Part shown: in pieces, positions 1 to 31,225 of the stretch
Layout of the letters: each line of letters begins with the position of its first letter
Position numbering within the stretch: the first letter of the stretch is position 1
NCBI GenBank assembly: GCA_037443265.1
Contig: JBBIOR010000001.1
Location: 85,265-116,489, forward strand
DNA from: Candidatus Fraserbacteria bacterium
Lineage (GTDB): Bacteria > Bipolaricaulota > Bipolaricaulia > RBG-16-55-9
Direction of reading: 5' to 3'
DNA: 31,225 nucleotides
Notes under the pieces: model-generated
Told to the model about the DNA's origin: nothing
Database searches by the model: none
Seen by the model: only the letters and a program-made list of their open reading frames with translations
Position numbers and translations under genes: made by a program

Positions 1-2310
1 GTAGCGCCAGAAGTGCAAGAAGCCTGTGGTGCGCCAGACGTTGATGCCGGCCGTGGGATCCACAGAGCCGGTAAACCCGATGACGACCGCCCCATAGCGG
101 CTCCCCTGTAGGTCCGTCACCAGGGCGTTGAAATCCTGGGCTTGATAGGGGGCCTGAATGCCGATCTGTTTGAAATCGTACTCGATCTGCTGCGACATCG
201 CCTCACGAATGGTGTTGCCGCGGTTGGTCACCAGAGGGAAGCTGATCTCACGCCCTTCCTGGGGCCCGAACCTCGAAGCGCAGTCGGCCTCATCCTGGCA
301 GGCCTTCTGGTTGATGAGGAATCTATCCGTGATGTTGCGCGTGCCGTCCCCATCCGTGTCGGTCAGGCCCAGATCCTCGAGCATCTTCCGGGCCCGCTCT
401 GGATCATAGGGATAGGTCTTGGCGGATTCGGCATCATAGAAGGGCGAGGGGACCGAGATCCAGGCCCACTGGGGCGAGCCTAACCCGTAGTAGATGTTCT
501 CAATCATGGCCTGCTTGTTGATCGCATAGGCCAGCGCTTGGCGGAATTCCTTCGTCCGGGTCACATATTGCAGGGCCCGATAACGGGGATCGGTGGGCGC
601 GAGCTTGGCAATGTCTTGATTGATCACCAGGAACGTGTTGCCATAGGGAGGGCCGCCCTTGAGGGTTCGCCAGCCCTTCTCCGGGGCGCTATTTAGGATC
701 TCGGCCCAGTCCTCCGGGCGAGCAGCGTACATATCGGACTGGCCGCTCTTAAAGTACAGGAACTGCGTGTCGATGTTCTGGACGATGAGCACGGCCAGCT
801 CATCCAGATAGGGCAACTGCACGCCGTCTTCGTCCACACGCCAGTAGTACGGGTTACGCTTAAGCAGCACCTGCTGGCCTGTCTGGTACCCTGCCAGCAC
901 ATAGGGCCCCAAGCCCGCGAACTCCTCGGGCGAGGTGTTGGTGTTCCACGCGTTGTTGAACGCATCGGGCGAGACTCCCGCAAACTGTCCGGCAGAGGCG
1001 GCCTGCGCGGCCCGATCCGCATAAGATTTCGCCCTCTCCAGCGCGTCGCGCAGATCTCCTGCCTCGACGGCCTGGATGAGCCGATCGAGAGCCCCTTTGA
1101 TTTGATCGACCGCGGCCTTTACTTGATCGGCGTCCTTCGCCTCTATAGCCGAAGAGAGCTGCTTGAGTGCCGTATCCAGCAGGGCCAGGGCTTGGGCGTC
1201 GGCCCTCGTAAGATCCTCACGATTGTTATTGATCGTGCTAGAGATTCCCTGAAGATTCCCGCCCGCGCCCGGATTGAGCTTGGCCACGTACTTGGCCAGC
1301 TTGTGCTTGGGCAGGATATTCGCCGAAAGACAATCGCGAATCAGAGGCCGGAAGGGCTCAGTGACGCTGGCTCGGACGGTATAGTCATCGAGCTTCTCAA
1401 CTTGGACGAACTGGCCTCCCACGATGCAGCCGTCGCGCAAGTTGGAGTTGACATCGTCGTTGCCGATGACATCTCGGAAGGTGAAGATGACGTCATCGGC
1501 GGTGAAGGGCGCTCCGTCGGACCACCGGATTCCCTGGCGTAGATAGAACGTGACGCTCTGGCCCTCTGGGGAGACCACCCAGCTCTTGGCTAAGCCGGGG
1601 ATGATCTCAGCGTTTAGGGGATTGATATCGATCAGGCCGGCCGTGCCCTGCATCAAGTTGATGATGTCCGTGGAGCTCGTCTCGGCGGCCGTGGCCGGGT
1701 TGAGCGTCTTCGGACCCGTCCCAAAGGTGGTGACGATCAGCTTTCCACCGGGGATTCCGGCACTCGTGATGCCCTCGGCTTCGGTGATCACCTGAGCGTC
1801 CGGCGGGATGGAGCCAGGCCTCAAGGGTGATGTAACCGGCTCGATGCCATAGAGCGTCTTCTTCCAGTCGAGGATCTCAACGATGTGCCGGTCTTTAGCA
1901 GTGAGCTTCAGCGCAAAATAGAGGCTTTGCTCCTCTTGGGGCTTGAGGGTGACCGTCTGAGAGCCGATGACTTTCCCATCGAGTTTGAGCTCGATGGCCC
2001 TCCCTGAGACGGCCTCCGTGCTTTTCACGCGCACATTGAAGGCCACCGAGCCCCCCACAACTACATAGCCATTCTCCGGGAAGGATTCGACTTGTACGAT
2101 CTTAAGCGGGCTGGCCAGAGAGGTGGTTCCTTGGCCCGTCACCGGGGAGGGCAGTTGAGTTGAAGAGGGCTCTTTCTTGGTCTCCGACGCTGGCTTTTGT
2201 GGCTCTTGAGATGGAATCTGCCTTTGCGCGGTTTGTTGTGGTCCACCGCATCCTGAAAGCACCAGCATGACGCTTACGAGGGCCAGCATCATAAGCGATA
2301 TAGGCCGCAT
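1..2310 (-). CDS. ABC transporter substrate-binding lipoprotein, family 5 (peptide/nickel type), with N-terminal Ig-like domain; 3' end runs off the window
   Basis: Absent from the ORF track because it has no stop in the window. Hand translation from ATG 2310 (GGAGG upstream): MRPISLMMLALVSVMLVLSGC lipobox; GPKTLNPATAAETSSTDI; PGLAKSWVVSPEGQSVTFYLRQGIRWSDGAPFTADDVIFTF (SBP_bac_5 signature); GLGPYVL...LKRNPYYW...LPYLDEL. Confidence 0.9.
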   Translation of the reverse strand, partial: MRPISLMMLALVSVMLVLSGCGGPQQTAQRQIPSQEPQKPASETKKEPSSTQLPSPVTGQGTTSLASPLKIVQVESFPENGYVVVGGSVAFNVRVKSTEAVSGRAIELKLDGKVIGSQTVTLKPQEEQSLYFALKLTAKDRHIVEILDWKKTLYGIEPVTSPLRPGSIPPDAQVITEAEGITSAGIPGGKLIVTTFGTGPKTLNPATAAETSSTDIINLMQGTAGLIDINPLNAEIIPGLAKSWVVSPEGQSVTFYLRQGIRWSDGAPFTADDVIFTFRDVIGNDDVNSNLRDGCIVGGQFVQVEKLDDYTVRASVTEPFRPLIRDCLSANILPKHKLAKYVAKLNPGAGGNLQGISSTINNNREDLTRADAQALALLDTALKQLSSAIEAKDADQVKAAVDQIKGALDRLIQAVEAGDLRDALERAKSYADRAAQAASAGQFAGVSPDAFNNAWNTNTSPEEFAGLGPYVLAGYQTGQQVLLKRNPYYWRVDEDGVQLPYLDELAVLIVQNIDTQFLYFKSGQSDMYAARPEDWAEILNSAPEKGWRTLKGGPPYGNTFLVINQDIAKLAPTDPRYRALQYVTRTKEFRQALAYAINKQAMIENIYYGLGSPQWAWISVPSPFYDAESAKTYPYDPERARKMLEDLGLTDTDGDGTRNITDRFLINQKACQDEADCASRFGPQEGREISFPLVTNRGNTIREAMSQQIEYDFKQIGIQAPYQAQDFNALVTDLQGSRYGAVVIGFTGSVDPTAGINVWRTTGFLHFWRY

Positions 2311-2344
2311 TGCGGGATCATCCTCCAGGATTTCCGATAGCTCT

Positions 2345-2373
2345 GTTATATCATGGGGCTCATCGCTTGACAA
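2345..2373 (-). promoter_or_regulatory. sigma70-type promoter for the leftward SBP gene
   Basis: Minus strand TTGTCA-17 nt-TATAAC with extended -10 TG. Confidence 0.6.
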
Positions 2374-2395
2374 ACTGCATTGCCTGCAGGCTTGC

Positions 2396-2424
2396 TTGAC
2401 TCGTGCCGAAAACCAGACTACAAT
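2396..2424 (+). promoter_or_regulatory. sigma70-type promoter for the SBP-oppB-oppC operon
   Basis: TTGACT-17 nt-TACAAT. Confidence 0.65.
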
Positions 2425-2479
2425 CACTTCGACTGAGAGTTCCTAAGGTCTCGAGCTCTGAAATGAGGGGGACAGAAAG

Positions 2480-4525
2480 ATGAGAAGGCAGCTTCCTGTG
2501 ATCAGCTTATGTGTGGCGCTTCTGGCGCTGTGGGGCTGTGGCGGAGGCCTGGCCTCCAATCAAGCCCCTACGGCTCAGTTTGACTACTCCCCCGGAAGCC
2601 CAAAGGCCGGGGAGGCAGTGACCTTCGATGCCGCGAAATCTACTGACCCCGATGGGAAGATCACGCAATACCAGTGGGAGTTCCCTGATGGGACGAAGGA
2701 AGCGGGGGCTAAGACGACCCGCAAATTCGACCAGCCCGGCACCTATACGGTGAAACTCACCGTCACGGACGACAAGCAGAAAACTGCCACGATCTCCAAG
2801 ACGATCACCGTCTCTCCCAGCGTGGCCGTAGATCCCACCGCCGAGCACCTGAGGCTCTCCCAGGGGACCGTGCTTAGGGTCCCTACGACCGCTGAGCCCA
2901 GAAATCTGCTCCCCAACGCCACTGAAGGCACCTGGGAAGGCATGATTTCAGGACTGATCTTCGACAGCATGGTCGGCTCCAACGAGCGATTAGAGAGTAT
3001 CCCCAGCATGGCCCGCTGGGACTGGGACCCCGAGAACTTGACGTTCACGTTCTTTCTGAAGAAGGGCATCAAGTTCCACGACGGCGTGGAACTCACCTGT
3101 GAAGATGTAATCTTCTCTTATAAGGTGTGGATCCACCCCGACTACCCCGGCGTGCGTTTCAGCTTCTTTGAGAACATCGTGGGGGCTCAAGAGTATCACG
3201 ATCGCAAGACGACCGACTGGCCCATCCCAGGACTGGCTTGTTTAGATAAATATACTTTCCGCGTGAAGCTCACCAAGGTCCAACGGACGTTCATCCCCTA
3301 TGCCGCTGGCTCGGGGATTCTGCCCAAGCACATCTACGAGCCCTTCTTTGAAGAGAACGGCTACGACAAGCTCAAAGGCGCGGATCTCATGCTCAAGAAG
3401 ACCATCGGCAGCGGCCCTTATAAGCTCGTCGAGTGGGTGCCCGGCCAGTACGTCAAACTGGAGCGCTTCAATGAGTACTGGCAGGGCCGGGCGGTGGAGA
3501 TCGAGGGCCAGACCTCCCTGGGCGGCGTCGAGCAGATCTACTTCATCGTCATCCCCGACCCCGATACGCAATACGCCAAGTTCCTCGCCGGCGAGGTGGA
3601 CGTGCTGCCCACCACGGTCGACCAGCACTTCGAACTCAAACAGAACCCCAAGGCTGCCACATATACTTTCCCCCAGCTCATCTATGACTACTGGCATTGG
3701 AATCTGAGAAACCCTCTCTTTCAGGACACACGCGTAAGAAAGGCCATGTGCTATGCGCTCGATCGGGAGAAGATGATCCAGCAAGTGTTGCGGGGCCTGG
3801 GGGAGTTGGCCGCGGGCGACACCCACCCCCTGCGCTGGGACTTTGACCCCGGCCTGCGCGAGATCCATCCCAACTACAATCCCAAGAAGACGATAGAGCT
3901 CATGGAAGCCGCCGGCTGGACCATCGAAAAGGACGCCCAGGGCAACATCAAGCCCGGGGCCGTCTGGACCAAGACCACCCCCGACGGCAAGGTCCTCAAG
4001 ATGGAGTTCGAGATCGCTACCAACACCGGCAATCCCAGACGCGCCGATTACATTCAGATCATACAGCAGCAACTGGCTCAGCTGGGCTTCCGCGCCACGC
4101 TCCGCACCCTGGATACCAACGCCTTCTACAATGATTATCTGCAGACGGGTAAGTTCGAGACGGCCGTGGCCGGCTGGCGGATCGGCAGCGACCCCGACAA
4201 GACCGAGATCTGGCATAGCAAGTCCATAGACACCAGCTTCAACTGGCAGGCCTACAGCAACCCTGAAGTCGATCGGCTCATCGAGGAGGGCCTCAACTAT
4301 GTGGACATTGAAGAGGCCAAGCCCATCTATCAGAGGATCAATCGCTTGATCGTGGAGGACATGGGCTACTGCTGGCTCAGCTTCCAACAGGGGACGTTGG
4401 CCGCCCGGCCCGAGCTTAAGGGCCTGGAGCCCTTCCACCCCTCCGGCTGGTACGTAAACCTCACCAACTGGTACTGGCAGGGGAAGGGCCTGCCCGTCAC
4501 CGTCAAGGGCACAAGCGCGCGCTAA
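2480..4525 (+). CDS. Family-5 ABC substrate-binding lipoprotein with N-terminal PKD domain
   Basis: Lipobox LWGC; PKD-like NQAPTAQFDYSP...VTFDAAKSTDPDGKITQYQWEFPDG...PGTYTVKLTVTD; SBP5 motifs FFLKKGIKFHDGVELTCEDV, IGSGPYKLVEWVPGQYVKLERF, FQDTRVRKAMCYALDRE. Confidence 0.92.
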   Translation: MRRQLPVISLCVALLALWGCGGGLASNQAPTAQFDYSPGSPKAGEAVTFDAAKSTDPDGKITQYQWEFPDGTKEAGAKTTRKFDQPGTYTVKLTVTDDKQKTATISKTITVSPSVAVDPTAEHLRLSQGTVLRVPTTAEPRNLLPNATEGTWEGMISGLIFDSMVGSNERLESIPSMARWDWDPENLTFTFFLKKGIKFHDGVELTCEDVIFSYKVWIHPDYPGVRFSFFENIVGAQEYHDRKTTDWPIPGLACLDKYTFRVKLTKVQRTFIPYAAGSGILPKHIYEPFFEENGYDKLKGADLMLKKTIGSGPYKLVEWVPGQYVKLERFNEYWQGRAVEIEGQTSLGGVEQIYFIVIPDPDTQYAKFLAGEVDVLPTTVDQHFELKQNPKAATYTFPQLIYDYWHWNLRNPLFQDTRVRKAMCYALDREKMIQQVLRGLGELAAGDTHPLRWDFDPGLREIHPNYNPKKTIELMEAAGWTIEKDAQGNIKPGAVWTKTTPDGKVLKMEFEIATNTGNPRRADYIQIIQQQLAQLGFRATLRTLDTNAFYNDYLQTGKFETAVAGWRIGSDPDKTEIWHSKSIDTSFNWQAYSNPEVDRLIEEGLNYVDIEEAKPIYQRINRLIVEDMGYCWLSFQQGTLAARPELKGLEPFHPSGWYVNLTNWYWQGKGLPVTVKGTSAR

Positions 4526-4545
4526 GCTCAGATGAGGAGTCGGCC

Positions 4546-5499
4546 GTGATCCAGTACATCATTCGGCGGACGCTGGTGCTCATCCCGACACTCTTTGTGA
4601 CTACCATGGTCATCTTCTTGATTGTGCAGCTGGCACCGGGAGATCCGCTGGAGATCTTCGTCAGCCCGGAAGTGAAGCTCACTCCGGAAGAGAAGGCCCG
4701 GATTCGTCACCAGTTGGGCTTGGATCGCCCGCTGTATGAGCAGTACGCCCGCTGGGTGACGGATTTCTTCGTGGGCAATATGGGCACGTCGTTCAATTAT
4801 AAAGTGCCCGTGTGGGATCTGATCAAGACTCGCCTCTGGCCCACCGTGCAGCTCATGGGGCTCTCGCTGCTTCTGGCTTTGCTGGTGGCCATCCCGGCGG
4901 GGGTGCTCAGTGCGCTACGCCAGTACTCCTGGCTGGATAACACCGTGACGGCCTTGGCCTTCTTTGGGATCTCCATGCCCAACTTCTGGCTGGGGCTTTT
5001 AATGATCTTCCTCTTCTCGGTCTATCTGGGGTGGCTTCCGACCTCGGGCATGATCAGCCCAGGAGGGGGAGGCTTGCTGGATCGCTTGGCCCATCTGATC
5101 ATGCCGGTCTTCGTGCTATCAACGGGCTTTATCGCTGGATTTTCGCGCTACATGCGCTCGCAGATGCTGGAAGTGATGCATGAGGAGTACGTCTACACGG
5201 CCCGGGCCAAAGGCCTCAAAGAATCCATCGTGATCTTCAAGCACATCCTGCGCAATGCCCTGCTGCCGGTCGTCACGCTTCTGGGACTGTCGCTGCCCAT
5301 CTTCGTCAGCGGCGCTTTGATCACCGAGCAGGTCTTCGGCTGGCCGGGCCTGGGCCAGTTCTTCTGGCAAGCCGCAACCCAGAGAGACTACCCGGTCATT
5401 ATGGCCATCTTGACCCTGGCAGCCATCTTGACGCTTCTGGGCAATTTCCTGGCAGATCTAGCTTACGGCCTAGTCGATCCGCGTATCCGTTATGACTGA
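4546..5499 (+). CDS. oppB: Peptide ABC transporter permease (OppB/DppB type)
   Basis: MIQYIIRR start; LGLDRPLYEQY; SMPNFWLG; EAA-like YVYTARAKGL...KHILRNALLP; DLAYGLVDPRIRY. Confidence 0.92.
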   Translation: MIQYIIRRTLVLIPTLFVTTMVIFLIVQLAPGDPLEIFVSPEVKLTPEEKARIRHQLGLDRPLYEQYARWVTDFFVGNMGTSFNYKVPVWDLIKTRLWPTVQLMGLSLLLALLVAIPAGVLSALRQYSWLDNTVTALAFFGISMPNFWLGLLMIFLFSVYLGWLPTSGMISPGGGGLLDRLAHLIMPVFVLSTGFIAGFSRYMRSQMLEVMHEEYVYTARAKGLKESIVIFKHILRNALLPVVTLLGLSLPIFVSGALITEQVFGWPGLGQFFWQAATQRDYPVIMAILTLAAILTLLGNFLADLAYGLVDPRIRYD

Positions 5500-5511
5500 T
5501 ATAAAAACCCT

Positions 5512-6435
5512 ATGGCCAAATACGCCTCGCTCGTGACCCGAGAAGTCAAAGCCCCCACGGCGGAGCTCCCGCTGGAGCGGCGGACGTTCTTCAAACTCTT
5601 CTGGCGGCAGCTTAGAAGGAGCCCGCTGGCGATGATCTCGCTCTTTGTGCTCCTGCTGCTCTACGCCATGATGCTGGCCGCCCCGCTCATCACGCAGTAC
5701 GTGGGCTATGATCCCTATCAGGTCTACGTGGGCGGGCGCAATGAAGGCCCCTCAGCCAAGCACTGGTTCGGGACGGATCATCTGGGCCGAGATCTGTTCA
5801 GTCGGGTGGTCTGGGGCTCGCGGATTTCGCTTACCATCGGGCTGCTGGCGGCCTCCGTCACGGTCCTCGTCGGGGCACTCTTAGGGGCCATCGCCGGCTA
5901 CTTCGGTGGCTCGCTCGATAATCTCATCATGCGCTTTACGGATGTCGTGCTCAACTTCCCGTTCTTGTTCTTTGCGATCACCATCGTGACGGTCATCGGC
6001 CCGAGCTTCTGGAACATCGTCTGGGCCATTGGGTTTCTCTCCTGGCCAGGGATTGCCCGAATCGTCCGCGGGAACATCTTGTCTTTGAGGGAGAGGGAAT
6101 TTATTCTGGCCGCCAGGGCCATGGGAGCCGGGGCGGGCCGGATCATCTTCCAGCACCTTCTGCCCAACACCATGGCTCCGATCATCGTCAACGCCACGCT
6201 CACGGTGGCCGGGGCGATCCTGGCCGAGGCGGGCTTAAGCTATCTGGGCTTGGGAGTCCAGCCGCCCACGCCCAGCTGGGGCAATATCCTCCTAGATGGG
6301 AAGCCTTATCTAGCTAGTAACATCTGGTACACGCTCTTCCCAGGGCTCTTCATCTTTATTACAGTCTTGTGCATCAACTTCCTGGGCGATGGGCTGCGCG
6401 ATGCGCTTGACCCCAGACTCTCCACGCAGGGCTAG
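5512..6435 (+). CDS. oppC: Peptide ABC transporter permease (OppC/DppC type)
   Basis: HWFGTDHLGRDLFSR; EFILAARAMGA; HLLPN; LSYLGLGVQPPTPSWG; NFLGDGLRDALDP. Confidence 0.92.
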   Translation: MAKYASLVTREVKAPTAELPLERRTFFKLFWRQLRRSPLAMISLFVLLLLYAMMLAAPLITQYVGYDPYQVYVGGRNEGPSAKHWFGTDHLGRDLFSRVVWGSRISLTIGLLAASVTVLVGALLGAIAGYFGGSLDNLIMRFTDVVLNFPFLFFAITIVTVIGPSFWNIVWAIGFLSWPGIARIVRGNILSLREREFILAARAMGAGAGRIIFQHLLPNTMAPIIVNATLTVAGAILAEAGLSYLGLGVQPPTPSWGNILLDGKPYLASNIWYTLFPGLFIFITVLCINFLGDGLRDALDPRLSTQG

Positions 6436-6620
6436 AGGGCCTTGACGACTCTTCCGGCCTTAAGACATCGGGTGCACACGGTCAGGATCACACGTCGGCC
6501 CTCATGGAAGGCCCGCACCCTCTGGAGATTGGGCCGGCGGGCACGGTGGCTGCGATTGCCCGCGTGGCTGACTTTATGGCCAAAACTCGTACCCTTGCCG
6601 CAGATCTCACAAACCGCCAT
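6432..6620 (-). CDS. rpmB: 50S ribosomal protein L28 (Zn-ribbon C+ form)
   Basis: MAVCEICGKGTSFGHKVSHAGNRSHRARRPNLQRV...VCTRCLKAG. Start moved to ATG 6620 after the GAGGTG SD. Confidence 0.95.
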   Translation of the reverse strand: MAVCEICGKGTSFGHKVSHAGNRSHRARRPNLQRVRAFHEGRRVILTVCTRCLKAGRVVKAL

Positions 6621-6625
6621 CTCGT

Positions 6626-7627
6626 TCACCTCGCTTGCCTCTTTTTGAGCTCTGCAATGAGTGCTGGGATAATCTCATGGAGATCCCCAATGACGCCGTA
6701 GTCGGCCCGAGCAAAGATGGGCGCTTCCGGGTCTTTGTTGATGGCCAGAATGCGCTTGGCGCCCTTCACCCCGACCATGTGCTGAATGGCTCCGCTGATT
6801 CCGCAGGCGATATAAAGATCCGGCGCGATCTGGACGCCTGTCTGGCCAATTTGATCGGAGTGAGGCCGCCAGCCGTTGTTGGTAGCCACGCGCGTCCCGC
6901 CCACGGCCCCGCCCAAAAGCTGCGCCAACTCCTCTAAAATCTTAAAGCCTTCGGCACCACCCACGCCCCGACCGCCTCCCACGACCACTTTCGCATCGGC
7001 CAGCGAAGCTCCAGTTCTTTTGGCTTCCAGGCGCTCTTTCACCCGCACGCGAAGATCTCTCTCCTCAAGCGACGGGCTGAAGATCTCAATCTGAAACTCT
7101 AAAGCGGGAGAGGCTTCGGCCGGGATCGCATGGGGAGCCACTGTCAGGAGCTTGGGATCGCCCTTAAGCTCCGCATCTTCCAGAAGACTTCCGCCCCAGC
7201 GCAGCCTCGTCACTTCAAAGGGGGGGCCGGGCCGGACTTCCGTACAATTAGCGGCCATGGCGAGGCCTAAGTGCGCCGCCACACGAGCCAGAAGCTCGTT
7301 GCCGCGATCCGTCCCCGCGGCGGCCACCACCTGAGGCCTCTTCGCTTCAATGAGCTGAGCCAGGCCTTTGGCCCAAGCCTCGGGCGCATAGCTGTCCCAG
7401 CGTTCATGGGGGATGAGATAAACCCGCCTCACCCCCTGCTCTTTCAGCGATGGCCCAAGAGGCTCTGCCTCCCGGCCGATGAGAGCGGCTTCCAAGGGGG
7501 CGCTAAGGAGAGCCGCCACGCCCCGCAGCAGGGTGAGCATCTCCAGCGATTCCTCTAAAATCCTCCCACGATCGTGCTCTACGACCCCGAGAATAGCTGC
7601 GCTGTTTCTCGCTACGCTCGAAATCAT
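6626..7627 (-). CDS. etfA: Electron transfer flavoprotein alpha subunit (EtfA/FixB)
   Basis: LADAKVVVGGGRG; QIGQTGVQIAPDLYIACGISGAIQHMVG; AINKDPEAPIF. Confidence 0.95.
   Translation of the reverse strand: MISSVARNSAAILGVVEHDRGRILEESLEMLTLLRGVAALLSAPLEAALIGREAEPLGPSLKEQGVRRVYLIPHERWDSYAPEAWAKGLAQLIEAKRPQVVAAAGTDRGNELLARVAAHLGLAMAANCTEVRPGPPFEVTRLRWGGSLLEDAELKGDPKLLTVAPHAIPAEASPALEFQIEIFSPSLEERDLRVRVKERLEAKRTGASLADAKVVVGGGRGVGGAEGFKILEELAQLLGGAVGGTRVATNNGWRPHSDQIGQTGVQIAPDLYIACGISGAIQHMVGVKGAKRILAINKDPEAPIFARADYGVIGDLHEIIPALIAELKKRQAR
7593..7624 (-). repeat. Dispersed ~32-bp repeat, copy 1, inside the etfA 5' end
   Basis: ATTTCGAGCGTAGCGAGAAACAGCGCAGCTAT on the minus strand matches 26856-26891 at 30/32 positions plus a 4-nt indel. 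Confidence 0.6.
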
Positions 7628-8379
7628 CGCGGGATCACCCCCAGCTCCTTGAGCTTGGCGATGATGGCAGGCACGGCTTCCGCACCCTGGCCCAAGAGCT
7701 CGACTTGCCCTCGCCGCTCCGGCGGCTTTCTCAAGCTCTTCTTGACGAGCCCCGCTTCTTTCTGGGAGGGCTTGATCCGCTCGATCTCTTTCTTCTTGGC
7801 CATCATGATGCCCCGCAGCGACGGATGCCGCGGCGTATTGATCCCTTCCTTCACCGTGAAGACCGCCGGTAGCGGGACTTCATAGACCTCCCAGCCGCCG
7901 CGAACTTCACGTTTTGCCAGGGCCTTCCCATTCTCGATCTTAAGCGCTTTGATCCCTGTCACACAGGGAAGATCCAGCGCATAAGCCACGCGCACGCCCA
8001 CTTGATAGTTGCCCGCATCCGCCGACTCGTTGCCAAATAGCAGAACATCAAAAGATAGAGCCCGGATGGCCTCCACGATGGCCGAAGCTGTAGCGGCAGC
8101 GTCCCATTCACTGCCATCTGTTTCTAAAAGGACGCCGCGCTCGATCCCCTTGGCCAGCGCCTCGCGGATCTGCTCCGATGCCGCCTCCGGCCCCAAGGTG
8201 AGCACCGTGCTCGTGCCTCCGTGCTGCTCCACAAGGCGAATGGCCTCTTCCACCGCGCACTCCTCGTGGGGGCTGATCGTAAATTCCAGATTGCGCGTGT
8301 CTATGTCTTGTCGATCCGCCGTGAGCTCAAACCTGGACCCCGTATCCGGAACGCGCTTGATGCAGACGAGCACATTCAT
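7624..8379 (-). CDS. etfB: Electron transfer flavoprotein beta subunit (EtfB/FixA)
   Basis: MNVLVCIKRVPD; AVEEAIRL; GNESADAGNYQVG; INTPRHPSLRGIMMAKKK. An alternative GTG start exists at 8388. Confidence 0.95.
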   Translation of the reverse strand: MNVLVCIKRVPDTGSRFELTADRQDIDTRNLEFTISPHEECAVEEAIRLVEQHGGTSTVLTLGPEAASEQIREALAKGIERGVLLETDGSEWDAAATASAIVEAIRALSFDVLLFGNESADAGNYQVGVRVAYALDLPCVTGIKALKIENGKALAKREVRGGWEVYEVPLPAVFTVKEGINTPRHPSLRGIMMAKKKEIERIKPSQKEAGLVKKSLRKPPERRGQVELLGQGAEAVPAIIAKLKELGVIPR

Positions 8380-8397
8380 CCTTATCACCCGATGCTT

Positions 8398-9105
8398 TTA
8401 GATTCTCAGTCGGTTGGATCGTGGATGGGCGGCCATCTCCGCCAGCGGCGGCTGTAGATAGAGCGGCTCGAGCTCGTAGAGCTCATCGTGGCCTGTGGCG
8501 CGATACTTCTCAAGACCCAATCGGGCAATCTCAAGCCCGGAGGGCTCATTGAGCGCCACCGGAGCCAAGACGGCCTCAGGGCATCTCTCTAGGAGCATGG
8601 CTCGATGGCACTCCACCCCCGGCCCGACGAAGAGAACCTTCTCCTCGCGAGTGGCATGATCCCGCAAGCGTTGGGGCAGACCTTCGAGCGCGCTTATTTG
8701 CAGTGGGACGATCAACTCGCCTCCTCGAAAGGCCGCATAATAGACCCACCCGCGGCGATCGGGCAGCAGCACCCAAACCGGGCCGGCCCAAAAGCCCGCC
8801 GCCCGCACGTAGGCGTCGGCCGCCGACACGCCCACGATCGGAATCTCCAAGGCTTTGGCCAGGCCCTTGGCCGTGGCAATGCCAATCCTTAGCCCGGTGA
8901 ACGAACCGGGGCCGATAGACACAGCGATGAGACCCAGCTCATCCCTCTTCGCCTCGGCCAATTGCAGAAGAGCCTCGACGGCGGGCAGGAGCTTTCCGCC
9001 CTGATTCTTACCCGCCGGGAAGAGTATATCCGCGAAAGGCTCATCCTCTCGCATAAGACCGACGCTGCCATGCTTACCGGCCGTCTCCAAGCCCAAAATC
9101 CACAT
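8398..9105 (-). CDS. tsaB: tRNA t6A biosynthesis protein TsaB
   Basis: ILGLETA start; IAVSIGPGSFTGLRIGIATAKGLA; C-terminal LEPLYL. Confidence 0.93.
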   Translation of the reverse strand: MWILGLETAGKHGSVGLMREDEPFADILFPAGKNQGGKLLPAVEALLQLAEAKRDELGLIAVSIGPGSFTGLRIGIATAKGLAKALEIPIVGVSAADAYVRAAGFWAGPVWVLLPDRRGWVYYAAFRGGELIVPLQISALEGLPQRLRDHATREEKVLFVGPGVECHRAMLLERCPEAVLAPVALNEPSGLEIARLGLEKYRATGHDELYELEPLYLQPPLAEMAAHPRSNRLRI

Positions 9106-9113
9106 GACGCTGC

Positions 9114-9142
9114 ATTGTATGGGACTTTTCTTCCTCTTGCAA
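9114..9142 (-). promoter_or_regulatory. Promoter of tsaB-etfBA-rpmB, near-leaderless
   Basis: TTGCAA-17 nt-TACAAT, with the ATG 8 nt downstream and no SD. Confidence 0.65.
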
Positions 9143-9161
9143 GCAGACTTGCCCGCAGCCC

Positions 9162-9190
9162 TTGACGGAATGCTTGAGTTTTGCTATAGT
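9162..9190 (+). promoter_or_regulatory. Promoter of the glutaredoxin gene
   Basis: TTGACG-17 nt-TATAGT with extended -10 TG. Confidence 0.65.
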
Positions 9191-9227
9191 GCAGTCCCAA
9201 ATTCAGCAAGCGAAGGAAGGGACCGCC

Positions 9228-9464
9228 ATGGCTCAAGTGGTCATCTACACGACCCCTACGTGCACCTACTGCAAATCTGCAAAGCAGTTCTTTGAGGAGA
9301 GCCAGATTGACTACGTCGAGTATAACGTAGCAGGGGACCCGGAGAAGGCCCAAGAGATGATTGAGAAATCCGGACAGACAGGTGTGCCTGTGATTGAGAT
9401 CGACGGCGAGATCATCATTGGGTTCGACAAGCGTCGCATCACAAAAGCGCTGGGACTCGACTAG
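9228..9464 (+). CDS. Glutaredoxin-like protein (NrdH/YruB type)
   Basis: MAQVVIYTTPTCTYC; SGQTGVPVIEIDGEIIIGFD. Start after the GGAAGG SD. Confidence 0.92.
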   Translation: MAQVVIYTTPTCTYCKSAKQFFEESQIDYVEYNVAGDPEKAQEMIEKSGQTGVPVIEIDGEIIIGFDKRRITKALGLD

Positions 9465-10372
9465 CGTAGCTTCAGCGTTCGAGCGAAGAACTCCCGCACC
9501 TCTTCGACATCGGCTCGAATTTGAGCCCGAAGTTCTGAGAGCGTCTCGAAGCGCCGATCTTCCCGCAGGCGCGCGAGGACTTCGACCTCTAGCTCTTCTC
9601 CATAGAGCTCTAATTCTTTGGGATGGGGTTGAAGGATATGGACCTCGACGGAGACCTCTTGGCCGCCCAGCGTCGGACGGCGGCCGATGTAGAGCGCGCC
9701 CTCTCTCTTCATATCTCTAAAGCAGACCCGCGCCGCATAGATCCCCTCCGCTGGAAGAAGCACTTCCGGGTCAACGGCGAGATTGGCCGTTGGGAAACCC
9801 AGGGCCTGGCCCTGCCGCCAGCCTGGAATCACCCGACCCCAAATCCTTGGGCAATCTCCCAGAAGCTTTTTGGCTCGCTCGACGTTTCCCACCTGGAGGG
9901 CCTCACGGATGGCCGTGCTGCTTATGATTTCTCCTTCGACGGTGACGGGCTCTTGGATCTGGACTGCAAATCCCAGCTCCTCTCCCAATGCGGTGAGCGT
10001 GGCGACGTTGCCTGCTCGATCTCTGCCAAAACAGAAATTCTTCCCCACAACGACGGCCGCGGCTCTTAAATCCTCAAGCAGAATCCGAACGACAAACTCC
10101 CGCGGCTTAAGCTTCTGGAGCTTTGGAAAATCGAGGATGACGACCGTATCGACATACTTTCGCAAAGCTTCAATTCTCTTCGCTTTTGGCATCAAGAGCC
10201 GCTTGGGACGCCCAAGATAATTCTGAGGCGGCTTGGGAAACGTAAGCACTACGCTCTTTAGCCCAAGCGCATGGGCCAGCTGGCGCGTCCTTAAAAGGAG
10301 AGCCTGGTGGCCCAGGTGCACTCCGTCGAACGTCCCGATCGTCACTGCCGTACGGGCTTCAGACGTCCCCAT
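9461..10372 (-). CDS. ribF: Bifunctional riboflavin kinase/FAD synthetase
   Basis: TIGTFDGVHLGHQ; VVVGKNFCFG; ISSTAIR; LGFPTANL; IGRRPT; VEVHIL; LREDRRF. Confidence 0.95.
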   Translation of the reverse strand: MGTSEARTAVTIGTFDGVHLGHQALLLRTRQLAHALGLKSVVLTFPKPPQNYLGRPKRLLMPKAKRIEALRKYVDTVVILDFPKLQKLKPREFVVRILLEDLRAAAVVVGKNFCFGRDRAGNVATLTALGEELGFAVQIQEPVTVEGEIISSTAIREALQVGNVERAKKLLGDCPRIWGRVIPGWRQGQALGFPTANLAVDPEVLLPAEGIYAARVCFRDMKREGALYIGRRPTLGGQEVSVEVHILQPHPKELELYGEELEVEVLARLREDRRFETLSELRAQIRADVEEVREFFARTLKLR

Positions 10373-11333
10373 GCCTTTCGGCTTCCTCCAGAGCGCGTTG
10401 CACTTCGGCCAGCACGCAGGCCTCGACTTCCTCCAGGGTCCCTGGGATGAGGCAGCCGGCCGCCTCCTTATGGCCGCCCCCTCCGAAGACCCGTGCCACC
10501 CGGCTGACGTCCAGCCCGTCTTTGGCCCTAAGACTCACCTTGATCTTGCCTGTCCCCAGCTCCTTGAAGAGCACGGCCACGCGGACCCCCTCGACCGCCC
10601 GTAGCTCCTCGGCCAAGCGCTCTGTGTCATCTAGATCGGCCCCCATCTGGTGGAAGATCTCTTGAGGGATCGAGCTCCAGATCACGCCGTCTTCCACTTG
10701 AGCGCTCAGGAACACATGGCCCATGAGCTTCATCTCTTGGACGCTTCTGCGCTCATAGAGATGGACGACGATCTCACGAACCCGCGCCCCATAGCTTACG
10801 AGCTCTGCGGCCACCCGCAACACAAAAGAGTCCACGTTGGCATTTCTAAAGGAGTCCGTGTCCGCCACGATGCCCGCGTATAGAAGGGTCGCCAGATCCG
10901 GCGTGATTTTTACGCCCAACTGTTGGGCCAGCTCATAGAGGATCATCGTAGTAGAAGCCGTAGGTTTCACCCAGTTGATCTGCCCAAATCGAGGGTTGTC
11001 CCCATGATGATCGATGTTGACAATCAGCGGGTGATCTTTAAGGATCTGAAAGAGTCCTTCGCCCACGCGGCTCAGCTGCCCACAGTCGACCACAAACCAA
11101 GCCTCCACGCCCTGCGAGCCTTCTTGGAGGGCACGAATGGCCTCTGCGCCCGGAAGGAATCTCAAATTGCCGGGGACCGGGTCGCGCATCACGGCCCAGG
11201 TCTCTTTGCCCAGGGCCTCCAGCAGGTGTTTTACAGCCAAGACGCTGCCGATGGCATCGGCCTCGGGGCCGAGATGGGAGGTGATCCCAAAGTGCTTATG
11301 CTCTCGAATGATGGAGATAATCTGCTCGATCAT
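10359..11333 (-). CDS. nrnA: DHH/DHHA1 bifunctional oligoribonuclease / pAp phosphatase
   Basis: [48 protein letters not shown]. Start refined to ATG 11333. Confidence 0.9.
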
Positions 11334-11394
11334 CGCGTGGCTCAGTATACCCCACAAGTTGCTCGATGGCGAGCCGCTTGTTAGAATCTGGCCA

Positions 11395-12438
11395 ATGGCC
11401 CGCGAATCGATCACCCGAGGCGAAGAGCGCGAAGAGGATCGAGTTATTCAATCCCTGCGCCCCCGAAGACTTTCAGATTTCATCGGCCAAGAGCGCATCA
11501 AAGAGCAGCTTCGGCTCTACATGGAGGCCGCTGCCCGCCGCGGCGAAGGGCTCGATCACATCCTGCTCCATGGGCCTCCGGGCCTGGGCAAGACGAGTCT
11601 AGCCCTCATAGTGGCCGCGGAGCTAGGTGTGAATATAAGACTCACTTCCGGTCCCGTGATCGAGCGCCCCGGAGATCTGGCCGCGCTCATCACCAGCCTC
11701 TCCGAGGGCGATGTGCTCTTCATCGATGAGATCCATAGACTGAGGCGCAACGTCGAAGAGCTGCTCTACCCCGCCATGGAGGACTTCACATTAGATATTC
11801 TGATTGGAGAGGGCCCAAATGCCCAATCGCTTAGGATTGACGTGCCGCGCTTTACGCTCATCGGGGCCACGACTCGTACGGGGCTCTTGACTTCGCCTCT
11901 AAGAGATCGCTTCGAAGTCGTCTTCCATCTCGACTTCTACAGCGAGGAGGAATTGCAAGAGATCGTGCGCCGAGGAGCGGCCATTCTGAACGTGGAGATC
12001 ACAGAAGACGGGGCATGGGAGATTGCGCGTCGGGCGCGGGGCACGCCCAGAGTGGCCCATCGGCTGCTCAAGCGCGTGCGCGACTATGCCCAAGTCAGGG
12101 GCCAAGGCCGCATCGATCAAAGGGTCGCCCGCGAGGCTTTAAGAGTGCTCGGGGTGGACGAAGTGGGCCTAGATGAGCTGGATCGCACCATCTTGAGCAC
12201 GATCATCGAGAAATTCTCCGGCGGCCCTGTAGGATTAGAGACGCTCTCGGCGGCCCTTAGCGAGGAGAAGGACACGATCTCGGAAGTCTATGAGCCATTT
12301 CTGCTCAAGAAGGGCTTCCTGCAACGCACGCCGCAGGGGCGCATCGCTACCGAGCGAGCCTATCAGCATTTGGGATTCAAGCCCCCGGCTCAGACTCTGA
12401 AACTCTTGCCCGAAGACGCCGAGACCAAAGAAGGCTAG
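11395..12438 (+). CDS. ruvB: Holliday junction branch migration helicase RuvB
   Basis: [63 protein letters not shown]. Start refined to ATG 11395, downstream of TTGCTC-17-TAGAAT. Confidence 0.97.
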
Positions 12439-12656
12439 CCCAAAGAGCCGGCTAAGAATTCTTCCACCAGCGCTTGGGCTCGCTCGTAGTCTCCTTCCGG
12501 CACGCAGACCCACGGGCAAGCATCATACACAGGGATGCCGCCCACGATGGCCTGCAGATGCTCCCCTTCCACCGTGGCCGGAATGCCATTGTCCTCCAAA
12601 AAACCTTTGAGGAGATACGCTTCCGGCACGCTCTGGGCAATGTGAACCCGCTTCAT
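12435..12656 (-). CDS. DUF2007-like small protein (putative signal-transducing protein)
   Basis: [21 protein letters not shown]...[14 protein letters not shown] pattern. Confidence 0.75.
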
Positions 12657-12946
12657 CTCTTGCGCTGGCCTTTCGACTTCTTCGAGGAAGAGCCCTGCTC
12701 TTTGAGGAACTCTTCGACCTTCTTGGGATCGACGCCCTTAAGACGCTGGGCTAGCTTCTTCAACTCCGCGGGGGGCACTTCTTCATCCAGCCACTTCTCC
12801 AGCTCGTCGAGAGGCACGCGCCACTGGCTCCCAATCTTGACCCCCGGAAGCTCGCCGCTCTCGAGCATCTTCTGCACTTCTTCTAGGGGGATGCCCAGAT
12901 ACTGCGCGGCCGTCGCAGGCCTTAAGTAGCCGCCGATCCTTCTCAT
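12653..12946 (-). CDS. Excisionase-like helix-turn-helix DNA-binding protein (HTH_17)
   Basis: YLRPATAAQYLGI...MLESGELPGVKIGSQWRV. GAGGAGG SD; overlaps the next gene by 4 nt. Confidence 0.8.
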   Translation of the reverse strand: MRRIGGYLRPATAAQYLGIPLEEVQKMLESGELPGVKIGSQWRVPLDELEKWLDEEVPPAELKKLAQRLKGVDPKKVEEFLKEQGSSSKKSKGQRKR

Positions 12947-12958
12947 CGCTCACCCTCC

Positions 12959-13480
12959 TCAAGTTTTGCGCAATCTCCTCATGCCCTCAATGAACTCGCG
13001 CACCACGCCCGTGAAGCGCTCCCAGGCGAAGATGAGCGCCAGCAAGATCCACAAGATATACACATAGGCCGCCCAGGACTGCTCCTGATAGGCGATGATC
13101 AGCGGAAGCGCCGTCAAGGGGAACGCGAAGAGCTCTGTGACGGACTTCGAGCCGGAGGACCAGAGAATGAAGATGGCCGCCATGGCCGTGTAGGCCAGAG
13201 CTAAGAGGGGCGAGATGAAGCCGGCCAGCGTCAGATAGACAAACCCGGAGAAGACCATGATCATGTCCAGGAGAAAATCGTGCTCGCCCAGCCAAGTGTT
13301 CTCCTTGTTTGGGTCTTTGGCCTTGCGGGCCAGGTGCCCATCTAAAATATCGGTCGTCCAGCCGAAGATGGTGAGGAGAATCACGGCCGGCAGGGCTTTT
13401 TTGCCCTCCAGGCTCAGCAGGAGAATGAGGAGCGCCACCAGCGCCCGCGATGCGGTCAGAAGATCCGCCAGCTTCTTCAT
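12959..13480 (-). CDS. CDP-alcohol phosphatidyltransferase family membrane protein
   Basis: ADLLTASR; TDILDGHLAR...LGEHDFLLD (DxxDGxxAR...GxxDxxxD); hydrophobic helices; GGGAGGTG SD before ATG 13480. Confidence 0.82.
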   Translation of the reverse strand: MKKLADLLTASRALVALLILLLSLEGKKALPAVILLTIFGWTTDILDGHLARKAKDPNKENTWLGEHDFLLDMIMVFSGFVYLTLAGFISPLLALAYTAMAAIFILWSSGSKSVTELFAFPLTALPLIIAYQEQSWAAYVYILWILLALIFAWERFTGVVREFIEGMRRLRKT

Positions 13481-13510
13481 CTCTATACACCTCCCGCGTT
13501 GCACGACCGC

Positions 13511-13539
13511 ATGATAACTTTATCGTTCCAGCGAGTCAA
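13511..13539 (-). promoter_or_regulatory. Promoter for the CDP-alcohol PTase / HTH / DUF2007 cluster
   Basis: TTGACT-17 nt-TATCAT on the minus strand. Confidence 0.6.
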
Positions 13540-13548
13540 TTTTGGGGC

Positions 13549-16500
13549 TCATCTCCCGAAGGAGAGCGTCTGGTCCGTGGGCGAGTAGCTCACTTCGGCC
13601 GTGGGGAAGGCATTGATGCGCGCCTGGAGAAAGAGCTGATTCTGATTGACAAAAAGCCCGATCTGCCAGCAGGCCTGACAGAATTTCTTGATGATCCCCA
13701 CAGTCAGGGCCCTAAAGCGCCCCAGCCCCAAATCATATTCGCCGCCGAAGTCGAGCTCCCAGTCGCCTAAGCTCCAGTTCGATTGTAGATTCACCCGGCG
13801 CAAGGCCAATTGATTGGGATCGAAGCGCAAGCCGGCGCGCAAGGGCCCTCCCAGATCGAGCTTGGCAATGAGATCGTCAAAGCGCGCCTGCGTAAAATCA
13901 TAGCCGCCGCTTAGAGCCAGCTGCCAGCCTCCGCTTGAGGTGCTCCCCTGCATATTTGCTTTCAACAAGCTCGGCCGGTTCAGGTCGAAGGTGAGCCCCA
14001 GCGAAGTCTGCGCCATGCCCAGACGATAGGCCGCGTTCAGGCTCAGAGGATCGAAGCTGCCACGCGCAAAGTCGTAGCCCGTGCTCAGTTGAAGGCTCCC
14101 CAGCTGGCTCAAGTTCCAAGACGATCGCAGCGTCGCTCGATGGGCTGTGGTGAGCTCATCAAAGCGGAAAGGACTCCGCCCGCGCACGGCGCGATAGAGA
14201 TACTCCAGCGCGAGACTCAAGCCGCTTTGGGGACTCCAGCCCGCCTGTGCTGTGACATCCCACGACTCGCGGCGCGTGAACTCATACAGCGAAAGGCGGT
14301 AGCCCGAGCCGGCGCGCAGTTGTATGCCCATAAAGGGCGTGAGTGGCTCAAGGTTCATCTGAATTCGTCCATCGAAGCGCGAACTCTCTCGCGAAGAGCC
14401 ATCGAGGGCTTCTTCATGGTAGCGCCCCCAATCGAATCCTGTAGAGTAGCGAAGGGGCAGTCCCCCTATAGCCAGGGGCTTTTGAGCGAGAGACAGCTCC
14501 GGCAGCCGCTCCAGCACCCGATAGCTCAATCTTTTTAGAACCTCGGGATCGGGCTCCGGCCCCAAAAGATTCTGCTCCCGGCTCAGGCCCACCTGCCAGC
14601 TCCACTCCCCTTCCTCGCCGGAGAGCAGGAGCTGGGAGAGGAGTCTGGTGGCCTCGCGGGCCAGAAGCCCCGTGCGCAACCCCGCCGAAAGATCTAGCTG
14701 AGTCTTCTCATTGAGCTTCAGGGCCTCGGACCAGTCGAGCGCCAGGGATTCCTCACGGCCCACCAAGCGATAGAACGAGAAGCGACCTCCCCGCGAGCCC
14801 GGCAGAGCACGATAGAAGAGATCGAGTCCGCTGCCGACTTCGCCGTAGCGCGTGTAGTAATCCAGCAGCAGATACCCGAAATTCTGCTCATCGAGAAAGA
14901 GCGGGATGCGCCACTTGGCGAACCAGCCACGCTGCCCGTCACGCCCCAGCTCGGGGATGAAGGGATATTTCTGCTGGACGTCCGTAAGGGGCGCCAAATA
15001 CGCCGGGGCCCAGAAGAGGGGCGAGCCGAAGGCCCTAAGCGTGAGGTTGAAGGCCACCAGCACCTCATCGGGTCGAATGAAGAGTCTTTGGGCGCGGATC
15101 GAGTATGCCGCTTCTGGGATGGGTGCCTCGCAGGGGCACGTCGTGAAGTCGCCGTCTTTGACATCCAAAAGACTCACTTGATTCTTCTCGTTGAAAGATA
15201 GATGGGCCTCTCGGCCCCGATAGCGCAAGCGATGCCTCTCGCCCCGGGAATTTATAAAATCTGTCTCCCCTTGGAAGTCTTCGACCAGGGCGTCTTGAGC
15301 CTGCCACCCCCCCGGGGAATCTTGCCTCAAGCGCAGTCGAAGAAAGCTCGCTTGGGTCGTCTGCTTCTGAGCTGTTTGCTCCAGAGTGACGTAGGAGCGG
15401 GCTTCTACGTCCCAAGCCCGCTCTTCTCTATTCTTGAGCGAAAGACTCTCTGCTGAAAGTCGTCCACCGGCAAATTTAATCGACGCCGATTGCTCCAGCG
15501 TGATCTCCTCCAGCGTGATCGTCTCATCTTGCTGGATGATCAAGATCGCTTCCAGAAGGATGGCGCTACCCGAGATCTCTCGATGGGAGAAGCGGGCGCT
15601 CCTCGCTTCAATCCGCCAGCGATCAGCCTCCCCCCGAAAGAGCGTAAGCTGCTGAGCTTCAATCGTGCCCTCGCGATAGTACGCTTGTACGTGCCCTTCG
15701 GCCGTGATCGTCTTCCACCCCTCCGAGAGGGTCAGTATGTCAGCAGAGAGTTCAATGGGTACAGGCTCGCTCGCCGGCTGGGCAACGCCCGTCAGGGCCG
15801 CTCCCAAAGGGGCAAGCGCCGCTAGGGCCAGAGGCAGAAGGCGCTTCACACGTTCGACGAGATCTAGACGCCCCAAGCAATTGGCCTGCCAAAGGAGCAC
15901 GAGCCCCATGAGCCCGAAGAGGAGATTGGGCAGATGTACACCCAAGGCGGGAGGGAGATCGCCGCGCTTGCCCATGATCTCCGCCGTCCAGAAGAAGACT
16001 CCTTGATAGAGGAGCACCAAGAGCACGCTGAGAATGACTCCCAGCGCCCGGCCACGCGGGCCGATCAAAAGACTCAAAGGAGCCCCAAAGAGCGCAAAGA
16101 TGAAACTGGCCAGAGGAATGGCAATCTTCGCATGGTAGTCGACGATTAAGCTCTCGGCTGGCCGCCCTATACGCCGAAAAGTCTCGATGCGCTCGGCCAG
16201 CTCTCTTAGGCTCATCTCGCTGGGGCTGCGCTGCTCGAAGATCAATGTCCGAATCGTCTCGCCGACGTTGAGGTCCATCGTCTCGAAGCGGCTCTTGTAG
16301 GTGAGATTGCCTTGATCGTCGAAGGTGTGGATTATGCCTCTTCTCAATTGCCAGATCTGGCCGTCCCAGACGGCGCTCTCTGCGGCGATCACCTTGGGGA
16401 AGGTCCCACCATCTGGAAGATTCACCTGGCCGCTTTTGTCATAGATGAGCACACCTTCCAAAACGTTCTCTTTTTCATTGTAGTGGCGCACGTAAAAGAA

Positions 16501-16977
16501 ACGATTCTCGTCATCTTTGAAGAAGGCATTGTCTTGGATATGGGGCGTCGAACGGCTTCCATAGATCTGTTCGACATAGAGCCTCAAATATTGTCGATTG
16601 CCCCAGGGGGCAAGATCATCTCCGATCCAGAAATCTATGCCGCTTAAGAAGAGCCCGACGAGGAGCAAGGGCACAAGAAGACGTCTCAAAGAGATCCCGC
16701 TGGCTTGCAGCGCGATGATCTCCCGGTCGTGGCCGAGCCTTCCCAAGGCTAGAAAGATCGCAAAGAGCGTAGCCACAGGGAACGCCAGCACCAGCAGATT
16801 GGGCAACTGATAAAAGAGCATGAGCATGAGCGTGCTGGGGGGAATGATACGGTCCACCAGCAATTGTGAGAAGCGTCCGATCAAGAAGAGCAAGAAGAAG
16901 ATAAGAAAGCCTAGAATCGCCAGCACAAAGGGGATCGTCATCTCTTTAAGCAAATAGCGATCGGCGATCTTGAGCAT
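13549..16977 (-). CDS. Fusion protein: LptF/LptG (YjgP/Q) permease + OstA/LptA-like beta-jellyroll + LptD-like beta-barrel
   Basis: N-terminal MLKIADRYLLKE, LGRLGHDREIIALQASGISL, KIAIPLASFIFALFGAPL (LptF/G). Then PIELSADIL...ITAEGHV (OstA-like), FTTCPC...YSIRAQRLFIRP...GSPLFWAP (LptD N-terminus), amphipathic beta strands and a C-terminal CQACW. Confidence 0.85.
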   Translation of the reverse strand: MLKIADRYLLKEMTIPFVLAILGFLIFFLLFLIGRFSQLLVDRIIPPSTLMLMLFYQLPNLLVLAFPVATLFAIFLALGRLGHDREIIALQASGISLRRLLVPLLLVGLFLSGIDFWIGDDLAPWGNRQYLRLYVEQIYGSRSTPHIQDNAFFKDDENRFFYVRHYNEKENVLEGVLIYDKSGQVNLPDGGTFPKVIAAESAVWDGQIWQLRRGIIHTFDDQGNLTYKSRFETMDLNVGETIRTLIFEQRSPSEMSLRELAERIETFRRIGRPAESLIVDYHAKIAIPLASFIFALFGAPLSLLIGPRGRALGVILSVLLVLLYQGVFFWTAEIMGKRGDLPPALGVHLPNLLFGLMGLVLLWQANCLGRLDLVERVKRLLPLALAALAPLGAALTGVAQPASEPVPIELSADILTLSEGWKTITAEGHVQAYYREGTIEAQQLTLFRGEADRWRIEARSARFSHREISGSAILLEAILIIQQDETITLEEITLEQSASIKFAGGRLSAESLSLKNREERAWDVEARSYVTLEQTAQKQTTQASFLRLRLRQDSPGGWQAQDALVEDFQGETDFINSRGERHRLRYRGREAHLSFNEKNQVSLLDVKDGDFTTCPCEAPIPEAAYSIRAQRLFIRPDEVLVAFNLTLRAFGSPLFWAPAYLAPLTDVQQKYPFIPELGRDGQRGWFAKWRIPLFLDEQNFGYLLLDYYTRYGEVGSGLDLFYRALPGSRGGRFSFYRLVGREESLALDWSEALKLNEKTQLDLSAGLRTGLLAREATRLLSQLLLSGEEGEWSWQVGLSREQNLLGPEPDPEVLKRLSYRVLERLPELSLAQKPLAIGGLPLRYSTGFDWGRYHEEALDGSSRESSRFDGRIQMNLEPLTPFMGIQLRAGSGYRLSLYEFTRRESWDVTAQAGWSPQSGLSLALEYLYRAVRGRSPFRFDELTTAHRATLRSSWNLSQLGSLQLSTGYDFARGSFDPLSLNAAYRLGMAQTSLGLTFDLNRPSLLKANMQGSTSSGGWQLALSGGYDFTQARFDDLIAKLDLGGPLRAGLRFDPNQLALRRVNLQSNWSLGDWELDFGGEYDLGLGRFRALTVGIIKKFCQACWQIGLFVNQNQLFLQARINAFPTAEVSYSPTDQTLSFGR

Positions 16978-17069
16978 GCCCTCATTCTAGGGGCAAAGTG
17001 GGCCTCGGCTCAACTAGATCTTCCGGCCGATTTCTGCTAGGGTAAAGACAGAGGAGGAGAATAACTCAG

Positions 17070-17762
17070 ATGACACGTGTAGCCAAACGGCAAGCCGGGC
17101 CGTTTCTCAGCTATACGCTCTTTAAAGCAGAGCTCGACTGGCGCCGGCTCCCGCCAAAAGAGCGCCAAAAGGGGCGTACAGAGTTTGCGGCCGCCATCGA
17201 GAGCTGCTCCTCGAAGATCCGCACGTACAGCTACAGCACGGTGGGACTAAAAGCCCAGGGCGAACTGTTACTTTGGCAGATCAGCTCTTCTCTTGAAGCT
17301 CTGCAAGAATCAGCCGCCCAGCTGCTACAGACGGGGCTGGGGCGCTATCTTGAGATCCGCTATTCGCTCTTAGGGCTCGTGCGCCCCTCCCACTATGTGA
17401 AGCGCCCATCGATCCAAGAGCAGGCACTCTCACAGCCCAAGCGTCTGAAATACTTGATCGTCTATCCCTTCACGAAGACGACCGACTGGTACCTCATGAG
17501 CCAGGAAGCCCGTCAAGGGATGATGAACGAACATATCCGCGTGGGGCATCAATTCCCCTCCGTACGCCAAGTGCTAGCCTATTCTTTTGGCCTCGACGAT
17601 CAGGAATTCGTGGTGACGTATGAGACAGATTCTTTGGAAGATTTTCAGGATCTCGTGATGGCGTTGCGCGACACCGAGGCTCGGCGATTCACCCAGCGCG
17701 ATACCCCGATCCTTGTAGCCATCCATCGGCCTTTGGCTGAAGCCTTACAGCTTTTGGGCTGA
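17070..17762 (+). CDS. chdC: Chlorite-dismutase-fold protein, probably coproheme decarboxylase (ChdC/HemQ)
   Basis: YPFTK matches the ChdC Y-P-M/F-x-K/R motif; DWYLM; proximal His in MMNEHIRVG; SFGLDDQEFVV. Gln rather than Arg at the apparent distal position; hemE/hemH/hemL nearby. Confidence 0.8.
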   Translation: MTRVAKRQAGPFLSYTLFKAELDWRRLPPKERQKGRTEFAAAIESCSSKIRTYSYSTVGLKAQGELLLWQISSSLEALQESAAQLLQTGLGRYLEIRYSLLGLVRPSHYVKRPSIQEQALSQPKRLKYLIVYPFTKTTDWYLMSQEARQGMMNEHIRVGHQFPSVRQVLAYSFGLDDQEFVVTYETDSLEDFQDLVMALRDTEARRFTQRDTPILVAIHRPLAEALQLLG

Positions 17763-17769
17763 GTCTAAA

Positions 17770-18777
17770 TCAAGTGAGCAGAGCCTGAGCCGCCCGCTCG
17801 AGAGCCCCCACCCAGATGTCCAGCTCTTCCTCATGCAGCATCTTGAGAAGCACTTCCAGTTCCAGCCACGGATTGAAGACCCCTTCAATGGCACCTGTGG
17901 TGGGATGAAGCCACAGGATATCCGCGTAGTCGGGTTTGCGCTTGCGTTCCGCGGCACGGACCTTCCTATAGCGCGCTTCTCGATCCGCATCAGAGAAGAG
18001 CTGCTGGGACAACGCCCCCAAGAAGCGCTTTAGCCGCTCCTGATTTCTGACTCGTACTTCCTTCAAAGACCTTCTGGGATGCAGAAGATGGAGCAACTCC
18101 AGTTTCCGAAGCTGCGGCACATCCCAGGGATGCAGCAAGGCGAACCCTTGAGCCAGGCCTTCGGCCGCTTGGATGCGCCTCTTCCACCAGGCAGGCAGCT
18201 CGGGCCGCAGTTTCTCCTCCCAGGCCTGCACCTCCAGCCAGGCGACTCTTTCCGGCAGGCCATCTAACAGCGAGGTCGCCTTCTGGGGAGTGAGACCTAG
18301 CCGGACGACGACTTTTACTCCCAACGCGGCCAACGGCAGATGCGGCGTGACGCTATCTCCCTGTAACACGAGATCCGGGCGCAGGATGACCCGCTCCCAA
18401 GGCACAATCACGCAGAGAAGCGCCCAGTTCTCCATGCCTTGCTCCCACGTCACGCCGCTGCGGATGTAAAACTCCTTAAGGGCCCCCAGCGGGGAGAGCA
18501 AGAAGTTGCCCGCGATCCCAAAGCGGGGAGAGAAGAGTACGGATGGGAACCCTACGCGATAAGGGGCTCCCATCAGACCGCGATACGACCTCGTCCAGGG
18601 ACGCCCATCGAGGGAGACGAGTTTCCAGACGAGCCCGTAGCGACCGTCCAGCCGACAGGCGGGCCACTCTTCTTCCAGGCAGGCCGTGCACCAGTGGCTC
18701 TCATAGCGGGTCGAGGGAGCATCCGTGGACAGCAGGTGATGGGTGGGACCACCGCACCGCTCGCAGTTGCCCGGCAT
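17770..18777 (-). CDS. Hypothetical protein with N-terminal CxxC...CxxC putative Zn ribbon
   Basis: 335-aa ORF filling the gap; GAGGTG SD before ATG 18777; CERC...CTAC; upstream TTGCTG-17-TATGAT promoter. Confidence 0.65.
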   Translation of the reverse strand: MPGNCERCGGPTHHLLSTDAPSTRYESHWCTACLEEEWPACRLDGRYGLVWKLVSLDGRPWTRSYRGLMGAPYRVGFPSVLFSPRFGIAGNFLLSPLGALKEFYIRSGVTWEQGMENWALLCVIVPWERVILRPDLVLQGDSVTPHLPLAALGVKVVVRLGLTPQKATSLLDGLPERVAWLEVQAWEEKLRPELPAWWKRRIQAAEGLAQGFALLHPWDVPQLRKLELLHLLHPRRSLKEVRVRNQERLKRFLGALSQQLFSDADREARYRKVRAAERKRKPDYADILWLHPTTGAIEGVFNPWLELEVLLKMLHEEELDIWVGALERAAQALLT

Positions 18778-18790
18778 GGCACACCTCAAT

Positions 18791-18815
18791 TCACGTCACG
18801 TCACGTCACGTCACG
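18791..18815. repeat. Perfect pentanucleotide tandem repeat (TCACG)x5
   Basis: tcacg tcacg tcacg tcacg tcacg read directly. Confidence 0.95.
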
Positions 18816-18923
18816 GAGCAGAGAACTCCTGGGCGCTATCATAAAGCAGAATCTTCCCCACAGCAAAGAGCAGCTAGGCAGACGATTGCCTCCTTCAGTA
18901 GCGACCCAGTAGAATGCCCTCGG

Positions 18924-19592
18924 ATGGACGAAGAGATCAAGCGACCGCTGGCTTTATTTCGAGATCGCTGGCAGGCAGGAGAAGAGCTGGCAGAGCACCT
19001 CTCTTGCTCTTTGGCCAAAGAGGCTTTGATCTTGGGGATTCCACGAGGGGGCGTGGCTGTGGCGGCCGAGGTCGCCCGCCGCCTGAAAGCAGAACTCGAT
19101 GTGATTGTGGCGCGCAAGCTGGGAGCTCCCATGTCGGCGGAGCTGGCCATCGGCGCGGTCACGGCCAACGGCGGACGTTTTCTCAATGAAGGGCTCCTCC
19201 GAGAGCTGGAGATACCGGCCTCGTATGTGGAGGCCGTGACGGCCCAGGAGATGGCCGAAGCCCGTCGCCGCGAGGGACTCTATCGTGGCTCTCGCCCTAA
19301 AAGCCGCCTGGAAGGCCGCATCGTGATCGTGGTAGACGATGGCTTGGCCACGGGAGCCACGATGCGCGCGGCCGTGCGCTCTGTGCGCAGAGAAAACCCA
19401 GCGAAGCTCGTGGTGGCTGTTCCTGTCGGATCCCAAGAAGCGCGTGACGCCCTCGCCCCAGAAGTCGATGAGCTCATCTGCCTAAATACGCCAACGCCTT
19501 TCTACGCCGTGGGGCTCTACTACGAGCGCTTTGATCCCATCGATGACGCGGAAGTCCAGCAGATCCTCCAGCAAGCTGGGAGGGCGGGATGA
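18924..19592 (+). CDS. Phosphoribosyltransferase-family protein
   Basis: FRDRWQAGEELA; LGIPRGGV; ARKLGAP...ELAIGAV; PRPP loop VIVVDDGLATGATM; FYAVGLYYERF. Confidence 0.9.
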   Translation: MDEEIKRPLALFRDRWQAGEELAEHLSCSLAKEALILGIPRGGVAVAAEVARRLKAELDVIVARKLGAPMSAELAIGAVTANGGRFLNEGLLRELEIPASYVEAVTAQEMAEARRREGLYRGSRPKSRLEGRIVIVVDDGLATGATMRAAVRSVRRENPAKLVVAVPVGSQEARDALAPEVDELICLNTPTPFYAVGLYYERFDPIDDAEVQQILQQAGRAG

Positions 19593-19605
19593 AAAAGGAG
19601 CTGCC

Positions 19606-20979
19606 ATGATTCAAGCGGCCTTGCGCTATTTGAAAGAACACCGTCGGCAAGCGCTGGATCAGCTAAAAGAGTTGATTGCGATTCCGAGCATCAGCACGCT
19701 GCCAGACCATGTCAAAGACATCCAAAGGGCAGCCCAGTGGCTGGCCCATAGGCTCAAGCAGATCGTCCTGGAGCACGTGCAGATCATTAAAACTACTCGC
19801 CACCCCCTAGTCTATGCCGACTGGCTGCACGCCGCAGACAGACCCACGGTGCTCATCTACGGCCACTATGACGTCCAGCCCGTCGATCCCCTCCCTGAGT
19901 GGGAGACGCCGCCCTTTGAGCCCACAGTACGAGGCGAAAATCTCTATGCCCGAGGTGCTTCCGACAACAAGGGCCAGCTCCTCACCCACATCCGAGCCGT
20001 CGAGGCCCTCTTGAAGACCGAGGGCAGACTGCCCGTCAATGTGAAATTTCTCATTGAGGGCGAGGAGGAGATCGGCAGCGAAAGCTTAAAGAGTTTTCTG
20101 CCAGAGCATAAACAGCTATTCGAGTCTGATATATGCGTGATCTCGGATTCTCATATGCTCGCGCCCGATCAGCCGGCGATCGTCTACGGCCTGCGGGGCC
20201 TAGTCTATGGCGAAGTAGAGGTGCAAGGCCCAAGCCACGATCTCCACTCGGGTTCTTATGGGGGTGCCGTGCACAACCCCTTGCAAGTTTTGTGTGAGCT
20301 GATCGCCCAACTCCACGATGAAAGGGGTCGGGTTACCATCCCAGGCTTCTATGATCGGGTACGCCCGCTCGAAGAGAGGGCTGAGCTGGCCCGTCTGCCC
20401 ATCTCTGAGGAAAACCTTCTAAAAGAGACGGGCGTGCCGGCTCTTTGGGGAGAAGCCGGCTATACCCCGCTGGAGAGGGTGGGTGCGCGGCCTACTCTAG
20501 AGATTCACGGCATTCGCGGCGGCTTCACCGGCGAGGGGGCCAAGACCGTCATTCCGGCCAAAGCCCTAGCAAAGATCAGCATGCGCCTGGTGCCCTATCA
20601 ATCCAGCGAGGAGATTGCGCCATTATTCAAGGAGCACGTGGAGTCGCTCGCCCCCAGGACCGTCAGAGTCTCTGTGCGTATTTTGCAGAGCGGCGATCCG
20701 GTGCTCCTGGATAGAAGGCATCCGGCGTTTCAGGCCGCCTCCAGAGCTTATGAAGCCAGCTTTGGCGCAAAGCCCGTCTACACCCTAGAAGGCGGGAGCA
20801 TTCCCATCGTCGTCCTATTGCAGAAGATCTTCCATATGCCCGTGGTGCTGATGGGCTTCGGCCTGCCTGATGATCGCTTGCACTCGCCCAATGAGAAATT
20901 TCATCTGCCCAACTTCTACCGCGGCATGGAGTGTTCTGTGCACTTCCTCCATGAGCTGGGGAGTGTCACTCAACCGTGA
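19606..20979 (+). CDS. M20 family metallo-dipeptidase
   Basis: YGHYDVQP; ARGASDNKGQ; EGEEEIGS; DLHSG; GGSIP; HSPNEKF. AAGGAG SD. Confidence 0.92.
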   Translation: MIQAALRYLKEHRRQALDQLKELIAIPSISTLPDHVKDIQRAAQWLAHRLKQIVLEHVQIIKTTRHPLVYADWLHAADRPTVLIYGHYDVQPVDPLPEWETPPFEPTVRGENLYARGASDNKGQLLTHIRAVEALLKTEGRLPVNVKFLIEGEEEIGSESLKSFLPEHKQLFESDICVISDSHMLAPDQPAIVYGLRGLVYGEVEVQGPSHDLHSGSYGGAVHNPLQVLCELIAQLHDERGRVTIPGFYDRVRPLEERAELARLPISEENLLKETGVPALWGEAGYTPLERVGARPTLEIHGIRGGFTGEGAKTVIPAKALAKISMRLVPYQSSEEIAPLFKEHVESLAPRTVRVSVRILQSGDPVLLDRRHPAFQAASRAYEASFGAKPVYTLEGGSIPIVVLLQKIFHMPVVLMGFGLPDDRLHSPNEKFHLPNFYRGMECSVHFLHELGSVTQP

Positions 20980-21145
20980 CGCTGCGGGCGAGGGAATCTC
21001 TTCTACAGCGAAAACAGCACTCCTATGGAGAAGCGGGCACTCATGGCTTTGGGGGAGTCCATGGGAGCGAGCTCTGCTGGCCAGCGATCTTTGACATCGT
21101 CTTGAACCCATCCTTCCCCATAAGATATGCTAGAAGAGATCGCCC

Positions 21146-22441
21146 ATGAGAGGCAAGCGGAGAGAGCGCTCTCACCAGTTGTATTTGGAGGCTCAGCGCT
21201 ACATGCCCGGTGGGGTGAGCAGCCCCGTAAGAGCCTTTAAGGCTGTGGGTGGCTCGCCCCTGTTTATCACCCGCGCCCGAGGCTCAAAGATCTACGACGT
21301 CGACGGGCATGAATATATTGACTACGTCTGCTCCTGGGGGCCCTTGATCTTGGGTCATGCCCATCCCCAAGTGGTGGAAGCCCTCAAGAGGGCCGTCGAG
21401 CGCGGGACGAGCTATGGTGCGCCCACGGAGCTGGAGATTAAGCTCGCTCGGGAGATCCAGCACGCCATGCCCACCCTGGAGAGGATTCGCTTCGTCAACT
21501 CCGGCACGGAGGCCAGCATGAGCGCCTTAAGACTCGCCCGTGCCTACACGCGCAGGAACAAGATTGTAAAATTCGAGGGCTGCTACCACGGCCATGCCGA
21601 TATGCTCTTAGTGCAAGCGGGCTCGGGCATGGCAACGCTAGGGTTGCCGGATTCTCCGGGGGTCCCTCCGGCCATCGCCCAAGAGACCCTCGTTGCCCCC
21701 TTCAATGATCTTACGGCCGTCAAGGCACTCTTCAAGAGATATTCGGCGGAGATCGCGGCTGTGATCGTCGAGCCCATCGCGGGGAATATGGGCGTGGTAC
21801 CCCCACAGCCCGGATTTCTCGAAGGGGTTCGCAAGCTCACCCGCGCGCATGGAGCGCTCCTCATCTTCGATGAAGTCATCACGGGCTTTCGCGTGGCCTA
21901 CGGGGGGGCTCAAGCGCTCTACAACATCCGGCCCGATCTCGTATGTTTGGGCAAGATCATCGGCGGAGGGCTTCCCATTGGAGCCTACGGCGGCCGACGG
22001 GAGATCATGGAGCTGGTTGCCCCCAACGGGCCGGTCTATCAGGCCGGGACGCTCTCGGGAAATCCCCTGGCTATGACCGCCGGACTCGCTACTCTCCAGG
22101 CACTCCAGCAAGAAGGGGTCTACGATCGCCTAGAGAGGCTTTCGGCCCAGCTGGCAGAGGGCCTGCAAGAGGCAGCCGACGACGTGGACATCCCAGCGAA
22201 GATCCAGCGCGTGGGCTCAATGCTCACGCTCTTCTTCACCGAGGTCAGCGTGAGGGACTACACTTCAGCCAAGGCGTCCGATGCCGAACGCTATGCGCAC
22301 TTCTTCTGGGGGATGCTGGAGGAAGGCATTTATCTGCCGCCCTCACAGTTCGAGGCCTGGTTCGTATCGCTGGCCCATACAGAAGAAGACATCCGGAAGA
22401 CAGCTGAGGCAGCCGCATCGGCCCTAAGAGCGCTCTGGTGA
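21146..22441 (+). CDS. hemL: Glutamate-1-semialdehyde 2,1-aminomutase
   Basis: [76 protein letters not shown]. Confidence 0.97.
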
Positions 22442-22450
22442 GAAGAGCAG

Positions 22451-22595
22451 GCCTGGTCCGCGGTGTCCTCCGCCCCTATTTTTGAGAGCCACTGGGGAAA
22501 AATCCCGCGCGTTAAGGAGGGAAACTGCGCGGGCAAAACCCTGGCGGCCGGTGAGCTTTCGCCTCACCTGCAGAGGGCACCGCGGACAGCCAGGT
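22451..22595 (+). ncRNA. ssrS: Probable 6S RNA (rod with central bubble)
   Basis: Closing stem GCCTGG-TCCGCGGTGTCCTC / GAGGGCACCGCGGAC-agCCAGGT; central bubble with 5' pyrimidine-rich strand and 3' hairpin GGTGAG/CTCACC; apical stems GCC/GGC, CTGGGG/CCCTGG, CCCGCGC/GCGCGGG. G-U wobbles all favour the + strand. Ends are approximate. Confidence 0.65.
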
Positions 22596-22608
22596 AAGGA
22601 GGTGAGTA

Positions 22609-22695
22609 GTGAATAATTCCATGGCCCATCACACCAGCCAGAGTCTAGAGGGCCAACGAGCAGATGCCCATGACCCGCATCAGCCGATTGCCTGA
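22609..22695 (+). CDS. Putative 28-aa small ORF
   Basis: Perfect TAAGGAGGTGA SD, then GTG: MNNSMAHHTSQSLEGQRADAHDPHQPIA*. No recognisable family. Confidence 0.35.
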   Translation: MNNSMAHHTSQSLEGQRADAHDPHQPIA

Positions 22696-22697
22696 TG

Positions 22698-22726
22698 TTG
22701 ATCAGTCGAGCGCTTCCCCCTATAGT
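22698..22726 (+). promoter_or_regulatory. Promoter of serC-hemH
   Basis: TTGATC-17 nt-TATAGT. Confidence 0.55.
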
Positions 22727-22763
22727 GTTACACTGTTTCATGAATATGAAGAGGGGACGGACC

Positions 22764-23852
22764 ATGACAAAGCGCGTTCATAATTTCAATCCCGGCCCTG
22801 CGGCTCTGCCCCTCCCCGTTCTGGAGCAAGCACAGCAAGAGTTTCTCGATTTCGAGGGCTCGGGCATCTCCATCCTGGAGGCGAGCCACCGTGGCGGGCT
22901 GTACGAGCAGATCCACAACGAAGCGATCGCCAATCTCCGCACGCTTCTGGGGTGTGGAGAGGACTACGCGATTTTATTTATGGGTGGGGGCGCGACGACC
23001 CAATTCGCGCTGGTGCCCATGAATCTCTTACCCAAGGGCTCTTTTGCGGAGTATATTAACACGGGCCACTGGAGCCTAAGAGCGCTGGCAGAAGCCCGCA
23101 AACTCAGCGATGTTCGAGAGATCTGGTCCAGCGCCCCTACCCACTACGACCGCGTGCCCTCTCCCGAAGAATTTCACGTGAGCCCTCTTGCCGCTTATCT
23201 CCACTACACGAGCAACAACACCATCGAGGGCACGCAGTTTTCGTATGTGCCCGACTCCGGCGGAGTCCCTCTGGTCTGCGACATGTCTTCAGATATCCTC
23301 AGCCATCGCTTAGACATTGCGCGCTTCGCTCTCATCTACGCCGGCGCGCAGAAGAACTTGGGACCGGCGGGCGTCACCCTCGTCATCATTCGCAAAGATC
23401 TCTTGGAACGCTCTCCCAAAGACCTTCCGTCCACGTTCAGCTACGCTCGCATGGCCCAGGAGAATTCTCTTTTGAACACGCCGCCCGTCTTTGCTATTTA
23501 TCTTGTGGCGCTTGTGACGCGCTATTATTTAAAGCAAGGGGGCCTGGCGGCCCTCGAGGCCCAAAACCAAGAGAAAGCACGGCTCATTTACAAAACCATC
23601 GATCAATCGGAGGGCTTCTATCGCGGCTGTGCTCACCCTATAAGCCGCTCACAGATGAACGTGACCTTTCGTCTAGGCACGGAAGAGCTGGAGAAGCGCT
23701 TTCTGAGTGAGAGTGAAGAGGCCGGCTTGGTGGGGCTAAAGGGGCACCGCTCCGTGGGCGGGATTCGCGCCTCTCTCTACAACGCCGTGACGCTCTCCAG
23801 CGTGCGCCATCTGGTCCAGTTCATGCGTGACTTTCAAAATCGCTATGGCTGA
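22764..23852 (+). CDS. serC: Phosphoserine aminotransferase
   Basis: HNFNPGPAALP; SHR; NNTIEG; CDMSSDILS; YAGAQKNLGPAG; NTPP; LKGHRSVGGIRASLYNA. Confidence 0.96.
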   Translation: MTKRVHNFNPGPAALPLPVLEQAQQEFLDFEGSGISILEASHRGGLYEQIHNEAIANLRTLLGCGEDYAILFMGGGATTQFALVPMNLLPKGSFAEYINTGHWSLRALAEARKLSDVREIWSSAPTHYDRVPSPEEFHVSPLAAYLHYTSNNTIEGTQFSYVPDSGGVPLVCDMSSDILSHRLDIARFALIYAGAQKNLGPAGVTLVIIRKDLLERSPKDLPSTFSYARMAQENSLLNTPPVFAIYLVALVTRYYLKQGGLAALEAQNQEKARLIYKTIDQSEGFYRGCAHPISRSQMNVTFRLGTEELEKRFLSESEEAGLVGLKGHRSVGGIRASLYNAVTLSSVRHLVQFMRDFQNRYG

Positions 23853-24738
23853 CGTCTTGCTGATGGCCTACGGCAGCCCCTATCGCGCGGAAGAGATCGC
23901 AGATTATTACACCGACATCCGTCGGGGCCAGCCGCCTCCGCCGCCGCTTTTGCAAGAGCTCATCGAACGCTATCGCACAATCGGAAGAAGCCCCTTAAAC
24001 GAGATCACCTTCGCTCAGGCCCAAGCCCTCCGGCAGGCGCTCGGCCCAGGCAGCCGCGTTTGGGTGGGCATGAAGCACTGGCGCCCCTTTATTCGCGAGG
24101 CCGTGGCTGCCATGGCCGAGGCCCAAGTCGAAAGAGCCCTAGGGATCGTCGCGGCTCCCCATTATTCTCATATGAGCATTGGAGGCTACATCGAGCGCTG
24201 CGAGAAGGCTCTCGAAGAGCTGGGGCGCCCCTTCCAGATGAGCTACGTCGAGCATTATCATAATCACCCGCTCTACATTGAAGCTGTGGCGCGACGCCTC
24301 CAGGCCACCCTGGAGGAGTTCGAGCGACCTGAGGAGGTCTTTACGCTGTTTACCGCCCATAGTCTGCCCGCGTGCATCCTCGAAGCGAAGGACCCGTACC
24401 CGCAGCAGCTTTGTGAGACGGCGCACTTAGTCGCAAGAAGGCTGGGACTTTCGCTCTGGGACACGGCCTATCAGTCCGCCGGAAGGACTCCGGAACCCTG
24501 GCTGGGGCCGGACATCAAAGAAAAGCTAGAGGAGCTTCGAGCGCAGGGATTTTTGAACGTAGCCGTGGCAGCCGTGGGCTTTCCCTCCGACCATCTTGAA
24601 GTCCTCTATGACATCGACTACGAAGCTCAAAATAAGGCCCAAGAGCTGGGAATGACCCTCAAGCGCGTCAGAAGCCTCAACGCCGATCCGGATTACATCA
24701 CAGTGCTGAAAGCGCTGGTGGAGGAGCAGCTTTTCTGA
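23845..24738 (+). CDS. hemH: Ferrochelatase, likely coproporphyrin ferrochelatase CpfC type
   Basis: VLLMAYGSP; YYTDIRRG; GMKHWRPFI; APHYS; FTAHSLP; DPYPQQ; YQSAGRTPEPWLGPD; DHLEVLYDID. Confidence 0.93.
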   Translation: MADVLLMAYGSPYRAEEIADYYTDIRRGQPPPPPLLQELIERYRTIGRSPLNEITFAQAQALRQALGPGSRVWVGMKHWRPFIREAVAAMAEAQVERALGIVAAPHYSHMSIGGYIERCEKALEELGRPFQMSYVEHYHNHPLYIEAVARRLQATLEEFERPEEVFTLFTAHSLPACILEAKDPYPQQLCETAHLVARRLGLSLWDTAYQSAGRTPEPWLGPDIKEKLEELRAQGFLNVAVAAVGFPSDHLEVLYDIDYEAQNKAQELGMTLKRVRSLNADPDYITVLKALVEEQLF

Positions 24739-25764
24739 TCAGCGCTGGCTCGCCTCGTGCACGAACTCCACCAGATGCTGAACGTTCTCTGGAGGCGTGT
24801 CTAAGAGAATGCCATGCCCCAAATTGAAGACATGGCCGGGACGACCGCTGGCCTGCTCTAAAATCGCTTGGGCTTGCTTGTGGATGAGCTCTTGAGGCCC
24901 CAAGAGTACGGCCGGATCAAGATTTCCTTGAATGGCCCGATCATAGCCAATGCGCTGCCAGGCCTGATGGAGGGGAATGCGCCAGTCCACTCCGATCACG
25001 TCTCCGCCAGCTTCTCTCATCAACTCCAAGAGCGTAGCCGTCCCCATCCCGAAGTGGATTCGGGGCACTCCCATCCCCTTGAGGCCCTCAAAGATGCGTT
25101 TCGAGTACGGCAGCACGTGCGCGCGATAATCACTTGGGCTAAGACAGCCCACCCAACTGTCAAAGAGCTGAACCGCTTGAACGCCGGCATGAATCTGGGC
25201 TTTGAGATAGGCGAGAATCACTTGGGTGAGCTTGTCCATGAGCAGCTGCCAGATGTGGGGCTGCGTGTACATGAAGCGCTTCGTTTGTGAAAAGTCCCGC
25301 GAGGGCCTGCCCTCAATGAGATAAGTGGCCAGCGTAAAGGGCGCACCTGAAAAGCCGATCAAGGGCACCTCGAGCTCTTCTCTTAGCAGACGGATCGTCT
25401 TAAGCACATAGGGCACGTCTTCTTCAGGCACAATCACCCTCAAGGCTTCGACCTCTTGGCGGCTACGTAGGGGGCACTCCAGCACAGGGCCCATGCTCTC
25501 GATAATCTCAAAAGAGACGCCCATCCCCTCGATGGGCAGCATGATGTCCGCAAACAGAATAGCCGCGTCCAGGTCGAATTTTTTTAACGGCATGAGGGTC
25601 ACTTGAGCGGCAAGCTCGGGCGTCTTGCAGATCGTCAAAATATCGTGTTTCTCTCGGATTTTTCGATACTCCGGCAGATAGCGCCCCGCCTGGCGCATGA
25701 TCCAGATGGGCGTGGCATCCACCGGCTCCCGACTACAGGCCCTCAAGAAACGATCTGCCCTCAT
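24739..25764 (-). CDS. hemE: Uroporphyrinogen decarboxylase
   Basis: PIWIMRQAGRYLPEYR; DAAILFADI; LIGFSGAPFTLATY; QLFDSWVG; QGNLDP; FNLGHGI. Confidence 0.97.
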   Translation of the reverse strand: MRADRFLRACSREPVDATPIWIMRQAGRYLPEYRKIREKHDILTICKTPELAAQVTLMPLKKFDLDAAILFADIMLPIEGMGVSFEIIESMGPVLECPLRSRQEVEALRVIVPEEDVPYVLKTIRLLREELEVPLIGFSGAPFTLATYLIEGRPSRDFSQTKRFMYTQPHIWQLLMDKLTQVILAYLKAQIHAGVQAVQLFDSWVGCLSPSDYRAHVLPYSKRIFEGLKGMGVPRIHFGMGTATLLELMREAGGDVIGVDWRIPLHQAWQRIGYDRAIQGNLDPAVLLGPQELIHKQAQAILEQASGRPGHVFNLGHGILLDTPPENVQHLVEFVHEASQR

Positions 25765-25782
25765 GGCTACAGTGTAGCCCAA

Positions 25783-26778
25783 TCAGTAGTAGTATGCGAG
25801 CAGGCCCAGCAGGGCAAAGCCTACGGAAAGCCCCCAGAAGATCAGGGTGATGGCCCACTCGGGCAGCTCCACACTAGGCAGAAGATAAGTATAATCGATC
25901 CCCTCAGCCCGCTCGAAGTGATGATGCAGCGGGCTCACTTTGAAGATACGCCTGCGAAAGACCCGAAAACTGGCAACTTGCATCATCACCGACAGGGTTT
26001 CTACGAGGGGCACAACCCCAAAGAAGAGCAAGAAGAGCTCCGTGCCCGTGAGCACGCTCGTCATGGCTACAAAGCCCCCCAGGGCCATCGAGCCCGTGTC
26101 CCCCAGAAAGATGCGCGCCGGATGGACGTTGAAGGGAAAGAATCCGAGCAGCACCGCCCCAAAGAGCACATTCAGCCCAAAGAGATCCCCAGGGGCCTCA
26201 AAGAGGAGCAGGCCGTAGGCCAAGAGCGCGATGAGCGTAATTCCAGAGGCTAGCCCATCCAGCCCGTCTGTCAGATTCCAGGCGTTCACAGCCCCCAGCA
26301 GGGTCAGGGCGATCAACGCATAGAGCAGAGGGCCGTCGACGTTCAACTCGAACGCGGCAAAGGGCACCTTCAGGGGAGCCTCCAAGGACGAACCCAAGAG
26401 AGTAAGCAGGAGCGCGATGACGGCCAGTTGCAGAAGGAGCTTGTACCGCCCCAGAAGCCCCCGAGAGTGCTGCTGCCAATATTTCAGCATATCGTCGAGG
26501 AGGCCGATGAGCCCGAAGAAGAGCGTCGCTGTGATCAAGAGCAGTCCTTCCACGCTAAGACGCCTTTCGAGGAGCTGGTAGGCCAGCAGCGCTCCTAGCA
26601 AGACGATCAAGAGGACGGCGCCGCCCATGGTGGGCGTGCCACGCTTGTGCTCGTGGATTTTGGGGCCGTATTCGCGGATGGGTTGCCCTGAGCCGGCCCA
26701 GCGCATCGCCCCAACGAAAAGATGGGTTGCCACGAGGGCGGCGAAAAACCCCCCCACCGCAAAGGGCACCATCTCCAT
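25783..26778 (-). CDS. mraY: Phospho-N-acetylmuramoyl-pentapeptide transferase
   Basis: GQPIREYGPKIHEHKRGTPTMGG; IGLLDD; NAWNLTDGLDGLA; PARIFLGDTGS; ETLSVMMQV; PLHHHFE. Start uncertain (26778 or 26772). Confidence 0.92.
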   Translation of the reverse strand: MEMVPFAVGGFFAALVATHLFVGAMRWAGSGQPIREYGPKIHEHKRGTPTMGGAVLLIVLLGALLAYQLLERRLSVEGLLLITATLFFGLIGLLDDMLKYWQQHSRGLLGRYKLLLQLAVIALLLTLLGSSLEAPLKVPFAAFELNVDGPLLYALIALTLLGAVNAWNLTDGLDGLASGITLIALLAYGLLLFEAPGDLFGLNVLFGAVLLGFFPFNVHPARIFLGDTGSMALGGFVAMTSVLTGTELFLLFFGVVPLVETLSVMMQVASFRVFRRRIFKVSPLHHHFERAEGIDYTYLLPSVELPEWAITLIFWGLSVGFALLGLLAYYY

Positions 26779-26855
26779 ACCCAAGATACAAGCCCCATCC
26801 GAGTCCTCCAACAAGCCGCAAGGGCACGTCTTTGGGGGACATTCATGCCCCAGCT

Positions 26856-26891
26856 ATTTCGAGCGTAGCACGCGAGCAACAGCGAAGCTAT
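26856..26891 (+). repeat. Dispersed repeat, copy 2, abutting the fhs -10 box
   Basis: ATTTCGAGCGTAGCACGCGAGCAACAGCGAAGCTAT; its end overlaps TATAAT at 26889-26894. Confidence 0.6.
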
Positions 26892-26916
26892 AATCTGCAC
26901 CCGAAGGAGGTCGAAG

Positions 26917-28587
26917 ATGCCCACGTCCAGTGAGATCGCACGCCGCACCCAGCTCCGCCCGATCACCGAGATCGCCCAAAGCCTCGATCTGGCCGAAGAC
27001 GAACTCATCTTGTATGGAAAACACAAGGCGAAAGTCCATCTATTAGCCTATGAGCGCCGGCAAAAAGAACTCGATGGGAAGCTCATCCTGGTGACGGCCA
27101 TTACGCCCACCCGCGCGGGCGAGGGCAAGACGACCACCACCATCGGCCTGGGCCAGGCATTCGCCCTCTTGAAGAAAAGAGCGATGATCGCCATCCGCCA
27201 GCCCTCCCTGGGCCCCGTCTTCGGCATCAAGGGCGGAGCCACCGGCGGAGGCTACGCCCAACTGCTTCCCCGAGAGGACATAAATCTACACTTCACGGGG
27301 GATTTCGCGGCCATCGAGAAGGCGAATAATCTACTGGCCGCGCTCATCGACAACCATCTGCACCATGGGAATGCTCTGGGGCTCGATCCCCGCCAGATCA
27401 CATTCAAGCGCTGCTTCGACATGAACGATCGGGCCCTCCGCCAGATCATCACCGGGCTGGGCGGCCGAGCCGGAGGCATCCCCAGGGAGACGGGCTTTCA
27501 GATCACAGCCGCCTCCGAGATCATGGCCATCATGGCCCTCACACAGAACCTGAGCGATCTTCAAGAGCGCCTGAGTCGAATCGTCGTGGGCTATAGCTAT
27601 GAGCGGCGGCCCATTACGGCCCGCGACTTAAAAGCCCCAGGCGCTATGACCGTACTGCTCAAAGAGGCGATCCATCCCAACCTCGTCCAGACTCTGGAGC
27701 ACACGCCCGCCTTCGTGCATATGGGCCCCTTCGGGAACATCGCCTCTGGGACCAGCAGCCTCATCGCCACCAAGCTGGCGCTCAAGCTTGCGGATTACGT
27801 CATCACCGAGGCCGGCTTCGGCACCGAGCTGGGCGCCGAGAAATTTTGCGATATCAAGTGCCGGGTGGGTCGCTTGAACCCTCAAGCGGTGGTGCTCGTG
27901 GCCACCGTGCGGGCGCTCAAGCTCCACGGCGGCGCCAAAGCCTCATCCCTGGAGAAAGAAGACCCTTTTGCCGTGGAGAAGGGCTTGGAGAATTTAGAGA
28001 AACACATCGAGAACCTCGAGCAGTTTGGCCTTCCTCTGGTCGTGGCCATAAATCGCTTCCCGCAAGATACCCAGAGCGAGCTTGAGCTTGTGCTGGAATA
28101 TTGCCGCGCACGGGGGGTGGAGGCAGCCCTCTCGGACGTCTTCGCCCGGGGAGGAGAGGGTGGGCTGGAGCTGGCCGAGCGCGTGGTGGAGCTGGCCGAC
28201 TCAAAACGCGCTCAGTTTCGTTTTCTTTATGAGCCTGAGGCCCCTCTGCTTGAAAAAATCGAGACGATTGCCAAGAAGATGTACGGCGCGGATGGAGTTG
28301 AGTATACAAGTCTGGCCAAAGAGAAATTGGCCCGCCTTGAGAGATTGGGCTACGGCCGGAGCTTGATCTGCCTGGCCAAGACCCCATCATCGCTTTCGGA
28401 CGATCCCAAGCGTCTGGGACGCCCGCGCGGATTTAAGATCACCGTGCGGGATGTGGAGCTTTCGGCCGGGGCAGGCTTGGTCGTGCCGCTGGCGGGAGAG
28501 GTCCTGACGATGCCGGGGCTTCCGGAGAAGCCAGCTGCCGAAGAGATTTACCTCAATGCCGAAGGCCACATCGAAGGGCTCTTCTGA
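26917..28587 (+). CDS. fhs: Formate--tetrahydrofolate ligase
   Basis: LILVTAITPTRAGEGKTTTTIGL; RQPSLGPVFGIKGGATGGGY; INLHFTGD; TEAGFGTELGAEKF; VATVRALK; AKTPSSLSDDP; TMPGLP. Confidence 0.97.
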   Translation: MPTSSEIARRTQLRPITEIAQSLDLAEDELILYGKHKAKVHLLAYERRQKELDGKLILVTAITPTRAGEGKTTTTIGLGQAFALLKKRAMIAIRQPSLGPVFGIKGGATGGGYAQLLPREDINLHFTGDFAAIEKANNLLAALIDNHLHHGNALGLDPRQITFKRCFDMNDRALRQIITGLGGRAGGIPRETGFQITAASEIMAIMALTQNLSDLQERLSRIVVGYSYERRPITARDLKAPGAMTVLLKEAIHPNLVQTLEHTPAFVHMGPFGNIASGTSSLIATKLALKLADYVITEAGFGTELGAEKFCDIKCRVGRLNPQAVVLVATVRALKLHGGAKASSLEKEDPFAVEKGLENLEKHIENLEQFGLPLVVAINRFPQDTQSELELVLEYCRARGVEAALSDVFARGGEGGLELAERVVELADSKRAQFRFLYEPEAPLLEKIETIAKKMYGADGVEYTSLAKEKLARLERLGYGRSLICLAKTPSSLSDDPKRLGRPRGFKITVRDVELSAGAGLVVPLAGEVLTMPGLPEKPAAEEIYLNAEGHIEGLF

Positions 28588-29057
28588 TGAGAGTCGGAAT
28601 CGGGCTGGATTTCCATCGCTTTGAGGCAGGACGCAAGCTCATTCTAGGAGGCGTGGAGGTCCCCTACGAGCAGGGCCTCTCGGGCCATTCAGATGCCGAT
28701 GTGCTGGCTCATGCGATCTGTGATGCCCTCTTGGGGGCCGCCGGCTTGGGCGATCTAGGAGCGCACTTTCCGGCGAGTGATCCTCAATACAAAGACATCT
28801 CCAGCTTAAGGCTGCTTAGGCGCGTCAAAGAAATGCTCGATGAGAAAGGGCACGAGATCGAGCACATTGACGCTTCTATCATAGCGGAGGAGCCGCCTCT
28901 GGCCCCTCATTTTGCCCACATGAAAGAGAGACTGGCGCAGGCTTTGGAGATCTCTTCAGAGCAGATCAATCTGAAGGCCACGCGGCCCGAAGGCTTAGGG
29001 GCTTTGGGTCGGGGCGAAGGCATATGGGCCCAAGCGGTGGCCAGCTTGAAGCTTTAA
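28587..29057 (+). CDS. ispF: 2-C-methyl-D-erythritol 2,4-cyclodiphosphate synthase
   Basis: MRVGIGLDFHRF; LILGGV; GHSDADVLAHAICDALLGAAGLGDLG; NLKAT; EGLG. TGATG coupling to fhs. Confidence 0.96.
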   Translation: MRVGIGLDFHRFEAGRKLILGGVEVPYEQGLSGHSDADVLAHAICDALLGAAGLGDLGAHFPASDPQYKDISSLRLLRRVKEMLDEKGHEIEHIDASIIAEEPPLAPHFAHMKERLAQALEISSEQINLKATRPEGLGALGRGEGIWAQAVASLKL

Positions 29058-29758
29058 ACTATGGGGACCAGGAGCTTAAGGGCTAGCATGAAGCCGATGC
29101 CCAGAAGCAACGAGAAGATCACTTTGAAATTGAAGCGCCGATGGGCATCGGGCAAGAGATCGCTCGCCCCAATATACAAAAAATCCCCCGCGATGAAGGC
29201 GAGCGCCATGTGCAGAAAATCCTCGGGGATGAAGGCCGCCAAGAGCGCTCCCCCAGGGTAGAGCGCCCCGGCCAAGCCCAAGGTGAAGAAGATCTTCCCC
29301 TGGCTCCAGCGGGCTTCCTTCATGATCAACGCCGACGTGATGCCCTGCGGGATCTCATGGAGCACCACAGCCAAGGTGATCGCCAGCCCCAAGACGGGAT
29401 TTATAAAATATCCCGTAGCGATTCCCACGCCATCGATGACGTTGTCAAGGGCCATGCCGACCACGGCCACGGGGCCCACCTGATGGGTCTCGCACTCGCT
29501 CTCCCCGCAGGCATGGATCATCATGACCTTCTCCAGCAAATAAAACGTCAAGAATCCCAGGGCCACGTACGCGTAGTCTGCCTCCATCTGGACCTCGGGG
29601 AGGATATCAAAGAACGTGACGGCCAGCAGCACGCCAGCCGCAAACGCGATGATATAGCGGGGTTGGAGGCGCTCGGGTGAGAAGCGGAGCGTAATCCAAC
29701 CCGCAAGGACATCAGAGAGGCCCGCAATCAAGGCATAGAGCAGATAAAGAGATGGCAT
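29054..29758 (-). CDS. ZIP (ZupT-family) divalent metal transporter
   Basis: AFAAGVLLAVTFFDILPE; His/Cys loop HACGESECETH; LDNVIDG; LHEIPQG; FLYIGASDLLP. Confidence 0.9.
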   Translation of the reverse strand: MPSLYLLYALIAGLSDVLAGWITLRFSPERLQPRYIIAFAAGVLLAVTFFDILPEVQMEADYAYVALGFLTFYLLEKVMMIHACGESECETHQVGPVAVVGMALDNVIDGVGIATGYFINPVLGLAITLAVVLHEIPQGITSALIMKEARWSQGKIFFTLGLAGALYPGGALLAAFIPEDFLHMALAFIAGDFLYIGASDLLPDAHRRFNFKVIFSLLLGIGFMLALKLLVPIV

Positions 29759-29764
29759 GCACCC

Positions 29765-29793
29765 AGCTTAGGGAGCGTGTGCATGCTTGTCAA
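29765..29793 (-). promoter_or_regulatory. Leaderless promoter of the ZIP gene
   Basis: TTGACA-17 nt-TAAGCT, with the ATG 6 nt downstream and no SD. Confidence 0.65.
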
Positions 29794-30014
29794 GGGGGAA
29801 AATCTTCCAGGCGGAAGCCTTCGGAGCTCTCCAGCACCTTCTTGATGCGCAGCTCGCTCTCCTCCAGGCGCTTTTTGAGCGCGTCGGCCAGGCGCACGCC
29901 CTCTTCGAAGAGCTTGAGGGACTCCTCCAAAGAGACCCCTTCGGATTCTAGGGATTTGACGATCTGTTCTAGTCTACTGAGGGCCTCTTCTACGCTGAGT
30001 TGGGGTTCGGCCAT
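29790..30014 (-). CDS. xseB: Exodeoxyribonuclease VII small subunit
   Basis: SVEEALSRLEQIVKSLESEGVSLEESLKLFEEGVRL...LEESELRIK. Confidence 0.93.
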   Translation of the reverse strand: MAEPQLSVEEALSRLEQIVKSLESEGVSLEESLKLFEEGVRLADALKKRLEESELRIKKVLESSEGFRLEDFPP

Positions 30015-30141
30015 GGCTCCCTATAGATAGCATACCCAGCTCCTCCCTAGCAAATTTATCTCCTGAGCCTATGCGTGCCGCAGCTAAGATCCCCTTAGGA
30101 ACGTAAGTTTTGTTATTTGCGGGTGTATCGCGGGGGGGGAC

Positions 30142-30170
30142 TTGACAAACGGCCCGAAATGTGCTATAAG
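30142..30170 (+). promoter_or_regulatory. Strong sigma70-type promoter of the small peptide gene
   Basis: TTGACA-17 nt-TATAAG with extended -10 TG; G8 tract just upstream (30132-30139). Confidence 0.7.
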
Positions 30171-30224
30171 TAAAGCAACTCAATCAAATTCTGCTCATTG
30201 GAGCATATAAGGAGGTCATCTAAG

Positions 30225-30380
30225 ATGTTGAAGTGGGGTACACTTGCGGAGTCCAACGAGGCGGCGGAGAGGCTCAATGGGCTGGTCACGAAGATCGTGG
30301 GGAGCAAGACACTCTATGTGCTCCTTGTGCTGGCATCTTTCATGTTGCTCAGCGGAGCATTCGAAAAGTGGGGTGGCTAA
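30225..30380 (+). CDS. 51-aa hydrophobic small protein ending LLSGAFEKWGG (putative signalling peptide precursor)
   Basis: AAGGAGGT SD 8 nt before ATG 30225; own promoter and downstream terminator; K-led hydrophobic stretch TLYVLLVLASFMLLSGA. Confidence 0.75.
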   Translation: MLKWGTLAESNEAAERLNGLVTKIVGSKTLYVLLVLASFMLLSGAFEKWGG

Positions 30381-30426
30381 GCCAAGGGGGTTGGTAGATT
30401 GCCATCCTCATCTTTATCTTTAAAGT

Positions 30427-30470
30427 TAGCAGGAGGAAAGTCAAGATTTGATTTTCCTCCTGCTATTTTT
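30427..30470 (+). terminator. Intrinsic terminator-like hairpin
   Basis: 18-bp stem TAGCAGGAGGAAAGTCAA / TTGATTTTCCTCCTGCTA (one G-U pair), 3-nt loop, followed by TTTTT. Confidence 0.8.
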
Positions 30471-30486
30471 GTAAAGTAAATATCGT

Positions 30487-31225
30487 ATGAGACTTCCGTT
30501 AAGTGCGAAGCTTTACATTATAGCTATTGTTTTAGTGGCATTTTTTGTTATTGCTCAGTTTGCTTCTCATTTCCTCCAACAATTAAGAGATTCCGAATTT
30601 GCCAATGTTGCCCTCATATTCACAGCGCTAGCTCTATTAACCCAAATCTATGAAATAGAGCTCGTCTATAGAAGGATGATCTCAATAGCTGTCGCTATTT
30701 GGGTAGCAACCATACTACTAGGCGGCCCTCTGCTTGCTCTAGCAGTAGCACTAGTTAGCACACTGATTGCAGAGACAATCTTACGCTGGGGAAAGCTTTC
30801 TGAAGGATTTATGGCATTCGTTTGGCCCACCTCTTTCAATATCGGTCAGCTTACCCTTTCCGCCTTCATAGCCTCGCTGGTCTTTGATCTTCTAGGCGGA
30901 CGCCCCTTGATGACTTTGACTAACGCCGCTCAAAGTGGGTTGGCATTCTATAATCAACTCATCCCAGCCGTTGGAGCCTTCGCAGCTTTTGCGCTCACCA
31001 ACAACGCCTTCGTCTCAGGGATCATCACTATGACCCAAAAGACGAGCTTCTTCTATCACTTGAGATTCAACGTGCAGCATCTGCTTTTGCAAATCCTCTC
31101 CCTGGGTGTCCTAGGCATCCTCCTGGCTGTAGTCTACGCCCAGTCGCCCTGGAACCTCTTGCTCGTCTTGATCCCCTTGGGCCTGGTCCATCTGTCACTG
31201 CGCAACTACATGAAACTGCGCCACG
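30487..31225 (+). CDS. Polytopic membrane sensor domain (MASE-like), N-terminal part; output domain, possibly HD-GYP, lies beyond the window
   Basis: Frame is open from ATG 30487 to the edge (246 codons): MRLPLSAKLYIIAIV...ATILLGGPLLA...SFNIGQLTLSAFIASLVFDLLGG...FALTNNAFVS...LLLVLIPLGLVHLSLRNYMKLRH, about 7-8 TM segments. The output-domain identity is inference. Confidence 0.75.
   Translation, partial: MRLPLSAKLYIIAIVLVAFFVIAQFASHFLQQLRDSEFANVALIFTALALLTQIYEIELVYRRMISIAVAIWVATILLGGPLLALAVALVSTLIAETILRWGKLSEGFMAFVWPTSFNIGQLTLSAFIASLVFDLLGGRPLMTLTNAAQSGLAFYNQLIPAVGAFAAFALTNNAFVSGIITMTQKTSFFYHLRFNVQHLLLQILSLGVLGILLAVVYAQSPWNLLLVLIPLGLVHLSLRNYMKLRH

Follow-up and report, generated by a model that had tools for sequence, protein, structure and literature searches.

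The 31,225 nucleotides of DNA analyzed here (the window) come from a Candidatus Fraserbacteria bacterium (NCBI GenBank assembly GCA_037443265.1, contig JBBIOR010000001.1, positions 85,265 to 116,489). The minus strand carries a long open reading frame (16977..13549), whose 1142-residue translation includes LWQANCLGRLDLVER-VKRLLPLALAALAPLGAALTGVA-QPASEPVPIELSADIL and which is recovered as an identical open frame in a whole-genome search. Judged by its sequence and modeled fold, this frame joins an LptF/G permease, without a break in reading frame, to a jellyroll and β-barrel of LptD type (Table 1). Its neighbors in the window encode HemQ-like, CDP-alcohol phosphatidyltransferase and RuvB proteins; they are unrelated to Lpt, so synteny is uninformative on the fusion.

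Table 1. Features of the fusion gene, in window coordinates.
Feature	Position	Strand	Remarks
Whole fusion ORF, 1142 codons + stop	13549..16977	(-)	predicted precursor, 129 kDa
LptF/G-family ABC permease domain, residues 7-363	15889..16959	(-)	Pfam PF03739, 301 bits, E 1.4e-89
Short cytoplasmic loop after TM6, residues 364-376, QANCLGRLDLVER, basic overall	15850..15888	(-)	
Putative internal Sec-type signal peptide, residues 377-399	15781..15849	(-)	n-region (R)VKR, h-region LLPLALAALAPLGAAL, c-region TGVA
Predicted signal peptidase I site, A399/Q400	15778..15783	(-)	-3 G, -1 A, +1 Q
Periplasmic β-jellyroll (OstA/LptA/LptD_N type), residues about 406-612	15142..15762	(-)	model strands 409-612
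Large C-terminal LptD-type β-barrel, residues about 625-1142	13552..15105	(-)	all-β, high pLDDT
Cys614 + Cys616 at jellyroll-barrel hinge (FTTCPC)	15130..15138	(-)	invariant in 31/31 sequences
Cys1100 + Cys1103 near barrel C-terminus	13669..13680	(-)	invariant in 31/31 sequences

Domain composition and genomic partners

The permease domain scores 301.1 bits with PF03739 (cut-off 27.9), and the match covers positions 1-352 of the 353 in the profile. In the secondary structure of the AF2 model, three helices are followed by a β-jellyroll (strands 151-237) and three further helices, and the domain matches LptF/G among PDB profiles (E 3e-17) and LptF/G chains in Foldseek (E 3e-15). All elements of the LptF/LptG family architecture are present: six helices, a periplasmic β-jellyroll that separates helix 3 from helix 4, and LptB as a partner. 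The NCBIfam equivalogs for LptF (TIGR04407, 173.9 bits) and LptG (TIGR04408, 173.7 bits) score under their cut-offs of 230 and 240, so that the permease half is a family member assignable to neither. In the loop that follows TM6, D372 is invariant and R376 nearly so.

The C-terminal 743 amino acids are without a Pfam match at E ≤ 0.1, and the window protein does not carry the pair of Pfam domains, PF03968 and PF04453, that marks LptD by sequence. The genome search gave a sub-threshold PF03968 match at the jellyroll (12.2 bits), and residues 405-520 have weak profile matches to LptA structures (E 0.03). When the full-length AF2 model (mean pLDDT 83.6) was compared using Foldseek, structures of full-length LptD ranked first (4q35_A at 9.9e-25, 9kn3_A, 8h1s, 5iv9), followed by LptF/G. 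The top 15 PDB matches are all chains of LptD, with E values from 1e-24 to 3e-19, a probability of 1.0 and a target-normalized TM of 0.42-0.54; in these matches, the jellyroll aligns with the LptD N-domain. The model has the fold of LptD, an N-terminal jellyroll and a very large C-terminal barrel, which ends in the conserved motif ...YSPTDQxLSFG. The LptD label is thus based on the predicted fold, the weak profile matches, and the presence of PF03968 in some relatives. By analogy with the interdomain disulfides of LptD, C614/C616 may pair with C1100/C1103.

The canonical Lpt system of Proteobacteria (LptB2FGC-LptA-LptDE; PDB 4q35, 9kn3, 6mjp) contains the same permease and jellyroll-plus-barrel folds, and canonical LptD likewise has cysteines at the hinge and barrel end. 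As in that system, the genome encodes homologs of LptB (TIGR04406, 317 bits, above the cut-off of 240) and LptC, the latter as a separate gene adjoining lptB; it also encodes signal peptidase I (TIGR02227, 123 bits) and an Omp85/BamA homolog. LptF, LptG and LptD are separate genes in Proteobacteria and the signal peptide of LptD is N-terminal there, whereas one LptF/G gene was found in this 88%-complete genome, and a homodimer of its product would bring two barrels. Searches of the genome found no LptA beyond the fused jellyroll, no LptE above cut-off (best score 15.8 bits, cut-off 23), and no LpxC, which was found in 0 of the 26 genomes of the order. These results give no support for the LptE plug partner and LPS cargo that go with LptD elsewhere, and the organism appears to be free of LPS.

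The joint between permease and barrel

The model places the last permease helix (TM6) at residues 343-369, followed directly by a helix at 374-392, with low confidence across the joint (pLDDT < 50 over residues 370-405). An internal signal peptide with basic, hydrophobic and small-residue regions, together with an in-frame GTG at 15849, had been proposed for positions 15770-15860 in the initial annotation. The sequence bears out this description: residues 377-399 (15849-15781) lie within that interval, RVKR leads into a 16-residue hydrophobic core followed by TGVA, and the GTG is the codon of V377 (15849-15847). The codons of A399 (15783-15781) and Q400 (15780-15778) flank the predicted cleavage site. 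The basic n-region, hydrophobic h-region, polar c-region, and small -3 and -1 residues of a Sec signal peptide are all present, and only the N-terminal position is lacking, as the segment begins at residue 377, after a six-helix domain. LptF/G proteins have six helices and an inside C-terminus. The proposed re-export of the C-terminal part by a seventh hydrophobic segment fits this topology and the fold matches to LptF/G.

Conservation of the cleavage motif in homologs, suggested at the outset as a check, was found across 55 distinct fused junctions. Ala occupies -1 in 46, a small residue (G/A/V/T/C/S) occupies -3 in 49, and Gln occupies +1 in 37; Pro is found at -4 in 22, and -2 is variable and often bulky (L in 10, W in 8, F in 8, Q in 6). 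The n-region is basic, with R376 in 50 junctions, K or R at 378 in all 55, and R379 in 48. The sequence of the core drifts, with no h-region column conserved in more than 40 of the 55. The core has a median length of 13 residues (range 8-20), and the last K/R lies a median of 20 residues before -1. Five of the nine junctions without Ala at -1 form a short subgroup, gapped at this point in the alignment and with a less distinct site. Judged by eye, the n/h/c layout with a small-x-small site is also present in all 19 of the divergent fused representatives of clusters and in 44 fused proteins of at least 1000 amino acids, including that of Halothermothrix orenii; sources that name any of these 44 give Halanaerobiales or Bacillota. 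The recurrence of this layout in all fused relatives examined argues that it is more than chance.

By hydropathy alone, the joint cannot be told from a true membrane helix. For the best 19-residue window, the median is 1.79 at the joint versus 1.87 for TM6, and among 53 proteins, values below 1.6 occur at the joint in 15 and in TM6 in 12. Other kinds of targeting segment were also considered. A lipobox has Cys at +1 and the Tat motif reads S/T-R-R-x-F-L-K. A lipoprotein signal processed by signal peptidase II was rejected for want of a conserved Cys near the site, and a Tat signal was rejected, as K-R takes the place of R-R in the window protein and residue 378 is K in 12 of the 55 junctions. 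The joint was likewise set aside as an LptC-like anchor, because the separate LptC gene adjoins lptB and the linker would be far too short: in 43 of 46 junctions, 3-8 residues lie between the joint and the first strand of the jellyroll.

Fused, split and stand-alone relatives

Of 121 genomes sampled from the phylum, 116 have the fused frame uninterrupted, for the most part at 985-1200 amino acids, and it occurs in 31 protein clusters. Fused proteins named Halanaerobiales were also found, one of them on a 2.58-Mb contig. A frameshift or assembly error joining two genes might be suspected in a metagenome-assembled draft of 44 contigs and 88% completeness, yet this breadth of occurrence makes an artefact scarcely credible.

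Related genes are separate in Bacillota MAG loci (L028, L029, L032, L033), where the order matches that of the fusion, an lptF/G gene with its stop codon being followed by an lptD-like gene and then lptC. Unlike in the fusion, the first two genes either are set apart by a stop codon and a spacer of 15-21 nt or overlap slightly, so that the lptD-like gene begins within about 20 nt of the lptF/G stop or overlaps it. The permease of the split relatives ends at the loop (...ADxLR, then stop), and the lptD-like protein is collinear with the C-terminal part of the window protein (BLASTP 6e-12 and 2e-9). It has its own signal peptide in the same place as the fusion joint; there it is N-terminal and needs no membrane domain before it. 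At a further locus (L044), the order is lptD-like - lptF/G. Stand-alone proteins make up 129 of the best 148 cluster representatives, and 72 of 97 full-length stand-alone representatives satisfy a crude rule for an N-terminal signal peptide. The retention of the signal peptidase I pattern at the joint and the position of the signal peptide in split relatives indicate that the joint is LptD's retained signal peptide. A natural fusion of two once-adjacent genes, lptF/G and an lptD-type gene, with the latter's own signal peptide as the joint, is the best explanation of the window gene.

The fused LptF/G-LptD of Halothermothrix orenii (P0195, 1040 aa) has a comparable joint, ...FFPSPASA/GS, and the Halanaerobiales are diderm Firmicutes that bear LPS, which the window organism appears to lack. 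The portions of Antunes et al. (2016; PMC5007114) used here describe Halanaerobiales as having a single LptF/G homolog and no LptD/E, and report no LptD in Halanaerobiales and Negativicutes; in the part of PMC8871954 used here, the same holds for atypical diderms generally. The fusion shows the "missing" LptD of atypical diderms to lie behind an LptF/G annotation.

The fusion itself has been published for Thermotoga maritima as a "fusion pABC permease" (G4FGC1/Tmari_1743; Sexton et al., 2023, PNAS, PMC10160955). In the sections of that article drawn on here, one gene is described with LptF/G, LptA-like and LptD-like domains, conserved across its phylum and with its product in the outer (toga) fraction. 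T. maritima belongs to an LPS-free, toga-bearing lineage, sister to Bipolaricaulota/Fraserbacteria. The window protein shares the attributes of this family, namely one frame with LptF/G, jellyroll and LptD-type barrel, conserved in a toga-bearing lineage; its orthology to G4FGC1 and the position of the joint there follow from family layout rather than sequence comparison. A profile search with divergent fused forms returned relatives that, where a source names them, are Halanaerobiales or Bacillota, with no Thermotoga among them, and three short peptides taken from Dataset S4 of that article matched none of the proteins searched. A literature search on Acetothermia, the outer membrane, and an LptD/LptF fusion found nothing on the fusion, and a 2026 review, in the portion consulted, covers the Thermotoga toga without mentioning the protein.

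Proposed processing of the fusion protein

The fusion protein is probably a polyprotein, predicted from its sequence to be split behind A399, which would give a permease of 45 kDa with seven helices and an outer-membrane protein of 84 kDa. The six permease helices would insert co-translationally, leaving the chain end in the cytoplasm; the events that follow are ones we infer. The basic loop RLDLVERVKR would hold the next hydrophobic stretch in an N-in/C-out orientation, and this stretch would re-open the Sec channel and pass the remaining chain into the periplasm, where signal peptidase I would cut after G397-V398-A399. One product would be the permease, retaining the spent signal peptide as a seventh helix, and the other the LptD-like protein starting at Gln400, which would fold, probably with the C614/C616 to C1100/C1103 disulfides, before the BamA homolog inserts it into the outer membrane. 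One message would then supply both ends of a single lipid-export machine, one for each membrane, in equal numbers, and a 1:1 stoichiometry of permease and barrel is plausible.

Cleavage is favored because the -3/-1 motif is conserved while the hydrophobic core varies, the joint is homologous in position to the signal peptides with which split and stand-alone relatives begin, the genome encodes signal peptidase I, and the peptides of the Thermotoga ortholog are confined to the toga and to the C-terminal part. In the rows of Datasets S2 and S5 considered here, spectra of G4FGC1 come from toga fractions only, with none in inner-membrane fractions; the 41 peptide rows covered here (27 distinct peptides) all start at residues 411-1013 (PMC10160955). 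They comprise 16 and 25 rows of lists for which 25 and 37 unique peptides are stated, and other proteins in the lists fall short in the same way. The permease half is also unseen in the inner-membrane fractions (PMC10160955), possibly because its peptides are poorly detectable; for the window protein, 14 theoretical tryptic peptides fall in the N part versus 33 in the C part. Taking this table as evidence of cleavage is our reading, which it fits, and not that of the paper. In its main text, as far as used here, "cleav" and "signal peptide" do not occur, and G4FGC1 is placed among barrels with "Sec-dependent signal sequences" (PMC10160955).

Besides cleavage by signal peptidase I, the initial annotation had offered an internal start and an uncut tether as outcomes, and these two fared less well. 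Initiation at GTG 15849 or a nearby codon would give the LptD-like part a normal-looking preprotein, as the in-frame GTG lies just 5' of K378-R379. That codon is not conserved, which leaves internal initiation unsupported and makes it very improbable. Among 32 other distinct loci, the aligned codon is TTG in 3 and of a non-start type in 29 (CTG 15, CTC 4, GCN 5, ATC 2, ATA, TGG, CTA), and position 377 of the protein is L/A/I/V/S/W. The window has no Shine-Dalgarno-like motif within 20 nt upstream of the GTG, and an SD-like 4-mer is found in 2 of the 32 other loci; this argument is weak alone, as the annotated ATG start likewise lacks a well-spaced SD.

LptC has the architecture of an anchored jellyroll. 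An uncut signal anchor would recall this arrangement, with the joint as a permanent seventh helix and the single polypeptide as a covalent trans-envelope bridge, as pictured for Thermotoga. Such a tether would accord with the hydropathy of the joint, which falls within the TM6 range of the same proteins, with a hydrophobic run that reaches 20 residues unbroken in 5 of the 46 junctions having Ala at -1, and with the cited portions of Sexton et al. (2023; PMC10160955), where G4FGC1 is treated as one fused permease. A plain anchor, however, has no use for a small-x-small site, Pro at -4, and Gln at +1, and 22 of the 46 junctions have cores of 8-12 residues, a short length for crossing a membrane stably. 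Its reach is a further difficulty, as the linker is so short and one jellyroll of ~200 amino acids is too short for the lateral periplasm of T. maritima, 70 ± 10 nm wide in the part of the study used here (PMC10160955). The genome also encodes a separate LptC, and, among the rows covered, toga fractions separated from the inner membrane list C-terminal peptides only. On this evidence, a permanent anchor is rather unlikely. A version in which cleavage is purposely withheld from all molecules or a part of them, their seven helices and barrel serving as covalent staples at membrane contact sites, is decidedly unlikely; if true, lipids would be handed over and new outer membrane made at these sites, and the conserved small-x-small site would act as a timed release switch. 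Mixed or regulated processing, in which most molecules are cut and a fraction persists uncut as an assembly intermediate or quality-control state, is compatible with every sequence feature seen and with a joint nearly as hydrophobic as a membrane helix. The length of the linker and the width of the periplasm nevertheless count against any functional uncut form, and we consider this reading unlikely.

If the joint is cut, as predicted, the Thermotoga "fusion permease" would be two conventional proteins rather than one bridge, which bears on models of lipid supply for a toga about 70 nm from the inner membrane. Cleavage would also offer a simple route to a fixed ratio of both ends of a trans-envelope machine. 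Viral glycoprotein precursors are polyproteins with internal signal sequences at which signal peptidase cuts, and Bradyrhizobium FbcH, the cytochrome b/c1 precursor, is reportedly a polyprotein processed in the same way. Polyproteins of the FbcH type share with the proposed model the succession of a polytopic part, an internal signal peptide, and an exported subunit of the same complex. They differ in that the part released from the window protein is predicted to be an outer-membrane barrel, so that cleavage would make it a rare bacterial polyprotein with products sent to different membranes.

Architecture of the Lpt fusion

The Lpt fusion in the window is real and is one more member of a family of LptF/G-LptD fusions already published for Thermotoga (Sexton et al., 2023; PMC10160955). 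Residues 7-363 form an LptF/LptG permease domain (Pfam, 301 bits), and the LptF and LptG equivalogs of NCBIfam both score ~174 bits, under their cut-offs, so that this half belongs to the LptF/G family yet is neither clearly F nor G. The remaining residues, about 770, have no Pfam match, and a family profile gave only weak sequence matches, to LptA (residues 405-520, E 0.03) and to LptD 8h1r (residues 559-678, E 0.05). When the full-length protein was modeled with AlphaFold2 from 31 homologues (mean pLDDT 83.6), the prediction showed three helices, a beta-sandwich and three more helices, followed by a helix of low confidence at 374-392 (pLDDT < 50 across 370-405) and an all-beta region that runs without interruption from 409 to 1140. 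The 15 best Foldseek matches in the PDB are full-length LptD chains (4q35_A at 9.9e-25, 9kn3_A, 8h1s, 5iv9, 7omm and others), with LptF/G chains ranking after them (6mjp_G at 3.2e-15 and others). The LptD half is thus identifiable chiefly by its fold. Four cysteines (C614, C616, C1100 and C1103) are invariant and occupy what we take to be the positions expected for the interdomain disulfides of LptD, with putative pairing.

Coordinates of the fusion, its joint and other genes discussed (window positions unless a locus is named)
Feature	Coordinates	Strand	Size or basis
Fusion ORF	16977..13549	minus	1142 codons
V377, GTG codon	15849-15847	minus	coordinate mapping
Joint segment, residues 377-399	15849-15781	minus	coordinate mapping
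A399/Q400 boundary	15781/15780	minus	coordinate mapping
ORF beside the fusion gene	17770-18789	minus	339 aa
ORF beside the fusion gene	12474-12929	plus	151 aa
RuvB ORF	11137-12438	plus	433 aa
DHH-family ORF	10359-11414	minus	
LptC homologue, contig C7 of the window's genome	L048:2211-2753	minus	180 aa
Signal peptidase I gene and downstream gene, contig C17 of the window's genome	L059:545-2064	plus	
Small gene upstream of lptF/G, split Bacillota loci	L028:5233-5949; L029:5349-5969; L032:3977-4618; L033:5321-5965		207-239 aa

The joint and its origin

Directly C-terminal of the last permease helix (TM6), the chain reads ...GRLDLVER-VKR-LLPLALAALAPLGAAL-TGVA/QPASEPVPIELSAD..., where the slash marks the predicted signal peptidase I site. 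The initial annotation had described an internal signal-peptide-like segment here, and translation and coordinate mapping confirmed both the description and its position. Conservation was assessed in 31 fused proteins (1081-1200 aa, each with PF03739) and 44 genomic loci; after removal of sequences containing X, 63 aligned sequences spanned both sides of the joint and gave 55 distinct junction strings. The cleavage motif is kept among these homologues: -3 is small (G/A/V/T/C/S) in 49/55, -1 is Ala in 46/55 and +1 is Gln in 37/55, while -4 is Pro in 22/55 and -2 is variable and frequently bulky. Of the nine junctions lacking Ala at -1, five come from a subgroup of shorter proteins (about 985-1015 aa) with an alignment gap and a less certain site (...ASA/APPPF, ...GVA/APPPF and similar), and the Ala399 column was also nearly invariant in an independent 31-sequence alignment. 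Basic residues precede the core (R376 in 50/55, K/R378 in 55/55, R379 in 48/55), and no column of the core itself is conserved in more than 40/55. The last basic residue lies a median of 20 residues from -1, and the core has a median length of 13 (range 8-20), with 12 residues or fewer in 22/46. Substrates of signal peptidase I have these dimensions and follow the same -3/-1 rule. Both features would be superfluous in a permanent anchor. Hydropathy of the joint is similar to that of TM6 in the same proteins and does not tell a signal peptide from a membrane helix.

Relatives in which the two halves are separate point to the origin of the joint. At four loci from Bacillota MAGs, lptF/G closes with a stop codon after ...ADxLR, an lptD-like gene begins 15-21 nt past this stop or overlaps lptF/G, and lptC follows (called by PF06835 in L029 and by N-terminal likeness in L028, L032 and L033). 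The lptD-like proteins of the split loci are collinear with the C-terminal part of the window's fusion, including the FTTC and INAFPT motifs (BLASTP, 6e-12 and 2e-9), and carry ordinary N-terminal signal peptides (...RVARA/ED, ...GTASA/EA, ...SLGWA/QA). With residues 400-1142 as query, a complete HMMER search across 1.84 billion cluster representatives found 329 relatives. Among the best 148 of these, from which the window's own cluster representative was excluded, 19 are fused to LptF/G, all 19 with a joint that by eye resembles a signal peptide, and 129 stand alone, 72 of the 97 full-length ones satisfying a crude rule for N-terminal signal peptides. A profile search added 44 fused proteins of at least 1000 aa with joints such as ...PSPASA/GS; those with a named source are from Halanaerobiales or Bacillota, including Halothermothrix orenii. 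Judged by these sequence comparisons, the downstream gene supplied the joint, which is its former N-terminal signal peptide, retained on fusion and kept thereafter in several deep lineages.

Other arrangements were also observed. Immediately upstream of lptF/G, the four split loci carry a small gene that encodes a product with a signal peptide and a C-terminus resembling that of an OM barrel (...NYKVEF, ...GLTWNF); the L029 copy has no Pfam match. At another locus (L044) the order is reversed, with the lptD-like gene before lptF/G, and the pair adjoins a gene for a 1249-aa protein with an N-terminus that looks SLH-like by eye. In family f8 of the window's phylum, LptF/G stands unfused at about 395-443 aa (genomes G026, G040, G044, G066 and G070), and the profile search found another fusion, LptF-LptG in tandem, whose single chain of 759-797 aa carries two PF03739-type domains (proteins P0227-P0234).

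Probable processing of the fusion and its alternatives

The favored outcome, and the one naturally expected, is that the chain is cleaved at its retained signal peptide. The domain order, the anatomy and conservation of the joint, its positional homology with N-terminal signal peptides and the presence of genes for signal peptidase I and BamA suggest a pathway in which the basic loop would set the hydrophobic stretch N-in/C-out after TM6 and the remainder of the chain would be exported by Sec. Signal peptidase I would then cut after A399, leaving the spent signal peptide as the seventh helix of a 45-kDa permease, and an 84-kDa LptD-like protein beginning with Gln400 would be assembled in the outer membrane. 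In the literature searched, such cleavage of an Lpt fusion was neither stated nor tested.

Published proteomics of T. maritima and the width of its periplasm both favor a released C-terminal product. PMC10160955 assigns LptF/G, LptA and LptD domains to G4FGC1, its "fusion pABC permease," and reports it as enriched in the toga (the outer fraction) and conserved across Thermotogae. G4FGC1 is a presumed orthologue of the window's fusion, with its joint placed by the family layout. Inner-membrane samples yielded no spectra of it, and the two toga samples yielded 38 and 77 (Datasets S2/S5). The 41 peptide rows listed for it in Dataset S4 (27 distinct) start between residues 411 and 1013, with none in the first 410 residues. 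Position-based readings of Dataset S4 are incomplete, since its rows fall short of the exclusive unique peptide counts that it states, both for G4FGC1 (16/25 and 25/37) and for several other proteins, neighboring ones included (e.g., 2/3, 3/5). The permease half was not detected in the inner-membrane samples either, and the main text of PMC10160955 contains neither "cleav" nor "signal peptide." The lateral periplasm measures 70 +/- 10 nm (PMC10160955), a width for which a single jellyroll of ~200 residues is too short a bridge.

The initial annotation had offered cleavage, an internal start or an uncut tether, and is supported in part, through the first of these, which the conserved -3/-1 motif and the homology with N-terminal signal peptides favor. 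A single uncut chain spanning both membranes is unlikely, given the conserved motif, the short hydrophobic cores, linkers of 3-8 residues in 43/46 junctions and the geometry of the envelope. Translation from the GTG codon of V377 is highly improbable, as this codon is specific to the window, the aligned codon being TTG in 3/32 other distinct loci and otherwise CTG, CTC, GCN, ATC, ATA, TGG or CTA. Upstream of the GTG the window has no SD-like motif; the true start likewise has no well-placed SD, so the codon argument bears the weight. That two genes were joined artefactually is scarcely credible, being contradicted by the 31 fused proteins, by the further ones from the profile search and by the protein's presence in 116/121 sampled genomes of the phylum, mainly in one uninterrupted frame of 985-1200 aa.

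Genomic context

The window's genome (88% complete, 44 contigs) contains one LptF/G-family gene, and the permease is presumably a homodimer; a 1:1 polyprotein would then supply two LptD-like barrels per LptB2(F/G)2 transporter. LptB is present above its equivalog cut-off, and its gene start is overlapped by the gene for LptC. The LptC homologue encoded just upstream of lptB (PF06835) begins with MSGSRSQRFRPLLLVLFGLAALFELASCG, which resembles a lipobox-containing (LASC) lipoprotein signal, whereas E. coli LptC has an anchor that is not cleaved. In this 88%-complete genome no LptE scored above cut-off, no OstA-domain gene was detected besides the fusion, and LpxC was not detected, as it also was not in any of 26 genomes of the order.

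An Omp85/BamA homologue and signal peptidase I are encoded. Directly downstream of the latter lies a gene whose 242-aa product combines a signal peptide (...SSPWTQA/DG) and an SLH domain with a coiled coil of ~100 residues and a hydrophobic C-terminal tail. This protein is an Omp-alpha-like tether, shorter than T. maritima Omp-alpha, with its reported span of ~50 nm (PMC10160955). The loci most like the window are labeled Candidatus Fraserbacteria or Bipolaricaulota, groups that the literature places as sisters of Thermotogae and credits with a toga and an Omp-alpha/Omp-beta tether (10.1101/2021.05.31.446380; PMC10665443).

The ORFs on either side of the fusion gene match no Pfam family at E <= 0.001. 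The RuvB ORF, which has ~106 residues before RuvB_N, overlaps an ORF of the DHH family on the opposite strand; the true start of RuvB probably lies further downstream.

Follow-up and report, generated by a model that had tools for sequence, protein, structure and literature searches.

A conserved three-gene unit was identified at the end of a 31,225-nucleotide stretch of DNA from a Candidatus Fraserbacteria bacterium (the window). It consists of one or more genes for a small protein with a Lys-Trp (KW) tail, a gene for a MASE9-type membrane sensor with an HD-GYP output domain, and a gene for a DUF5317 membrane protein. Judged from its sequence, the small gene is real and conserved. It is quite possible, if somewhat short of an even chance, that the KW tail acts as the input of the sensor after release by signal peptidase. 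What is new here is the profile-level link between the peptides of Candidatus Bipolaricaulota and of Gaiellaceae-type loci, together with the control loci, the tail-focused constraint within tandem arrays, and the S-component fold modelled for the sensor domain. No such peptide gene came up in full-text literature searches on MASE9, on HD-GYP with small membrane proteins or peptide pheromones, and on Bipolaricaulota c-di-GMP.

The small gene and its surroundings in the window

Positions were counted from the first nucleotide of the window, and all features given are on the plus strand. An original prediction, made from the sequence, had described a near-consensus promoter and strong Shine-Dalgarno sequence driving a 51-aa ORF, followed by an 18-bp terminator and a multi-pass membrane gene, and each of these was read in the window. 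The promoter (30142–30170; TTGACA at 30142–30147, 17-nt spacer, TATAAG at 30165–30170) agrees with the consensus at 11 of 12 positions and has an extended -10 element (TGC-TATAAG, 30162–30170); it is absent from the automated site listing, the rule of which accepts only T as the last base of the -10 box. Boxes of the TTGACA/TATAAx type were found at the same place in most of 13 related loci compared. The ribosome-binding site (AAGGAGG, 30209–30215) lies 9 nt before the ATG at 30225, and AAGGAGG or GAGGAGG precedes every small-gene copy in the related loci and tandem arrays compared. The small gene itself spans 30225–30380 (51 aa; stop TAA at 30378–30380). The ORF listing extends the same frame to 30198–30380, from an upstream TTG; homologues begin at M(L)KWG, and ATG 30225 was therefore taken as the start. 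Upstream, on the opposite strand, lie genes for the exonuclease VII small subunit and a ZIP transporter.

The product (MLKWG...LLSGAFEKWGG) is composed of an N-terminal MLKWG, a charged linker, about 19 uncharged residues, S-G-A and the tail FEKWGG. It had been said to look like a signal peptide, which was borne out for the hydrophobic core, S-G-A and the tail; the N-terminal part did not fit, since 28 residues precede the core and there is no short Lys-containing n-region, so that the ORF is not a textbook signal peptide. No family was found for the product in Pfam or NCBIfam, and a search of the ESM Atlas returned unnamed clusters only, with DUF7503 (0.80) as a candidate lead. A search of 5.8 billion proteins with a profile of 17 small-gene copies gave 88 homologous clusters, none with a name other than 'hypothetical'; where an organism was given, as in a few of them, it was Candidatus Bipolaricaulota/Acetothermia. 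Pairwise dN/dS was 0.08–0.43 in the 26 pairs that could be compared, one more being saturated; at the level of codon substitution the gene is under purifying selection, the hydrophobic helix of the 45–51-aa protein included. The invariant N-terminal Lys uses both of its codons (AAG 91, AAA 19) and the Gly that follows uses four, so conservation acts on the protein.

An intrinsic terminator (30427–30475) separates the small gene from the sensor (hairpin 30427–30465 with 18 pairs, 7 of them G-C, and a 3-nt loop, then a T-run; TTTTTGTAAA). Because shuffled sequence yields 1.9 terminator-like sites for this stretch, the hairpin alone is not significant, and its recurrence in related loci carries the weight: a hairpin and T-run were present between small gene and sensor in 12 of 13. 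A search of 29700–31225 against Rfam returned only sub-threshold hairpin look-alikes, on the terminator. The sensor ORF begins at 30487 and leaves the window at 31225 after 246 codons, which encode a divergent MASE9-type membrane domain. A possible weak sensor promoter (30448–30477; TTGATT, 18 nt, TAAAGT) would lie inside the terminator, 9 nt before an ATG with no ribosome site, at a GC content of 0.34–0.37. At the same place in the loci of genus g10, TTGGAC or CTGGAC and TATAAT, 18 nt apart, overlap the hairpin about 11 nt before the sensor ATG. From the strong promoter and ribosome site, the tandem copies found elsewhere and the terminator before the sensor, an abundant peptide is predicted, and the layout would combine it with a scarce, perhaps leaderless, receptor transcript.

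Conservation of the peptide and its linkage to the sensor and DUF5317

The phylum sample comprised 151 Candidatus Bipolaricaulota genomes, 82 with profile matches to the peptide and 118 with matches to the sensor domain. Ninety-four of 105 peptide matches were followed within 1.5 kb by a sensor match in the same orientation, and at least 4 of the 11 unlinked matches sit at contig starts. Sensors that had no initial peptide match carried divergent copies of 38–45 aa. When 103 sensor loci were fetched and the peptide profile was iterated over all six frames, 161 copies were recovered among 5,988 ORF segments, all of them upstream and in the orientation of the sensor; the opposite strand gave none. 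At least one copy (1–6) was present directly upstream and on the same strand in 87 of the 89 sensor loci with at least 300 nt of upstream sequence, one of the 87 being a second tandem paralogue counted via a copy 1.5 kb upstream; the two copy-less loci were one in which the upstream sequence reads as N and one with a divergent sensor. For the 72 loci that included 1,500 nt of upstream sequence, the number of copies was 0 (2 loci), 1 (44), 2 (13), 3 (6), 4 (2), 5 (4) or 6 (1), so that 2–6 tandem copies were present in 26, each array copy with its own GAGGAGG or AAGGAGG site; many contigs end inside arrays, and these copy numbers are therefore lower bounds. The three-gene module is nearly universal in Bipolaricaulota, and it is systematically missed because tandem arrays break assemblies and the peptides are left unannotated. 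Genes flanking the module differ between lineages. An RHH/MshE-type c-di-GMP-binding protein was considered as a core part and rejected, as it adjoins the module only in family f1.

A metagenome scan with the Gaiellaceae-type protein P0222 gave 79 loci, 28 of which included the membrane domain and at least 250 nt of upstream sequence. In 26 of these 28 (several near-identical; 21 distinct peptides), the Bipolaricaulota peptide profile matched a same-strand ORF of 27–50 aa immediately before the sensor, as against 0 of 42 control loci in which only the HD-GYP part was matched. A scan with the Peptococcaceae MASE9 protein P0146 confirmed no relative in the metagenomes. The gene for DUF5317 directly followed a sensor in 97 of 132 phylum matches in Bipolaricaulota, and was found after the sensor in 28 of 37 Gaiellaceae-type loci versus 1 of 42 controls. 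With the peptide upstream and DUF5317 downstream in both phyla, the conserved unit was defined as the peptide gene or genes, the MASE9-type HD-GYP sensor and DUF5317. Searches with DUF5317 gave no match to known families, no PDB sequence match and no Atlas lead. Its D147 is invariant and its D165 at least 90% conserved, both in 'GD' contexts; from these Asp residues, a GxGD-type aspartyl protease could be imagined as an idea only.

The original prediction had proposed a search for small ORFs ending in GAxxKW upstream of sensor homologues, and ORFs with a small-x-x-K-W end were found there in both sets of loci above. It had also named sensor homologues lacking ORFs with a conserved tail, or an ORF that is not conserved, as findings that would speak against it; the small ORFs were present, and the ORF was conserved at the protein level.

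In 142 distinct Bipolaricaulota copies, conservation was 91–96% for the N-terminal M-K-W, 97% for a K/R just before the hydrophobic segment, 94% for one Leu within that segment and, near the end, 100% for K and 96% for W. Upon alignment, the C-terminal K was present in 134 of 134 copies and W in 128, with 1–3 residues after W; 59% of copies end in Pro. Four positions before K, 128 of 135 copies have G, A or S; two positions before it, L, A or I predominate. Three before K stands Glu in 33 of about 135 copies (about a quarter), for which a signal-peptidase cut would need to sit one residue earlier. The median uncharged stretch was 19 residues in 134 distinct Bipolaricaulota copies and 15 in actinobacterial forms; the MKWG start is missing from the latter and from some array copies. 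Gaiellaceae-type peptides begin with a basic segment, followed by about 15 uncharged residues and A-S-G-A-G; after one further residue come K-W and then H, R or G. As read from these alignments, the common core is a hydrophobic segment, small residues and x-x-K-W-x. One face of the helix repeatedly bears small residues (AAxxxxSGA here, GLALG in family f8). In 19 tandem arrays, identity between paralogues rose from 0.69 (linker) through 0.81 (helix) to 0.96 (last 10 columns), and the identical part reaches about 8–10 residues into the helix. The Lys/Arg-rich N-side suggests an N-in, C-out topology. When compared with Sec signal peptides, the small-residue columns fit, the h-region would be about 15 residues (actinobacterial) versus 19 (Bipolaricaulota), and the n-region 20–28 residues.

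The sensor: HD-GYP output and membrane domain

The window and contig C1 end at the same position; C1 belongs to a 1.69-Mb genome (44 contigs, 88% complete). The end of C1 overlaps the start of reverse-complemented contig C41 by 55 identical nt. C41 carries, in order, the C-terminal 219 residues of the sensor, a second full-length paralogue (443 aa) and the DUF5317 membrane protein. An uninterrupted sensor of 447 aa (P0096) matches the window over its first 246 residues and C41 at its end. Contig extension had been suggested as the way to find the output, predicted to be of cyclic-dinucleotide or kinase type, and it settled on the former: the C-terminal half of the sensor is an HD-GYP domain (HD_5 profile, 141 bits). 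H301-D302 and H356-E357..W359..G361..G363-Y364-P365 were invariant in 33 sensors, and Foldseek with the HD-GYP part returned 4mcw, 9rbz and 4r8z at E about 1e-9. With its motifs intact, the domain is predicted to be active as a c-di-GMP phosphodiesterase. Some HD-GYP proteins act on cGAMP instead of c-di-GMP, and the Foldseek matches of the HD-GYP part also included 5z7c, which we take to be an example of these. The genome carries two GGDEF genes, one with EAL, and only two HD-GYP genes, which are the two sensors; no PilZ match was found in it (88% complete). As the module is near-universal in Bipolaricaulota and accounts for both HD-GYP genes found here, it is probably central to c-di-GMP control in these uncultured bacteria.

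The call of a MASE-like domain in the original prediction was broadly right. Against Pfam MASE9 (PF20972), the domain of the window scored 13.7 bits (16.6 in the genome search), below the gathering cut-off of 24.3; 14 of 33 members of the sensor family matched MASE9 at E<=0.01 (best 4.5e-5). A sensor-domain profile (A2) retrieved 759 representative clusters at E<=1e-3 among 1.84 billion proteins. Ninety-five of 150 listed clusters were scanned; the 13 nearest were left out, as were 26 of less than about 320 aa and 16 at the tail of the list. Of these remoter clusters, 47 of 95 matched Pfam MASE9 at E<=3e-5 (best 2.1e-13); the outputs in the scanned set were HD-GYP (73), histidine kinase (12) and GGDEF (11), and its named members were from Chloroflexota, Peptococcaceae, Thermomicrobiales, Armatimonadota and Gaiellaceae. 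MASE9 scores were 24.6 bits for P0222 and 45.6 bits for P0146. By this profile link, the domain of the window is homologous to recognised MASE9 proteins though itself below the cut-off. A profile search of genome contigs with the sensor domain gave 16 loci, all labelled Bipolaricaulota/Acetothermia or mislabelled relatives.

AF2 models reached pLDDT 86.8 for the whole sensor and, for the domain alone, pLDDT 83.7 and pTM 0.81, with seven long helices and short ones at 101–106, 141–155 and 188–197. MASE9 has been described with eight predicted membrane segments, two of which form a short intramembrane hairpin (bioRxiv 10.1101/2021.11.05.467447). The membrane domain is modelled as a six- or seven-helix ECF-transporter S-component fold; Foldseek returned the same S-component families at probability 0.97–0.98, but with E 0.23. 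The domain of the window gave no S-component Pfam match, and its relative P0140 scored 17.4 bits against ECF-ribofla_trS (riboflavin S-component; cut-off 26.7). Seven long helices and a cytoplasmic HD-GYP would place the N-terminus of the sensor outside, as in NikM/CbiM, although the preprint predicts eight segments. The likeness in fold to S-components that bind vitamins or metals suggests where the sensor pocket lies, and residues 56–72 would occupy the position of the S-component lid loop over that pocket.

Proposed action of the tail, alternatives and known systems

In the mechanism proposed here, the small gene would yield an abundant membrane-targeted mini-protein with its N-terminus kept in the cytoplasm, the hydrophobic segment of which would carry the C-terminal tail (small residues, x-x-Lys-Trp-x) to the outer face of the membrane. 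There the tail would be the cognate extracytoplasmic input of the neighbouring sensor, received by the seven-helix, S-component-like MASE9-type domain fused to HD-GYP; the tail, the most constrained element of the module, is predicted to lie on the side of the membrane to which the pocket opens. As the sensor would be a phosphodiesterase, the amount of peptide would set the breakdown of c-di-GMP. It is slightly more likely that signal peptidase cuts after the conserved small residues (here after LSG or LSGA) than that the tail stays anchored; the cut would release a Lys-Trp peptide of 6–7 residues as a self-made, possibly population-level signal, and DUF5317 may be a helper in the pathway. We infer the topology, the cleavage and the binding, and likewise whether the enzyme is stimulated or inhibited. 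Cleavage is plausible given the small-residue columns and the short uncharged stretch (15) of actinobacterial forms. Several features argue against release: the 19-residue uncharged stretch of Bipolaricaulota is long enough for a stable anchor, the 20–28 conserved residues with invariant MKW ahead of the helix are odd for a signal peptide, a 4–7-residue product would be very short, and identity within arrays extends further into the helix than a released hexapeptide requires. Covariation was calculated for 84 peptide-sensor pairs; the top pairs joined tail positions to sensor residues 56–72, and significant support was not obtained. In a depth-consistency analysis the top 20 pairs had a mean |dz| of 0.61 versus 0.85 +/- 0.15, a value as low being seen in 8.6% of circular-shift controls, and larger sets were null. 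Because relatedness confounds covariation, it was left unused. The sub-threshold MASE9 score of the domain of the window also counts against the proposed mechanism.

Alternatively, the mini-protein might stay uncut, as a single-pass, tail-anchored subunit or modulator on the membrane domain of the sensor with the Lys-Trp tail over an outward pocket. The length of the uncharged stretch in the 134 Bipolaricaulota copies, a cytoplasmic N-terminal part conserved (M-K-W 91–96%) and selected at the amino-acid level, the small residues on one helix face, and the within-array identity that reaches into the helix all speak for such a subunit. It would, however, have to be reconciled with the shorter uncharged stretch (about 15 residues) of the actinobacterial homologues, which lack a conserved N-terminal part, with a helix that varies freely between phyla where K-W does not, and with predicted strong expression and up to 6 copies per sensor gene, far above a 1:1 need. 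Covariation gave no significant signal for a subunit either, and the analogue CbiN, which acts with the S-component CbiM and has a loop that lies over the CbiM pocket, has two helices and that loop rather than one helix (PMC7689651). We regard an uncut subunit as rather unlikely, though a serious contender.

The mini-protein might also share a pathway with the sensor and DUF5317 and not be the ligand of the sensor at all: it could serve DUF5317 as substrate or partner, or be an abundant constituent of the membrane, the level or insertion state of which c-di-GMP controls or which is merely monitored. DUF5317 is the third conserved gene (97/132; 28/37 versus 1/42 controls), gene order indicates functional linkage and not a binding partner, and a high copy number suits a structural or bulk role. 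Yet the small ORF always lies directly before the sensor, not before DUF5317, and a bulk membrane component would not readily account for constraint that is strongest in a tail of 5–7 residues; as DUF5317 is without a recognisable relative, this account yields no specific prediction yet, and we consider it improbable. Least of all do we expect the small ORF to be mainly a cis-acting leader, in which a ribosome at the Lys-Trp codons near the stop would decide on the terminator and hence on transcription of the sensor; the chance of this is very small. The terminator between the two genes in 12/13 loci would suit a leader, as would invariant residues 1–3 codons before the stop and the 59% of copies with a final Pro, termination after a C-terminal Pro being slow. 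Against this, the stem begins anywhere from about 13 to 73 nt after the stop, with no conserved alternative hairpin visible in the 13 loci, there is no terminator in high-GC arrays and actinobacterial loci, tandem copies each have their own strong ribosome site, the whole 45–51-aa protein including the hydrophobic helix is under purifying selection, and the sensor seems to have its own promoter.

In a broader form of the ligand proposal, ribosomally made Lys-Trp mini-peptides would be the native ligands of MASE9, MASE9 would be an ECF S-component turned receptor, and with DUF5317 they would form a peptide-to-c-di-GMP module in Bipolaricaulota and Thermoleophilia-type Actinobacteriota. We hold this generalisation as possible and on the doubtful side. 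Were it true, a c-di-GMP enzyme would for the first time be seen to take a peptide as its direct input, and MASE9 would gain its first assigned ligand. What c-di-GMP enzymes detect through MASE domains embedded in the membrane has long been a gap in knowledge. The paper in which MASE9 was defined goes no further than to suggest binding within the membrane and names no MASE9 ligand, and its main text does not contain the terms 'upstream', 'small protein', 'ECF', 'S-component' or 'energy-coupling' (bioRxiv 10.1101/2021.11.05.467447). With a candidate ligand encoded beside its presumed receptor in two phyla, and an invariant core of two residues that can be synthesised or mutated, the matter can be taken to the bench.

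The MASE9-HD-GYP phosphodiesterases T. maritima TM1467 and S. venezuelae HdgA likewise have a polytopic N-terminal sensor domain fused to HD-GYP; an hdgAB promoter is mentioned in a Streptomyces preprint. The promiscuity of output domains described for MASE9 (bioRxiv 10.1101/2021.11.05.467447, Galperin and Chou) was matched by the relatives of the domain of the window. Compared with described MASE9 proteins, the domain of the window falls below the Pfam cut-off, and the upstream KW-peptide gene and DUF5317 are additions.

MgrB and SafA are small membrane-protein modulators of PhoQ encoded by single-copy genes, and we know of no modulator of the MgrB, SafA or CbiN kind that pairs with MASE9 or HD-GYP. 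Like MgrB and SafA, the mini-protein is under 60 aa with a single hydrophobic segment and could act on a polytopic sensor or S-component-like domain; unlike MgrB, SafA and CbiN, which are single-copy genes, it is often encoded in tandem arrays, and CbiN has a second helix. An Agr-type autoinducing peptide system was rejected, as the 51-aa product has no Cys, the output is HD-GYP and no AgrB homologue was found, DUF5317 being the one further membrane gene conserved in the module. The parallel to agrD/agrC drawn in the original prediction holds in part: a small precursor gene beside that of a polytopic membrane receptor, with abundant precursor and scarce receptor, is common to both, whereas here there is no Cys, no AgrB and no histidine-kinase receptor, and the conserved part is the extreme C-terminus. 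The Phr peptides of B. subtilis are Sec-exported linear pheromones made from 40–50-aa precursors, the active part being the last few residues; the phr gene adjoins its receptor gene, and the peptides are re-imported to bind cytoplasmic receptors. As with Phr, the precursor here would be nearly all export signal and its gene lies beside that of the candidate receptor; unlike in the Phr case, the protein proposed to receive the peptide has a membrane domain and a c-di-GMP output, and the precursor carries a long, conserved N-terminal part. In the Rpf/DSF system, the fatty-acid signal DSF is sensed by a separate kinase, RpfC, and c-di-GMP is lowered via the HD-GYP regulator RpfG. The proposed system would resemble it in having a self-made extracellular signal that lowers c-di-GMP through an HD-GYP enzyme, and would differ in that sensing and hydrolysis lie in one protein and the signal is ribosomally made.

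Sensor start and upstream genes

GC content was 0.34-0.37 at window positions 30400-30700, compared with 0.55-0.60 in the surroundings; this interval spans the terminator as well as the sensor gene's first 200 nt. The sensor ATG was not preceded by a ribosome site and lay 9 nt past a -10-like box; because of these two features of the sequence, the sensor transcript may be leaderless. Upstream of the module, genes for a ZIP-family metal transporter and the exonuclease VII small subunit occupied 29054-30014 on the (-) strand, opposite to the module. Since the genes flanking the module were not the same in other lineages, these two were placed outside it.

Peptide arrays at contig ends and variant copies

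Among metagenome-assembled genomes, very many contigs stopped just 5' of the sensor, in or beside the peptide array (sensor loci L061, L064, L072, L074, L080, L098, L104, L105, L108, L110, L118, L127, L128, L131, L132, L135, L141, and others). Assemblies were apparently broken by the near-identical tandem peptide copies, and peptide arrays are therefore under-counted and often lost. Peptide copies reading partly N (X in translation) were excluded from alignments (loci L065, L101, L109, L111, L114, L125, L126, L129, L139 and L145), and L109 was scored as having no copy because its sequence reads N at that place. Variant tails were found in the lineage of L096 (genome G014, contig C32), where copies ended in AAASFKLG, with Leu replacing the otherwise near-invariant Trp; three peptide copies ended in KF and one in KC.

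DUF5317, a c-di-GMP-binding-motif ORF and tandem sensors

On contig C41, where the sensor is completed (locus L016), the DUF5317 gene was located at 1346-1897 (-). In the DUF5317 alignment (A7), two Asp residues 18 positions apart were kept, both in GD contexts (FLGD147, invariant; SxGD165, at least 90%), as was an ANGGxMP motif. A sequence search of DUF5317 against solved structures returned no match. The same locus carried a 147-aa ORF (909-1352, (+)). An MshE-related motif for c-di-GMP binding was matched in it at 51.4 bits (NF053729; cut-off, 38), and a ribbon-helix-helix match was weak, at 15.1 bits, under the cut-off. The ORF product is possibly a c-di-GMP-responsive regulator. Its family was present in 119/151 genomes and adjoined the sensor in one lineage family only (f1).

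Between the sensor and the DUF5317 gene lay a second full-length sensor paralogue of 443 aa (L016 1904-3235, (-)), which did not have a peptide gene of its own. The tandem sensor pair was also present in genome G001. An 'hdgAB' promoter is named in a Streptomyces preprint, and this mention suggests that HD-GYP genes occur in tandem in Streptomyces as well.
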